Source: Escherichia phage kaaroe
Length of the DNA stretch: 64,000 nucleotides
Strand: one strand, 5' to 3'
Sequence record: MN850574.1
Both the position numbers and the translations under genes were made by a program. The notes beneath the pieces were generated by a model, which was not told the origin of the DNA, ran no database searches, and worked only from the letters and a program-made list of their open reading frames with translations. Below, in pieces: positions 1 to 64,000 of this stretch. Positions within the stretch are counted from its first letter, which is position 1; the number at the start of each line of letters is the position of its first letter.

Positions 1-514
1 AATAACCTACATCGGCAAACTTCTGGCCTAATGTCATAACCTTAAATTCAAACTCACCGCCAGTGTACTCAAATACATCCTTTGTGTCGGTTGTATTGAT
101 TTTCCCGAAGGGTGGATTGCTGATCACCACATCGAATTTTTCGTTTGACTCAAATTCGAATACATCGCTGGTGATCCATTCTGCCTCCGGTAATAGTCTC
201 TTGCCAATACGCGCAAATTCTGGATTGAGTTCGACGCATACGATCTTTTCTGGCTTACAACGATGTAACATACAAAAAGATAAGCGACCGATCCCAGCAC
301 AAAGATCTAATACTTTTCCTGTGCAATGTGCATCGATGGTAAAATCCCATGCAAGCCCTTCTGGGGTAAAGAATGCACCTGAACCGCCTAGACCATCGCC
401 ATGATAGTTATTATAGCAAAATTCTTTTTCTTCATATGTCAATGGGCGATCTGAATTAATCAACTCCATCACCCGATCGTGTAATTTTTGTTCTTGTTTA
501 GAAAGTCGTGCCAT
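1..514 (-). CDS. DNA methyltransferase (amino-MTase, motif I before NPPF), N-terminal part; 3' end beyond window start
   Basis: Minus-strand translation from ATG at 512-514: MARLSKQEQ...VLDLCAGIGRLS (SAM motif I)...VISNPPFGK (motif IV); frame open to position 1. Confidence 0.75.
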   Translation of the reverse strand, partial: MARLSKQEQKLHDRVMELINSDRPLTYEEKEFCYNNYHGDGLGGSGAFFTPEGLAWDFTIDAHCTGKVLDLCAGIGRLSFCMLHRCKPEKIVCVELNPEFARIGKRLLPEAEWITSDVFEFESNEKFDVVISNPPFGKINTTDTKDVFEYTGGEFEFKVMTLGQKFADVGY

Positions 515-846
515 TATTTAACCTTTGCTGTGACGGTAACGCTATGTCCCAAATAAACATGAGACATAAAGAACACAAAGTTTTTAAATTGCGGATTCTT
601 ACGAATCCATCGTTTCAATTTTCGAATGCAAGTTATACGATGGTCATAATTAGAATAACTAAATTCAATACCCTGTTTCATCATCTCGTGCATTTCTTCG
701 TATGTGTGCCATTGGTTATCATGTTTACAAAACCAATGAGTACCATAGAGTTTAGGATCTTGTGCACGTAGACCATAGTAATGCTTTTGCATTGGGAACT
801 TAGCTTTATTCATTGTGTAATGCAATTTAATATTTACGCGTGCCAT
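514..846 (-). CDS. hypothetical protein (110 aa)
   Basis: ORF downstream of minus-strand early promoter; stop overlaps MTase start (TAATG); no recognised motif. Confidence 0.5.
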   Translation of the reverse strand: MARVNIKLHYTMNKAKFPMQKHYYGLRAQDPKLYGTHWFCKHDNQWHTYEEMHEMMKQGIEFSYSNYDHRITCIRKLKRWIRKNPQFKNFVFFMSHVYLGHSVTVTAKVK

Positions 847-1091
847 TTTCTAGTTCCCCACATACCGAAAGTTGGATTATACACAAAATAGATAGCTTCG
901 TCGATAGTCTTGAATCGTTTAGTGTCATTCATGAAGTTGATACCCTCCCATAGTTCATCGGTGTAATCGGCTAGTGATGAATGAGTATGATCGATGATCT
1001 CTCCAATCTTTTCACCGTTCGCGATCACATCCCAACCGCAAGGGGATACCTGAATTGCTTCACAATTATCTGTAAATTTACGACGTGCCAT
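834..1091 (-). CDS. hypothetical protein (85 aa)
   Basis: ORF with GGAGG RBS 7 nt upstream on minus strand; first gene after promoter at 1121-1149. Confidence 0.5.
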   Translation of the reverse strand: MARRKFTDNCEAIQVSPCGWDVIANGEKIGEIIDHTHSSLADYTDELWEGINFMNDTKRFKTIDEAIYFVYNPTFGMWGTRKWHA

Positions 1092-1120
1092 AATTTATCC
1101 TCCGTTGTTTAGATGTGAGC

Positions 1121-1149
1121 ATTATACCTTTACCAGATAAGACTGTCAA
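1121..1149 (-). promoter_or_regulatory. sigma70-type early promoter (TTGACA-17-TATAAT) reading leftward
   Basis: Plus-strand tgtcaa 1144-1149 and attata 1121-1126 (minus-strand TTGACA/TATAAT), 17-nt spacer, 29 nt upstream of ATG at 1091. Confidence 0.55.
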
Positions 1150-1155
1150 TACCCA

Positions 1156-1190
1156 AAATAGAAAAAGCCAACTCTCTCGAATTGGCTTTT
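1156..1190 (-). terminator. intrinsic terminator hairpin downstream of gp8 (T-runs on both strands)
   Basis: agccaa-ctctctcga-ttggct stem-loop 1166-1187 flanked by A-run/T-run. Confidence 0.55.
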
Positions 1191-1201
1191 AAATCATACA
1201 C

Positions 1202-2197
1202 TTAGAACTCAAACAATACAGAAACAAGTTCTGTTTGATCTAATGACCGAACGATAGGTTGTCGGTTTTCCATGTAGATCATTTCGCCTGAGTGTGGCTC
1301 TAAGTCTTGCGGTCGGTACTTATCTTTGACCGCTTTAACGTCTGGATCGCTAGGGCGTGCTTTCTTTTCCAATGGGTTAAGGATAATGCTTAACTGACGG
1401 AAACCAGTATTACCCACTAACGCGGTAGTTGGGAATTGCGCAGAGTCCATATAAGCCTGAAAACGCAAAGTTACTACTTTCAGCCGATAAAGCAGATTAT
1501 AGTCATTATACCAGGTGATCACATTGTCATAACCCCAACGCGCCGGATCTTGTCGCAGTTCATCGGGGAACGGTACAACAATATGTTCATTGGTGCAACG
1601 GTTGATCGCCGCATCAGGTGGAATTGTGTACAGATATTCCCAACGATACCCATCACCCATATCAATAGAATCGCCCTTTCCTACAGGTGGCGCAATTGAT
1701 TCATGAGTGGGGGTCCACTTTCCGCCCAACTTCAAACACTCTACTTTAGCGTCAATGCTTGAAATCGAGCAGTAACCGCGATCAGGAACATCGGTTACGC
1801 GATACACCATCCAGCCGCTACCAACATCAGTTCTGTTATATGGTGCTGAGTTGACAACAACAATGTCATTGATAAAGAATGTGCGCGGGTTATCCTGTCC
1901 GGTATCACCCCAATCTTTACGAGGGATAACCGCATCAAGAAGTGATTTGTTAATCTTAACCGCCCCCATCATATGGGTCCACATGTCAACAACACCAGCC
2001 GTTGAATCGGTCGGATAAGGTGGGGCAAAGCCCACCTCTTTTTCGTTTTCTGACCACGGCTCCGAACGTCCAAACGTTCCATAAATTGTAATTTGATTTG
2101 CCTCATCGCCTACAGAATTATAGAAATTCAGAAGTTTTTCCGTTCTGAATTTACTAGTAATGATTGAGCGATAGATCACACTATTTTCATTAGCCAT
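1202..2197 (-). CDS. 8: baseplate wedge protein gp8
   Basis: 331 aa; strong similarity along length to remembered T4 gp8 (e.g. SKFRTEKLLNFYNS, GRSEPWSENEKEVGFAPPYPTDS, HSGEMIYMENR). Confidence 0.9.
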   Translation of the reverse strand: MANENSVIYRSIITSKFRTEKLLNFYNSVGDEANQITIYGTFGRSEPWSENEKEVGFAPPYPTDSTAGVVDMWTHMMGAVKINKSLLDAVIPRKDWGDTGQDNPRTFFINDIVVVNSAPYNRTDVGSGWMVYRVTDVPDRGYCSISSIDAKVECLKLGGKWTPTHESIAPPVGKGDSIDMGDGYRWEYLYTIPPDAAINRCTNEHIVVPFPDELRQDPARWGYDNVITWYNDYNLLYRLKVVTLRFQAYMDSAQFPTTALVGNTGFRQLSIILNPLEKKARPSDPDVKAVKDKYRPQDLEPHSGEMIYMENRQPIVRSLDQTELVSVLFEF

Positions 2198-5100
2198 TAA
2201 TTTTCCTCTGTGTCGGATTCTTCGGATCGCGTGGATTCCCTATATTATCCTTCAACCGTTTATCTACAAGTTCACGGAACATAGAGAATGTTACCGCCGA
2301 CTGGTCAAACAGTGGACTCATTGCAAATCTTCGTTCGCTTGCTTTAAGTCCGTGGAACAATTCGCTGTTCTCCTGATCATATTCAGGAGGAACCGGAAAT
2401 TCTTCACCAATTAAAGGTGAAGTCAAATATAATGCTTTTCCGGTAAGCGGGTCTTTCTTAATGTTTCCGTCAACGTCAAGGTCTGCCACCCGATCAGGAT
2501 ACACGCTAGGCAATCCGCTGTCAAACTTATAATTTTTCAGAGATTGAATTATAGTCTCGGTGTGCTTCATGCTTAACCCGCTGTTAATGAACATTGTAAG
2601 CAGGGTAACACCGATAAACCCAAAGCCGACAGGATGAACGAATCGCATTACATCATTTGCATAGCGCGAAACTGGCAATGCACTTTTAATCTTCATGGTG
2701 TATTGGCTTCGTGAGCGGTTGATATAGTCGATTGAACTACTCAACAACTCTTTACCACGTACACCAACAAGGATCATCCCTTCAAACGCTGTTTTCTCTG
2801 ATTTGATCACTTGACCTTCTTCGAACCGCCCGATCAGGTTATGAATGGTTACTCGCCAGCGTAGGAGACCACCTTCATATTCCCTTTCAAGATACGTCAC
2901 GTTAGCCCGTCCGGTTGGAGTATAAATCGTGCGACCTACGATATCCTCGTCAATGTTCGTTGAACTAACAACAATATCATACTCTAGTCCGGCTTGTGAT
3001 TCAACCTCAATTTCCACATCTTCATTATAAAGTAACTTAAACAAGAACTTATAAGAAGCCTCCACGCCCTTAGTGGAATAAAAATCTGATTTGCGGGATT
3101 CAAAGAATCTTACTACCGCATCTCGCTTGTTTTTATCTGCATAGATGTTTCGTTTGTTCATCTCTGACCAAAGATACTCATATGCATCTTTCTCGCGTGG
3201 ATATTTGTTTTTAATCAGATTTTTTAGTTTATTATAATATGTTCCTGAACCATCGCTTAAGAATTGCAGATAATATTCAGAGAATTTTCTGAAATTTTCG
3301 TTCTCAAGTAAAAAGCTATCAGGGGTCATCTTATTCAGTAAAGGCCGCAAATCTGGATCTTGCTCTCGATCGTAGTGAACCGGAACCCAGGGAACCTCTC
3401 GAACCTGATTTTGCAATTCAGCAACAAATGCTACATTTGTAGGTTTCCAATATACACCAACCTGATCACGAACACGATAATTAAATTGATAGAATCCTAT
3501 GATCTCTCCTGTGTTTTTATGGAACATTACACCGGATGCATATTGTTTGAATCCTTCAAATTTAACATTGTTAAGATAACAGGTCACGGTCCCTTTATCA
3601 TAAACTTCTCGGTTGACCCTATTTTGGTCAAGAATGCCAGACGTATCAACTTCTTGAGTATAGATAACCTCTGGATAAACAACCAACGGGCGATTATCAT
3701 TTGTGATCCACACACGGACACCGTTTCGACGCATCCATGTATAATCAGCCTCGTTATAATACGCTTGCGGTCCTAACTCCCAAATACGCAAATCATCATA
3801 ACTTGCTCTGAAAGTAGTTTGATGTATTTTCTTATCAGTTAGATAAGTTGGCTCCTGAGAATATTTTACAGCTTCTCCCAATTCATACTTCTCGGCAGTT
3901 TCTGGATCAGGTAAAATGCTTTCGAAGTGATGATTATAATGGCTTATGAACACCTCATCACCATTGGTTGACATATTACTGAACCCATGCTGAATATATT
4001 CCCTTTCCTGCGGAGTGTTGCCAAATACTCTCTGAAAAGACAGACCATCACTCCCTATTAAGTATACACCCGCATCATCTGACGGAACAACGTTTTCTGG
4101 TTTAGTTGGATCTTGATAACGCTGTTTAACTTCACCCGTAACAAATACAAGCAATTTACCGTCGATCACATCCATTTTCTGAATGACAGCTTTATCATTT
4201 CCTGTTACTCGGATAACATCAGGATCGAATATTTTTTCTCCAAACGTAGGCGAACCCTGTACGGTATCAACAGGAGTATTCTTAAGACGAATCCGGCGAA
4301 TAACATCTTTAGCACCAACCCACAAATAGTCATCACTACACGCCATAGCTTCGGCGTATTTTGTGGTATCACCTGTTAATCTGGAAAATACACCAAAGAC
4401 CTCAACGTCAAAGCCTAAATCGTTTTCGTCACCGACCTTTGCAAAAGTGATCGTATCATCACTAAATCGAACATCGTCCGCGCTCCATCGAGTATCGCTC
4501 GCTTGTCGTCCGTAAAAGATTCGGTCATATCCTAAAACGTAAGTAGTGGTTTTAGACTGATAAACGCATGTACGGGAAACCGGATTGCCTACACGGTCAT
4601 TAAAAGCCTTGTATGCTTTCCATGATTGGCCTTTATCATTTGACACTTTCACGATCGGCTGGAACCGTTCGAAAAGGTACAAAACACCGTTCATTTCCGC
4701 TAACATAGTGCGGTTTATATCAGTACAAACTTTTTCTATGTGGTCCTGTATTTCATGAAAGTTCTCATCAACTACAATGTAGTTTGAGATATTTGTCATG
4801 TTTGCATATTCAGGACTAAAGACAAAATCTTCCTTCATCAATGATGCTTGAATCAGGTCAGTATTAAACTTGACATACTCTCGATTATCGTATGTAAATT
4901 TTTCCTTTATAAACTCGTTTGCAAGGTTGAACTCTCGCATCATAGAAAAATTATATGCGTTTGTTTTAAATGTCTGAAACTCTTCTGTCTCAACCCATTT
5001 ACTTTGTTCAAATCCTTCTGCGGCTACTGCTACACGAAACTTGTAATAATATTCTGGAAAAAGGTTTTTATCCTCAAACCAGTTTTGTTCGGCAGTATAT

Positions 5101-5276
5101 CCCAGGTTTACCCAGCTTAACTCATCGACGGGGATGATCTCCCCGTCTCGTGTTCTGGTTTCGGCTAACTCCACAAAATAAAAGAAGTTTTCGCCTACGT
5201 CATCCCATGTGATATACGCCTGATTAGCAGACAATTTTTCTATTGTCAAGCTAGTTACACTAGGCGCTTTAATCAT
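2190..5276 (-). CDS. 7: baseplate wedge protein gp7
   Basis: 1028 aa (T4 gp7 about 1030 aa); synteny between gp6 and gp8; overlapping start/stop with neighbours. Confidence 0.85.
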   Translation of the reverse strand: MIKAPSVTSLTIEKLSANQAYITWDDVGENFFYFVELAETRTRDGEIIPVDELSWVNLGYTAEQNWFEDKNLFPEYYYKFRVAVAAEGFEQSKWVETEEFQTFKTNAYNFSMMREFNLANEFIKEKFTYDNREYVKFNTDLIQASLMKEDFVFSPEYANMTNISNYIVVDENFHEIQDHIEKVCTDINRTMLAEMNGVLYLFERFQPIVKVSNDKGQSWKAYKAFNDRVGNPVSRTCVYQSKTTTYVLGYDRIFYGRQASDTRWSADDVRFSDDTITFAKVGDENDLGFDVEVFGVFSRLTGDTTKYAEAMACSDDYLWVGAKDVIRRIRLKNTPVDTVQGSPTFGEKIFDPDVIRVTGNDKAVIQKMDVIDGKLLVFVTGEVKQRYQDPTKPENVVPSDDAGVYLIGSDGLSFQRVFGNTPQEREYIQHGFSNMSTNGDEVFISHYNHHFESILPDPETAEKYELGEAVKYSQEPTYLTDKKIHQTTFRASYDDLRIWELGPQAYYNEADYTWMRRNGVRVWITNDNRPLVVYPEVIYTQEVDTSGILDQNRVNREVYDKGTVTCYLNNVKFEGFKQYASGVMFHKNTGEIIGFYQFNYRVRDQVGVYWKPTNVAFVAELQNQVREVPWVPVHYDREQDPDLRPLLNKMTPDSFLLENENFRKFSEYYLQFLSDGSGTYYNKLKNLIKNKYPREKDAYEYLWSEMNKRNIYADKNKRDAVVRFFESRKSDFYSTKGVEASYKFLFKLLYNEDVEIEVESQAGLEYDIVVSSTNIDEDIVGRTIYTPTGRANVTYLEREYEGGLLRWRVTIHNLIGRFEEGQVIKSEKTAFEGMILVGVRGKELLSSSIDYINRSRSQYTMKIKSALPVSRYANDVMRFVHPVGFGFIGVTLLTMFINSGLSMKHTETIIQSLKNYKFDSGLPSVYPDRVADLDVDGNIKKDPLTGKALYLTSPLIGEEFPVPPEYDQENSELFHGLKASERRFAMSPLFDQSAVTFSMFRELVDKRLKDNIGNPRDPKNPTQRKING

Positions 5277-7177
5277 TGAGCAATTGCCTCCAGACTAATA
5301 GTTGTGTACTGAGGACGGAGATCGTTTTCAAACACGATCAAAGAACCGTCTTTAGTAAAGATGTTATCAGCAATCGGTTTAGCTGTCAACTCAATATATG
5401 AACCAGTAAAGCGATCGCTATTGATATTCAGTTTACCCAGATCCCATGAAATAAGGTCGTCATAATGCTGAACCTCTCCAACCTCAAAGTATAGGTCCGC
5501 CCCGTCAATAACCTCTTTATCAAAATCAGTGCCGGAATAGTGCGGTAAAGCGATTGTAGAATCAACAGGGAAAGGTCCAACCAGCAATTTAGCTAAACCG
5601 GATTCTTTGTTCATTTCTGTACTTACATAATGGATTGGATATTGCTTGTCGTCCTTTTCGAAGTTGAATGAACTAGACTTGATTCCGCTCTTATACTGGT
5701 TTAAAAACTTGATTCCAGCCATCGGTGCTTTATAGAAGTTGTCGATCTCTCGCACCATCTCGATTTCTGCACTAGAACCTATCACAGATACATCAGCTTT
5801 GTCAATACGCGCAAGCATTTTAGACTTACTAAAGGTCTGGTTAAAAATTTCCACTTCGTCGGTATAATATGCATCAATCTGATCAATAACCGCACCGCGC
5901 AACCACTGCTCTGATTCTGACAAGTCGTTGATTGAATAGGAAACTTTAATATTCTGTTTAATATACAGATAGTTAGGGTCAATGATGCTCGGCGTGATAG
6001 GGGCAAGGTTATATTTTGCCAGATAATCCCGCATATCTTCTTTTTGAACGGTTGTCAAGCGCAAGCCAGATTTAGGCTTAACAGCAACAAAAGCATAACC
6101 CGGTTTTTCTCGGTCGGTGAAACATTGTACCGCCTGAACAATACTACCAAAACGGCTAGACACAAAAGCCTCATAGTCGGAAGCAGTCACACAACGACGC
6201 TGAGATTCACGCATTACCGGAGCAAGTTCACGGATACGTTCGATTGATTCAGGATCACCACCACCATCTGCACCGACATAATCACGATCATTTGTCGGAT
6301 TCTCAATAATTTTAACAATAGAAATTGATGCCAATGTATCCGCGTATGTGAAATTAACTGAACCGTTTGCTTCCGCGCCTTTAGTGCTGATATATTCGAT
6401 AACAATATTAGCACCAGTTGACGGCTTAAGTCCACCAATATAATTTGCTTCCAGTGCACCGCCAGCGGCAGATAAAGTTGATTCACCCTCACCAAAGAAA
6501 ATTTCAGTATGTCCGTCTACGGTTTCACGCATATAGAAAATATTACTAGCGCCAGTTGCATTAACAATACTTTCTCGCGTCCAGTCTTTCCATTCAGCAC
6601 CATCTACCCACAACTTAACCTGAGCGCGGTCAATATCAGGATCGCGGATCAGAATTTGTTTCTTCGGATCAAATAACATTTCTGTACGAACAATACGACC
6701 TTGTGCGACTTTAAGCATAGGCGTATATAAACCATTTGAACCTAAAACGCTCACAACGTCTTCTGTAGTCACAAACGGGTAAGAAGTCTGGCGATCCACA
6801 CTTGCAATAAATTTAGTTCCTCGTGGGATTCGAATACTTGCCGGATTTCGCGGATGTGTTACGTGCAACATAATTGTAGTCGATGCACTAGTTTTACTTG
6901 CTGGCAAATATCCTAAATCTTGCGCGGCTTGAACAACTGAACTACGCTTAATTGCCGTTCTGATAAAAGATTCATATAGCGCGGCGTTAGCGAATTGCTG
7001 AATATACAGAGTGTTATATGCGAGCAAGTCCATCAATACGTTAATACCAGCACCATTAAAATCAAAATCTTTAAATTCTTCCTGGTTTCTCATCCAGTCT
7101 GTTAATGCGCTTTTAATTTCATCGAATGTAGCAGCATTAAAAATATCAGGAATTTGTGTAATCTTTTGCTTTGTCAT
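5273..7177 (-). CDS. 6: baseplate wedge protein gp6
   Basis: 634 aa; N-terminus [21 protein letters not shown] and C-terminus [15 protein letters not shown] match remembered T4 gp6. Confidence 0.9.
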
Positions 7178-7467
7178 TTTATGAATACCTTCGGTGATGC
7201 CATAGCGACGGTATCGCCACAGCTAATACGATCTGCCATTTGAATTGCTTTCTTTCCGGTAACAAATACTTTCGGGGTACTGGCGACCGTAGTTCCCCCG
7301 TGTGTATCATAAGGCTTTGTTGTTTTTGTATGTGGTGTAATTGGGTCTCCTTCGACTAATACAGGGATACCCTCAACAAATACCTTAGATTGAGTTGCAT
7401 TAATTACCGTAGGTGGGTAGTTTCCGTGCCCTGTAGTTTTAGCTTTATCGTAGGATAATCCAGCCAT
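7174..7467 (-). CDS. 5.4: PAAR-repeat spike tip protein (gp5.4-like)
   Basis: 97 aa; repeated VFV.G.P..V.GD and SCGD motifs typical of PAAR domain; immediately upstream of gp6 as in T4. Confidence 0.7.
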
Positions 7468-8033
7468 TAAACACCCCTATGTACATAATCTCTTAGTTGC
7501 TGCGCCCACTCATCCCAATTTCCAAAAACGGTTTGAGTATAAACTTTCTCTATTGTGTGTTCGGTTACTACCGGAGGCGGATTAGTTTCACCAGCACCCT
7601 CTCGGCTATTGGAACCACCACTATTTCCTTCACCAGAACCACCAGAAGACTCTGAAACAGATTGGATATAGGTTAGGGTGACTTTATAAGTATAAACCTC
7701 CTGTAGACGTGTAGGAGCGTTAAAATAATATAGATCTGCGGTAGTTGGATCTGGTAAATCATCAAAACTTCCGGCAGATTTTTTAATTCGATCTTTCGTT
7801 ATATATTTAAGAGAATCCGCGCCAAGCGAAAAACTATCCCGATACTCACCAGATATTTTAGTTTCTTCAACGGTAACGCCCTTATTAGGGCGATACTCGC
7901 TGATCTTAAACTCTTTAATCGTGTATGTGGTATTTGCATCCGGTGGCGTTGCTTTATAAGAGAACACCACCTCAAAGATTTCTCGCTCGCTGATATCCTC
8001 CAATTTTGAACTCATCGGAAGAATTTCAACCAT
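7467..8033 (-). CDS. hypothetical protein in gp5-gp6 interval (positional equivalent of T4 5.1-5.3)
   Basis: 188 aa ORF, Gly/Ser-rich C-terminal segment; co-oriented within late operon. Confidence 0.5.
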
Positions 8034-8041
8034 TAGTTACC

Positions 8042-9841
8042 TCACCCAAGATCAATACGGCTACCATCAATTTTAACTGTACCAGATGCAATATCTTTAA
8101 CGCTTGCACCACAATTACGGGACCAGTCACCATTAACCTGATCTGATTTAGTGCCATTGACGGTCATATTAAAATTACCCTCAACGGTTAAATCATAGTT
8201 ACCTTTAATTGTTTCGGTAGTGTTGCCCTCGATCATTAATTCAGCATTACCCTTGACATTAGCCGTTAAATTAGCGTCAAGTTGAGCGGTAACATCACCT
8301 ACAACATGCATATTAGCTGTACCCTCAACGGTCTGATTAACATTACCACGAATAAATTCCGTGACGTTACCATCAACGGTTTGCATCACATTACCCATAT
8401 AATAAACTTGCGCGTCACCTTCAACAACAACTTGCAAATTACCCTTAACGTTTACTTTCCGGCCTTGTTTAACGATCAGATAATCATCGCCTTCAATCTT
8501 TTCTACCCTCGTTCCGTCCGGTCTGGTTTCTTCAAATGTACCAGAAGGATGTTTGCGATGATATCGCTCATGAGAAGGAGTATCATCAATCTCGATAATA
8601 TGACCGCTCTCTGACTCGTACACATGGTTATAAGGATACCTCGCAGAATACGAACTCTTAGGCTCTTTAAACATGATTCGTGTGTCTTGTGGGGTAAACG
8701 GTGCTTCTGGGTCTTCTTCTGCTCTCTGCGTCTTATAGGCAGCAATACGGGCATTTCTCAAACGTGCTCGCGGATCATCCGAAATTGATTCCTCTTTCTT
8801 TGGAGCAATTACGCCATATGATTCTAAGTTACCAGTTAAAATAATTTTAGAAACACGGCTGGAGCGTCCTGGAGTTTGGTTAGCCCATACCGATTGACGT
8901 AATCCATCATAGGCTTGTTTCCATTCTTCCGCTAACATCGCAGCAAGACTATTCTTAAATTTACCCAATCCTCCAACACCCATTTGAAACGCCATATTTT
9001 CTAATGCCATACGACGTGAGGCATTACATTTATTATAGACAGGTGCAATTCGTGGATGTTTGCGCATATCACGACGAGTCTTTTCTATATCGTCAGCAAA
9101 TACTTTACTAACTTCTTCGGCGGTAAGTCTTCCGTTTGTAACTTCACGCCCTACCAGCTTAGAAAGTTCATTATTGATAATACCAAGATCACTGGTTTTC
9201 TTATAAATGATCAAATGCCCGATGCCTATTGTCGGATATCCTTCTGAATCAAGATACCATTTCTCGCGATATCCCTCATCGCCCCGCAGCATTTTTTCTA
9301 TTGTAAAATCAGGATTATCATCAACCGGAATTTGGTCTAATGGCTCGTCGTCTGGATTTACTGCAACTCCAGTGTTTTCATCTCGAATATAGACACTATC
9401 AGGTTTTGTTGTTTGTCCGGTTTCTGGGTTAATACCGCCACGAGCAAGAATATTAACATCATTACCAATATAACGAGGATATGCACCAGAAGGGTCGCAA
9501 AAACCTTCTGTAGTGAGTGGTTTCTCTGTATATTGTCCGGCAATAGTACCCAGAATAACGCAGTTTAAATAACGTTCATCTAAAGCCAAACCAAATACCA
9601 TTGAACCTTCAACAATACCAGTAGGGCTTTGACCTATACCGGAGATCGCCGCGCTTGTAATATCTTGTATTGGCGTAATCCATAATAGATCTTCTGTTGG
9701 AAGACCTTGAATGTCACCGTGCGCGGATAGCGAGGGATGTATACCATGAATCCTAACCTGAACACGCCCCAGCATTAATGGGTCTTCCCTGTTTTCTACA
9801 ATTCCGGTAAACCATTTAACGGAGTTATTAAACATTAGCAT
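8042..9841 (-). CDS. 5: baseplate hub/central spike with tail lysozyme domain gp5
   Basis: 599 aa; N-term NNSVKWFTGIVE like T4 gp5; lysozyme motif DSEGYPTIGIGH; C-terminal VxGxxxxx beta-helix repeats. Confidence 0.9.
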   Translation of the reverse strand: MLMFNNSVKWFTGIVENREDPLMLGRVQVRIHGIHPSLSAHGDIQGLPTEDLLWITPIQDITSAAISGIGQSPTGIVEGSMVFGLALDERYLNCVILGTIAGQYTEKPLTTEGFCDPSGAYPRYIGNDVNILARGGINPETGQTTKPDSVYIRDENTGVAVNPDDEPLDQIPVDDNPDFTIEKMLRGDEGYREKWYLDSEGYPTIGIGHLIIYKKTSDLGIINNELSKLVGREVTNGRLTAEEVSKVFADDIEKTRRDMRKHPRIAPVYNKCNASRRMALENMAFQMGVGGLGKFKNSLAAMLAEEWKQAYDGLRQSVWANQTPGRSSRVSKIILTGNLESYGVIAPKKEESISDDPRARLRNARIAAYKTQRAEEDPEAPFTPQDTRIMFKEPKSSYSARYPYNHVYESESGHIIEIDDTPSHERYHRKHPSGTFEETRPDGTRVEKIEGDDYLIVKQGRKVNVKGNLQVVVEGDAQVYYMGNVMQTVDGNVTEFIRGNVNQTVEGTANMHVVGDVTAQLDANLTANVKGNAELMIEGNTTETIKGNYDLTVEGNFNMTVNGTKSDQVNGDWSRNCGASVKDIASGTVKIDGSRIDLG

Positions 9842-9852
9842 AATTAATCACC

Positions 9853-10407
9853 TTACACATCAGCCTTTTCCATTTCTCGAATGAATGCGTTAATAAATTG
9901 TTTAATTTGTGTAGGATCTATGATCTTGATCTTGCGTCGTTCCTCATTGCGGAGGATCGCATCTTCCAGTGTGTCTACTGCCGATAGTGCACCTTGAAAC
10001 TGCAAATGACGATGATGAATATCCCCTTTATCATACCAATTGCTTGATCCTTTCGGATATTCGGTAAGATTCCAATACTTGTTTCCGTCAATATCAACGT
10101 GGTATAATACTTGATTTCCTCCTACGTTTGCATATCGTTGTTCGGCTGATTCATATGCTGTCTCTTGATCGGTGATCCAGTCATGGAACGGATCGTATAC
10201 GTCATTAAGCATCAGCAAGATCCAATAAAGTTGTTGGTTTCCGTATACTTCATATGCAACTTGTTCCGGTCGTGGACTACCTTGAATGTAATATGTTTGT
10301 ATGTTATAATCGGAAATTATTGCGTTGAAATATGCGCGGTAATTGCGCACAATGTCAGTAATCATCTTGCCGTTGTATTCAATGGCAGGGAAGAAAGAAA
10401 AGAGCAT
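9853..10407 (-). CDS. 53: baseplate wedge protein gp53
   Basis: 184 aa; YYIKGSPRP, QLYWILLM, GGNQVLYHV, KIKII motifs matching remembered T4 gp53. Confidence 0.85.
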   Translation of the reverse strand: MLFSFFPAIEYNGKMITDIVRNYRAYFNAIISDYNIQTYYIQGSPRPEQVAYEVYGNQQLYWILLMLNDVYDPFHDWITDQETAYESAEQRYANVGGNQVLYHVDIDGNKYWNLTEYPKGSSNWYDKGDIHHRHLQFQGALSAVDTLEDAILRNEERRKIKIIDPTQIKQFINAFIREMEKADV

Positions 10408-10439
10408 TTTAGCACCCTCAATTGATAAATAGTATTATG

Positions 10440-10447
10440 TATTTATA
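10440..10447 (-). promoter_or_regulatory. T4-type late promoter box TATAAATA for the gp53-gp8 operon
   Basis: Exact TATAAATA on minus strand (plus-strand tatttata), 32 nt upstream of gp53 ATG. Confidence 0.5.
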
Positions 10448-10462
10448 ATAAAGGGTGCTAAA

Positions 10463-10936
10463 ATGGGAGGATCTAACACTTATAAGGGCAAGTATGTTCC
10501 TGAGAATAAGGAAAAGTATAAAGGGGATATACGTAAGATCACATACCGTTCAAGCTGGGAAAGATGGATCATGCAGTGGCTAGACCGCAATCCTAGAGTT
10601 GCAAAATGGGGATCTGAGACCGTAGTAATTCCTTATGAGTCATCAACAGACGGGAAAAGACACAGATACTTTATGGATTTTTACGTTAAGTTTGATGATG
10701 GCAAGGAGCATTTATGGGAAGTTAAACCAGCTAAAGAGACAAGGCCACCGGAAAAGCCAAAAAGAATGACCGCGAAGACAAAGCAACGATATATGCATGA
10801 AGTATGGACGTACACAAAAAATACTGAAAAATGGTTAGCTGCCGTGAAATTATGCCAAAAGCATAACATGGAGTTTAAGATCATAACCGAACATGCATTA
10901 AAGAAAGTGTTTGGCTTTAAAGGGCTTAACAAATAG
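10463..10936 (+). CDS. 4: head completion protein gp4
   Basis: 157 aa; YRSSWE, IPYES, similarity to remembered T4 gp4; divergent from gp53 as in T4. Confidence 0.75.
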   Translation: MGGSNTYKGKYVPENKEKYKGDIRKITYRSSWERWIMQWLDRNPRVAKWGSETVVIPYESSTDGKRHRYFMDFYVKFDDGKEHLWEVKPAKETRPPEKPKRMTAKTKQRYMHEVWTYTKNTEKWLAAVKLCQKHNMEFKIITEHALKKVFGFKGLNK

Positions 10937-10947
10937 AGGATAATATT

Positions 10948-11769
10948 ATGAGCGTATTTGAAATAATCACCGAAGACGAAAAGCCGTCTCCCCAAAAACG
11001 AAAGTCTAAACAGTGGGTCGAATTGGGTGTAGAATTTGCGAAAGCAAAAGCCAAAGGAATGACAGCTAAAGCATTTGCAGATTCTAAGGGAATAGCCTAT
11101 GCGACTTTCACTAAAAGTATGTCTCGTTATGCCAGCGAAATTAAAACAGCAATAGAAGTTGAAAAACTAAAAGGGAAAAGTGCAAAGGGTCTCAATAAGC
11201 AGCAACGCGCAATGATGATGATTAATGATTTTCGTGCGTCTATGCGTGCTGTATCAAAGAGTCGTCCTAAAGAAAAATCACAGGAGTGGTTTACTAAAAC
11301 AATAAAAGCGGGAATAAAGGGACACCAGATTGTAAAACCGCAAGTAGGGCGAATCTATACATTTATGTATGATGCGAAGTATAAAGACACTTTGCCATAT
11401 TGGGATGTTTTCCCGCTGATCATTTGTCTGGGTGATTCTAAGACAAAGGCGGGTAATACTGTAATGCTGGGTCTTAACTTACACTATGTAACGCCTAAAG
11501 CCCGTCAGCAGTTTTTAGAGGCACTTTTAAAGCAATATGCATCTACTCCTACCTTGAGCAATAAAACACGCTTAAAAATCAAATGGAGCGATGTAAAAGG
11601 TATGCGTGGAAGTGATCACATGATCAAAGCATATCTACCTGGACACATTAAAACAAAACTTGTTGAGATTAGCCCGAAAGACTGGAGCAATATTATCTAT
11701 ATGCCTACATATCAGTTTATGTCAAAAGGCAAGAAATACGACGCAAGGAAAGTTTGGAAGGATACATAA
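10948..11769 (+). CDS. 2: DNA end protector protein gp2
   Basis: 273 aa (T4 gp2 274 aa); synteny 4-2-3-1. Confidence 0.7.
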   Translation: MSVFEIITEDEKPSPQKRKSKQWVELGVEFAKAKAKGMTAKAFADSKGIAYATFTKSMSRYASEIKTAIEVEKLKGKSAKGLNKQQRAMMMINDFRASMRAVSKSRPKEKSQEWFTKTIKAGIKGHQIVKPQVGRIYTFMYDAKYKDTLPYWDVFPLIICLGDSKTKAGNTVMLGLNLHYVTPKARQQFLEALLKQYASTPTLSNKTRLKIKWSDVKGMRGSDHMIKAYLPGHIKTKLVEISPKDWSNIIYMPTYQFMSKGKKYDARKVWKDT

Positions 11770-11775
11770 CATTAA

Positions 11776-11801
11776 GCCCGTCATTGACGGGCTTTTTTAT
11801 T
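11776..11801 (+). terminator. intrinsic terminator
   Basis: gcccgtc-att-gacgggc hairpin followed by TTTTTTATT. Confidence 0.6.
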
Positions 11802-12054
11802 ATAGATCTATAGCATGAGCATAACCATGTAAGAAGTCTTTTAATTCTTCCTTATTGGTAACACGCTGTAAAATCTCTAATGCCTTGTCGCGATCACGTA
11901 ATGCACCTGAAAGGGATTTTATTTGATCATCCCTTTCTGCAATCTGCTTAAGCAGATCTGTATTGCATTTAGACAAATAGAGAACTTCACCCCGCAATGT
12001 TGCTAATTCGTTATCCAAACGATCATAGAGTTTTAACAAAATGTCTTCTGTCAT
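11800..12054 (-). CDS. hypothetical coiled-coil protein (84 aa), antisense to flanking genes
   Basis: ORF with GAGGA RBS; heptad-like LxxLxxE pattern; lies between gp2 and gp3. Confidence 0.4.
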   Translation of the reverse strand: MTEDILLKLYDRLDNELATLRGEVLYLSKCNTDLLKQIAERDDQIKSLSGALRDRDKALEILQRVTNKEELKDFLHGYAHAIDL

Positions 12055-12214
12055 AAGAAGTCCTCGTATAGTACCCGTTTTATTTATTACTGTATAAAAA
12101 TATAGTTATTGGTTAAAACATAACCAAAACGAAGAAAGATCTTTAGAATAATAAAAATTTGTTTCGGTTAAAAAGTAGTCAGTGCCTACGGCACGTCGCA
12201 AAGCGACAATTGTT

Positions 12215-12222
12215 AATAAATA
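12215..12222 (+). promoter_or_regulatory. near-consensus late promoter box (AATAAATA) upstream of gp3
   Basis: 7/8 match to TATAAATA, 21 nt upstream of ATG 12244. Confidence 0.25.
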
Positions 12223-12243
12223 TTTTCATTTGAGGAATCAGTA

Positions 12244-12834
12244 ATGTCTAATCTCTTTAACTATGCTAACCCTAGCAACTGGCAGATCAATATTCCAGAT
12301 GGACAGCTAACAAAAGGCTTTACTTTAAATGCTCAAGGTGTTACACTTCCTGCTATAACCATTCCACCGACTAAGCAAGTTGCTGGTCAATATGGTTTGG
12401 CGGTCGCTGATTATCCGTCTAGTCATGTGGAGTTTGACCCGTTGGTAGTCCGGTTTATTGTCGATGAGCATTTGGAAAGCTATCTAAACCTTTACACATG
12501 GATGCTTTCTATAGTAGACTACAATAACGGTAACTCCACTGCGTGGAAGGATTCAATGCCGGAAGCCGTTCAAGTTCACATGATGGACAACGAACGACGT
12601 AACATTGTGTGCACTTTTAACTTTTATGGTTGTTGGTGTTCACAATTGGGGGAACTTGAGTTAACATACACCGATGATATGCATGAATCTCTGGTGTGTA
12701 CTGCAATTCTTCCCTTTAAAACAATGAGCATTGAACGTGATGGTCAACTGATCGTTCCTCGCCCAGCAATTCAGGCGGCGGATCGTCAGCGGGTGGAAGG
12801 TATTAAAGCTATGCACCCTGCTTTTAGAAAGTAA
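12244..12834 (+). CDS. 3: tail completion / sheath stabiliser protein gp3 (by synteny)
   Basis: 196 aa between gp2 and gp1; no strong motif recalled, positional call. Confidence 0.55.
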   Translation: MSNLFNYANPSNWQINIPDGQLTKGFTLNAQGVTLPAITIPPTKQVAGQYGLAVADYPSSHVEFDPLVVRFIVDEHLESYLNLYTWMLSIVDYNNGNSTAWKDSMPEAVQVHMMDNERRNIVCTFNFYGCWCSQLGELELTYTDDMHESLVCTAILPFKTMSIERDGQLIVPRPAIQAADRQRVEGIKAMHPAFRK

Positions 12835-12849
12835 TAAGAGGCTTATATA

Positions 12850-13506
12850 ATGAAACTGATTGCACTTTGTGGTAAAAAGCGAGTAGGAAAAGACACTGCC
12901 GCGTTAATAATTGATGGACATAGTTATCAACTGGCAGCACCGATCAAAGAAATCTTATGCGAATGTCAACCAGACTTAGGTCTGACTTATCTTGACTTTG
13001 ATGGGTTAGGGCGTGACAGAGAAGCCGATCTAGGTATTGATACATATACCGCGCATAAGTGGTTTATTCAGTGTCTGCTTATGCTAGATTCGAAGTATGG
13101 CGGTAGTTCCTTTACTTGTGATCGTCTGGCTGAGATTTACAAGGTTGTTAATGAGATCGGAGAAAAACATAATAACGTCTGGTCTATTCGTCTCATGTTA
13201 ACCACTCTCGGTACTGATATAATGGTTAACTTGATCAATCCGCTTTATTGGTGTAATCTCTTTGTGGATGAGTTTATGAAGCGCAAAAATGAAGAAGGGT
13301 ATTTTGTAGTGGTTGATGTGCGTCAGCCTATTGAAATTGCTCTCATGCGTGCTATGGGTGCTAAGGTGTTGCATATTCAGCGTGATACTGGTATTGTATC
13401 TACTCACTCCACCGAAAAAGGAATTTTGCCTATTGACGGTGAAACCATTATCATAAATAATGGTACATTAGAAGAATTTGAAAGCGCGATTCTCGCGAAC
13501 ATTTAA
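12850..13506 (+). CDS. 1: deoxynucleoside monophosphate kinase gp1
   Basis: 218 aa; P-loop GKKRVGKDT; LGTD..VN and RAMGAKVLH regions match remembered T4 gp1. Confidence 0.85.
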   Translation: MKLIALCGKKRVGKDTAALIIDGHSYQLAAPIKEILCECQPDLGLTYLDFDGLGRDREADLGIDTYTAHKWFIQCLLMLDSKYGGSSFTCDRLAEIYKVVNEIGEKHNNVWSIRLMLTTLGTDIMVNLINPLYWCNLFVDEFMKRKNEEGYFVVVDVRQPIEIALMRAMGAKVLHIQRDTGIVSTHSTEKGILPIDGETIIINNGTLEEFESAILANI

Positions 13507-13538
13507 TAAAAAGTTATCAACAAGTAGGAGATGTGAAT

Positions 13539-13799
13539 ATGTCCAATCAGCATGAACAAATGATTAATGTCCTGAAAGTACGTCTGTTTGACACTCAAGA
13601 AAAGGCCGCATTCTTAGAAGGCCAACTGAAAGATCGTGAGCGTGTATTGATGGAACTGGTACGCATTCTGGGTATTCAGCCAGACGAAAACGGCACTGTT
13701 TCCCTTGATGCTATTGTCGAAGAAGTGAAAGCACTTCTCCCTAAAGACGAAGCAGCGGAAGACGCAGAAGAGGAAGTAGAACTGATCACGGAGGCTTGA
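13539..13799 (+). CDS. 57A: tail fibre assembly chaperone gp57A
   Basis: ATG at 13539 with AGGAG RBS (track ORF begins at GTG 13533); RLFDTQEK and acidic C-terminus resemble T4 gp57A. Confidence 0.7.
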   Translation: MSNQHEQMINVLKVRLFDTQEKAAFLEGQLKDRERVLMELVRILGIQPDENGTVSLDAIVEEVKALLPKDEAAEDAEEEVELITEA

Positions 13800-13801
13800 T
13801 T

Positions 13802-14266
13802 ATGACCCCGTTTAGAGAATCCGTTAAAGGTACATATGCGGCGGTTAAATTCACTGAGGATACACTAGACCGCATTGAAAAATTGCAGGAGTTCTACGAT
13901 CTGCCTAATGCCGTTCCTCGTGATAAACTGCATAGCACTATCTTATATTCTCGTGTCTATGTTCCGTTTATACCAGAAGAGGGTGAAAAGTTCTTAGGCT
14001 CTCTATGCCATCTGAAAGTGTTTGAAACTCAATCCGGTACTAATGCGCTTGTGCTGGCATTTGAAAGCGACTACATGCAATTCAGACACGATATCGGCAC
14101 TGCTTTAGGTGCGACGTGGGATTATCCTGAATATGTACCGCATATCACGCTTTCTTATGATGTTGGTGCGCGTAAATTTGGCACTGACCTAGAGTTCGAT
14201 TTAGAGATTGTCCGATCTCATGAGTATGTCGAAGATCTAGACCTGGAGTGGACGACCAAACTGTAA
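13802..14266 (+). CDS. 57B: 2H-phosphoesterase-fold protein, 57B/Acb1-like (anti-CBASS cyclic-oligonucleotide phosphodiesterase candidate)
   Basis: Two H-x-T/S motifs (KLHSTILYS and PHITLSY); position immediately after 57A as T4 gene 57B. Confidence 0.6.
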   Translation: MTPFRESVKGTYAAVKFTEDTLDRIEKLQEFYDLPNAVPRDKLHSTILYSRVYVPFIPEEGEKFLGSLCHLKVFETQSGTNALVLAFESDYMQFRHDIGTALGATWDYPEYVPHITLSYDVGARKFGTDLEFDLEIVRSHEYVEDLDLEWTTKL

Positions 14267-14273
14267 TTTTATA

Positions 14274-14304
14274 CCCCGAAAATTTTTCGGGGTTTTTTGT
14301 TTTT
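14274..14304 (+). terminator. intrinsic terminator
   Basis: ccccgaaaa-t-ttttcgggg hairpin then TTTTTTGTTTTT. Confidence 0.7.
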
Positions 14305-14309
14305 ATGTG

Positions 14310-14338
14310 TTGACAACCATAAACGACTATAGCATAAT
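14310..14338 (+). promoter_or_regulatory. early promoter TTGACA-17-CATAAT
   Basis: -35 at 14310-14315, -10 at 14333-14338, conserved leader CATCGAAACGAAACAC, RBS AGGAGAATCAAAAATG. Confidence 0.6.
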
Positions 14339-14376
14339 GCACACATCGAAACGAAACACACTTAGGAGAATCAAAA

Positions 14377-14754
14377 ATGATGATGATGTTTAAAGATAAA
14401 TTCGAATGTCACTACACCCGTAACTTTGACTTAGTATCCCGCTACTACATTCATAAAGAAACTGGCACGCAAGTAGTTCTTGAATCTCACAGCGAAGTAG
14501 GATTCGATTCAACAAAAGTAGCAATTAGTGCTCGCTTCTGGGATAACGGCAAATTTGCTTATATCGCTTGGAACGACGACGAAAATGTAATTACAGTAGC
14601 TTTCGGTGATGACTACTACACTAAAAAGACTTTCGATAGCAAGCCATCAAATGAATACCTGAAAGCGTATGTGCAGCACATGTTCCAACGTGTTCTGACC
14701 GGAATGGAAATCAATGTCATGAAAGACATTGTAGACGAAGTAAAATATTCTTAA
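14377..14754 (+). CDS. hypothetical early protein (125 aa)
   Basis: ORF directly behind promoter with strong RBS. Confidence 0.6.
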   Translation: MMMMFKDKFECHYTRNFDLVSRYYIHKETGTQVVLESHSEVGFDSTKVAISARFWDNGKFAYIAWNDDENVITVAFGDDYYTKKTFDSKPSNEYLKAYVQHMFQRVLTGMEINVMKDIVDEVKYS

Positions 14755-14760
14755 AAATAG

Positions 14761-14789
14761 TTGACAACATGAAACGGGGGTAGTAAGAT
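14761..14789 (+). promoter_or_regulatory. early promoter with embedded inverted repeat (PeSL-like)
   Basis: TTGACA 14761-14766, -10 TAAGAT 14784-14789; IR GGGGGTAGTAAGATACCCC spanning the spacer and -10. Confidence 0.6.
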
Positions 14790-14819
14790 ACCCCACAAAC
14801 AAACGAAAGGAGAATCAAA

Positions 14820-14978
14820 ATGAAATTCATCGGTAAAACTTTTATGTTCGTAGCTGGTACTCTGTTTACTGCAACTCTGTTAGCTGGTGGCTTAGATATC
14901 TTTACTGCCTTTGAAACTTTCGGGTATACTGTAGCATCGGGTGCTCTCTTCGGATTGGGTTTAGCGATTAGCAAATAA
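14820..14978 (+). CDS. small membrane protein (52 aa)
   Basis: ATG preceded by AAAGGAGAATCAAA; hydrophobic; below ORF-track length cutoff. Confidence 0.5.
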   Translation: MKFIGKTFMFVAGTLFTATLLAGGLDIFTAFETFGYTVASGALFGLGLAISK

Positions 14979-14987
14979 GGTGATAAT

Positions 14988-15191
14988 ATGGAATTGGATA
15001 TGGTTAAAGCAAAATTTATGGGTAAGGATAAGAGCGGTAAAACATTTGTTATTAATAGAACATTGTTTCGCTCTGACCTTAAGTGGGTAACACAACAATT
15101 TGCGGAAGTCAACGAGGCAGTTGTGACATGCTTCGTTGATGATAAAAAAGTTTTTGAAATTGATCGTCGTGGGGTGTCTAATGATCACTAA
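14988..15191 (+). CDS. hypothetical protein (67 aa)
   Basis: ORF with GGTGA RBS. Confidence 0.5.
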   Translation: MELDMVKAKFMGKDKSGKTFVINRTLFRSDLKWVTQQFAEVNEAVVTCFVDDKKVFEIDRRGVSNDH

Positions 15192-15378
15192 ACTGTTTAG
15201 CAATACTTTGTTTCTGATTGCATTTGTTTTCTTTCTGTGTCTGATGATCGGTGTTGTTACAGTAGGTAGCTATTCCGGTGTTACCTTAGATGATTTTTGC
15301 AAACTTGTTATGGTCTCGTTTATACCTAGTATTCTGCTCGCTTTATGTGGTGCTTTCAGATGGCTCTGTGATCTATGA
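15181..15378 (+). CDS. 2-TM membrane miniprotein (65 aa)
   Basis: ATG at 15181 overlapping upstream 3' end; two hydrophobic helices. Confidence 0.5.
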   Translation: MITKLFSNTLFLIAFVFFLCLMIGVVTVGSYSGVTLDDFCKLVMVSFIPSILLALCGAFRWLCDL

Positions 15379-15485
15379 ATGAACAGGAACGAATGATGTT
15401 GATAGGTGGACCGGAGTTCACTAAATTTGATGCAATTCTTATTGCGTTGGGTTTTCTTATGATCTGTTGTATGGTGGCGCTATGA
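15375..15485 (+). CDS. small membrane protein (36 aa)
   Basis: ATGA start/stop overlap with upstream and downstream genes (translational coupling). Confidence 0.35.
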   Translation: MNEQERMMLIGGPEFTKFDAILIALGFLMICCMVAL

Positions 15486-15706
15486 GTAGCATAAAATATT
15501 TTGCTTTCTTGTGTTTTATGATGTTCTTTACATTCTTAGCATGTGTTTTCTTTACATGGCTTGCTCATGTTGATAATGCAACCGGACCGTTTTACTTCTT
15601 CTGTGTGTTGTCTGTGTTGACTGGTGCTCTTGTTACGTGGATGATTCGAGATTGTTACGTAATGTATAAGTTTGAAAAGACTCGACCGAAATGGGGCAAA
15701 CGATGA
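15482..15706 (+). CDS. 2-TM membrane miniprotein (74 aa)
   Basis: ATGA overlap; hydrophobic helices. Confidence 0.5.
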   Translation: MSSIKYFAFLCFMMFFTFLACVFFTWLAHVDNATGPFYFFCVLSVLTGALVTWMIRDCYVMYKFEKTRPKWGKR

Positions 15707-15885
15707 AATTATTTGCGTGGCTAATTATTTTAAATGTAATTGTTAAGACCGTTCTCGCTGGTTTACTGATGATACATAGCACGAAACCAGAAGAAGCATT
15801 AACGTATTTTGTTTCTTATGTGCTGGGATTCTTGCTTACTGCGTGGATGTGTGATGAATATCGAAGAATTGAGGTAAAACCATGA
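15703..15885 (+). CDS. 2-TM membrane miniprotein (60 aa)
   Basis: ATGA overlap; hydrophobic. Confidence 0.5.
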   Translation: MKLFAWLIILNVIVKTVLAGLLMIHSTKPEEALTYFVSYVLGFLLTAWMCDEYRRIEVKP

Positions 15886-16100
15886 AAATGACTTTTTATA
15901 TCTTAGCAAGTATCATTCTTGTGATCTCTTCTGCCTTATTTGCATTTCTTACCGTTTGGGGGGTCTGTACTGATGCGAAGCCGTGGGATATCGTAGAAAA
16001 TACGGTTATGTTTATTATTAGTGTCATGTGTCTTTTTGATGCATTTAACTCTATCAAGGAAGAAGACCAAAAACGTCGCGATAGAAAGCGATATAAATAA
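15882..16100 (+). CDS. 2-TM membrane miniprotein (72 aa) with basic C-tail
   Basis: ATGA overlap; two hydrophobic helices then KRRDRKRYK. Confidence 0.55.
   Translation: MKMTFYILASIILVISSALFAFLTVWGVCTDAKPWDIVENTVMFIISVMCLFDAFNSIKEEDQKRRDRKRYK
16092..16099 (+). promoter_or_regulatory. T4-type late promoter box TATAAATA
   Basis: Exact TATAAATA overlapping stop codon of upstream ORF; followed by 150 nt non-coding structured region. Confidence 0.35.
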
Positions 16101-16248
16101 TAGTGAACTAAAGACAGCGCGGTTAGAATGATTTGGACGTCACCTAGCCGCATTTATTGCGGCGTATGGGCGATCCGGTACGCTAAAGCATTAACTTGCT
16201 AGGCCGCTAGCAGGTTGGAGACAAGGAAGATTCGCTACCTTCCCTATA
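16101..16248 (+). ncRNA. candidate small structured RNA (unclassified)
   Basis: No ORF; three hairpins (16147-16163, 16197-16212, 16225-16243) between a late promoter box and a UUCG-loop terminator. Confidence 0.25.
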
Positions 16249-16277
16249 AGCCACTCTTCGGAGTGGCTTTTTTATTG
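16249..16277 (+). terminator. intrinsic terminator (UUCG tetraloop)
   Basis: agccactc-ttcg-gagtggct hairpin followed by TTTTTTATT. Confidence 0.7.
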
Positions 16278-16301
16278 CCTAAAATTTTTTTAAAAAAGTT
16301 G

Positions 16302-16330
16302 TTGACACCAGATCCGGCCTATAGCATAAT
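16302..16330 (+). promoter_or_regulatory. early promoter TTGACA-17-CATAAT (PeSL-like)
   Basis: -35 16302-16307, -10 16325-16330; downstream leader ACACCCATCGAAACGAAACAC. Confidence 0.65.
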
Positions 16331-16376
16331 ACACCCATCGAAACGAAACACACTTTCTTAAACGGAGAATCAAATT

Positions 16377-16562
16377 ATGGCACGTCGCATCACTAAAGCA
16401 CTGAAAGCAGTAAGCAAAGAAAACGTAGTAGCTATTCTGGTAATCTGGGGTTATAACGAAGAATCCGCTAAACAGAAAGTTGAAGCAGGGTTTGAACTGG
16501 CAGTAAAAGCAATGCCGAATGATGACTCTGTAGGACTGGCAAACTATATTGCATATTTCTGA
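16377..16562 (+). CDS. hypothetical early protein (61 aa)
   Basis: ORF behind promoter; codon usage biased to ctg/cgt/gaa/aaa. Confidence 0.6.
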   Translation: MARRITKALKAVSKENVVAILVIWGYNEESAKQKVEAGFELAVKAMPNDDSVGLANYIAYF

Positions 16563-16570
16563 TAAAAGTG

Positions 16571-16599
16571 TTGACAGGGGAGGATAACTCCCCTACAAT
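16571..16599 (+). promoter_or_regulatory. early promoter with embedded inverted repeat (PeSL-like)
   Basis: TTGACA 16571-16576, -10 TACAAT 16594-16599, IR GGGGAGG-ATAA-CTCCCC in spacer. Confidence 0.65.
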
Positions 16600-16628
16600 A
16601 CAACCATCAACGAAACGGGAGAATCAAA

Positions 16629-16856
16629 ATGATTAACTTTAAAGACGCAGCAAAAGAAATTATCGACTTTGAGCGCGAACTGTTTGAGATGGAACCGCAG
16701 ATGGGTAAAATGGAACTGGCTAACCAGATCTGGGCTACTAGACTGAATCCGGCTGATCGCTTAGAGATCATGAACCTTGTAGGTGCAAGCGACATGAAAG
16801 GTGGTGCTATGGCTAAACTCCGCAAATGCACCGCATACATTGCAGAACAACTTTAA
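16629..16856 (+). CDS. hypothetical early protein (75 aa)
   Basis: ORF behind promoter with GGGAGAATCAAAATG RBS. Confidence 0.6.
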   Translation: MINFKDAAKEIIDFERELFEMEPQMGKMELANQIWATRLNPADRLEIMNLVGASDMKGGAMAKLRKCTAYIAEQL

Positions 16857-16868
16857 TTGGAGGGTTTT

Positions 16869-17057
16869 ATGGGAGAGAAACCATTAGTACAGCTAAGAGT
16901 ACGCTATAACCAGATTTTAGCATTACTTAAAGCTGAGGGTGTAGATCCATCGGACCGCGAGGCTGCAAAAGCGTGTCTATCTGATACGGTACAGCCAAAA
17001 CAAAATTATGCTTGCTATATGTACTTTCAAAATCGTTTGAATAATGTTAAGTGTTGA
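16869..17057 (+). CDS. hypothetical protein (62 aa)
   Basis: ATG at 16869 with GGAGGG RBS (track ORF begins at TTG 16857). Confidence 0.5.
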   Translation: MGEKPLVQLRVRYNQILALLKAEGVDPSDREAAKACLSDTVQPKQNYACYMYFQNRLNNVKC

Positions 17058-17066
17058 GGTGATACT

Positions 17067-17255
17067 ATGGAAGACCAAATTGAACAATTACGCGAATCCG
17101 CTAAAGAGCATGGTATGAGCGAAGGATTTGTTGAATGGTTTATCTCTAAAAAGGTTGATTCCTGCGGGTGCTTTAACTTCATTACTATGTCCATTATGTG
17201 GGAGGGTTGGAAAGGTGCTGTAGAAACTGCCTTAAAAATTTTGAAAAAAGACTAA
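17067..17255 (+). CDS. hypothetical protein (62 aa)
   Basis: ORF with GAGGTGA RBS. Confidence 0.5.
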   Translation: MEDQIEQLRESAKEHGMSEGFVEWFISKKVDSCGCFNFITMSIMWEGWKGAVETALKILKKD

Positions 17256-17263
17256 AAAAGTTG

Positions 17264-17292
17264 TTGACACGCGATAGGGTGTATAGCATAAT
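17264..17292 (+). promoter_or_regulatory. early promoter TTGACA-17-CATAAT with IR GGGTGTAT-AGCATA-ATACACCC
   Basis: -35 17264-17269, -10 17287-17292; perfect 8-bp inverted repeat overlapping -10. Confidence 0.65.
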
Positions 17293-17334
17293 ACACCCAT
17301 CGAAACGAAACACGAACTACTAAGGAGTATCAAA

Positions 17335-17661
17335 ATGAAACCAGTATCTGTTAAAGTTATCTTCTCTGAATCTTCTGTATTCGCTAACGCAAACGAAGTA
17401 TTCCACTTCGAAGACTTCGAGCGTAAAGCACAGGACGCGGCAGCAAAAGCCTATGAAAGCGAATATGACAAAACTCAAATCGAGGTTACTTTCGAAAACG
17501 GCACTACTTACGCTTGCCGCCTTGACCTGGGTGATCGTCTGTCTGGCTTCCGTCACCATGTAGAGAAGACAATCGCTTTCTCTAAAACCGAAAAAGGAAA
17601 ACACTACTTTTCTGTTTTCGGTACTGAAAATCTGGATTTCTTGAAAACTGTTTCTTTCTAA
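17335..17661 (+). CDS. hypothetical abundant early protein (108 aa)
   Basis: ORF behind promoter; strongly biased codon usage (ttc, ctg, cgt, ggt, aac) suggesting high expression. Confidence 0.65.
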   Translation: MKPVSVKVIFSESSVFANANEVFHFEDFERKAQDAAAKAYESEYDKTQIEVTFENGTTYACRLDLGDRLSGFRHHVEKTIAFSKTEKGKHYFSVFGTENLDFLKTVSF

Positions 17662-17669
17662 GGTATATT

Positions 17670-17852
17670 ATGAAAAAGATTAATTGGTTAGCGAACATAG
17701 GCGCGGTCTGCGCCTTTAACATCCTCGGATGGATAATGTTACATTTTGATGAGCGAGTTTCAAAATGTGAGGGTGTATTGATTCTCGGATCTGCTAGCAT
17801 ATTCATTATGCTGTATGCGATTGCTGTTGACTTAATCCGCGATGGTTGTTAA
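17670..17852 (+). CDS. 2-TM membrane miniprotein (60 aa)
   Basis: Hydrophobic ORF with RBS. Confidence 0.5.
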   Translation: MKKINWLANIGAVCAFNILGWIMLHFDERVSKCEGVLILGSASIFIMLYAIAVDLIRDGC

Positions 17853-17853
17853 T

Positions 17854-18051
17854 ATGACGCTCAAGAATATGTTTTTTAACTTCGTAGGTGCTTCCATTCT
17901 TTCAATGCTATATCTTGTGATTGTATGGATGGGCGACTATGAATTAACTAACGATGAAAATTTGACAGTGTTTACTGTCTTGACGATGATCATTTACACT
18001 GTCTTTCTTGTCTTGGATTTTATTGTGTTTCTTTACAAAACGGTGACTTGA
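17854..18051 (+). CDS. 2-TM membrane miniprotein (65 aa)
   Basis: ATG 1 nt after upstream stop (alternative in-frame ATG at 17842). Confidence 0.5.
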   Translation: MTLKNMFFNFVGASILSMLYLVIVWMGDYELTNDENLTVFTVLTMIIYTVFLVLDFIVFLYKTVT

Positions 18052-18248
18052 TGACGATTAGTAAAAATGATATTGGTTTTGTTGCGGGTATCGCTAGCGT
18101 CTTTACTGTTGTTATTTTGCTAATGCTTTTACCCGGTGTATTCTCTGACCAGATTGAATTGTATGTAGCTTTTATCTGTTGCATTTATACTTGGTTTGCA
18201 ATGTTTGTGATTAGTCTAATTATGCAATTCGTCGTTAACAAATTTTAG
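18051..18248 (+). CDS. 2-TM membrane miniprotein (65 aa)
   Basis: ATG overlaps upstream stop (TGATG); track ORF begins at TTG 18048. Confidence 0.5.
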   Translation: MTISKNDIGFVAGIASVFTVVILLMLLPGVFSDQIELYVAFICCIYTWFAMFVISLIMQFVVNKF

Positions 18249-18269
18249 ATTTAATGTGAGGATTATATT

Positions 18270-18590
18270 ATGAGCAAACTGTTTGAAACTCCGCGTGAAA
18301 TTCTGATTGACAAACTGAAAGAACGTGGTTTTAAAATTAAAGATGCAACCAAATACAGCCGAATTGATGAAATTAAGTTGCATTCTCTTGATGAACTGGT
18401 AGAATATGTTGCGGCGGTTGCTGATCCGCAGTTTGATGTGATTGTAGGCGACGTTGAATATCTCGATAATGTATATTCATTCTTCACTTATGGTAAAATT
18501 GTGTCTGTGAAAATTTCATTCTGTGAAAATGTGGAGGTGCTTGCTAGTGAACCAGAAAAACCAACTGACAACGGTCCTTCGGCAGCGTAA
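18270..18590 (+). CDS. hypothetical protein (106 aa)
   Basis: ORF with GAGGATTATATTATG RBS. Confidence 0.55.
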   Translation: MSKLFETPREILIDKLKERGFKIKDATKYSRIDEIKLHSLDELVEYVAAVADPQFDVIVGDVEYLDNVYSFFTYGKIVSVKISFCENVEVLASEPEKPTDNGPSAA

Positions 18591-25643: not shown

Positions 25644-26239
25644 TGGCGCAATTATATTTCTACTATGCATCTATGAACGCTGGCAAATCAACTTCTCTGT
25701 TACAAAGTGCTTATAACTATACCGAACGTGATATGCGAGTATTAATTCTTAAGCCAGCGATTGATAATCGAGATTCAGAAAGTGAAGTTGTTTCCCGAAT
25801 TGGTCTAAGTGCTCCAGCGATCACCTTCACTGAATCGGATGATCTTTTCGACTTGGTTTATCGTGAATCGTTAGGTAAGCGTAGACCAGATCGCTGGCGT
25901 CCTGATGCTGTATTTGTAGATGAAGCCCAATTTATGACTAAAGAGCATGTTTTAGGCTTGTGTGCGCTTGTTGATGATGCAAATATCCCTGTACTGTGCT
26001 ATGGCCTTCGCACTGACTTTCAGGGCAATCTATTTGAAGGATCTGCGGCATTGATGGCATTTGCTGATAAACTGGTCGAAATGAAGGGTATTTGTCATTG
26101 TGGCAAGAAAGCAACAATGGTCCTTCGTGTAGATAAAGAGGGTAATGTTATTCGCGATGGTGCTCAAATCGAAGTTGGTGCAGAGGATAAATATGTTTCT
26201 GTGTGCCGTAAACATTTTATTGATGGCACTACCAACTAA
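25643..26239 (+). CDS. tk: thymidine kinase
   Basis: 198 aa; P-loop ASMNAGKST, VDEAQF, CxxC...CxxH zinc motif; similar to T4 Tk. Confidence 0.85.
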   Translation: MAQLYFYYASMNAGKSTSLLQSAYNYTERDMRVLILKPAIDNRDSESEVVSRIGLSAPAITFTESDDLFDLVYRESLGKRRPDRWRPDAVFVDEAQFMTKEHVLGLCALVDDANIPVLCYGLRTDFQGNLFEGSAALMAFADKLVEMKGICHCGKKATMVLRVDKEGNVIRDGAQIEVGAEDKYVSVCRKHFIDGTTN

Positions 26240-26258
26240 GAGTTAATCATAAATAAAG

Positions 26259-26298
26259 CCCCAGATTATAAATATAACTGAATATTTTAAATCTGGGG
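26259..26298 (+). promoter_or_regulatory. stem-loop (9-bp stem) enclosing an exact late promoter box TATAAATA
   Basis: ccccagatt...aatctgggg inverted repeat; TATAAATA at 26267-26274; 34 nt upstream of ATG 26308. Confidence 0.4.
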
Positions 26299-26307
26299 GA
26301 ATGACTT

Positions 26308-26610
26308 ATGTCATTTATTCGTAAAACTCTAACAGCGGCAATATGCTTGACTGCGGTCGGAAGTGTCAGTGCTGATCAATATGATCCAACTGGTGACTTT
26401 ACTGATTATTTCGACGGTGCAATGATAGTATATGTAAACAAAATATCTCCTTCCATTGAAACCAGCCAGAAATTTCATGCCCATATTATGAAGATGTATG
26501 CTCGTAGTAAATGTATGGATTCTAAGCAGTGTTTTATTATGGGGGAATATGCCGCACAACAGTTTGTTATGTTGCATAATATGGAGAATAGAGAACATGA
26601 AATTCATTGA
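26308..26610 (+). CDS. secreted hypothetical protein (100 aa)
   Basis: Signal peptide MSFIRKTLTAAICLTAVGSVSA. Confidence 0.55.
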   Translation: MSFIRKTLTAAICLTAVGSVSADQYDPTGDFTDYFDGAMIVYVNKISPSIETSQKFHAHIMKMYARSKCMDSKQCFIMGEYAAQQFVMLHNMENREHEIH

Positions 26611-26995
26611 TTTTCTAAAGACGTCCGAAGAGGGGAAAGCTAATAAAGTTGACCGCTTTATCGGTGAATGTCTGATGAGTGTTACTTATATGCATTCTGC
26701 GCATTTTGGGGTAACTGGTCCTAGATCTTATGCAAAACATAAGGCTCTAGAAGAGTTCTATCTTGAAATGCAAGAATTGGTTGATGATTTCACTGAAACC
26801 AATATTGGGATCACTGGTCGTTATCAGCCAACGTTGGTCGTCCGCAAGGAGATTAGCGAAATTGCCTATTTGCAAGAGTTAACGCAAATGGCTAGTGAGA
26901 TTTATAATGATGTTGATAGCTCGTTACAGAGCGTTTTAGACGATATCAAAGCTCTATGTTTTAAAACAATTTATAAACTCACTCGACTGTCTTAA
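26597..26995 (+). CDS. hypothetical protein (132 aa), weak ferritin/Dps-like helix pattern
   Basis: ATG at 26597 (track ORF begins 26498); pattern YMHSAHFGVTG...LEEFYLE unverified. Confidence 0.5.
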   Translation: MKFIDFLKTSEEGKANKVDRFIGECLMSVTYMHSAHFGVTGPRSYAKHKALEEFYLEMQELVDDFTETNIGITGRYQPTLVVRKEISEIAYLQELTQMASEIYNDVDSSLQSVLDDIKALCFKTIYKLTRLS

Positions 26996-27229
26996 TGTTA
27001 GTCACCGTGGGATGCATACCAGAAGTAAAAGAATACTAGCATTAACACAACTATTTGGCTTCCTCATACTTTCGCGTGTTCAATTACTGCCGAATCGGAA
27101 GACCCGTCTAAGACGAGGAAGGGTTATCATTGGAAAGGGATGGTGAATTGGTTACTATGTTTAACTAGTTTAGCAAAGGTCGATTCAAACACTACTATAC
27201 AAATGGACGTGAATAAAATATAATCAAAA

Positions 27230-27258
27230 GCCATCCGAAAGGGTGGCTTTTTCGTTTT
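27230..27258 (+). terminator. intrinsic terminator (GAAA tetraloop, conserved family)
   Basis: gccatcc-gaaa-gggtggc hairpin then TTTTTCGTTTTT. Confidence 0.7.
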
Positions 27259-27264
27259 TAGGTG

Positions 27265-27293
27265 TTGACAACCGGAATAGGGTATATCATAAT
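27265..27293 (+). promoter_or_regulatory. early promoter TTGACA-17-CATAAT
   Basis: -35 27265-27270, -10 27288-27293, leader GCACACATCGACAAC. Confidence 0.65.
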
Positions 27294-27322
27294 GCACACA
27301 TCGACAACAAAGGAGAATCAAA

Positions 27323-27478
27323 ATGATTAATCCAGTAGCCGCAGCACTTGCTTCCGAAGAAACTTTGAAGTATATGGTAGAACATGCAGCAAAGAAAGGA
27401 GAAATTGTTGCTGCCGATGAGATCGTAGAAACCATGCTCCGCGATCCGAAGGGTAACACCGCAAAGTTTTTTCGGTGA
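27323..27478 (+). CDS. small protein (51 aa)
   Basis: ATG behind promoter with AAAGGAGAATCAAA RBS; below track cutoff. Confidence 0.45.
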   Translation: MINPVAAALASEETLKYMVEHAAKKGEIVAADEIVETMLRDPKGNTAKFFR

Positions 27479-27522
27479 TCATCTTAAACTGGCTTACAAA
27501 ACCATTATGGAGACCGTGAAGA

Positions 27523-27861
27523 ATGCAAAATGATGTGATTGAAATTATTATGAATCAATACCGAAACCGGATTTGGTCTGGACGTATCAAAGAAGAAAAG
27601 GCAAAACGGATCATCGAAAAATATGCTGAAAAGACTAAGCAAGCGCCAACGGCTAACAGAGTTATGATTCTTAAATGTCTGGTGCTTTCCGGTGACGATA
27701 TGCCTATTGATGCAGAGACAGCCACCGATTTTCATAAGACCTATCGCCAGTGTGATGTAATTTTTACTTCTGGCTTCGGTAGTTATGACTCTATTATGTG
27801 GAATTTAATGCACCTTGACTCAACGATCTGGGATGTGCTTTCAGAGGAGGGTTACAAATGA
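27523..27861 (+). CDS. hypothetical protein (112 aa)
   Basis: ORF with RBS. Confidence 0.5.
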   Translation: MQNDVIEIIMNQYRNRIWSGRIKEEKAKRIIEKYAEKTKQAPTANRVMILKCLVLSGDDMPIDAETATDFHKTYRQCDVIFTSGFGSYDSIMWNLMHLDSTIWDVLSEEGYK

Positions 27862-28208
27862 ACATTGACATTCAACGACTAATTGATCACCTTCATGCGG
27901 GAATACCTTATCATGGCGACGTTACCCGCGATATTCTTGATGTGTTGGAATATACCCAGCAAGTGATCAACGAAAAGCAAGCATTAGAATCACGGATCGA
28001 CGAGGCAATAGGAAATATTGCAACCGAAGATGAATTAGATAATCACTTTGGACCTGTTCTTGATGCTCTTATGGCTGCGCGTGATACCAAACTGAAACAG
28101 GATAAACAAGAATTTATCCTTGATGGTTTAGCTCGTTATCACAATGCAATTGATATTATGAATAACCAGCATGATTATGCTATTAGTATTTTGCGAGGTC
28201 TGGCATGA
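27858..28208 (+). CDS. hypothetical protein (116 aa)
   Basis: ORF with GGAGGG RBS; start overlaps upstream stop. Confidence 0.5.
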   Translation: MNIDIQRLIDHLHAGIPYHGDVTRDILDVLEYTQQVINEKQALESRIDEAIGNIATEDELDNHFGPVLDALMAARDTKLKQDKQEFILDGLARYHNAIDIMNNQHDYAISILRGLA

Positions 28209-28489
28209 AAGACACAAACGAATTTAACGGTATTAAGGTAAGCCCGAATTTTATTGTTCCATCACTGGTGACTAAGCTGAATGGTCATATGGTCGCTTTG
28301 TCTTCCACACCGCCAGAATCAGGAAAGTTTATCACTATCGTAGTTTATGCGGGGCAAATTTTCTCTCATGATTGCTGCATGAAAAATGGTCAGTTGATGG
28401 TTGCAAATTATGACTATGGAGACCTTGAATGGGAAGTTTTAGATCTGGCTAAAAGTGCTGAAATTCTGGGCTATATTCGATTAGTTTAA
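28205..28489 (+). CDS. hypothetical protein (94 aa)
   Basis: ORF overlapping upstream stop. Confidence 0.5.
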   Translation: MKDTNEFNGIKVSPNFIVPSLVTKLNGHMVALSSTPPESGKFITIVVYAGQIFSHDCCMKNGQLMVANYDYGDLEWEVLDLAKSAEILGYIRLV

Positions 28490-28506
28490 AAATTTCTTAG
28501 AAAGTG

Positions 28507-28535
28507 TTGACAGCGATCCGGTGTTATTGCATAAT
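28507..28535 (+). promoter_or_regulatory. early promoter TTGACA-17-CATAAT (PeSL-like)
   Basis: -35 28507-28512, -10 28530-28535, leader ACACCCATCGAAACGAGATACAC. Confidence 0.65.
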
Positions 28536-28576
28536 ACACCCATCGAAACGAGATACACTTTCTAGGAGAATCAAAA

Positions 28577-28798
28577 ATGGCAACTGTTAAAATTATCAAA
28601 TCTTCCGCTGGTTTCGGTTTCATGCGTGGCGCTAAGTACCCGATGATTATTGAAAACGTTGCCATCGAAGATGGTATGGCTAAAGTAACCAGCCGTCAAT
28701 TGTTCGAAGCGGGTGTTAAAACTGCTGAATCATGGGCGCTTCGCTATCCTAACAAAACATGGTCTTTCTTCCTGGATGGTGAAGCAGAGGTCATCTAA
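28577..28798 (+). CDS. hypothetical abundant early protein (73 aa), KIEIID-family relative
   Basis: VKIIKSSAGFGFMRGAKYPMIIENV resembles 30924/31140 paralogs; biased codon usage. Confidence 0.6.
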   Translation: MATVKIIKSSAGFGFMRGAKYPMIIENVAIEDGMAKVTSRQLFEAGVKTAESWALRYPNKTWSFFLDGEAEVI

Positions 28799-28816
28799 GT
28801 AATATTATCAATCAAT

Positions 28817-28840
28817 GCCCCTTAATTGGGGCTTTTCTTG
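28817..28840 (+). terminator. intrinsic terminator
   Basis: gcccc-ttaatt-ggggc hairpin then TTTTCTTG. Confidence 0.55.
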
Positions 28841-28852
28841 TGAGGAAATTTT

Positions 28853-29638
28853 ATGGCAATATCTTCTGGATGGGTAGGATCATCTGCTGTGTCCGAGACT
28901 GGTCAACGGTGGATGAGCGCCGCAATGCAAGCTGTACGCTTAGGTCGTCCGGCGTATATGTCGGCAATGGTCGGACGCTCTAAAGAGATTCATTATAGCA
29001 TTGGTGCTAGTAACTCTTACAATAAAGACACTCTTATTAACTGGATGAAAGCACAAGGATCTACTCCGGTAGTAATTACTATCACGGGTAATATTGTTTC
29101 CCAATCTACTGGCGTTCCTTGTCTTGATTTCCCTAGCTCACTGACAAACGAATATGTAACACTCATTATTAACTCTGGTGTTCATGTATTAGGTCGTGGA
29201 GGAAATGGCGGAAGTAACTCTGCTGGTGGAGCAGGAGGAAATGCAATAAATAACGGAATTGGAACTCGTTTAAGAATAAACAATAATGGTATTATTGGTG
29301 GTGGCGGTGGTGGCGGTGCTGGTGCTAGATACAATCCTTTCCCTCAAATGGATATGAAATTTGGCGGCGGTGGAGGCCGTCCATTTGGTGCTGCGGGTGC
29401 GGCAGGAGGCGGCGCAGCGGCAGCATCTGCTGGTACAATTTCTGCCCCAGGTAAAGGCACTGTTTCTGGGGTTCATTATGGAGGAGATGGTGGAGATTTG
29501 GGAGCTGCTGGCAAATCTTCATATATTAAAGGTGGTACTGGTGGAACTGTTCACTCGGGTGGTGCTGCGGGTAAAGCTGTTACTGGTAATGCCCCTCGCT
29601 GGGATAAAGTAGGCACGATCTACGGTGCTCGCGTGTAA
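28853..29638 (+). CDS. glycine-rich protein resembling gp38-type tail-fibre adhesin
   Basis: 261 aa; N-terminus GSSAVSETGQRWMS and GRGGNGGSNSAGGAGG plus poly-Gly tracts resemble remembered T2-type gp38. Confidence 0.5.
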   Translation: MAISSGWVGSSAVSETGQRWMSAAMQAVRLGRPAYMSAMVGRSKEIHYSIGASNSYNKDTLINWMKAQGSTPVVITITGNIVSQSTGVPCLDFPSSLTNEYVTLIINSGVHVLGRGGNGGSNSAGGAGGNAINNGIGTRLRINNNGIIGGGGGGGAGARYNPFPQMDMKFGGGGGRPFGAAGAAGGGAAAASAGTISAPGKGTVSGVHYGGDGGDLGAAGKSSYIKGGTGGTVHSGGAAGKAVTGNAPRWDKVGTIYGARV

Positions 29639-29645
29639 TTTTATG

Positions 29646-29677
29646 GGCTATCCTTCGGGGTAGCCTTTTTTGTTTTT
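29646..29677 (+). terminator. intrinsic terminator (UUCG tetraloop)
   Basis: ggctatcc-ttcg-gggtagcc hairpin then TTTTTTGTTTTT. Confidence 0.7.
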
Positions 29678-29682
29678 GGGTG

Positions 29683-29710
29683 TTGACAAAGATAATCACA
29701 ATGCTATAAT
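29683..29710 (+). promoter_or_regulatory. early promoter TTGACA-16-TATAAT
   Basis: -35 29683-29688, -10 29705-29710. Confidence 0.65.
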
Positions 29711-29739
29711 GCACGCATACCAACTAAGGAGAATCAAAG

Positions 29740-30030
29740 ATGACCACTGAACAATTAATCAAGCATATCCGAAACATCATCTGGGATCTGTCTGGTGATA
29801 AAGAGGAACAAGCTGAACGCATTTTGGCTAAACTCTATAAGCGCCGTGACCGTGGATTATCAGCAAAGAAAGTAGAAACTTTCAAAGAGTTATCTTTCAT
29901 CGAAGCTAAAAAGGATGGATTAATTTATCAGTTGACAGATGGTTATTGGTGCTATGATAATACTCGCTATGACACCGCGACCGATGCATTAAAAGCATGT
30001 AATGACCATCTTCGCAAAACTACAATTTGA
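29740..30030 (+). CDS. hypothetical protein (96 aa)
   Basis: ORF behind promoter, AAGGAGAATCAAAG RBS. Confidence 0.55.
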   Translation: MTTEQLIKHIRNIIWDLSGDKEEQAERILAKLYKRRDRGLSAKKVETFKELSFIEAKKDGLIYQLTDGYWCYDNTRYDTATDALKACNDHLRKTTI

Positions 30031-30040
30031 GGATTATATT

Positions 30041-30238
30041 ATGAAGGTTAAAACATTGGCTGATATGGATGAGATCGAGACTCAAGTACATGCGGCGCTA
30101 GTCGGTTATGAGTTCGGGCGATTCCTTAATAAGTTCCATGATTATAAATGCTTAAATTGTGGTGCTCATAACGTAATTGGTGCTTGCTGTATTAATCCTG
30201 TTATAGTACCATATAAAAGAAATGAAACAGAAGAGTGA
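30041..30238 (+). CDS. small Cys-rich protein (65 aa)
   Basis: ATG with GAGGATTATATTATG RBS; CLNCGAHNVIGACC. Confidence 0.5.
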   Translation: MKVKTLADMDEIETQVHAALVGYEFGRFLNKFHDYKCLNCGAHNVIGACCINPVIVPYKRNETEE

Positions 30239-30248
30239 GGAATATAGA

Positions 30249-30683
30249 ATGAAAAAGTTGATGGCGACCTTTCATGATATGCGAGATCTACCAGGTTTAG
30301 CACATGTCGATTTTCCTGTTACTATGGAAGTGTCGGAATATGACGGTTATCATGATATTCTGTTTATTAAAAACACTGAGTTTATCCGCTTAGGCGCTAA
30401 ACCTGCTGTACTATACCCAGAAGGAAACCGGACAGCGGTCAGAAAAACAAATTCTGTTAAATTGGCATTTAGTTCAGATGTTGGCTTGGAACCCGCTTTC
30501 GGATATACTCCGGTCGAGATCACAAAATCGAATACTTCTTTCGTGAAAGTTGGAGAGAAAACGCATATTTCAACTATGCCGAACGGTGCACAATATCTAT
30601 GGTCCGATTTCTGCCAGCGTTATGAGCGTTTATCATGGGCTACCCGCTTATGGTGTGTTGAGTATAAGGAGATCACAAAATGA
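30249..30683 (+). CDS. hypothetical protein (144 aa)
   Basis: ATG at 30249 with GAGGAATATAGA RBS (track ORF begins 30222). Confidence 0.5.
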   Translation: MKKLMATFHDMRDLPGLAHVDFPVTMEVSEYDGYHDILFIKNTEFIRLGAKPAVLYPEGNRTAVRKTNSVKLAFSSDVGLEPAFGYTPVEITKSNTSFVKVGEKTHISTMPNGAQYLWSDFCQRYERLSWATRLWCVEYKEITK

Positions 30684-30934
30684 TCACCGGATATATTCCA
30701 TATTCAACGACAAAACACATTATCGGATTCGAAGACATAGAAAAGTCTTGCTTTCCTCTCAAGGTTGAAGTAGACTTTATTACAGCGAACGGATGGGCTT
30801 ACGTCACTGTTTCAGAAATGAAGCGCGTAGGGTGGGAAAACTGCATACACCTACCGCATCTTATCCTAGATGTTCGCGCTGGTGAAATTGATATTGCTGG
30901 AAAGATCTATGGAGACAATGTAAATGAAAATTGA
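30680..30934 (+). CDS. hypothetical protein (84 aa)
   Basis: ORF overlapping upstream stop. Confidence 0.5.
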   Translation: MITGYIPYSTTKHIIGFEDIEKSCFPLKVEVDFITANGWAYVTVSEMKRVGWENCIHLPHLILDVRAGEIDIAGKIYGDNVNEN

Positions 30935-31121
30935 AATTATTGATGACGGTGGATTTTCTTTCATGAATGGCGTTAAACTTCCTATCATCGTGGAAGGTCG
31001 TCGTTATGGGCTTGATTATCTTGTAGAAACGCAGGAACTACAAAAAGCTGGCGTACCAATTAAAGGTTATTTTCCTGAATATGAATGGTGTTTTCGTGCA
31101 AATGAAGCCTGGGCGGTATAA
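30924..31121 (+). CDS. KIEIID-family small protein, paralog A
   Basis: MKIEIIDDGGFSFMNGVKLPIIVEG...YEWCF. Confidence 0.5.
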   Translation: MKIEIIDDGGFSFMNGVKLPIIVEGRRYGLDYLVETQELQKAGVPIKGYFPEYEWCFRANEAWAV

Positions 31122-31139
31122 CTAATTGAGGATTATATT

Positions 31140-31397
31140 ATGAAGATTGAAATTATTGACCGTGCTGGGTATACTTTCATGGAAAAAGTTAAACTTCCTA
31201 TCATTGTTGAAGGTCGCCCATTATGTCAAGGATTCATGATAAAGACCAGAGAACTACGAAATGCGGGTGTTCCTGTTGAATCATGTTTCAGTGATGATTA
31301 TGAATGGTGTTTCAGTGGTTTACGTGCACATAAAGTAAAAGAAGCACGAAAAGCATCATGGTTTGCTAGCTTTAATAACTGGTTGAGGAAACTGTGA
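31140..31397 (+). CDS. KIEIID-family small protein, paralog B
   Basis: MKIEIIDRAGYTFMEKVKLPIIVEG...YEWCF; tandem with 30924. Confidence 0.55.
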   Translation: MKIEIIDRAGYTFMEKVKLPIIVEGRPLCQGFMIKTRELRNAGVPVESCFSDDYEWCFSGLRAHKVKEARKASWFASFNNWLRKL

Positions 31398-31735
31398 TGT
31401 GTGAAATGAAAAAGTATATGATTCTAAGTGATTCAGGATACACCTTCTTACAAGGTATTGATAGTGACTCGCGTCCTATTGTATATGGAAAAGAACATCC
31501 GACCATTCCTGAGATCATTCTTGTTACGACAACATCACTTCGTAGAGTGTCAGAAAGTCCATACCTACAAAACGTAAAGCAGGACCGAGAATGGGCTTTC
31601 GAGTTAGGTAAAGACCTTGTTGAATGGGTAAACTGTGAAGACAAGAACCAACGAAATCATGAAGGGAAGATTTCACGAATTGTACTGAGAGGAAAACTTG
31701 ATGAAATCAAAAACAGGATTCTACAATCAATGTAA
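31397..31735 (+). CDS. hypothetical protein (112 aa)
   Basis: ATG overlapping upstream stop (TGATG). Confidence 0.5.
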   Translation: MCEMKKYMILSDSGYTFLQGIDSDSRPIVYGKEHPTIPEIILVTTTSLRRVSESPYLQNVKQDREWAFELGKDLVEWVNCEDKNQRNHEGKISRIVLRGKLDEIKNRILQSM

Positions 31736-31955
31736 CAGGGTATTCATTGTCCTGCTGGATTCGGAAAACTATCCAGAACTCTCTAAAACGCGTTTTCCGT
31801 GCGTTGTTGAAGCACGCAAGGCATATGCACCAGATAAACAGTTTATAGTGTTAGCGAGCGAAATAGAGCGGTTAGGGGCGATTCCTAAACATGATGAATA
31901 TGTGTTTTGTAAGGCGTTCTCTGTGCCTCATTTTGGTGTAGAGTTAATTCACTAA
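31701..31955 (+). CDS. hypothetical protein (84 aa)
   Basis: ATG at 31701, overlaps upstream 3' end. Confidence 0.5.
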   Translation: MKSKTGFYNQCNRVFIVLLDSENYPELSKTRFPCVVEARKAYAPDKQFIVLASEIERLGAIPKHDEYVFCKAFSVPHFGVELIH

Positions 31956-31972
31956 AATCATAAAAAAAGTTG

Positions 31973-32001
31973 TTGACAGGGGATCGGTGATCCCCTATAC
32001 T
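31973..32001 (+). promoter_or_regulatory. early promoter with embedded inverted repeat (PeSL-like)
   Basis: TTGACA 31973-31978, -10 TATACT 31996-32001, IR GGGGATC-GGT-GATCCCC. Confidence 0.65.
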
Positions 32002-32043
32002 ACACACATCAAAACGAAACACACTTTCTTAAGGAGAATCAAA

Positions 32044-32322
32044 ATGAGCAACCTGTCTTTCGCTAAAGTAGAAATTTCTAAAACTCGCGGTGGCTTTAAA
32101 ATCAAAACTTCCAACATCACTTCCTGTCGTGGTTGCGTCCGGTTTGCGTTCGACTTGGCAGCGAAGCTGGGTATTAAAACCTTTACCGTTGAGAGCGGAT
32201 CTACCTGGACCACTCTGATTGTTACTGCCGCTTGGATCAATGGCGAGTATGTAGAAAAAGCATACTTTGACATTTTCTATGACTACGAAGAAAAATGCTT
32301 TTATGCACTGCAAGACATGTAA
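32044..32322 (+). CDS. hypothetical abundant early protein (92 aa)
   Basis: ATG behind promoter (track ORF begins 31987); biased codon usage. Confidence 0.6.
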   Translation: MSNLSFAKVEISKTRGGFKIKTSNITSCRGCVRFAFDLAAKLGIKTFTVESGSTWTTLIVTAAWINGEYVEKAYFDIFYDYEEKCFYALQDM

Positions 32323-32332
32323 GGAGGACAAT

Positions 32333-32641
32333 TTGACAACACAAGATATTGTTAATGTACTTTATATCTGGATTACTGGTGCAATGATCTCGTATCTAGT
32401 ATTCTGCTTGTATGCCAGATTCGACAAGGACACCAAAGAGGTCGATACAGGAGCATTTTGTATTGCTGCAATCGTCTGGCCTATAACGTGGACCGTGGTT
32501 GATATTGTTATGTGTTATAAGGGGCTGAAATGTTTTGGTTTGATGATTGCTGGTAAACCGGAAGCGAAGCCGCGCACGCATAAAGGATTCAGTCCAAAAC
32601 CAGTCGATGACGGTCGATATAAACCGGAAGAAGATTTTTAA
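32333..32641 (+). CDS. membrane protein; probable TTG start
   Basis: AAGGAGG RBS 5 nt before in-frame TTG 32333; alternative ATG at 32384. Confidence 0.4.
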   Translation: MTTQDIVNVLYIWITGAMISYLVFCLYARFDKDTKEVDTGAFCIAAIVWPITWTVVDIVMCYKGLKCFGLMIAGKPEAKPRTHKGFSPKPVDDGRYKPEEDF

Positions 32642-32648
32642 AAAACTG

Positions 32649-32677
32649 TTGACATGAAAATGCGGTTATCATATAAT
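32649..32677 (+). promoter_or_regulatory. early promoter TTGACA-17-TATAAT with IR
   Basis: -35 32649-32654, -10 32672-32677; IR TGCGGT...ACCGCA flanking -10. Confidence 0.65.
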
Positions 32678-32711
32678 GACCGCATCAAATGAACGATGTG
32701 AGGATTATATT

Positions 32712-33020
32712 ATGTTTATCTCTTCTGCTACTCCAGTTAAAGTTTACGGCGAAACTGTGTATCTTCCGGCTGGCTATCGCTATGTTATCGTTGACCGTCA
32801 CGGTGTAGTGTATGCTTTTAAAGGCCGTCCGGTTGAGATTGATTCTGAATACGGTACATGGGGATATAAAGCCGCATACATGGATATTCCTGATTTGGGA
32901 GTACGTTTAGGAAGATTTGATAATGATGTTAAACCATGCTTGATTAAGTATGCATCCTATGGTAAAACTGTTAAACCAAATAGCGTCGGCTGGATTGATA
33001 ACGGCGTTAACGTGAAATAA
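32712..33020 (+). CDS. hypothetical protein (102 aa)
   Basis: ATG with GAGGATTATATTATG RBS. Confidence 0.55.
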   Translation: MFISSATPVKVYGETVYLPAGYRYVIVDRHGVVYAFKGRPVEIDSEYGTWGYKAAYMDIPDLGVRLGRFDNDVKPCLIKYASYGKTVKPNSVGWIDNGVNVK

Positions 33021-33034
33021 TGTGAGGTGAATTT

Positions 33035-33328
33035 ATGCTGTCTACTAGTAAAATGGTTGTTGGTGTCGCTGAAAATGCTTTAGAAATCGCTGATGAGGCT
33101 TTGACCGTCGCTTATGTTCGACGTGAAGAATTGCTATTGAAACACGCGGATCTATTGGTTGAACGGAAAGAGACTATGAAAGCTGGTAAAAGCACGCTCG
33201 CTATTGCCATTAAACTATCTGATAGTGAAGATGAGATCGTGGAGATCCACACTAAGATCAAGGAAGTAGAAAAATACTCTGAAATGCTGCGACATAATCT
33301 TGATGAATTAGGGGTAAATCATGGCTAA
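33035..33328 (+). CDS. hypothetical protein (97 aa)
   Basis: ORF with GTGAGGTGA RBS. Confidence 0.5.
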   Translation: MLSTSKMVVGVAENALEIADEALTVAYVRREELLLKHADLLVERKETMKAGKSTLAIAIKLSDSEDEIVEIHTKIKEVEKYSEMLRHNLDELGVNHG

Positions 33329-33542
33329 GTTACGATCTGGACGAGTTTTAACGCTGGCTGAACTGAAAGAAAAAGGTTTAGACCCTGATTCTGTAGGTAT
33401 TAGACCTATTAATTACATTCTGTTTCTAGAGGGTAAACTCTTTACTAATGCTCATCCAGCATTAAATGCACCACATTTTTATAAGTGTAATGACTTTAAC
33501 GGTTATATCGTTCCAGAATATTTCTTAGAATTTGATGATTAG
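33321..33542 (+). CDS. hypothetical protein (73 aa)
   Basis: ORF overlapping upstream 3' end. Confidence 0.45.
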   Translation: MAKLRSGRVLTLAELKEKGLDPDSVGIRPINYILFLEGKLFTNAHPALNAPHFYKCNDFNGYIVPEYFLEFDD

Positions 33543-33828
33543 TATAAAACACTCACCGACCGGAAAGGGGTCGGTGATCTTCAATGATGATAAACCGTTA
33601 ATCTTAATTCGAAATGGTGACTGGACATTACATGATACCCGTGTTACTATCCATTCACCGCCTAAAGAGATTCAACGGGAATTGGTTAGGATCGCCCTAA
33701 CCGATAAGCATAAAGAGGCGGTAGGCTATTCTCTTTTGAAGTTGGGTGTTGACTTTCCTTTCGAGTATACGCTAACATTCAGAGAGCAGTCAGTGAAGCT
33801 AACAGAGATTCTATTCTCTGAGATATGA
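33535..33828 (+). CDS. hypothetical protein (97 aa)
   Basis: ATG at 33535 (track ORF begins at TTG 33532). Confidence 0.45.
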   Translation: MISIKHSPTGKGSVIFNDDKPLILIRNGDWTLHDTRVTIHSPPKEIQRELVRIALTDKHKEAVGYSLLKLGVDFPFEYTLTFREQSVKLTEILFSEI

Positions 33829-33838
33829 GGATTATATA

Positions 33839-34270
33839 ATGGTTTATCCAACCCCTAGTAAGATTTACATTGACGATACTCATTTTCTTGTTGAAATTAT
33901 GGGTATCAAGTTTAGTGGTAATGTTAAAATTGTAGAATGGGAATTGCACGGTCAATCTGTAACCGATTATGACCATTATATCCCTTTCGGTGGCGATGAT
34001 AACTTTGTTTCATTCGACCATGAAGGTTACATGAACTTTGAGCAAGACGATGTACCTTTGTATCTGGCAATGATGGATATTCCTACTAAAACAGAATATA
34101 CAGAGGGTGATTGCGATTGTTGCGGATACTACAGCGTAACAGATATTAAGCTGCTATCCGGTAAAGAACTTTACAAAGAGGATCATTTCGGAAACTGCAA
34201 TTTTCCGTGTGATTGGCAAGAATTTTTCGAACTGGTAGAGATTGAGCGAACTTATGTGAGGAAGGGATAA
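33839..34270 (+). CDS. hypothetical Cys-rich protein (143 aa)
   Basis: GAGGATTATATAATG RBS; CDCCGYY...CNFPCDW. Confidence 0.5.
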   Translation: MVYPTPSKIYIDDTHFLVEIMGIKFSGNVKIVEWELHGQSVTDYDHYIPFGGDDNFVSFDHEGYMNFEQDDVPLYLAMMDIPTKTEYTEGDCDCCGYYSVTDIKLLSGKELYKEDHFGNCNFPCDWQEFFELVEIERTYVRKG

Positions 34271-35082
34271 TGAAGAAAGCATTAGGTTTAATTCCCTATA
34301 CTGGCAATAAGGAAAAGTTATTGCCGGGTGTTAGTAAGTATTTCCCTAAGCACTATAACCGCTTTGTTGATGCCTTTTGTGGCGGCTTGAGCGTGTCTCT
34401 GTACGTAGAAGGGGATGTGCTGGCTAATGACTATGATCACCGCTTAATTGAAGCGTACAAAGCGATTGACGAGTGTCCTGATCCGGTTTCTACGATCAAG
34501 CGGATTATTGCCGAGAATGATTTGTCTCGTGATGATAAAGATGCTTACATGGCATTCCGTAAGAAGTATAATGAGAATCCAGATCCGCTATCTCTGTTTG
34601 TTCTGATTCAGCACAGTTTTAGCAACATTAACCGTCATAACAGGAAGGGCGAATTTAATGCTAATTTTGGTCGCCGGACTTTTAACGAAAACGCGGTAGA
34701 GCGTGTCCTGAATTTTAAGGAAGAAAACAAAGACGGTCGAATCAGTTTTACGTCTGGTCGTTATGACGAGATCGAGATCTTGCCAGGTGATTTCGTTTAT
34801 TTGGACCCGCCGTACCTTATCACTTCTGCGGAATATAATAAGTTCTGGAGTGACGAGGAAGAGATTAAATTCTATCAGTGGGTAGAATCTATTATGGCGC
34901 GTGGTTTTCAGTTTGGTATAAGTAATGTCACGCATCATAAGGGAAAGGCAAATGATCATCTTCTTGACTTTATCAAGCGGAATGATTTAAACTGCGTCTT
35001 GTTGAATAAGACCTATTGCCTAGATCGTTCAGGTGGCAAGTCTTCTGATACGCAAGAAGTTTATGTAACTAACGTAGATTGA
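34270..35082 (+). CDS. dam: DNA adenine methyltransferase Dam
   Basis: 270 aa; FVDAFCGGLSVS (motif I) and DPPY (motif IV); collinear similarity to remembered T4 Dam. Confidence 0.85.
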   Translation: MKKALGLIPYTGNKEKLLPGVSKYFPKHYNRFVDAFCGGLSVSLYVEGDVLANDYDHRLIEAYKAIDECPDPVSTIKRIIAENDLSRDDKDAYMAFRKKYNENPDPLSLFVLIQHSFSNINRHNRKGEFNANFGRRTFNENAVERVLNFKEENKDGRISFTSGRYDEIEILPGDFVYLDPPYLITSAEYNKFWSDEEEIKFYQWVESIMARGFQFGISNVTHHKGKANDHLLDFIKRNDLNCVLLNKTYCLDRSGGKSSDTQEVYVTNVD

Positions 35083-35090
35083 GGTATAAC

Positions 35091-35372
35091 ATGGTAGAAA
35101 TTTTTGGTTTTGAAGGTTACAACTGTAAGTATTGCCAGAATGCAAAGCGCCTTTGTGAAGCGCGTAAGATCCCTTACATCTACATTCCGGTTAATGATGG
35201 TGTGGACGAAAACGGTCGCCCGGTAAAGATTGATTCTATCATTGCCGATATTCAGGATCGCGCAGGGGTAGAAGTTATTGCCACCATGCCGCAGATTTTC
35301 TATGATGGTGATTATATCGGTGGCTTTGATGAGTTCCGATCCTTTGTAGTCAAAAACAAGATTAATGGTTAA
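35091..35372 (+). CDS. nrdC: phage thioredoxin/glutaredoxin NrdC-like
   Basis: CKYC redox motif, TMPQIFYDGDYIGGFDEF like T4 NrdC; ATG at 35091 (track begins TTG 35079). Confidence 0.75.
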   Translation: MVEIFGFEGYNCKYCQNAKRLCEARKIPYIYIPVNDGVDENGRPVKIDSIIADIQDRAGVEVIATMPQIFYDGDYIGGFDEFRSFVVKNKING

Positions 35373-35396
35373 ATACCTTCTTTGGAGGGTGAATTT

Positions 35397-35870
35397 ATGT
35401 TACTGACTGCTAAGAGTGCTAAAGAGTACAAACAAGAACTATTCGAAAAACAGGGGGGCATTTGCCCCCTTTGTCAATTGCCACTTTTTGAGGATATGAG
35501 CAAAAACCATCTTGACCACGACCACGATCTAGATGGGAAAGGGCAAGGCCGCGTAAGGGGATTGCTTCATTCGTGTTGCAACCGCCTAGAAGGATCGTTG
35601 ACCGGAGACTTTAAACGGTTTGGTGTTGGTGCTTTAGGTGCTGATTTCGTTGTTTGGGCTACAAACTATGTTAATTACATCAAAGGAGACTACACCAACA
35701 ATCATTTACATCCTCAATATGCTGTTGATAAAGTAAAACGATTTTCACGCTTGACACGCGCGGAGATGGTTGATATTATGGACGCAGAAGGTTTCGATTA
35801 CTGCGACGCTGATACAAGAGAAGAGATCACGAAGAAGTATAAGAAACAATTTATACAAAGATTAAGATAG
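35397..35870 (+). CDS. 49: endonuclease VII (Holliday junction resolvase) gp49
   Basis: CPLCQ...HLDHDHDLDG...RGLLHSCCN matches T4 EndoVII zinc/His-Me motifs; ATG at 35397. Confidence 0.85.
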   Translation: MLLTAKSAKEYKQELFEKQGGICPLCQLPLFEDMSKNHLDHDHDLDGKGQGRVRGLLHSCCNRLEGSLTGDFKRFGVGALGADFVVWATNYVNYIKGDYTNNHLHPQYAVDKVKRFSRLTRAEMVDIMDAEGFDYCDADTREEITKKYKKQFIQRLR

Positions 35871-35873
35871 TAG

Positions 35874-35902
35874 TTGACAATAAGAAATGGGAGTAGTAAA
35901 AT
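35874..35902 (+). promoter_or_regulatory. early promoter with embedded inverted repeat (PeSL-like)
   Basis: TTGACA 35874-35879, -10 TAAAAT 35897-35902, IR GGGAGTAGTAAAATACTCCC. Confidence 0.65.
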
Positions 35903-35933
35903 ACTCCCATCTAATCAAGAAGGAGAATCAACA

Positions 35934-36206
35934 ATGCGTAAGATGTTTAAATCCGGTGTTGCCTATGTTTTTAAATCTGAGCAAGCACATAAAGACTTCT
36001 TAGATGATGAATACGAGGGGGTGAAAGATACCTACGAAGTCATCAAGAATGGGTTTACTGTTCTTAAAGTGTCACCTGTTGGTTATGTAAGTGAAATCTC
36101 GGTTGATGGGAAAACATACACCGCTAAAGACTTTGATCCGCGTTGGGAATTTATGCTGCTTCCGTGTGAGCGCATTCTGTTCCGTGCTGTTCAATTAGTG
36201 AAATGA
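35934..36206 (+). CDS. GFxVLKV-family protein, paralog 1 (90 aa)
   Basis: NGFTVLKVSPVGYVSEISVDGKTYTAKDF module shared with next three genes. Confidence 0.55.
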   Translation: MRKMFKSGVAYVFKSEQAHKDFLDDEYEGVKDTYEVIKNGFTVLKVSPVGYVSEISVDGKTYTAKDFDPRWEFMLLPCERILFRAVQLVK

Positions 36207-36220
36207 TAGAGGATTATATT

Positions 36221-36787
36221 ATGGTACAGAAAACGTATAAATTGTATCCGGCTAAGTCTTCAAATGATGCTGTTTTTGAACGAGGTCGTTATTACACTTT
36301 CCGTAATGCTGAGTCCGCAGAGGAATTTGTTAAACGCTACCCACAACATAACAAGTTCCTGTATGGTGTGCTTCACAGGGGCTTTAAAGTTCTTACGGTT
36401 AATGTTATGGGTAAAGTGTATTTGGTAGAAACTCATGATTATGAGGGTGCATCAATCATGATTGATGCAAGCGAGCGCAAATACTTTAAACGCATCACTA
36501 AAAAGCAGTTTGAAGAAATGAAACCAGTTAAGAAAGAAGAATCTCTGGAAGATCTGATTAACTTGTTTGGTAAAGTTCGCTCTATCTCCTTTGCGATTGA
36601 AGATGACATTACCGACAATAAAATCTTTATCAAGAACGCGGAAGACCTGAAAGAGTTCCTTATTGAAAATAGATCTCGGCTGGAAACCTTTCTTGAAAGT
36701 GAAATTATTCGACATGATACCTACGCTAAATTCAGCGCCGATAAAGTAGCTGAACTGAAAGAGATCCAAAAGTCATTTAACGCTTGA
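36221..36787 (+). CDS. GFxVLKV-family protein, paralog 2 (188 aa)
   Basis: RGFKVLTVNV...ERKYFKRITKKQFEEM...LKEFLIEN. Confidence 0.55.
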   Translation: MVQKTYKLYPAKSSNDAVFERGRYYTFRNAESAEEFVKRYPQHNKFLYGVLHRGFKVLTVNVMGKVYLVETHDYEGASIMIDASERKYFKRITKKQFEEMKPVKKEESLEDLINLFGKVRSISFAIEDDITDNKIFIKNAEDLKEFLIENRSRLETFLESEIIRHDTYAKFSADKVAELKEIQKSFNA

Positions 36788-36812
36788 CATGATGAAACGG
36801 GAGTAGTAAGAT
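36784..36812 (+). promoter_or_regulatory. early promoter (PeSL-like); -35 overlaps stop codon of upstream gene
   Basis: TTGACA 36784-36789, -10 TAAGAT 36807-36812, IR GGGAGTAGTAAGATACTCCC. Confidence 0.65.
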
Positions 36813-36843
36813 ACTCCCATCTAAACAACGAGAGGATTATATT

Positions 36844-38022
36844 ATGGCTAAATTCTTTGAAGGTCATTACTATGCATTCCGTGAAGGCGGTAAAGATGAG
36901 TTTCTAGACTTTTCTCGCTATTCAATTATTCTGACCGATGCTTCGCGCCGTGGTCATATTCGGGTTGCTGAAATCGTAGAAAAGGGCTTTAAAGTATTAG
37001 AAAAAGATGACCACGGTCATGTTATTACTATTGAAGCTGGAGATGTAGTTTATTCCGCTGAGGATATCGTTTATTATTGGTCTACTATGATTATGCACAA
37101 TGAGCGCAAATACTTTAAACGTATCTCAAAAGAGGCATACGAAGCGATGAACAAGAAAGAGGATGCAATGCCGACTTACTTTGAAAAAGGTAAATGTTAT
37201 TCGTTTACCCCAGAAGGTTTGCAAGAATTTAAGCGATTCTGGGGAGAGCATGACCCAGAGCACAAAGAAGCCATGAAACTTGTTGATTTTGTCGAATATG
37301 GCTTTTTAGTTGAAGAAGAATTGCACGGATCAGCTACCATGATCACCGCGAAAGGTGAAACCGTCAAGGCGGACCGTTTTTGTGATCAATGGAATTGCTT
37401 GTTTGACGGTAGCGAATTTGAATACTTCGCGGAAATCACGAAACAACAATTTCATTCTATGCAAGCGGATGGTCAGAGATTTAAAGTAGGTGAACGCTAC
37501 AAACCAAATCAGCATAATTTGCCATATTGGTTTACCGCTGAAACTGTATCAAGTCATGTTGTTGAAATTGTTCAAAAGCTGGGACAAGGATTTAAGGTAA
37601 CTAAAGTAGATGATTATGGAAGTGTTGACGCGGTTGAAATTGATGGTGTAGAATATACACCGAAATCTTTCGGTCTTTGCTGGTATCACTTGATCAGCAA
37701 TGATGAACGTTATAACTTTGTTGAACTGCCATCTGAACCGGAAGAAGCACTAGAAGATCATGATCATCTGTCTGAACTGGTTAAGCTGTTTGGTGATCTG
37801 CCGGATGGTGTAGGCGTGGCGGTAATGGGTGAAGGTGCTGTTATCCGAAACCTGAAAGACTTTAAAAAGTTCTTGATTGACATGCTGCCTAAACTTGATG
37901 ATAATCTAGATACAGATATTCAGAATCGCAAAGAAATTGTTAAAGAGACTGAAAAAGAGATCGAAGAGATTCGAGCAATTCGCCAGAAGGTGAAAGCAGT
38001 AAAGAAAAAAGTTAGTGCTTGA
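36844..38022 (+). CDS. GFxVLKV-family protein, paralog 3 (392 aa, internally duplicated module)
   Basis: Two copies of GF(K/L)V...DG..Y module, NERKYFKRISK, LKDFKKFLIDM and Lys/Glu-rich C-terminus. Confidence 0.6.
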   Translation: MAKFFEGHYYAFREGGKDEFLDFSRYSIILTDASRRGHIRVAEIVEKGFKVLEKDDHGHVITIEAGDVVYSAEDIVYYWSTMIMHNERKYFKRISKEAYEAMNKKEDAMPTYFEKGKCYSFTPEGLQEFKRFWGEHDPEHKEAMKLVDFVEYGFLVEEELHGSATMITAKGETVKADRFCDQWNCLFDGSEFEYFAEITKQQFHSMQADGQRFKVGERYKPNQHNLPYWFTAETVSSHVVEIVQKLGQGFKVTKVDDYGSVDAVEIDGVEYTPKSFGLCWYHLISNDERYNFVELPSEPEEALEDHDHLSELVKLFGDLPDGVGVAVMGEGAVIRNLKDFKKFLIDMLPKLDDNLDTDIQNRKEIVKETEKEIEEIRAIRQKVKAVKKKVSA

Positions 38023-38046
38023 CATGCGAAGGGAGTATGCTATAAT
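38019..38046 (+). promoter_or_regulatory. early promoter (PeSL-like); -35 overlaps stop codon
   Basis: TTGACA 38019-38024, TATAAT 38041-38046, IR GGGAGTATGCTATAATACTCCC. Confidence 0.65.
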
Positions 38047-38076
38047 ACTCCCACTTAACAACGAGAGGATTATATT

Positions 38077-38571
38077 ATGTGGGTACAAGATGTTTGGTAT
38101 ACTGTAACTAAAGAAAACCTTGACGCATTCAGCGACCAATCTTGCGCTAATAGCTCAATTGCTGGTATACTTACTGATGTGTTTGGTGGTGTAGATAAAA
38201 TTCGTTTTAAAGTTGTTGTTAGTTCGCTGGGTCAGGTGAAAGATCTTTACACCGAAGATAAAGACCTTGATCTTGAACTTCGTCTTCGTATTGATAATGC
38301 AAGTCTAGGTTATTGGTTTGAAGATAACGAATATGAATACTTCACGCCAGCAATTAAAGTTTTTGCGACTAAACTGGAAGCTGTACTGAATCTCCGACCA
38401 ATTAATGTTGACGGATACATTATCAAAAATATTCAGGATTGGGAGTTGTATCTAGATCAGGTTATCCGAAATAGTAAGCAGGAAGCCGCTAATAAGAAGC
38501 GACAAGAGATTAAACAGCTTAAAGCTGAACTAGAAGCTAAAGAAAAAGAATTAGCAGAACTGGTAAAATAA
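38077..38571 (+). CDS. hypothetical protein with coiled-coil C-terminus (164 aa)
   Basis: ORF behind promoter; C-terminal KQLKAELEAKEKELAELVK. Confidence 0.55.
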   Translation: MWVQDVWYTVTKENLDAFSDQSCANSSIAGILTDVFGGVDKIRFKVVVSSLGQVKDLYTEDKDLDLELRLRIDNASLGYWFEDNEYEYFTPAIKVFATKLEAVLNLRPINVDGYIIKNIQDWELYLDQVIRNSKQEAANKKRQEIKQLKAELEAKEKELAELVK

Positions 38572-38615
38572 CTATCAACGAGCGGGAGAAATCCCGCTTT
38601 TTCATAGGTGATACA

Positions 38616-40478
38616 ATGGAAAAACTAATCAAAGACATTACAGAGATCGCAACGGGTAAAGAAAACGAAGTAAGCAAAGAGAACGCGAACAAAGACGCGC
38701 GAACATTCCCGACACGTCGAGATCTGATTGCTGGTGCTGTGTCTAAACAGATTGCTAAAACCGTGTTACCTGAGCACATCTATAAAGCGCATGTAGACGG
38801 TGACATTCATTATCATGATATGGATTATGCACCCGCTATGCCGTTTACTAACTGCTGTCTTGTTAATCTCAAAGACATGTTAGAGAATGGTTTTAAATTG
38901 GGTAGCGCACAAATCGAAAGTCCGAAATCAATCGGCGTTGCTTGTGCTGTAACCGCTCAAATTATCGCACAGGTGGCAAGTCATCAATATGGCGGGACCA
39001 CAATCGCAAACATCGATCAGGTGTTAGCACCGTATGTTGAGAAAACATATCATAAACACCTTGCTGATGCCGAAACCTACGGAATCAAAGCTGATACTCT
39101 CTATGCACAAGAGAAGACAGAAAAAGAAACTTTAGACGGGTATCAAGCGTTGGAATATGAAATCAACACTTTGTTCTCCACCAACGGTCAAACGCCTTTT
39201 GTGACTTTAACCTTTGGTATGGGTACTAGCTGGGAAGAAAAACTGATTCAGAAAGCGATCCTGAACGTTCGAACTAAAGGTTTAGGTAAAGATGGTATCA
39301 CTCCGGTGTTTCCTAAGCTGGTGATGTTCTTAGAAGAAGGATTAAACCTTAAACCGGAAGATCCGAACTACGACATTAAGCAACTTGCATTGGAATGTTC
39401 TAGTAAGCGTCTTTACCCTGATTATATCTCTGCGAAGAATAACCGTAGTATCACCGGATCTAGTGTTCCGGTTAGCCCGATGGGTTGTCGTAGCTTCCTG
39501 GGTGTGTGGCATAATGAGAAAGGCGAAGAAGTATTAGACGGACGTAATAACTTGGGTGTTGTGACCCTGAATCTTCCGCGTATTGCCCTTATTGCCGCGC
39601 GTCGTGCTGGTAAAGCGTCTGTAATGCGCAGAATTGAGCTATTCGAACAAGAGCTAGCCAATCGTATGCCTATTTGCTTTGATGCGCTCATGAGTCGCGT
39701 AGACGCTTTAAAAGGGGCTAAAGCCAATGTTGCTCCGGTGCTGTATACCGAAGGTGCGTTTTTCCGTATTCATCAAAACGATGAAATTTTGGAAGTGTTG
39801 AAAGATGGTCGCGCTAGTATCTCTCTTGGATATATTGGTTTACATGAGGTATTGAGCGTCCTGTTTGGTGTTCATCCGTTTGATTCGGAAGATGCGCAGC
39901 GATACGGTAAACATATTCTTAAGATCTTGCGTCATTATACTGAAAAATGGAAGGACGAAACCGGACTTGGGTTTAGTCTTTACGGTACTCCAGCCGAGAG
40001 CCTTTGCTATCGATTTAATCGACTGGACCGAGAGCAATTTGGTATTGTTAAGGGTGCTACCGATAAAGACTGGTACACCAACTCATTCCACCTTGACGTA
40101 GACCGGAAAGTCACTCCATTTGAGAAAATTGACTTTGAGAAAGATTATCACTGGCTGGCGTCCGGTGGCATGATCTCTTATGTTGAGTTCCCAGACATGA
40201 AAAACAACCTGAAAGGTCTTGAAACTGTAGTAGACTATGCAATGGATAAATTGCACTACTTCGGTGTTAATACTCCTTCTGATGTATGTCATGTATGCGG
40301 ATCTACTAAGGAAATGAGAGCGACCGAGTCTGGTTTTGTTTGTCCTGATTGCGGTAATGACAATCTGGACAAGATGAATGTTATCCGTCGCGTTAGTGGA
40401 TATCTTGGATCTGTTGATCTGCGTCCATTCAACCACGGGAAACACTCCGAGATGGTAAACCGCGTTAAGCACATGTAA
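38616..40478 (+). CDS. nrdD: anaerobic ribonucleoside-triphosphate reductase NrdD
   Basis: 620 aa; C-terminal glycyl-radical motif RVSGYLGS and CxxC zinc ribbon; uninterrupted (no intron). Confidence 0.9.
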   Translation: MEKLIKDITEIATGKENEVSKENANKDARTFPTRRDLIAGAVSKQIAKTVLPEHIYKAHVDGDIHYHDMDYAPAMPFTNCCLVNLKDMLENGFKLGSAQIESPKSIGVACAVTAQIIAQVASHQYGGTTIANIDQVLAPYVEKTYHKHLADAETYGIKADTLYAQEKTEKETLDGYQALEYEINTLFSTNGQTPFVTLTFGMGTSWEEKLIQKAILNVRTKGLGKDGITPVFPKLVMFLEEGLNLKPEDPNYDIKQLALECSSKRLYPDYISAKNNRSITGSSVPVSPMGCRSFLGVWHNEKGEEVLDGRNNLGVVTLNLPRIALIAARRAGKASVMRRIELFEQELANRMPICFDALMSRVDALKGAKANVAPVLYTEGAFFRIHQNDEILEVLKDGRASISLGYIGLHEVLSVLFGVHPFDSEDAQRYGKHILKILRHYTEKWKDETGLGFSLYGTPAESLCYRFNRLDREQFGIVKGATDKDWYTNSFHLDVDRKVTPFEKIDFEKDYHWLASGGMISYVEFPDMKNNLKGLETVVDYAMDKLHYFGVNTPSDVCHVCGSTKEMRATESGFVCPDCGNDNLDKMNVIRRVSGYLGSVDLRPFNHGKHSEMVNRVKHM

Positions 40479-40484
40479 ATTTCA

Positions 40485-40515
40485 GCCGATCCGAAAGGGT
40501 CGGCTTTTTCGTTTT
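40485..40515 (+). terminator. intrinsic terminator (GAAA tetraloop, conserved family)
   Basis: gccgatcc-gaaa-gggtcggc hairpin then TTTTTCGTTTT. Confidence 0.7.
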
Positions 40516-40521
40516 GGGGTG

Positions 40522-40549
40522 TTGACAACATGATTAGCTAATGTATAAT
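40522..40549 (+). promoter_or_regulatory. early promoter TTGACA-16-TATAAT
   Basis: -35 40522-40527, -10 40544-40549, leader GCTCACATCGAAAACAACGAGAGG. Confidence 0.65.
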
Positions 40550-40578
40550 GCTCACATCGAAAACAACGAGAGGACAAC

Positions 40579-41118
40579 ATGATGATGTTTTGTGTACTGA
40601 ACAAAGAAGTTAAACTTCGTAAACTGGAAATTGGCGATGGTGTTGTTGTTAAAATGCACGCTAGCACATTGACTAGTTTTAATTTAAAGGAAAGTTTTTT
40701 TATTAGAGGAACGGTGGTTAATATCTGCTGGAGTAAAGGCGAAGGAATCCGTAGCTTTTGCGTAATTGACGATGATAATAACCTGTATGTGATTCGCTAT
40801 CATAATAATTCTGTATTGGTCTATACCGACAATTCACGAGAATTGTATACTCTTGAATTTGTTAAGCGTACTGATTGCGATCGATTTGTTCGTGCTTATG
40901 AAGAAGATGGCTGTTTTGCGACTGAAACAGAAACAAATGAATATGTTCCTATGGAAGTAGGAGCAGAAATTAAACACAAGATCACGGATCGTATTTTTAA
41001 GGTTGTTGCGGTTGCTCATACTCAATTTGTAGCGCAAGCGCCGGATGAAGAATTTATTATCTACAATATTGGTAATGCAAGTTCTCATTTTCATAATGTA
41101 CTATATCGCGACCTTTGA
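40579..41118 (+). CDS. hypothetical protein (179 aa)
   Basis: ORF behind promoter. Confidence 0.55.
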   Translation: MMMFCVLNKEVKLRKLEIGDGVVVKMHASTLTSFNLKESFFIRGTVVNICWSKGEGIRSFCVIDDDNNLYVIRYHNNSVLVYTDNSRELYTLEFVKRTDCDRFVRAYEEDGCFATETETNEYVPMEVGAEIKHKITDRIFKVVAVAHTQFVAQAPDEEFIIYNIGNASSHFHNVLYRDL

Positions 41119-41135
41119 TAATGTGTGAGGTGAAT

Positions 41136-41663
41136 ATGAAATCATTAAACCGTAAGCGTAAAGCACAACGACACAAAGAACGAGCTAAAAAGATTGCTAT
41201 TGAACTGGTTGAGCGTGAGGATAGCTATTTGTCTACGGGTCGTTTGTATACATTCCATGCATTGATTGATGGTAAGCCAGTGTTGCATAATCATGATTGC
41301 TTAGCACTGTTTCACGAGATCGAACCAATCCATCGTGAATGGGATGACAACAAAGCAAAAGGACAATATTTCCTTACTTGTTCGTGTGGTCATGCTGGAT
41401 GTGCTGGATATTGGGAACCTGTTACGATCCGTGAGAAAAATGATACTATTCAATGGGTCGCCCGTACCCGCGATGGTTATGATAAAGGTGCTGATGGTAC
41501 TGGCGATAACGTAGTTTACTTTAATCGTGATTGGTATTATATGGCGCGATGTATGATCCTGTTTTATCTTGACTCGATGCCGTATGAATATTTCAGTTTC
41601 CAGAATGGGACCGAACTGACAGGGAAGGAATGGTCTGAATACATTCGAAAAAATTTAAAATAA
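41136..41663 (+). CDS. hypothetical protein (175 aa)
   Basis: ATG at 41136 with GAGGTG RBS (track ORF begins 41115). Confidence 0.5.
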   Translation: MKSLNRKRKAQRHKERAKKIAIELVEREDSYLSTGRLYTFHALIDGKPVLHNHDCLALFHEIEPIHREWDDNKAKGQYFLTCSCGHAGCAGYWEPVTIREKNDTIQWVARTRDGYDKGADGTGDNVVYFNRDWYYMARCMILFYLDSMPYEYFSFQNGTELTGKEWSEYIRKNLK

Positions 41664-41667
41664 ATGC

Positions 41668-41696
41668 TTGACGGGGATCGCGAGATCCCCTATACT
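41668..41696 (+). promoter_or_regulatory. early promoter with embedded inverted repeat (PeSL-like, -35 TTGACG)
   Basis: TTGACG 41668-41673, -10 TATACT 41691-41696, IR GGGGATCGCGAGATCCCC. Confidence 0.6.
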
Positions 41697-41738
41697 ATAT
41701 TCATCAAGACGAGATACAACTTTACAGGAGAATCAAAT

Positions 41739-41891
41739 ATGTGGACTTTACTGATTTGGGAAACTGAAAACGCACAAGTAGAAATCCGTGAATACGAATA
41801 CCTAAGCCCAGCTTATCTATTAGCATCTCGCGGTGGTTACTATAAAGCGCAGATTGTAAACGAGTTCGGGGTAATTGAATATGAGTTCTGA
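41739..41891 (+). CDS. small protein (50 aa)
   Basis: ATG with AGGAGAATCAAAT RBS behind promoter. Confidence 0.4.
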   Translation: MWTLLIWETENAQVEIREYEYLSPAYLLASRGGYYKAQIVNEFGVIEYEF

Positions 41892-42384
41892 TACATACGG
41901 CAAACTACGCTATGCCGATATTAAAGATTGTGATATGGTTAACGGTGAGGGAGTGAGAGTCTCCCTTTACGTTACCGGATGTTCACACGCATGTGATGGT
42001 TGCTTTAATGCTAGCCTACTCAATCCTAAGAACGGGGAACCATTCACCGATGATACAATGGGATTGATTCTGGATCTGCTTAGACCTGATTTTATTCAGG
42101 GGCTAACATTCTTAGGTGGCGATCCACTGTATAAACGCAATTTAAAGGGTGTACAGCGGATCATCGATGAAGTAAAATCATGGATGCCAAATAAAGATAT
42201 TTGGCTATGGTCCGGTTATACCCTTGACCAATTGAATGATGAGCAAAGAAAAATTGTAGAATCAGTTGACATGTTCATCGATGGGCGTTATATTAAAGAT
42301 ATGCCAACGAAGAAGCCGTGGCGGGGATCTGACAATCAAGTACAATACAAGATTGTTAATAGTATTCCAGTGAAAATTATTTGA
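41881..42384 (+). CDS. nrdG: anaerobic ribonucleotide reductase activating enzyme NrdG (radical SAM)
   Basis: CSHACDGC (CxxxCxxC) radical-SAM cluster motif; similar to T4 NrdG. Confidence 0.85.
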   Translation: MSSDTYGKLRYADIKDCDMVNGEGVRVSLYVTGCSHACDGCFNASLLNPKNGEPFTDDTMGLILDLLRPDFIQGLTFLGGDPLYKRNLKGVQRIIDEVKSWMPNKDIWLWSGYTLDQLNDEQRKIVESVDMFIDGRYIKDMPTKKPWRGSDNQVQYKIVNSIPVKII

Positions 42385-42394
42385 GGTGATTATT

Positions 42395-42922
42395 ATGGAA
42401 TGGGAAGTTGGTAAAACTTACAAGATTGAATGCGAAGCGTCGAAAGCCGAACTGACTAAATTTTCGTCGTCTATTAACAGATGTATTGTTGACTTGTTGG
42501 CTGGTCGCCCGTTTAGGGTAGAAGACCTTGACGATGATGGTGATGTTAGAGAAATTACTATTATTGGTAGTGATTTCGACTCTATGACGTTAAAAGAATC
42601 CCCTATTGGTTGTTCTGGTGTGTGGTTTTGGTCGGGTGAGCGTCGTTTCTTTACCGAAGTTACTATTGAACCTAAGATTCCAGATTCAGAAGAAAAAGAA
42701 GAAGACCTAACTTTAGAACGCCTGGGTCTGCTTATGGAAGCCTACGACATTCAGTTGATCGATAAGATGGGGTTACATAATAGCATTGCCAAAATTACTA
42801 CCCTAGAAGGTATTAAGAGCGTACTGGATGGTATGCCTAGCCGGATCGGTGCTATCAGAGAATACAAACAAACGCGCGACCGTATGATCCAATTAGAATC
42901 ACGTATCAAAAATGAGAGATGA
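42395..42922 (+). CDS. WExGKTY-family protein, paralog 1
   Basis: N-terminus MEWEVGKTYKIE; coiled-coil C-terminus; first of four tandem paralogs. Confidence 0.55.
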   Translation: MEWEVGKTYKIECEASKAELTKFSSSINRCIVDLLAGRPFRVEDLDDDGDVREITIIGSDFDSMTLKESPIGCSGVWFWSGERRFFTEVTIEPKIPDSEEKEEDLTLERLGLLMEAYDIQLIDKMGLHNSIAKITTLEGIKSVLDGMPSRIGAIREYKQTRDRMIQLESRIKNER

Positions 42923-42926
42923 TATT

Positions 42927-43391
42927 ATGAAATGGGAAGCTGGTAAGACCTATGCGTGGAAAGATGTAAAAGATGCAAACCAATTTTTTAAATGGTATGA
43001 TGTTGATTATTTGAAATATCTGCGATTACCGTTTAAAGTTGCGTCGGTTGATGCGAAAAAAGGATACGTGCGGTCTGTTTATCTTCATGATGGAACTTAT
43101 ATGAGTTCAACCGATGTAGGTCTATCTTGTTGGTTTCTGGATCATGACCGTAGCAGATTTGAAGAAATTATTATTCCAGAAGAATCTAAATTAATTGACC
43201 TTCTCAAATTGGCGATGGATAATTATAAAATTCGCTTTGAATGCAAATCACATGCGGCTATCGGTGCTAACGCCTTGCGTCATATCTCCAGTTTTGAAGA
43301 GTTGAAAGATTTTCTTGACAAAATGCCGGAAAGAGTGCAAGCTATACAGGAAGCTGAGAAAGCATTAAACGAACTTGATAAAATCGGTTAA
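42927..43391 (+). CDS. WExGKTY-family protein, paralog 2
   Basis: MKWEAGKTYAWKD; C-terminal ALNELDKIG. Confidence 0.55.
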   Translation: MKWEAGKTYAWKDVKDANQFFKWYDVDYLKYLRLPFKVASVDAKKGYVRSVYLHDGTYMSSTDVGLSCWFLDHDRSRFEEIIIPEESKLIDLLKLAMDNYKIRFECKSHAAIGANALRHISSFEELKDFLDKMPERVQAIQEAEKALNELDKIG

Positions 43392-43403
43392 GGGGAATAT
43401 ATT

Positions 43404-44228
43404 ATGAAATGGGAAATTGGTAAAACTTACACTTGGAAAGATGAAAACGCGAAAACTGAGTTTATTACTAACGGAGAAGGTGTTCTTTCTCCACTTAACA
43501 GCGATATCAGTGCAGCTATTGGTGACAAGCCATTTACCATCATCGAGATCGAGGGTAACGGTTGGATTGATGCAATAGAGCTAGACGGTGTTTATCATAC
43601 GGCGAAAACTGCTACAGGAAAAGACATTTGGACTGCAACATATTTCTTTAGTCCATTCGATAGAAAATTCTTTCGTGAAGTTGAAGAAGTTCCCCAGAAA
43701 TGGGAAGTTGGTAAAACTTATACTTGGAAAGATGCGAATGCTATGACCGACTTCTGTCATTATGCTGAAAACGTATCTAACCTTAATTATGTTATTGCAC
43801 GAGCAATAAATTATAGACCTTTTACTGTTAAAAATGTTAGTCCATGTGGGCAAGTTAATGTAATTGAAATTGATGGTAAAGACCATACTCTAATGAGTGC
43901 AACCGAAGATAGCGACCATAAAGGAACTAGCTGGTTTATTGATTCTGATAGAAAATTCTTTCGTGAAGTAGAAGAATTGGAAGTTATAACCACTGATTCT
44001 AAGATCGTTGGACAGTTGAAACGTCTGTTTAGTAGTCGTTATGGCCTGACAATGGTTAAATTTAGCGAAGCAAATGAAGGTAAAACCTTTGAACGTTTCG
44101 ATGATTTCATCGCAGCACTTGACAAGATGGACGAAATAATGCAAGATCGCCAGAAGATTAAAGACCTTCAAGAAGACATTAAACGTCGTGAAGTTGAATT
44201 TTTGATTGGTAAAGAGCGAGGTTGGTAA
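43404..44228 (+). CDS. WExGKTY-family protein, paralog 3 (internally duplicated)
   Basis: MKWEIGKTYTWKD and second copy QKWEVGKTYTWKD, each followed by RKFFREVEE. Confidence 0.55.
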   Translation: MKWEIGKTYTWKDENAKTEFITNGEGVLSPLNSDISAAIGDKPFTIIEIEGNGWIDAIELDGVYHTAKTATGKDIWTATYFFSPFDRKFFREVEEVPQKWEVGKTYTWKDANAMTDFCHYAENVSNLNYVIARAINYRPFTVKNVSPCGQVNVIEIDGKDHTLMSATEDSDHKGTSWFIDSDRKFFREVEELEVITTDSKIVGQLKRLFSSRYGLTMVKFSEANEGKTFERFDDFIAALDKMDEIMQDRQKIKDLQEDIKRREVEFLIGKERGW

Positions 44229-44229
44229 T

Positions 44230-44706
44230 ATGTTTGTTGTTGGCATGACCTATCAGTGGAAAAACGAACAAGCGCGTAAAGCCTTTGCAACCAGTGATGC
44301 GAATCGTGTGATCTCCGAGTTTATCGGGGACCGTCAGTTTAAAGTCTTAGCTATTGATTCATCTACTATACCTGAATATGTTTCTGTGATTGAAATCGAT
44401 GGTAAGGCTTACCAGTGTCCAGACAATGAAAAGGTTTATCTTTATGCTTGTAATTGGTTTTCACCTACCGAAGATCAATATTTTAAAGTAGTATCAGCAG
44501 AACTATCATCCGAAGCAATGATGCAACAATTCTTCAATAACTACGAAGTTTCTGTGCGTCGCTATGGCGAAGAAGAAGTGTTTAAAATCGATGATTACAA
44601 TCAGTTTAAACGAGTATTCGCCACTAAGTTGCAGCGTGACTTTGAACGTGACCAACGGATCAAGGAACTGGAAGAAGAACTAGAAAGATTAAAGGCTGAG
44701 AAATGA
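44230..44706 (+). CDS. WExGKTY-family protein, paralog 4
   Basis: MFVVGMTYQWKNEQARKAF; C-terminal LEEELERLKAEK. Confidence 0.55.
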   Translation: MFVVGMTYQWKNEQARKAFATSDANRVISEFIGDRQFKVLAIDSSTIPEYVSVIEIDGKAYQCPDNEKVYLYACNWFSPTEDQYFKVVSAELSSEAMMQQFFNNYEVSVRRYGEEEVFKIDDYNQFKRVFATKLQRDFERDQRIKELEEELERLKAEK

Positions 44707-44972
44707 TCGAGATATACGGTATACCGAAAGAGGCTTATCATTGTTATGGTTGTATTAGTGCAATGAAGCTACTGGATGATCTGGGTATTCCGTATACACT
44801 TAAACCAGTATTCAAGCAGGTCGGGGTTGACATTATTCCCGACCGTGATATGATTGAAGAACTGGCGGGGAGGCTGAACTCAAAGAGCCTCCGGTTTGTA
44901 TACCCCCAGATATTCATTGACAACGAGCACATTGGAGGCTATAAAGAACTGAGGGCGATTTATGATTATTGA
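44703..44972 (+). CDS. glutaredoxin-like protein (NrdH-like)
   Basis: CYGC redox motif near N-terminus; ...IFIDNEHIGGY... glutaredoxin-fold signature. Confidence 0.65.
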   Translation: MIEIYGIPKEAYHCYGCISAMKLLDDLGIPYTLKPVFKQVGVDIIPDRDMIEELAGRLNSKSLRFVYPQIFIDNEHIGGYKELRAIYDY

Positions 44973-45120
44973 GAATTTAGTTTCGGTATTCATTATTGCT
45001 TTATTTGCTATAATGGCTTTACCGTTGAAGAAGTGTAAACACTGTAACGGAACAGGATTGCGTGGTGATGGGTGTTGCGCTCATTGTCATGGATCTGGTA
45101 AAGTAAGTATCATTAAGTAA
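44962..45120 (+). CDS. membrane-anchored miniprotein with DnaJ-type zinc finger (52 aa)
   Basis: N-terminal TM helix then CKHCNGTG and CAHCHGSG (two CxxCxGxG repeats); below track cutoff. Confidence 0.45.
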   Translation: MIIENLVSVFIIALFAIMALPLKKCKHCNGTGLRGDGCCAHCHGSGKVSIIK

Positions 45121-45141
45121 TTCTTGAGTGAGGAATATATT

Positions 45142-45429
45142 ATGTTAGTACACAATGCAATCGCACACATGGTTTATTCTCGATTTGGGCGCATGGAAGA
45201 AATCAATATTACCGACGCAGATTTAGATCTGATGCAAGTCGAAGGCCAGACATATCTGAAAAATAACGGCGTGAATATCGGTAAAGCGCGTGTGCGTGAA
45301 TTGTTGGTTGAATATATTCTCTCTGAATTTGGCATTAGTGCTTTCGGTGTGAAAGAGATTGCACCTAAGCGCGAAATTTCTGATAAAATGATCAAGAAAT
45401 GCCAGAAAGAACGACGTAAGGGTTTCTAA
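45142..45429 (+). CDS. hypothetical protein (95 aa)
   Basis: ATG with GAGGAATATATTATG RBS (track ORF begins TTG 45124). Confidence 0.5.
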   Translation: MLVHNAIAHMVYSRFGRMEEINITDADLDLMQVEGQTYLKNNGVNIGKARVRELLVEYILSEFGISAFGVKEIAPKREISDKMIKKCQKERRKGF

Positions 45430-46898
45430 TGAAGATTGAAACATTAATCGCATTGCCAGCGGCGGGGAAAACTGATGCTATACTTTCCCACGTCCTAGAG
45501 ACAAAAGAAAAAGCGGTTATTGCTTCGCCATCTCGTGTTTTAAGTGAACAATCTTACAATAAGTTTAAAAGAATGGGCGGTCGTGCTGTCTTGATTGATA
45601 GCACAAGACTAAGAAGCCTTAAGACAGTGCAAGCGTCGATAATGCAATCAGTTAAAGATGGTGCTGATGTGATATTCATTACACATACAGCGTTATCTAA
45701 TATGGAACGTTCAAAAATGTTTGGTGATTATGCTCTTTACATTGATGAAGTTCCTCAACTGGTTGAATTTAATGAGTATCCGTTTAAGTCTAATCTTGAA
45801 CTTATCACGAAGCATTGCGAACCAATCGCCGACGAATCGGAATGCCTACAGAACTTAGTTCTAAAAGACTCTGAGAAGGCCGCTATCAAAGAAAAGATAG
45901 AAAGTGCGAAGGATGGTACTGATATGATCGATTCTTCTCTTAGAGGGCTTTATGAGGCGTTATTAGAGAAGAAAATCAACGTTATGGTAAAACATAACGA
46001 AGGACACCGGAAGAATGGGTCGAAAATTGTTTTCTTGAACGATAACAAACACGGTACGTGGGGAGACTTTAAAAAGGTTACGATAGCATGTGCAAATCTC
46101 TTTGATACATATAGTGGGAAGTATCTACGATACTATGCAAATTGCGATTTTGTTCCGAGTGCGCTAGAATCCAGACTATATTTCAAAGAGTATAAAAATA
46201 CAGATAGAGTTAATATCATCCTTATGACGGACTCTGAACGATGGTCGCGTCACCAGTCAGAAACAAACAATACCTTTGAACGTCTTGTTGATATGGTTAA
46301 AAATGAATGTGGCGATGACTTCATTTATACCGTGAATCGGGACCGTGAAGCGTGTACAAATGGTATTGGTGAGCGGATACCTTACGGGTCTTATGGTCTT
46401 AACTCTTACATTCATCATAAAAATGTTGCTGTGATGTTCAGCTTTAACCCTCAACGATGGGAGATTGATATTTTAAAAGGTCTTGCTAATAGTTGTGATC
46501 TCCCGACAAACGAGTTTTTGAAAGCGCGTCATGTGTCTGATTATCTGGAACCAGCATTTCAATTATGTTTGCGTTGTAACCTGAGAGACAACGAGAGCAA
46601 GGAGAATGTTAATCTATATGTTCCTGATTGGGCGTTGGTGGATTATCTAAAAACGTTTCTGCCTAATGCCAATGTAATAACAGATCGAATGATTCCGCTA
46701 GAATGTGGTGAACGTAAAGGGCGAAAATCATTTAAAAAGATGTTCGACTTTAACGAGCAAGAGAATGCAAGATTTAACGGATTTAAGTACCGCATGAAGA
46801 AAAAAGGAAAAACTCTTGATCCGTCTGACGGCGAATCTGTAGAGATGGTTAGAGTGTGGATAACTAAGCAAAGAAAGTATAATGGTAATGGGGAATAG
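45429..46898 (+). CDS. P-loop NTPase, helicase-like (function unknown)
   Basis: 489 aa; Walker A ALPAAGKTD at residues 8-16, Walker B ALYIDEV; occupies the position of alpha-gt in T4. Confidence 0.6.
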   Translation: MKIETLIALPAAGKTDAILSHVLETKEKAVIASPSRVLSEQSYNKFKRMGGRAVLIDSTRLRSLKTVQASIMQSVKDGADVIFITHTALSNMERSKMFGDYALYIDEVPQLVEFNEYPFKSNLELITKHCEPIADESECLQNLVLKDSEKAAIKEKIESAKDGTDMIDSSLRGLYEALLEKKINVMVKHNEGHRKNGSKIVFLNDNKHGTWGDFKKVTIACANLFDTYSGKYLRYYANCDFVPSALESRLYFKEYKNTDRVNIILMTDSERWSRHQSETNNTFERLVDMVKNECGDDFIYTVNRDREACTNGIGERIPYGSYGLNSYIHHKNVAVMFSFNPQRWEIDILKGLANSCDLPTNEFLKARHVSDYLEPAFQLCLRCNLRDNESKENVNLYVPDWALVDYLKTFLPNANVITDRMIPLECGERKGRKSFKKMFDFNEQENARFNGFKYRMKKKGKTLDPSDGESVEMVRVWITKQRKYNGNGE

Positions 46899-46938
46899 CC
46901 CGAAAGGGTTATTTCCTAAATAATAGCGAGGGTGCGAA

Positions 46939-47472
46939 GTGTCTGATTATGTAAACAATAAAGAGCTTTACGAAGAAATTTGCCGTTGGAAACAACAAAT
47001 TGCAGCAGAAGGTCGGCAAGTTCCAATGAGCGATCAAATCGGCCTAGCAATTATGCAAATCTCTAAAAATCTATCACGTCGTTTTAACTTTTCTGGTTAT
47101 AGTCAAACGTGGCGCGAAGAAATGATCGACGACGGAATCGAAGCGGCGGTCAAGGGTTTGATTAATTTTGACGAGACAAAGTATAAAAATCCTCATGCTT
47201 ACATCACGCAAGCGTGCTTTAATGCTTTTGTACAGCGCATTAAAAAAGAGAGAACAGCGACAGCCGCAAAATACAAATATTTTGTGCATCATGTATATGA
47301 CGAACGCGACGCTGATATGTGCCAGATTGCTGATGAGGCATTCATACAGGACATTTACGATAAAATCAACAACTACGAGGAATCGGTCAATAAACCGAAA
47401 GCGCCAAAGGTTGAAGATGTATTGACCGAGGAATTGCCTAGCTTGGACCAATTTTATGAGATTGAAAATTAA
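46939..47472 (+). CDS. 55: late sigma factor gp55
   Basis: [49 protein letters not shown] match remembered T4 gp55; GTG start with GAGGG RBS. Confidence 0.85.
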
Positions 47473-47689
47473 CATTTCCCGTTTGCTGGAAGAAGCAGAG
47501 TTTGAAACTGACCTTGTGCCGTATTTCGCCAAATTATTTTTGAGAGATTGCGGCGTTCCGGTGATTATCGATCCGTGCAATATCAAATCACCGGATCTTG
47601 AGGTCTTTACGGGTACAATCTCACATAGCTATAATGTATCAGAAGATGAATTTTCTTTAATAATTGATTATATCCCAGAGGTAAAATAA
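47456..47689 (+). CDS. hypothetical protein (77 aa)
   Basis: ORF overlapping gp55 3' end; no clear RBS. Confidence 0.4.
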
Positions 47690-47690
47690 T

Positions 47691-47978
47691 ATGACTTGCA
47701 ATGAACAGCATGACCAGATTGCAGTGAATGAAGTAGACAAAGTACAAGCAGAACTAGAGGCTAAAGCCGCTAAGAAAGCGGAAAAGATCTTGCGTAAGAA
47801 CTCGCGAGAGATTGCACGCCTTAAGCGGTGGGCTGAACAAGCTATCATCGATGATAACCGTGATGCGTATATCTACGCTATCGGAAAGTTACGTGATATC
47901 TACAAACAGCCACACACGCCAGAACTGCTTTCTGCTATGTGGATTAGTACACGGCAAACGGTATTAAGTATGCTGTAA
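47691..47978 (+). CDS. hypothetical protein (95 aa)
   Basis: ORF with RBS. Confidence 0.5.
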   Translation: MTCNEQHDQIAVNEVDKVQAELEAKAAKKAEKILRKNSREIARLKRWAEQAIIDDNRDAYIYAIGKLRDIYKQPHTPELLSAMWISTRQTVLSML

Positions 47979-48000
47979 TGGCTTTATAGGGGAGACTCTG

Positions 48001-48025
48001 AAAGGGGTTTCCCTTTTTATTTTTC
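48001..48025 (+). terminator. intrinsic terminator
   Basis: aaaggg-gttt-cccttt hairpin followed by TTTATTTTT. Confidence 0.5.
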
Positions 48026-48068
48026 TGTGATATAGTGAGAGCATCGAAAACGAAGAGAGGAAGAGACT

Positions 48069-49094
48069 ATGAAAATTTTGCTTTTAGGTGATCTGCATAC
48101 TGGTATCGGTGGCGATGATCCGTGGGTGCATGAGTATATTCTTGATACCATCAAGAAGGCGGTTGAATACTCCAAAGAGCATAATATTAAGACATGGATT
48201 CAAACAGGGGATTGGTTTGATTGCCGAAAAGCAATTACCCATGAAACCATGAAATTTAACCGTACTAAGGTCATCCCATTACTGGAAGAGGCTGGAATTA
48301 CTTGTTATATCACGGTCGGGAACCATGATATGTTTAAACGAAACAAGATCCAGCCTAACGCACCGCGTGAAGTGTTAAGCCAGTATGATTGCATTAAGGT
48401 TATCGATAAACCGGAAACAGTTACCTTTGATGGTGTATCATTTGATCTGTTCCCGTGGTTTTGTGATGACAATAAATCAGAGATTTTAGAGTTTATTCAA
48501 AACTCATTCAGCGAATATTGTGTAGGCCATTGGGAATTGTCCGGTTACTATTTCTATAAAGGGCTAAAATCCGAAGGTTATAGCGCGGACTTCCTCAAGA
48601 AATACCGTGAAGTGTTTTCCGGTCATTTTCATACTATCAGCGATGGCGGTAATGTAACGTATATCGGTACACCATACACACTAACGGCGGGTGACGAAAA
48701 CGATCCGCGTGGGTTTTGGGTATTCGATACCGATACACACAAAAAAGAGTTTATCCAGAATGACAAAACTTATCATGTGCGTATCACTTACCCGTCAGAT
48801 GATAAAATCGATGTAGAACGCTTTAAGGGGCTTAGTGTGCGTCTTATTGCAACGGTTGCTGATAATGGGTTAACTAAGTTAGAAAGCGCGTTAGAGGCCG
48901 TTGTACACAAGCTAAAAGTGGTCCATAAACTGGAGAGTAGCGCATCACAGGAAACAGGTGTTATTGAAGTTAAAAGCACTATTCAGATGGTATATGAATA
49001 TCTGGAAGAACAAAACCTAGAACCGGAAGAACTTGCGGCGGTCAAGCGTATTTCTGATGAACTTTTAGCCGAGGTAAATAGCGCAAAAAGTTAG
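48069..49094 (+). CDS. 47: recombination endonuclease subunit gp47 (Mre11-like)
   Basis: 341 aa; phosphoesterase motifs GDLH, GDWFD, GNHD, GHWE, GHFH; collinear with T4 gp47. Confidence 0.9.
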   Translation: MKILLLGDLHTGIGGDDPWVHEYILDTIKKAVEYSKEHNIKTWIQTGDWFDCRKAITHETMKFNRTKVIPLLEEAGITCYITVGNHDMFKRNKIQPNAPREVLSQYDCIKVIDKPETVTFDGVSFDLFPWFCDDNKSEILEFIQNSFSEYCVGHWELSGYYFYKGLKSEGYSADFLKKYREVFSGHFHTISDGGNVTYIGTPYTLTAGDENDPRGFWVFDTDTHKKEFIQNDKTYHVRITYPSDDKIDVERFKGLSVRLIATVADNGLTKLESALEAVVHKLKVVHKLESSASQETGVIEVKSTIQMVYEYLEEQNLEPEELAAVKRISDELLAEVNSAKS

Positions 49095-49123
49095 TTGACG
49101 CGTGGAGAAATCCCCGTTATACT
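49095..49123 (+). promoter_or_regulatory. sigma70-like promoter TTGACG-17-TATACT with IR
   Basis: TTGACG 49095-49100, TATACT 49118-49123, IR GGAGAAATCCCC; -35 abuts gp47 stop. Confidence 0.55.
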
Positions 49124-49148
49124 CTCTAAAAATTGATTGGAGGTTGTT

Positions 49149-49400
49149 ATGATTACTAATGCATTGAAAGAAATCAACGAAGGTTTATCGAAATTCACTA
49201 AGATCCATGTATTTGAGGTTGTGCGAGATGGTCAGTATATGCTATCATTTCGATCTAACTATGGTTTGTGGACTCATGACGAAATCCCATTTGATCGTGA
49301 AAATATCACCAAAGAGGGGCTAACAAACATCGTATCCCGTAAGGTTGCTGATATTACCCAGAATGTTATTGCGCGTGGATCTATGGGGTCTGTACGATGA
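49149..49400 (+). CDS. hypothetical protein (83 aa)
   Basis: ATG at 49149 with GGAGG RBS. Confidence 0.5.
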   Translation: MITNALKEINEGLSKFTKIHVFEVVRDGQYMLSFRSNYGLWTHDEIPFDRENITKEGLTNIVSRKVADITQNVIARGSMGSVR

Positions 49401-49714
49401 AAACACTTGCACAAAAGGTAATGGAATTTAATGAGGCATTGCCTATGTTTGCTCGACGTAAGGGGATCTCCGTTGATGTATGGTATTCCAAAGAGCATGA
49501 AGAAGTTCGGATGATGGTCGAAAAGCGACTCACTGATACTACCGTTAAGTGTAAGTTTCGCTCTATTCCTCGCGCGGAAATAGAATTTGATGAAAGCTAT
49601 TACTTTACGCTGCGTCATGTACTGAAACAAGCAGTGGATGAACTTTTAGAAGACCTGAAACAATATGAGATTGAACGAGGAACATATTATGAATACGACT
49701 ATGGTCGCGGCTGA
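49397..49714 (+). CDS. hypothetical protein (105 aa)
   Basis: ATGA overlap with upstream gene. Confidence 0.5.
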   Translation: MKTLAQKVMEFNEALPMFARRKGISVDVWYSKEHEEVRMMVEKRLTDTTVKCKFRSIPRAEIEFDESYYFTLRHVLKQAVDELLEDLKQYEIERGTYYEYDYGRG

Positions 49715-50261
49715 TTCTGATTTGTTGGTAATGGAACATTTTATTAAATTGGTGCACACATACACACTAAAACAATCACATTGCAAGAATCCGATCTATG
49801 GCTATCTGAAAGCGAGTATTGCTAAAATGTGGGGTCAGCCAGTGGTTAAGATGTGGTATGATGACGGTTATCGTCGTTACCTTAAAGTGATTCATCCACA
49901 GGATTTGATGGTAACTATGGACATTGGCGACTTTGTAAAAGACAAAGTAGAATCCATTATTAAGAGTGTGGTTGGTGAATATAATCCGATTGTATATGGT
50001 GCTTTCGTACAGTGGAAACAATCCAGCAAGTATTATTTTCCGAATACTCCATTGACGTTAACAGGTTGGATCTCTGTCATGCATAGTGGGGTATTCCTGG
50101 AAGCGTCAGAGACAATGTATAAAGGGTATATTCTCCCGCATCGACTGGTGAAATGTGATTACCGCTTGACTGTAGGTGAATTTCGCGATATTCTGGAACA
50201 GCAAGCGGAAGACCTGCAAGGTGAAATTGAAGAATTTTTAGAGGAACATAAACTAAAATGA
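49689..50261 (+). CDS. hypothetical protein (190 aa)
   Basis: ATG at 49689 with GAGGAACATATTATG RBS (track begins 49665). Confidence 0.5.
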   Translation: MNTTMVAADSDLLVMEHFIKLVHTYTLKQSHCKNPIYGYLKASIAKMWGQPVVKMWYDDGYRRYLKVIHPQDLMVTMDIGDFVKDKVESIIKSVVGEYNPIVYGAFVQWKQSSKYYFPNTPLTLTGWISVMHSGVFLEASETMYKGYILPHRLVKCDYRLTVGEFRDILEQQAEDLQGEIEEFLEEHKLK

Positions 50262-50521
50262 TTCTATCGATGACCTACCTTAGACACAGGGTTATAGAAG
50301 GTCTTCGCGAATATCTGGCATTGAATAAAGGGATTTATGTTGATCCCTTTATGACATATGATCCGGCGACACTGGATTATGTGATCATGTTGCCAGATCG
50401 CAGAGACACACTAGTTAAAGTGAAGGCGGCAAGTGTTTACAATATTGATGAAGATGTGTTAGCATTTAATATTATGGAATGTGTGATTGCGGAGTGGATT
50501 AATGGCAAAGTTAAATTTTAA
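50258..50521 (+). CDS. hypothetical protein (87 aa)
   Basis: ATGA overlap with upstream gene. Confidence 0.5.
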   Translation: MILSMTYLRHRVIEGLREYLALNKGIYVDPFMTYDPATLDYVIMLPDRRDTLVKVKAASVYNIDEDVLAFNIMECVIAEWINGKVKF

Positions 50522-52184
50522 AACCTTGCGCTATCAAAATATAATGAGCGTGGGTGCTGAACCTGTTGAGATTCAGCTAGACGGATTCAAAAAGACACTA
50601 ATCACTGGTGTTAACGGTGCTGGTAAATCAACAATGATCGAGGCGCTTTGCTTTGTGTTGTTCGGTAAACCGTTTCGTAGTATCAAGAAAGGCCAATTGA
50701 TTAACAGCGTCAACAAAAAGAAACTGTTAGTCGAAGTCTGGTTTGAACTGGACGGAAAAGAGTTTTATATCAAACGTGGTCAAAAACCGGAAGTCTTCGA
50801 AGTGCATCGCGACGGTCAAAAGATCGACGAGAGCGCAAGCACCAAAGACTTTCAGGAATATTTTGAAGGTATCATAGGAATGAACCTAGCCAGCTTTAAA
50901 CAGATCGTTGTTTTAGGCACTGCTGGTTATGTTCCGTTTATGAGTCTTCCGGCAGCGGGTCGCCGTAAACTGGTCGAGGATTTGCTTGATATTGCTACGC
51001 TAGGCGAAATGGATAAACTGAATAAAGCGTATGTGCGCGAGATTACCCAGAATATCCAAATGCAGGAAATGAAAGCTAATCACGTTCAGCAACAAATCAA
51101 CACTCATAAAAAGTACATAGAAGACGCTAGCAAGGCGAGTGCCGAGAATCTACAGCGTTTGCAGAATATGTACGAGAAAGAAGTCGAATCAGCTAAAGCG
51201 TTTAAAGCCGAAGAAACACGCTTGACCGATGAGCTATTGGCTGTTGTTATGCCGGAAGATCCTAGCGCGGCATTGGCTAAAATTAATACGGCTATCGCAC
51301 AGATTGGTGCACAGATCCAGAACTTTGACCGTGTTATCCATATGCACGAGAAAGGCGGGATCTGTCCTACGTGCACACAACCGATCATTCAGGGTAATGA
51401 TCAGGCTGTACGCGAACAAAAAGCACAAGCCGAACATAAACTGTCTCTTATTGACGAGAAACGCGTAGAATACGCAGAGAAGGCCAATTCTTTCCAGACA
51501 GCACAAACTAAGGTCTTGGAAATTAAACGCGCTATAGAGTCACAGAGAGCGAATTTAACGGCATCTGTAGGTCGGGCTAAACAGATCCAGAAAGCAATTC
51601 AGGAATTACAAAAAGAAAGGGTTGACAATTCCGAAGAACTTGCTAAACTGGAACACGAACTGGTAGAGATTACTAATGAAAAATCAAAGCTAGTTCTTGA
51701 AAAATATCACCGTGGATTTGTAACAGAAATGTTGAAGGATTCCGGTGTTAAGGCGTCTATCGTCAAGAAATATATTCCATATTTCAATGATCGGATTGCG
51801 TATTATCTTGATATCATGGAAGCGGATTATATCTTTACGCTAGATGAAGAGTTTAACGAAACAATCAAATCACGGGGGCGGGAATCGTTTTCGTATACAT
51901 CATTCAGTCAAGGCGAAAAAGCACGTATTGACCTTGCGATGCTCTTTACATGGCGTGATGTTGCTGGTAAAGTATCTGGTACTAATATTTCTTTGTTGGT
52001 ACTCGACGAAATTTATGATGGGGCTACGGACGTTCAGGGCGTAAAAGCACTTGATTCCATCATTGACAAGTTAGATGATAACGTGTATATTATCAGCCAT
52101 CGTGACCATAACCCTGATGATTTTAGCCGTCATCTCAAGATGGTTAAACGTGGGCGATTCACTGAAATGAATGTTAACATTTGA
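50502..52184 (+). CDS. 46: recombination endonuclease subunit gp46 (Rad50/SbcC-like ATPase)
   Basis: Walker A GVNGAGKST, central coiled coil with CPTC zinc hook, C-terminal LLVLDE Walker B; collinear with T4 gp46. Confidence 0.9.
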   Translation: MAKLNFKTLRYQNIMSVGAEPVEIQLDGFKKTLITGVNGAGKSTMIEALCFVLFGKPFRSIKKGQLINSVNKKKLLVEVWFELDGKEFYIKRGQKPEVFEVHRDGQKIDESASTKDFQEYFEGIIGMNLASFKQIVVLGTAGYVPFMSLPAAGRRKLVEDLLDIATLGEMDKLNKAYVREITQNIQMQEMKANHVQQQINTHKKYIEDASKASAENLQRLQNMYEKEVESAKAFKAEETRLTDELLAVVMPEDPSAALAKINTAIAQIGAQIQNFDRVIHMHEKGGICPTCTQPIIQGNDQAVREQKAQAEHKLSLIDEKRVEYAEKANSFQTAQTKVLEIKRAIESQRANLTASVGRAKQIQKAIQELQKERVDNSEELAKLEHELVEITNEKSKLVLEKYHRGFVTEMLKDSGVKASIVKKYIPYFNDRIAYYLDIMEADYIFTLDEEFNETIKSRGRESFSYTSFSQGEKARIDLAMLFTWRDVAGKVSGTNISLLVLDEIYDGATDVQGVKALDSIIDKLDDNVYIISHRDHNPDDFSRHLKMVKRGRFTEMNVNI

Positions 52185-52401
52185 CAGAGTAACGCAGCCG
52201 GAGTTAGAATTGTATACATTAATCAATCTATATTCCGGTGAAGAATATGTAGTTAGTATGGGGGATATGAAAAACAGCATATACAGCGATGAAGACATAA
52301 CAAAAATGTTGTCTTGTCGTCATCATGAGTTTATGCTGGTCCCCAACTTTGATAAACTTGATTACCCTGATGCTGGGGTTGCAACAAACTTTAGAACGTG
52401 A
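52171..52401 (+). CDS. hypothetical protein (76 aa)
   Basis: ORF starting inside gp46 3' end. Confidence 0.4.
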   Translation: MLTFDRVTQPELELYTLINLYSGEEYVVSMGDMKNSIYSDEDITKMLSCRHHEFMLVPNFDKLDYPDAGVATNFRT

Positions 52402-52431
52402 TATACTGATTTTATTTTGGAGATTAATATT

Positions 52432-52809
52432 ATGACTACTTCCGCAAACCTGGCTAAAATTACTGTAGCAGACATTCAGAACAAGAAAACCAGTCTCGAA
52501 TTTGACCGAGCAATGAACAAGATACGTAAAGCGTGGGGACTACAAATGCCGGAAAGCGAGAAAGCTAAAATGAAGGTTATCCCGCAGCAAGCACGCTTTG
52601 AACTGTACGCGCATATTGATGATATGGTGCAAAAAGAATGGATCGCGGCAATGCGCAAGTATTACGATGATTCAATTGCTAAAGGTGCTAAAACTATTCG
52701 AGGTAAAGATATTCTCGAAAAGGGTTATCAGATTGACACTGATGAACTGCTGATTGAAGCCGCTAGCGTAGTAGTAACTCGTCTGATCGCAATTGCTGAT
52801 GGGAAGTGA
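52432..52809 (+). CDS. hypothetical protein (125 aa; position of T4 rpbA/45.x)
   Basis: ATG with GGAGATTAATATT RBS; positional call only. Confidence 0.5.
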   Translation: MTTSANLAKITVADIQNKKTSLEFDRAMNKIRKAWGLQMPESEKAKMKVIPQQARFELYAHIDDMVQKEWIAAMRKYYDDSIAKGAKTIRGKDILEKGYQIDTDELLIEAASVVVTRLIAIADGK

Positions 52810-52813
52810 TAGA

Positions 52814-53191
52814 ATGAAACGTATGAGCTTAAAAGAACAAATGCTATTCATCCTACAAAATCGTAAATTATGTCATATTCCGTTTGACTATATCAAAGAT
52901 AATGATGTAATGAACTACCGTCACGGGATAGAATGTATTGAGTGGTATTTTGTCCTAGATAAATTTGTTGATGATGTGATTCGTCGTAAACTTGCGTTTG
53001 ATGTTCGTGGTGATCTGGTATATCTCGACGGCAAAAAGACCGCAAAGAATCCTGTTACTGTCTATGCTCTGCAACAATACTTGACAGCTTACATTGGATT
53101 GAAGTATACTCACTCATCCGACAAGGAAGCCGAGAAAAAATTTATCGAAAGAATGCTAAAGATTCAAAATGAGCACGCAGTAAACCCGTAA
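52814..53191 (+). CDS. hypothetical protein (125 aa; position of T4 rpbA/45.x)
   Basis: ATG 5 nt after upstream stop. Confidence 0.5.
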   Translation: MKRMSLKEQMLFILQNRKLCHIPFDYIKDNDVMNYRHGIECIEWYFVLDKFVDDVIRRKLAFDVRGDLVYLDGKKTAKNPVTVYALQQYLTAYIGLKYTHSSDKEAEKKFIERMLKIQNEHAVNP

Positions 53192-53221
53192 TTAATTGAT
53201 TAACATGATAAAGGTGATTTG

Positions 53222-53908
53222 ATGAAACTGACTAAAGAAACCATTGCTACCCTGAAAAACTTTTCCGCTATTAACCCAGGTATCATCCTGAAAAAAGGAA
53301 ACGTCCTGATCACCAAAAACATGACAAACGTTGTATATGGTGAAGCGACTCTGAATCAAGAACTGGAACACGAAATTGGGATCTATGATCTTAACTCTTT
53401 CTTGGGTATTCTGAATCTGGTAGGCGATGAAGCAGATATTACGGTTGACGACCGCACTGGTAACATTCGTGTGTCTAATGATCGTCTGAAAATTAATTAC
53501 CCTGGTGCTAGTGCTGCTGCTATCGTATCACCGAAAGGCCGAGTTACTCCACCTGCAAGCGATGTAGATTACGAACTGAGCAACGACGATCTGAAACAGC
53601 TTATGAAAATGAGCAATCAGCTTAAAGTGGATCGCCTTGAATTTCTTCCGATTGATGGTCGTCTGATGATCAAAGGTTGGGAAGAGATTGACAAAAATAA
53701 TCCTAATGAGATGTTTTGTCTTGATATGGGCGAATATACCGGAACCGCAGACTTCCATTTCTTTATTCGTAAAGATAACATGAAACTGGTTGCTACTGAC
53801 TTCGGCGATTACAAACTGAGCTTCACTCGCCGTAAGGCTGTATGGCTGGCAAGTGAAACCGTATCTTATATGATCGCGTGTGACCTTGACTCCAGCTACA
53901 CCGACTAA
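53222..53908 (+). CDS. 45: sliding clamp gp45
   Basis: 228 aa; MKLTKETIATLKNF..., IYDLNSFLGILNLV match remembered T4 gp45. Confidence 0.9.
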   Translation: MKLTKETIATLKNFSAINPGIILKKGNVLITKNMTNVVYGEATLNQELEHEIGIYDLNSFLGILNLVGDEADITVDDRTGNIRVSNDRLKINYPGASAAAIVSPKGRVTPPASDVDYELSNDDLKQLMKMSNQLKVDRLEFLPIDGRLMIKGWEEIDKNNPNEMFCLDMGEYTGTADFHFFIRKDNMKLVATDFGDYKLSFTRRKAVWLASETVSYMIACDLDSSYTD

Positions 53909-53914
53909 TATAAT
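53886..53914 (+). promoter_or_regulatory. sigma70-like promoter TTGACT-17-TATAAT for gene 44 (within 3' end of gene 45)
   Basis: TTGACT 53886-53891, TATAAT 53909-53914. Confidence 0.55.
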
Positions 53915-53920
53915 GTTTGT

Positions 53921-53941
53921 GGGGAGTATAAAATACTCCCC
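53921..53941 (+). promoter_or_regulatory. perfect 9-bp stem-loop in gene 44 leader
   Basis: GGGGAGTAT-AAA-ATACTCCCC immediately downstream of -10. Confidence 0.5.
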
Positions 53942-53974
53942 GTTTTAATGATGTAATTTGTGAGAGGTGATTAT

Positions 53975-54949
53975 ATGCTGAGTGTTAATGAAAATGAGTT
54001 TCAGTGGGAACAGAAATACCGTCCGAAATCAATTTCTGAATGTATTCTGCCGGAAGCAGATAAAAAGATCTTCGCGCAGATTGTTAAGCAAGGCCGAATC
54101 CCTTCTATGATCCTGCATAGCCCATCGCCGGGTACTGGTAAAACAACCGTTGCTAAGGCGCTTTGCGAAGATGTGGGTGTTGATTATCTGTTTGTTAACG
54201 GCGCAGATTGTAAGATTGATTTTATCCGCGATGAGATTACACGCTTTGCGCAGAGTGTATCACTCGATGAAGAAAAAAGAGAAAAAGGCAAAGTTGTTAT
54301 TATCGATGAGTATGACCGAGCGGGGTTGGCTGACGCTCAAAGACACTTGCGTAGTTTCTCTGAGGCATACTCAAACAATGTGACATTCATTATCACAGCA
54401 AACGATCTAGAAGGTATTATCCCAGCGTTACGATCTCGATTTGACCCCATAACGTTTGGATCTCCGACTAAAGATGATCAGCTTCGCATGATGAAAGAAA
54501 TGATCGTCCGGTGTAAAGCAATTCTTGATAAAGAAGGTGTGCCAGTAGAAGAAATGCGCGTATTAGCGGAACTGGTTAAACAGAACTTCCCAGACTTCCG
54601 ACGCGTAATGAAACTTTTGGACCGCTACGCTAAACATGGTAAAATTGATGCTGGCGTATTGAGCATGGTTATCGAAAGTAGCAATACCGAAGTAACCGAT
54701 GTGGTGGAAGCACTTAAAACTAAACAGTTTGCTAATGTGCGTAAACTTGCGCCGCGATATACCAATACATACGCTCAATTTGTCAAGAAACTTTATAATG
54801 AGTTGTATACTCAAGTTAAGCCAGCTTCTATTATTCGTCTCACTGAGATTATCGGTGAAAATAATCAGATGTTTGCACACGCGGCTGATAAAGAGATTCA
54901 CATTGTCTTTTTGTTAATGCAATTAATGGTTGAATTGGAGTTCGTATAA
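53975..54949 (+). CDS. 44: clamp loader large subunit gp44
   Basis: EQKYRP, Walker A SPSPGTGKTT, IIDEYDR; collinear with T4 gp44. Confidence 0.9.
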   Translation: MLSVNENEFQWEQKYRPKSISECILPEADKKIFAQIVKQGRIPSMILHSPSPGTGKTTVAKALCEDVGVDYLFVNGADCKIDFIRDEITRFAQSVSLDEEKREKGKVVIIDEYDRAGLADAQRHLRSFSEAYSNNVTFIITANDLEGIIPALRSRFDPITFGSPTKDDQLRMMKEMIVRCKAILDKEGVPVEEMRVLAELVKQNFPDFRRVMKLLDRYAKHGKIDAGVLSMVIESSNTEVTDVVEALKTKQFANVRKLAPRYTNTYAQFVKKLYNELYTQVKPASIIRLTEIIGENNQMFAHAADKEIHIVFLLMQLMVELEFV

Positions 54950-55527
54950 TGTTAGGTCAATTTTTCGGTGAAGATGATACACAATTAAACGAGCATGAAA
55001 TTGCATGGCGCTCTCGTGATTGGGAAAAGGTGTCTGAATTAGCGGATACATTCACCGAGAAAACCGACAATGCATTATTTGCTCTGATGGATCATATCAC
55101 TTTAGATAAACAGCGCGTTAATGTGGGAAACAATTCTGCATATAACCAGAGATGGATTAACACCGCTCTTTCCCAGCACGCAGATTGCCTATATAGCGCG
55201 TATGTGATGAATTTAATCGGTCATGGCCTCCCAGATCAAATGCATTTTGATTATCTCTTACAGAGTATTTCTAAGGGGAAACGATACGGTAAATGGGCTA
55301 AACTAACAGAAGAATTGGACCAAAAATTGGTTTTAATGGCAGTGGCGAAAGCATATTGTGTAAATATGGATGACGCCCGGTTTTATCTCGATTTGGCTAA
55401 TGAAAAGGGATATATGGACAAGTTATTGAAGCACATTAAACCGTATGCGACCGATGAACTTTTGGCGGGTGTTACTAAGAATCAGACAGAAAGGAAACGA
55501 CTTAAAAAGATTATAGAAAGGTGGTAA
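54949..55527 (+). CDS. 62: clamp loader small subunit gp62
   Basis: 192 aa; QLNEHEIAW, KRYGKWAKL, KRLKKI like T4 gp62; TAATG overlap with gp44. Confidence 0.85.
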   Translation: MLGQFFGEDDTQLNEHEIAWRSRDWEKVSELADTFTEKTDNALFALMDHITLDKQRVNVGNNSAYNQRWINTALSQHADCLYSAYVMNLIGHGLPDQMHFDYLLQSISKGKRYGKWAKLTEELDQKLVLMAVAKAYCVNMDDARFYLDLANEKGYMDKLLKHIKPYATDELLAGVTKNQTERKRLKKIIERW

Positions 55528-55528
55528 A

Positions 55529-55891
55529 ATGATTGAAATTAATTTGATTAGTCCTGAAAACTTCCTTAAAATTAAGGAAACTTTAACCCGCTGCGGCATT
55601 GCCAACAATCGAGACAAGACGCTGTATCAGTCTTGTCATATTCTCCAGAAGAAAGGGCGCTATTACATCGTTCATTTCAAGGAGTTGTTGAAATTAGATG
55701 GTCGTAGTGTTAAAATGACGTGGGAAGATGAATTACGCCGTAATAACATTGCAAAACTTCTGGCGCAGTGGAATCTGTGTACCCTGATTGATAGTGATTT
55801 TGAAACTACCGAAGTTAATAATTTCCGTGTATTGTCTTTCAAACAGAAAGAAGAGTGGACGCTGATCGAGAAATATCAGATCGGGCGATAA
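55529..55891 (+). CDS. regA: translational repressor RegA
   Basis: 120 aa; KIKETLTRCGIANNRDKTLYQSCHILQKKGRYYIVHFKE nearly identical to remembered T4 RegA. Confidence 0.85.
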   Translation: MIEINLISPENFLKIKETLTRCGIANNRDKTLYQSCHILQKKGRYYIVHFKELLKLDGRSVKMTWEDELRRNNIAKLLAQWNLCTLIDSDFETTEVNNFRVLSFKQKEEWTLIEKYQIGR

Positions 55892-55912
55892 GATACTGAT
55901 GGGATAGGGGTA

Positions 55913-55941
55913 TTGACAAACTAAGTCGATTCCCCTATAAT
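55913..55941 (+). promoter_or_regulatory. sigma70-like promoter TTGACA-17-TATAAT for gene 43
   Basis: -35 55913-55918, -10 55936-55941. Confidence 0.6.
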
Positions 55942-55973
55942 GAGTGTCTTTCGTAAGTGAAGGAGTTTATATT

Positions 55974-58652
55974 ATGTATTTTCTGTCATGTGAGCGAGTA
56001 GGTGATAAGATCTACGAGCGTTATATTGATGATGCTGGACAAGAACAAGAGCGTTACGTTGAATATACGCCAACTTTATTTCATCATGCCGCGCCTGGTA
56101 TGGTTACGAATTATAAAGATATCTATGGCAAGCCTTGCATTGCTAAAAAATTCCCCTCTATGAACGAGGCCAACAAATGGCGTAAAAAGATGGGAGAAAT
56201 GGGGCAAGAGGCGCTAGGGATGGATGATTTTATCATCTCCTATCTGTCTGATACGTATAAAGGCGAGATTCGATATGACCGAAATAAAATCCGTGTAGCA
56301 TGGGTTGATATCGAGGTCACTGCCCCAGAATTTCCTAAACCAGAAGAAGCGAAATATCCTATCGATGCAATTACGCATTATGATTCCGTACATGATCGTT
56401 TCTTTGTATTTGATTTGAAAGGAAAAAACGGTGAAATCTGGGAATCTAGCAAGTCTATTCTTCGACCTGATATTGTAGAGCGCGTTGTTTATAACGTCTA
56501 TGACACAGAAGATGAATTGCTGTTAGAATACATCCGATTCTTTGAGGAAAACCGACCCGTTGGTTTCACTGGCTGGAACACAGAAACATTCGATATTCCA
56601 TATATCATTAAACGTATCAGTAATAAGTTCGGAAGTAGAACCGCTAACCGTCTAAGCCCGTGCGGTAAGATTAAATCCCGAATCTCACAGGATGATTTTG
56701 GCAACGAGCGTGAAGCATTTACGATCATGGGGATCGAAAGCCTTGATTATATTGACCTGTACAAGAAATTTAGCTTTACGACTCAACCAACATATGCATT
56801 AGATTATGTTGCTGAATATGAGACAGGAATCGGTAAGGTTGATTATGATGGTCCGTTAAAGAAATTGCGTGATGACAACCATCAACTTTACATCGATTAT
56901 AACATCGGCGACGTTGATCGTGTTCTGGCGATTGATAAAAAGCGTGGATTTATCGATCTGGTGTATAGTCTATGTTTCTATGCAAAGATTAAATTTAACC
57001 ATGTTTATAACCCGATGAAAGTGTGGGATGCTATTATCTTCGGATCTCTGAAAGCTGAGGGTAAAGTAGTACCGGAAAATAAGATACAGCCTAAGCAGAC
57101 GTATCCAGGCGCATTCGTAAAAGAACCTGTGCCGAATGCTTACCGTTGGATGATGAGCTTTGACTTAACAAGTCTGTACCCATCTATTATTCGACAGGTT
57201 AATATTTCGCCTGAAACAATCGCTGGATCTTTTGATGCTGCACCGATGCACGAGTATATCAATAAAACTGCACCACGTCCGAGTGATGAGTATTCTTGCT
57301 CGCCTAACGGATGGATGTATAGAAAAGATATTCACGGTATCGTACCGATTGAGATTAAAAAGGTATTCGATCAGCGTAAGCAGTACAAAAACATGATGTT
57401 GGCATGTGATCGCAATGCTGAACTCTGTAAAGCGATTCTACACGATGAAAATCATGTTTATGGAGGAACCATTAACTATAGCGTTGAAGTGCGTCACGAC
57501 TTTGATGAAGCGTTTAAATCGATGCTTTCTGAATTAAGTAAAGATGCCTTAGAGAAATTGCTGGAAGAATGTAAAGACGAGTCGATCTTGTGCAATACAA
57601 ACCAGCTTTCTCGTAAAGTTTTGATCAACTCCCTTTATGGTGCGTTGGGGAATCCTAAATTCCGTTTTTATGATCTCCGTAACGCTAGTGCGATCACCTT
57701 GTTTGGTCAGCTTGCAATTCAGTGGATTGAGCGTAAGATTAACGAATACTTAAACGAGCTTTGTGGAACAACCGATTTTGCATATGTTCGTTATTGTGAT
57801 ACTGACTCCGTTTATGTGCTGGTTAACAATGTTGTTGATAAGGTTGGCGGGGAAGACCGTTTCGACGATACCGAAAAACTTGTTGACTTCCTTGATAATT
57901 TCGGTAAACATCGAATGGAACCTATTATCGACAAGGGATATCGCGAGTTATGCGAGTACATGAACAACTATGAGCACTTGATGTTTATGGACCGTGAGGC
58001 AATTGCTGGTCCTCCATTGAAATCTGCGGGTATCGGTGGATTCTGGACTGGTAAAAAGCGTTATGCTCTTAATGTTTGGGATATGGAAGGAACGCGCTTT
58101 GCTGAACCTAAGCTAAAAATCATGGGCTTGGAAACGCAACGTAGCTCCACCCCTAAAGCATGTCAGAAATCACTGAAAGAATGTATTCGCCGTATGTTGC
58201 AGGAAGGTGAAGAGTCATTGCAGGAATACTACGGTATTTTTGAGCAAGAATTTAGAAAACTTGACTATCTTGATGTTGCTGCGGTATCATCTGCAAACAA
58301 CCTACAGAAATACAGCGATTCAAACGGGTATCCGATTAAGGGTTGTCCGTATGCGGTTAAGAGTGTATTGTGTTATAATCGTAATGCTCGAAAATTCGGA
58401 CTAGATCCGATTCGTGAAGGCGAGAAGGTTATGATTGTACCGCTGAAAGATCGAAATCCGTTTGGAGAAATCTGTTTTGGTTGGTTGTCCGGTACTCGTA
58501 TTCCTCCAGAAATTGAATCAGAGGTGTTAAAGTGGTTAGACTGGCCTTTGTTGTTTAATAAGACTTTCGTCAAACCACTGGAGAACATTACCACGGCTGC
58601 AAAGCTGCAATATGAAAAAGTGGCATCTCTTACAGACCTGTTTGACATTTAA
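55974..58652 (+). CDS. 43: DNA polymerase gp43 (family B)
   Basis: ATG at 55974 with AGGAG RBS; exonuclease and polymerase motifs (DIEV, SLYPSII, YGDTDS) collinear with T4 gp43. Confidence 0.95.
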   Translation: MYFLSCERVGDKIYERYIDDAGQEQERYVEYTPTLFHHAAPGMVTNYKDIYGKPCIAKKFPSMNEANKWRKKMGEMGQEALGMDDFIISYLSDTYKGEIRYDRNKIRVAWVDIEVTAPEFPKPEEAKYPIDAITHYDSVHDRFFVFDLKGKNGEIWESSKSILRPDIVERVVYNVYDTEDELLLEYIRFFEENRPVGFTGWNTETFDIPYIIKRISNKFGSRTANRLSPCGKIKSRISQDDFGNEREAFTIMGIESLDYIDLYKKFSFTTQPTYALDYVAEYETGIGKVDYDGPLKKLRDDNHQLYIDYNIGDVDRVLAIDKKRGFIDLVYSLCFYAKIKFNHVYNPMKVWDAIIFGSLKAEGKVVPENKIQPKQTYPGAFVKEPVPNAYRWMMSFDLTSLYPSIIRQVNISPETIAGSFDAAPMHEYINKTAPRPSDEYSCSPNGWMYRKDIHGIVPIEIKKVFDQRKQYKNMMLACDRNAELCKAILHDENHVYGGTINYSVEVRHDFDEAFKSMLSELSKDALEKLLEECKDESILCNTNQLSRKVLINSLYGALGNPKFRFYDLRNASAITLFGQLAIQWIERKINEYLNELCGTTDFAYVRYCDTDSVYVLVNNVVDKVGGEDRFDDTEKLVDFLDNFGKHRMEPIIDKGYRELCEYMNNYEHLMFMDREAIAGPPLKSAGIGGFWTGKKRYALNVWDMEGTRFAEPKLKIMGLETQRSSTPKACQKSLKECIRRMLQEGEESLQEYYGIFEQEFRKLDYLDVAAVSSANNLQKYSDSNGYPIKGCPYAVKSVLCYNRNARKFGLDPIREGEKVMIVPLKDRNPFGEICFGWLSGTRIPPEIESEVLKWLDWPLLFNKTFVKPLENITTAAKLQYEKVASLTDLFDI

Positions 58653-58696
58653 GATAAAGTGTGTATAATGGCGGGTGTTGGGTGACGATACCCGCC
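58642..58696 (+). promoter_or_regulatory. promoter TTGACA-16-TATAAT followed by stem-loop; -35 inside last codons of gene 43
   Basis: TTGACA 58642-58647, TATAAT 58664-58669, hairpin GGCGGGT...ACCCGCC 58670-58696. Confidence 0.5.
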
Positions 58697-58713
58697 AACG
58701 TGAGAAATATACT

Positions 58714-58902
58714 ATGAGAGAAATTGAAAAGATTAAACGTGAACGTGAGGAAGGCATAGAGCATTTCAAGAAAGTTCACGGAAATCACAGCAACGAAGTA
58801 TTTGTGACGATCGATGTTGATGCGATGAAAAAGTTAATTCAAGAGCACTACAAAGATCGAATAACAATGAAGCAATTAAAGTATTACGGATTAACTGAAT
58901 AG
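58714..58902 (+). CDS. hypothetical protein (62 aa)
   Basis: ATG at 58714 (track ORF begins 58675); the only ORF between 43 and uvsX. Confidence 0.5.
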   Translation: MREIEKIKREREEGIEHFKKVHGNHSNEVFVTIDVDAMKKLIQEHYKDRITMKQLKYYGLTE

Positions 58903-58913
58903 AGGTATTAATA

Positions 58914-59984
58914 ATGTCTGTACTGGAAAAACTGAAAAAGAACTCTACCCTGAAAACTACTGCGGTACTGTCTAAATCCAGCTTCTTTAACGAAAAAACA
59001 AATACTCGCACTAAGATCCCGATGCTGAATATTGCGTTTTCAGGTGATCTTAAAAAAGGCTTTCAATCTGGTCTGATTTTCTTTGCTGGTCCGTCTAAGC
59101 ACTTTAAATCAAACATGGGATTAACTTGTGTTAGTGCATACATGAAACAGAATCCTGATGCGGCGTGTTTGTTCTTTGATTCTGAGTTCGGTATTACACC
59201 CGCTTATCTTGAATCTATGGGTGTAGATCCTGATCGCGTGGTGCATGTTCCAATCAAGAACATCGAAGAACTTAAATTTGAAATCATGAACCAGCTTGAG
59301 CAAATTACCCGTGAAGATAAAGTGATCATCTTTATTGACTCAATCGGTAACTTAGCAAGTAAAAAAGAAGTTGAAGACGCGATTAATGAGAAATCTGCAC
59401 AGGATATGACGCGAGCTAAAGCACTTAAAGGCTTGTTCCGTATGGTGACGCCATATCTGACTATGAATGATATCCCGTGCATCGCTATTAACCACACTTA
59501 CGAAACACAAGAAATGTTTAGTAAGACCGTTATGTCCGGCGGTACGGGCGCGATGTATTCAGCCAATGAAGTTTTCATTATTGGTCGTCGTCAGCAGAAA
59601 GAAGGAACCGAAATTACTGGTTATGATTTTATCCTGAATGCGGAAAAATCACGAACCGTTAAAGAAAAATCTAAGTTCCCGATTAGCGTAACATTTAGCG
59701 GTGGCATCGATCCTTATTCCGGTTTGCTGGAGTTGGCTGTAGAGTTAGGTTGGGTAGTGAAACCGTCAAACGGCTGGTATTCTCGTTCAATCCTGAATAC
59801 TGAGACCGGAGAGATGGAAACCGAAGAACGCAAGTTCCGTGCTAAAGAAACCAATAGCATTGAGTTCTGGAAACCGCTTCTGACAAACGATAAGTTTAAC
59901 GAAGCAATCAACGATCATTATAAGCTGGGGCAAGTGATCAGCGACGAAGCAGTTGACAAAGAAATCGAAGATATGTTAGCATAA
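58914..59984 (+). CDS. uvsX: recombinase UvsX (RecA-like)
   Basis: 356 aa; Walker A GPSKHFKSN, FYDSEFGITPAYLESMGVDPDRV nearly identical to remembered T4 UvsX. Confidence 0.9.
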   Translation: MSVLEKLKKNSTLKTTAVLSKSSFFNEKTNTRTKIPMLNIAFSGDLKKGFQSGLIFFAGPSKHFKSNMGLTCVSAYMKQNPDAACLFFDSEFGITPAYLESMGVDPDRVVHVPIKNIEELKFEIMNQLEQITREDKVIIFIDSIGNLASKKEVEDAINEKSAQDMTRAKALKGLFRMVTPYLTMNDIPCIAINHTYETQEMFSKTVMSGGTGAMYSANEVFIIGRRQQKEGTEITGYDFILNAEKSRTVKEKSKFPISVTFSGGIDPYSGLLELAVELGWVVKPSNGWYSRSILNTETGEMETEERKFRAKETNSIEFWKPLLTNDKFNEAINDHYKLGQVISDEAVDKEIEDMLA

Positions 59985-59996
59985 CAATGGTAGTAA

Positions 59997-60018
59997 AGGG
60001 GCTACGTGCCCCTTTTTC
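59997..60018 (+). terminator. intrinsic terminator
   Basis: aggggc-tacgt-gcccct hairpin then TTTTTC. Confidence 0.65.
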
Positions 60019-60039
60019 ATATCTAGAGAGGATTATATT

Positions 60040-60357
60040 ATGGATAAGAAACCAACAAGTTTAGAAGAAGCACACGGCTTGATTCAAGAAGCAATGAAGA
60101 CAGTTATTCAGGAATTGATAATTGTTGATGAAGAGGGAGAGCATCATATTGTCTATATTCATAATGTTGAATACGATCCAGACACTAAAGGTATTGTGGT
60201 CGACTACTCCACGCCGTCAGATCGTGATGTGGTATATCCACACGTCATTAAGGCGTTAACCGCGCAGATCAAAGAAGCAGAAGAAAAGTTGAAAAAAGAA
60301 ACTTTCTGGTATAAACTCAAGACCTTTGTTATGCGTGTAGTTGGGGGCTATGTATGA
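60040..60357 (+). CDS. 40: gp40-like protein (by synteny between uvsX and 41)
   Basis: 105 aa; positional call. Confidence 0.5.
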   Translation: MDKKPTSLEEAHGLIQEAMKTVIQELIIVDEEGEHHIVYIHNVEYDPDTKGIVVDYSTPSDRDVVYPHVIKALTAQIKEAEEKLKKETFWYKLKTFVMRVVGGYV

Positions 60358-61766
60358 TTAAAACTATCTTTTCACAGTTGATTTACAATGGCGCATTCTT
60401 TACGAATGTATGGCCTCACCTTAAAGCGGACTACTTCACCGAAGACGAAGAAAAACTGATTTATAAGCTGATTAAAAAGCACGTAGACGAATATTCCAAC
60501 ATTCCTACGCCAACTGCATTACATATTGCTTTAGACAAGGAGAGAGGCAATCAGACAACATATGAAGGGGCTAAAACTCTTCTTGATTCGCTTGAGAATA
60601 CACCGGAAGACCTTGATTGGTTAATGAAGGAAACCGAAAAATTTATTCGTGACCGTGCCATGTATAATGCAATGTCACGGGCGCTAGAGATTCAGGCGAA
60701 CGCACAACTACCAAAAGAGAAACAGAATAAGAAATTGCCGAGTGAGGGTGCTATTCCTGAGATCATGCAGGAAGCACTATCAATTACGTTTGATTCTGAT
60801 GTAGGTCATGACTGGTTTAATGACTTTGAAAAACGATTCTTGCTATATCAGACTAAGGCGAATAAGATCCCGTTTAAGCTGCCGATGTTGAATAAAATCA
60901 CGAAAGGAGGGGCGGAAAGAAAAACGCTAAATGTGTTGCTTGCTGGTGTAAATGTTGGTAAATCGCTTGGATTATGTTCTCTTGCTGCGGATTATATGGA
61001 ATGTGGTTATGATGTATTGTATATCTCAATGGAGATGGCAGAGCATGTCGTAGCCAAACGTATCGACGCAAACTTGCTTGACATTACATTAGATGAATTG
61101 GATAATGGTAATGTTTCTTTTGCGGAATATTCCGCACGTATGAAGCGTGTTAAGAATAAGAAGATCGGAGATCGTCCGGTTGGAAAATTGATGATCAAGC
61201 AGTATCCGACTGGTGGCGCGAACTCCAATCACTTTGAGGCGTTAATGAATGAATTGCGACTCAAGAAACAGTTTAAACCTGATGTTGTGATTGTTGACTA
61301 TCTGGGGATTTGCGCATCGTCTCGCTTGCGTGTATACTCTGAAAATAGTTACACACTAGTTAAGGCGATTGCGGAAGAACTGCGAGGATTTTTTGTTAAG
61401 TGGGATGTTGTTGGTTGGACTGCGGCACAGACTACCCGCGCGGGTTGGGATGCTTCCGACCTTAACATGAGTGATACCGCTGAATCAGCAGGTCTTCCGG
61501 CTACTGCCGACTTTATGTTGGGTGTTATCGAAACCGAAGACCTGGCTAAAATGGGCGTCCAACTCATGAAGCAGATCAAGTCTCGTTACGGTGATAAGAA
61601 CTATTATTCACGGTTTAACGTTGGTGTGAAGAAAGGCAATCAGCGTTGGTATGAAGTACCAAACCAGATCGCAGATCAGGAGAATGCACAACTTAAACCA
61701 CAAAGCGCACAGCAAGCCGAGAAACGAGAAAAACTCGACGAGCTAGCAAATAACATGACTTTCTAA
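60354..61766 (+). CDS. 41: replicative DNA helicase gp41 (DnaB-like)
   Basis: 470 aa; Walker A AGVNVGKS, YISMEMAE, IVDYLGI; collinear with T4 gp41. Confidence 0.9.
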   Translation: MIKTIFSQLIYNGAFFTNVWPHLKADYFTEDEEKLIYKLIKKHVDEYSNIPTPTALHIALDKERGNQTTYEGAKTLLDSLENTPEDLDWLMKETEKFIRDRAMYNAMSRALEIQANAQLPKEKQNKKLPSEGAIPEIMQEALSITFDSDVGHDWFNDFEKRFLLYQTKANKIPFKLPMLNKITKGGAERKTLNVLLAGVNVGKSLGLCSLAADYMECGYDVLYISMEMAEHVVAKRIDANLLDITLDELDNGNVSFAEYSARMKRVKNKKIGDRPVGKLMIKQYPTGGANSNHFEALMNELRLKKQFKPDVVIVDYLGICASSRLRVYSENSYTLVKAIAEELRGFFVKWDVVGWTAAQTTRAGWDASDLNMSDTAESAGLPATADFMLGVIETEDLAKMGVQLMKQIKSRYGDKNYYSRFNVGVKKGNQRWYEVPNQIADQENAQLKPQSAQQAEKREKLDELANNMTF

Positions 61767-61772
61767 TAAAAT

Positions 61773-61788
61773 GCGCCCTGCGGGGCGC
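61773..61788 (+). other. GC-rich hairpin without T-run downstream of gene 41
   Basis: gcgccc-tgcg-gggcgc. Confidence 0.3.
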
Positions 61789-61816
61789 TGGTGAATGATT
61801 TGATAGGAGATATAAC

Positions 61817-62452
61817 ATGATCGCTAATGCTTTACCGCCAAAATGGATCGTAAGTCGCTTTTATACTCTCAAGGAAGGTAACGCACCTGATGGTCGTCCG
61901 ATCCGAGATCTGTTTCTGGAGATGACTACAGCCGAAGCACAGTTTTATAATGATCTGACAGACGATAAGCCATTTCTCGTAAATTCGGTGGACCTTGATG
62001 GCAATGTCACATCAATCATCACACATGGTGGGGGAGTGAAAAATATTACTTCTCTGCGTGATCACGGTTGGGAAATTGCTTGTGTATTTCCTGCGGATGT
62101 ACGCGGATTCTTTGATGAGGTATCTGATATTAAAGTAAATGCACTGGAACCATATGACGAGATCCCACCACTGAAAGAAGAAAAAGAGTTGACACCGGAA
62201 GATGTAGATAGTACACTACACCCCGACCTATTTAAGAAGATTAGCGGTTTATGGACTGTTACCCTGTATCCAACCGCATTAGGTCTAGAATTGGGTATGC
62301 CAACTTATTCTGATATTGATAATTGGAATAAGAGCATTGATAAAGATGTTGAAAAACAGCGAAATAATGCTAAAATGCAACTTAAAGAGAAACGCAAAGA
62401 TCTTGAACGACAACTGAAAGAAACAAAACGTTTGCTTTCTACATTCGCTTGA
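61817..62452 (+). CDS. hypothetical protein (211 aa)
   Basis: ORF with GGAG RBS; coiled-coil C-terminus. Confidence 0.55.
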   Translation: MIANALPPKWIVSRFYTLKEGNAPDGRPIRDLFLEMTTAEAQFYNDLTDDKPFLVNSVDLDGNVTSIITHGGGVKNITSLRDHGWEIACVFPADVRGFFDEVSDIKVNALEPYDEIPPLKEEKELTPEDVDSTLHPDLFKKISGLWTVTLYPTALGLELGMPTYSDIDNWNKSIDKDVEKQRNNAKMQLKEKRKDLERQLKETKRLLSTFA

Positions 62453-62482
62453 TCTATAATGAAACTCTAAGGAGACGATATT

Positions 62483-62860
62483 ATGAAAAATATGATTACG
62501 CCGGAAGATGTAGCATTCAAAACCGCATTCAACGGAGATATTCTTATTTTTATCGACGGTAAACACGCCGGAATGATTGAACCGGAAGGTCGCTGGGGTG
62601 TTGCTGAACTATATAACGTGGCGGGTGTAGAAGGTCATAAAACAGCACTTGTTTTCTTGTCAGATAAAGATCAAATGCGTCGAAAAATTGCTGCGCTCTA
62701 TAATGAAGCAGTATATTTCTACGAACCGTTTCATCGTATTAAAACGATCTCCCGCGTGACTCGAAAAGATGTTAATGCTTGTGTTATCAAGATTGTAGAG
62801 AATCAGGATAAACTGACGAAAGACCAGATTGTTGACTTACTGAAAGAGATTATTCTATGA
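62483..62860 (+). CDS. hypothetical protein (125 aa)
   Basis: ORF with GGAGACGATATT RBS. Confidence 0.5.
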   Translation: MKNMITPEDVAFKTAFNGDILIFIDGKHAGMIEPEGRWGVAELYNVAGVEGHKTALVFLSDKDQMRRKIAALYNEAVYFYEPFHRIKTISRVTRKDVNACVIKIVENQDKLTKDQIVDLLKEIIL

Positions 62861-63033
62861 TTGGATTTAAACAGTTTGTTGAAGAAAATAAACTCAAAGA
62901 AGATATGACCGCTGGCGATGCTGGCGGCAATCCTGAGAAGATCGCAGCAGGTGAAACGAGCGGATCTATTACCAATCGTGGACCTAGTGTAGCGGGTAAA
63001 GAAAAACGCAAAAAGGAGAAAGACGGTGCTTAG
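62857..63033 (+). CDS. small hydrophilic protein (58 aa)
   Basis: ATGA overlap with upstream gene; below track cutoff. Confidence 0.35.
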   Translation: MIGFKQFVEENKLKEDMTAGDAGGNPEKIAAGETSGSITNRGPSVAGKEKRKKEKDGA

Positions 63034-63040
63034 TATCATC

Positions 63041-63184
63041 ATGTTTATCGTTGGCTTGCTGTCCGCTATTATCGGTGTTGTTGTTTTCGGATTATCTGGA
63101 CACAAAACAAAAACAGAAAAGTTATCCGAGATCACAATGTATGTTGGTGTAGTTCTCATTCTGTTGTCGGTGGCGCTTAAATGA
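63041..63184 (+). CDS. small membrane protein (47 aa)
   Basis: Hydrophobic ORF; its stop overlaps next start (ATGA). Confidence 0.35.
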   Translation: MFIVGLLSAIIGVVVFGLSGHKTKTEKLSEITMYVGVVLILLSVALK

Positions 63185-63384
63185 TTACGATGAAATGTCT
63201 TAAAAGCACATATGCACTTTTTGAAGCCGGAAAAGAATATGAATTTACAGAACTTGATTCGGTAGGCCGTTTTCGTGTATTCTCTTACACATCGCCAGAT
63301 GGTAGTGTCTACAAATTTGGCTTAGATGAAAACGGAGAGAATGAAAATGAAAGTGTAGGAACTTTCATGAAATTTGAGCTATAA
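63181..63384 (+). CDS. hypothetical protein (67 aa)
   Basis: ORF with ATGA overlap. Confidence 0.45.
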   Translation: MITMKCLKSTYALFEAGKEYEFTELDSVGRFRVFSYTSPDGSVYKFGLDENGENENESVGTFMKFEL

Positions 63385-63393
63385 GAGGTTATT

Positions 63394-64000
63394 ATGATTT
63401 ACTACGCAGATTATGAAATAGCGGAAAAAGCCATATACGGCGAACGAAATTTTAAACGGTTGCATACTAGCTCATTTACGCTGGTCTGTAGTTGTCCGAT
63501 CTGCGGTGACTCAAAGAAAAATCATACTCAAGCGCGATTCCGTATCTATACCTATAAAGATAGTTTGCGTTGTGGTTGTTTCAACTGTAACTACAATCAG
63601 CCGTTAGGTGAATTTCTCAAACAGTATAAGCCGGACCTATTCAGGGAATGGCTTATGGAACGACGGAAGGAACAAGGCGACCACAAGAACACCACGTTCA
63701 AGCCACTGAAAAAGGTAGAAAAGCCGGAGATTAAGAAAGTGCAAACATTGCCTTTCTGCGAGAGATTAGATACTCTTCCGGCTAATCATCCTATAATAAA
63801 GTATGTCAGTGATCGTTGCATCCCTCACGATAAATGGGATCTTCTGTATTTCACGAGAGAATGGCAAAAGGTAGCAAATCACATTAAGGCTGATACTTTC
63901 AAGAATCCACAACCTGAACCGCGTTTAGTGATTCCTATCTTTAACCGAGAGAACAAGATAGAATCCATTCAGGGGCGAGCATTGAGAAAGGATTACGGAA
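63394..64000 (+). CDS. 61: DNA primase gp61, N-terminal part (continues beyond window end)
   Basis: Zinc ribbon CSCPICGDSKK...CFNCNYNQP, KPDLFREW, PRLVIPIF match remembered T4 gp61; no stop before 64000. Confidence 0.85.
   Translation, partial: MIYYADYEIAEKAIYGERNFKRLHTSSFTLVCSCPICGDSKKNHTQARFRIYTYKDSLRCGCFNCNYNQPLGEFLKQYKPDLFREWLMERRKEQGDHKNTTFKPLKKVEKPEIKKVQTLPFCERLDTLPANHPIIKYVSDRCIPHDKWDLLYFTREWQKVANHIKADTFKNPQPEPRLVIPIFNRENKIESIQGRALRKDYG

Follow-up and report, generated by a model that had tools for sequence, protein, structure and literature searches.

Between the glutaredoxin gene nrdH and gene 55 of Escherichia phage kaaroe lies an ORF for a protein of 489 aa, and the questions it raises are which kind of motor it encodes and what such a motor does in a phage that also encodes a gp41 homolog. 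The window analyzed here is a stretch of 64,000 nucleotides from record MN850574.1. The initial annotation had described the product as a P-loop NTPase and had suggested either an accessory helicase or translocase or an anti-restriction or defense-related ATPase. We read it, with a probability of about 60%, as a catalytically intact SF2 DNA helicase or translocase that is accessory in phage replication or recombination.

Genomic position and distribution of the gene

The source phage is a Krischvirus, an RB49/JSE/phi1-like T4-type coliphage, and the region from 44700 to 47500 shares 99 to 99.9% identity with 58 Krischvirus (RB49/JSE/phi1-like) genomes. The ORF is real and shows nothing unusual in composition; its product is 100% identical to a protein of phage JSE and 99.8% identical to that of RB49, and tblastn retrieved the gene from 243 phage records, in 237 of them near full length (at least 80% coverage). 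The features of the locus are as follows:

44703-44972, glutaredoxin gene nrdH, upstream of the helicase gene
44962-45120, 52-aa ORF between nrdH and the 55.2 homolog
45084..45113, + strand, sigma-70-like promoter match TTGTCA-18-TATCAT (10/12 matches), just 5' of 55.2
45142..45429, + strand, 55.2 homolog (DUF7570), directly upstream of the helicase gene
45429..46898, + strand, SF2 helicase gene (RB49ORF044c homolog; phrog_2467), 489-aa ORF
46897..46910, + strand, small hairpin AGCCC GAAA GGGTT with a GAAA tetraloop, read from the sequence
46939-47472, gene 55, downstream, with its GTG start 40 nt past the end of the helicase gene
47456-47978, a-gt.5 and a-gt.4 homologs, followed by gene 47 with no a-gt between

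The gene order in the window is nrdG, four paralogous ORFs, nrdH, the 52-aa ORF, 55.2, the helicase gene, 55, a-gt.5, a-gt.4, and 47, and that in T4 is nrdG-55.8-nrdH-55.6..55.3-55.2-55.1-55-a-gt.5-a-gt.4-a-gt.3-a-gt.2-mobB-a-gt-47. The 489-aa gene occupies the 55.1 slot of T4, between 55.2 and 55. Its earlier placement between the glutaredoxin and gp55 gave the order of nrdH and gene 55 correctly but passed over two small ORFs that also intervene, and its assignment to the interval where T4 carries the alpha-glucosyltransferase has to be corrected, since a-gt of T4 lies beyond gene 55. The lack of a glucosyltransferase was rightly noted: a-gt.5 and a-gt.4 are followed by 47, and the a-gt slot (a-gt.4 to 47) is empty in the window, which is a separate matter from the helicase ORF. 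Erwinia phage Cronus has a helicase homolog directly 5' of gene 55 and an alpha-glucosyltransferase between 55 and 47, and because it carries both, the two genes are independent. A replacement of the alpha-glucosyltransferase by the helicase was rejected on both grounds, because T4 a-gt lies past gene 55 and Cronus has the two genes together.

The spot immediately 5' of gene 55 is kept in RB49, Aeromonas phage 25, and Cronus, and in the rearranged genome of RB16 the helicase gene follows nrdH-55.2 and is not beside gene 55. These placements indicate long vertical retention of the gene, which in the window lies in the early nucleotide-metabolism/55.x block. A "DprA-like" label carried by the upstream gene in Aeromonas phages was discarded, as it has no Pfam support.

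The ATG of the helicase gene overlaps the stop codon of the 55.2 homolog (TAATG), and because of this overlap the two genes are probably cotranscribed and translationally coupled. The same stop-start overlap with 55.2 is present in RB16, and other genes lie upstream in Aeromonas phage 25 and Cronus. The TTGTCA-18-TATCAT site is tentatively a candidate early promoter of the pair, in a region where sigma-70-like sites show no excess over shuffled sequences. No T4 late-promoter box was found near the helicase gene. The GAAA-tetraloop hairpin overlaps the helicase stop codon, 29 nt 5' of the GTG start of gene 55, and was not called in a terminator scan.

Carriers of the gene are Krischvirus, Pseudotevenvirus (RB16/RB43), and Aeromonas T4-likes (77 records), as well as T4-likes of Cronobacter, Enterobacter, Citrobacter, Klebsiella, Serratia, Proteus, Morganella, and Erwinia and the Pseudoalteromonas phages HM1 and PH357. 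By way of comparison, 2,367 records have a gp47 homolog and 497 have Dda at ≥95% identity to the T4 protein. The gene is absent from T4-type Tequatrovirus, and the fact that T4 does without it means that it is not essential to the T4-type replisome. Nor is the product a known core replication protein: DnaB_C, the gp41-type hexameric helicase domain, has no Pfam match in the 489-aa ORF, and the gp41 homolog (DnaB_C) is encoded elsewhere in the window, at 60354-61766, as is UvsX. A nonorthologous replacement of Dda was also considered and rejected, as Krischvirus Phi1 keeps dda. Because the window has gp41 and krischviruses have Dda, the protein is an additional accessory helicase and not a substitute for a core one.

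Catalytic motifs and predicted fold

Two alignments, one of 27 diverse homologs at 32 to 74% identity (A1) and one of 76 stand-alone family members with a mean column identity of 17% (A4), together with the predicted fold, define the following parts of the protein:

45450..45473, + strand, motif I (Walker A), ALPAAGKT, residues 8-15; G13, K14, and T15 invariant in A1, K14 also in A4
45513..45554, + strand, motif Ia, AVIASPSRVLSEQS, residues 29-42; family consensus IAxPTxxLxxQ
45735..45755, + strand, motif II (Walker B), LYIDEVP, residues 103-109; D106 and E107 invariant family-wide
45786..46067, + strand, insertion of ~95 aa in lobe 1 between motifs II and III, residues ~120-213; beta-hairpins and two long helices
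46074..46097, + strand, motif III-like strand, KVTIACAN, residues 216-223; T218 and N223 nearly invariant; family consensus LxAN
46098..46703, + strand, second RecA-like lobe, residues ~224-425, from invariant residues and fold matches
46383-46409, + strand, motif V, YGSYGLNSY, within the second lobe
46557-46586, + strand, motif VI, FQLCLRCNLR, within the second lobe
46620-46628, + strand, post-VI VPD, within the second lobe
46716..46895, + strand, basic C-terminal helical tail, residues 430-489; two helices, E445 and W477 invariant

Both nucleotide-binding motifs described initially hold up, the Walker A ALPAAGKTD at residues 8-16 with its GKT and the Walker B ALYIDEV at residues 102-108, 94 residues further on, with its DE, each invariant among the 27 homologs. 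In motif Ia, S33, L38, and S42 are invariant in this alignment and Q41 is nearly so, and the family profile aligns the region to domain 1 of PriA, Mfd, and DEAD-box helicases. Outside lobe 1, the invariant residues of A1 include G323, N325, Q378, R382, R386, and D400, and its only invariant cysteines are C130 and C380. In A4, K14, D106, E107, G323, N325, Q378, R382, and R386 remain invariant, with V398 and D400 nearly so. Since the catalytic residues are invariant at a mean column identity of 17%, the ATP site is intact and strongly constrained.

The family consensus reads AxxGxGKT / IAxPTxxLxxQ / ITHxAL / IDEVP / LxAN / HGLNxY / YQxxxRTSIR / VPD, and by sequence its blocks are identified as the SF2 motifs I, Ia, Ib, II, III, V, and VI. 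The 489-aa protein has both the lobe 1 motifs of SF2 (a GKT Walker A and a DExx motif II) and a second lobe with motif V and motif VI, the latter with the Q..R...R arginine fingers, which marks it as an active rather than a decayed SF2 motor. The earlier suggestion of an ASCE-core helicase or translocase is thus borne out in that the protein is a full SF2 enzyme carrying all seven motifs of the family consensus, but it is not RecA-type. The long C-terminal region then described as being of unknown fold resolves into the second RecA-like lobe and the helical tail of 60 aa.

Database searches give a consistent picture. DEAD/DEAH is the sole Pfam family above its cutoff (27.3 bits versus a cutoff of 26, residues 11-130), phrog_2467 (function unknown) matches over residues 1-489 with an E value of 2.9e-175, and phrog_31024 gives a weak match. 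NCBIfam has no match for the protein, and a search of the PDB sequences came up empty for both the single protein and the T4-like profile. The broad family profile recovers lobe 1 of PriA, Mfd, DEAD-box helicases, reverse gyrase, and UvrB from the PDB at E values of ~1e-6, and Pfam finds DEAD in 51 and ResIII in 28 of the 76 family members.

AlphaFold2 run on A1 returned a model with a mean pLDDT of 87.9 and a pTM of 0.76, in which lobe 1 comprises residues 1 to ~119 and 216-223, the insertion spans residues 120-213, lobe 2 extends to ~425, and the tail forms residues 430-489. Foldseek against the PDB placed the DNA helicases XPD, DinG, and CasDinG at the top (E values of 1e-10 to 1e-7, TM scores of 0.42 to 0.52). 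Among the structural matches, the best and the longest are to DNA helicases, and the alignments with XPD and DinG are longer than those with other SF2 proteins.

In XPD and DinG, the Arch domain occupies the site that matches the lobe 1 insertion, after motif II; the insertion of ~95 aa is much smaller. The 4Fe-4S domain of XPD, Rad3, and DinG, with its four cysteines, is absent here, because there are no cysteines between motifs Ia and II (residues 43-101). The 4Fe-4S cluster is also missing from some DinG and CasDinG proteins, so its absence does not exclude relatedness. Motif II reads DEVP in place of the DEAH of XPD and DinG, an hhalign comparison of A1 with Escherichia coli DinG was not significant (probability of 0.5%), and neither XPD nor DinG is among the best 60 PDB sequence matches listed for the family profile. 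From the model, the protein would work like an XPD/DinG-type DNA helicase, without being filed as a member of that group, and may possibly share its 5'-to-3' polarity.

Family membership and primase fusions

An exhaustive profile search recovered 1,317 cluster representatives at E values of ≤1e-3. The lengths of the best representatives are bimodal, at ~500 aa and ~800 aa, and the long forms carry an additional C-terminal domain of ~310 aa with a conserved LDFDxGD. This domain has no Pfam or PDB sequence match; in one relative (P0043), the same C-terminal region matches phrog_9765, "DNA primase," at 1e-8. Of the 150 best representatives, 67 are matched by an HMM of the fused domain (A3), in each case at the C terminus; the T4-like representatives of 440 to 500 aa among these 150 are not, and stand-alone proteins of similar length account for 77 of the 150. 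Another relative (P0124) has instead a canonical AEP at the N terminus (VFDFDED, SGHVYV), followed by a cysteine-containing segment (CYAPF..), with an HTH at its end. Fused and stand-alone members alike match phrog_2467 over the helicase part, with E values of 1e-41 to 1e-87, and weak HTH_23/HTH_Tnp_1-type motifs are seen at the end of some stand-alone relatives.

The fused forms lie in the company of mobile-element genes. For one fused form, on two contigs, the locus consists of a P4-type integrase, a small ORF, an HTH_17 (AlpA-like) gene, the helicase-AEP gene, and cargo (metallophosphatase, PLD, Mrr), which is the layout of an integrative-element replication module. Other fused-form loci, in mobile-element surroundings, contain a resolvase, AAA_25, and a DDE transposase, or an integrase fragment and an MmeI-like restriction-modification system, and on a Bradyrhizobium chromosome the gene adjoins an ATP-dependent ligase and a faint ORC/Cdc6-like match. 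The gene is rare on plasmids; with a fused form as the query, a plasmid collection yielded only three weak megaplasmid matches. Viral scans with single proteins for the loci of distant relatives returned nothing, and a genome scan for related loci returned two T4-like phage contigs only. Judging from these profiles, the phage protein is part of a large family, little studied so far, whose members serve mobile genetic elements as helicase modules; close to half of the family appears to be AEP fused (67 of the 150 best representatives). It ends at residue 489, after the tail of 60 aa, with neither the C-terminal AEP and helical domain nor an N-terminal AEP of the P0124 type, and no AEP gene was seen beside the phage helicase gene.

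Weak helicase predictions precede this analysis. Nolan et al. (2006; PMC1524935) listed RB49ORF044c with a weak DEAD match (E = 0.069), and the homolog in phage W115 is annotated as a "putative helicase." Kazlauskas et al. (2018; PMC5862659) independently predicted a new helicase family of viruses and plasmids that is fused to AEPs, with its closest homologs in "some T4-like phages"; the AEP-fused domain was said to have "only remote similarity to SF2 helicases," and a similarity to UL9 was remarked for pVOG9714. The phrog_2467 family is probably the pVOG1685/9714 "novel helicase family" of that study, which very probably includes the kaaroe protein. The protein is an uncharacterized member of an already predicted helicase family and does not represent a new kind of system.

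Proposed role and comparison with known systems

The two RecA-like lobes form one ATP site from K14 and D106/E107 of lobe 1 and Q378, R382, and R386 of lobe 2, and in the mechanism that we favor, ATP hydrolysis would drive a probably monomeric motor along single-stranded DNA. Duplex opening at forks, D-loops, or R-loops, conceivably with 5'-to-3' polarity, would then allow priming and synthesis to proceed, presumably in cooperation with the T4-type primase and polymerase. The phage would express the protein together with the early nucleotide-metabolism/55.x block, as a fourth, accessory replication or recombination helicase beside gp41, Dda, and UvsW. That SF2 motors with all motifs can fail to unwind is illustrated by the AEP-SF2 fusion IEE, a DNA-dependent ATPase without unwinding (PMC9943667).

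The alternative that survives best, though unlikely, is a role in counter-defense or inter-element conflict, in which the phage would have taken the helicase from integrative islands or satellites and turned it against such elements or a host defense system instead of replicating phage DNA with it. An accessory gene (243 records versus 2,367 with a gp47 homolog, and none in Tequatrovirus) set among small accessory ORFs in a variable block would suit this role, and relatives reside on islands with defense-like cargo (PLD, Mrr, MmeI-like restriction-modification). However, on the island with a visible integrase/AlpA-type module, the relative is in the replication-module position and not among the cargo, and synteny kept across genera at 32 to 74% identity speaks for a long-standing, stable function and against arms-race turnover. 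PADLOC returned only noise (RTasSLATT, E = 0.009, 13.6 bits), the protein has neither a nuclease nor another effector domain, and the fusions of the relatives point to DNA priming and replication, so that the anti-restriction or defense role proposed at the outset is not positively supported.

An origin-recognizing initiator similar to UL9, in which the basic tail would bind a site on phage DNA that the motor opens, giving an origin-firing route that T4 lacks, is quite unlikely. It draws on the weak HTH_23/HTH_Tnp_1-type ends of some stand-alone relatives and the HTH at the end of P0124, on one of the 76 family members that weakly matches Pfam Herpes_ori_bp (E = 0.0014, subthreshold), and on the UL9 similarity of pVOG9714 (Kazlauskas et al., 2018; PMC5862659). 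The basic helical tail of the phage protein is specific to the T4-like and large-phage subgroup, and here no HTH or other family was detected, either in a Pfam scan of 17 tails or by hhalign against the tails of HTH-bearing relatives (probability of 0.6%); PF02399 likewise gives no match at an E value of ≤10 for the 489-aa protein. In the window, the gene is flanked by chance-level repeats only, with no iterons or origin-like repeats. In two phage-like contigs of ~140 kb, the closest non-T4 homolog abuts an ORF-free, AT-rich, palindrome-dense region of 1.2 to 1.8 kb, which would suit an initiator, but this region coincides with a convergent strand switch and could have a regulatory role.

That the protein acts on RNA, as a helicase on phage mRNA or as a transcription-associated remodeler working with the late sigma factor gp55, is very unlikely. 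Its motif II is DEVP and not D-E-A-D, its motif III is IACAN and not SAT, and a Q-motif is missing from a protein that begins seven residues before the P-loop; the relatives are, moreover, fused to DNA primase-polymerases, and DNA helicases give the best and longest structural matches. Against these stand the DEAD/DEAH box as the sole Pfam family above cutoff and the end of the gene 40 nt 5' of gene 55, a neighborhood that the RB16 gene does not share. That the protein is a decayed, inactive leftover of a mobile-element helicase-primase, devoid of enzymatic function, might be imagined from the primase domain that it lacks (found in 67 of the 150 best relatives) and from the complete absence of the gene from T4. 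This view is scarcely tenable for a protein with all ATP-site residues invariant, a full-length ORF in 237 of 243 records (≥80% coverage), a family in which 77 of the 150 best representatives are stand-alone proteins of similar length, and a fold predicted with high confidence.

The replisome of T4, the textbook case among phages, has three helicases, and a fourth motor is conserved in RB49-, RB43/RB16-, and Aeromonas-type relatives. If the accessory helicase described here provided an alternative route of initiation or restart in T4-type phages, its significance would rise. A distinctly speculative extension is that about one-tenth of T4-type phages have a fourth helicase of mobile-element origin, the motor of the helicase-primase replicases of integrative islands, which would serve either as an XPD-like 5'-to-3' initiator or fork helicase that opens an initiation or restart route absent from T4 or as a means for the phage to engage, or withstand, islands relying on the same replicase.

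Among known systems, herpesvirus UL9 (PF02399) is an SF2 helicase with a C-terminal DNA-binding region, and the kaaroe tail differs in having no detectable origin-binding domain. The IS-excision enhancer IEE of E. coli O157 resembles the fused relatives in joining an AEP and an SF2 motor on a mobile element (PMC9943667); the likeness is one of architecture, and the order in IEE, with the AEP at the N terminus and the helicase at the C terminus, is the reverse of the common fused form. The IEE helicase has been aligned with RadD and shows no unwinding (PMC9943667). Like gp41, Dda, and UvsW of T4, of which UvsW is also an SF2 protein, the kaaroe protein would be a phage DNA motor of T4-type replication and recombination. 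The AEP-fused members of phrog_2467 share its invariant motifs, whereas the phage protein is the helicase alone with a basic helical tail of its own. The same motor is the helicase half of unstudied helicase-then-AEP-primase replicases on bacterial integrative elements, and the biochemistry of the small phage protein would also characterize that class of helicase-AEP replicases.

Gene neighborhood of the SF2 helicase

In gene order, the 489-aa SF2 helicase replaces the T4 small gene 55.1 (window 45124-45429; T4 segment 55.1-55.2). In RB49-type and RB16 genomes, translation of the helicase is probably coupled to that of the 55.2 homolog (DUF7570). This pairing is not obligatory, because T4 has 55.2 and no helicase. 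A different gene overlaps the start of the helicase homolog in Aeromonas phages, as follows:

L013 (Aeromonas phage 25 locus), 2929-3504: ORF050c

Two records of this Aeromonas gene (AS-gz and Aes508) are annotated as a "DprA-like DNA recombination-mediator," an identity that the Pfam scan does not support.

Small ORFs of the window

Window 42386-44706, + strand: four tandem ORFs, homologs of RB49ORF051c-048c
Window 44962-45120, + strand: 52-aa ORF, homolog of RB49ORF046c

The four tandem ORFs, located between nrdG and nrdH, are a locally amplified paralogous family. Together they carry five copies of a module of approximately 85 aa, which starts with W(E/K)xGKTYxWKD and ends with FF(R/T)EV; two of these copies lie within a single ORF (43404-44228). 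Neither the tandem ORFs nor the 52-aa ORF presents a Pfam match. The latter has a hydrophobic helix at its N terminus and, after it, the CxxCxGxG motif twice (CKHCNGTG and CAHCHGSG); it resembles a membrane-anchored DnaJ-type zinc-finger mini-protein.

Helicase homologs in islands and phage-like contigs

L007, 8168-12445 (and L008): integrative-island module with a helicase-AEP gene
L017, 11497-12672, and L019, 11488-13247: ORF-free region after the helicase homolog

The L007 module comprises, in order, a P4-type integrase, a small ORF, an HTH_17 (AlpA-like) protein, and an 814-aa helicase-AEP primase. Within this protein, the AEP domain comes after the helicase, a domain order that appears to be undescribed so far. 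Next to come is defence-like cargo, which consists of a metallophosphatase, PLD, a phosphatase/ADP-ribosylglycohydrolase protein, and Mrr.

The closest non-T4 stand-alone homologs, P0051 and P0250, are found in phage-like metagenomic contigs of approximately 140 kb (L017 and L019). Each is followed by an AT-rich stretch of 1.2 to 1.8 kb, devoid of ORFs and tRNAs and dense in palindromes and repeats. This stretch coincides with a convergent strand switch and is a candidate for an origin or a regulatory region.

The a-gt.4 to gene 47 interval

In the window, this interval (47978-48069) lacks a homing-endonuclease gene and contains only a strong terminator-like hairpin (47988-48015). In RB49, the HNH/AP2 homing-endonuclease gene RB49ORF040c sits between a-gt.4 and gene 47, the same site that is occupied by the alpha-glucosyltransferase gene a-gt in T4 and in Erwinia phage Cronus.
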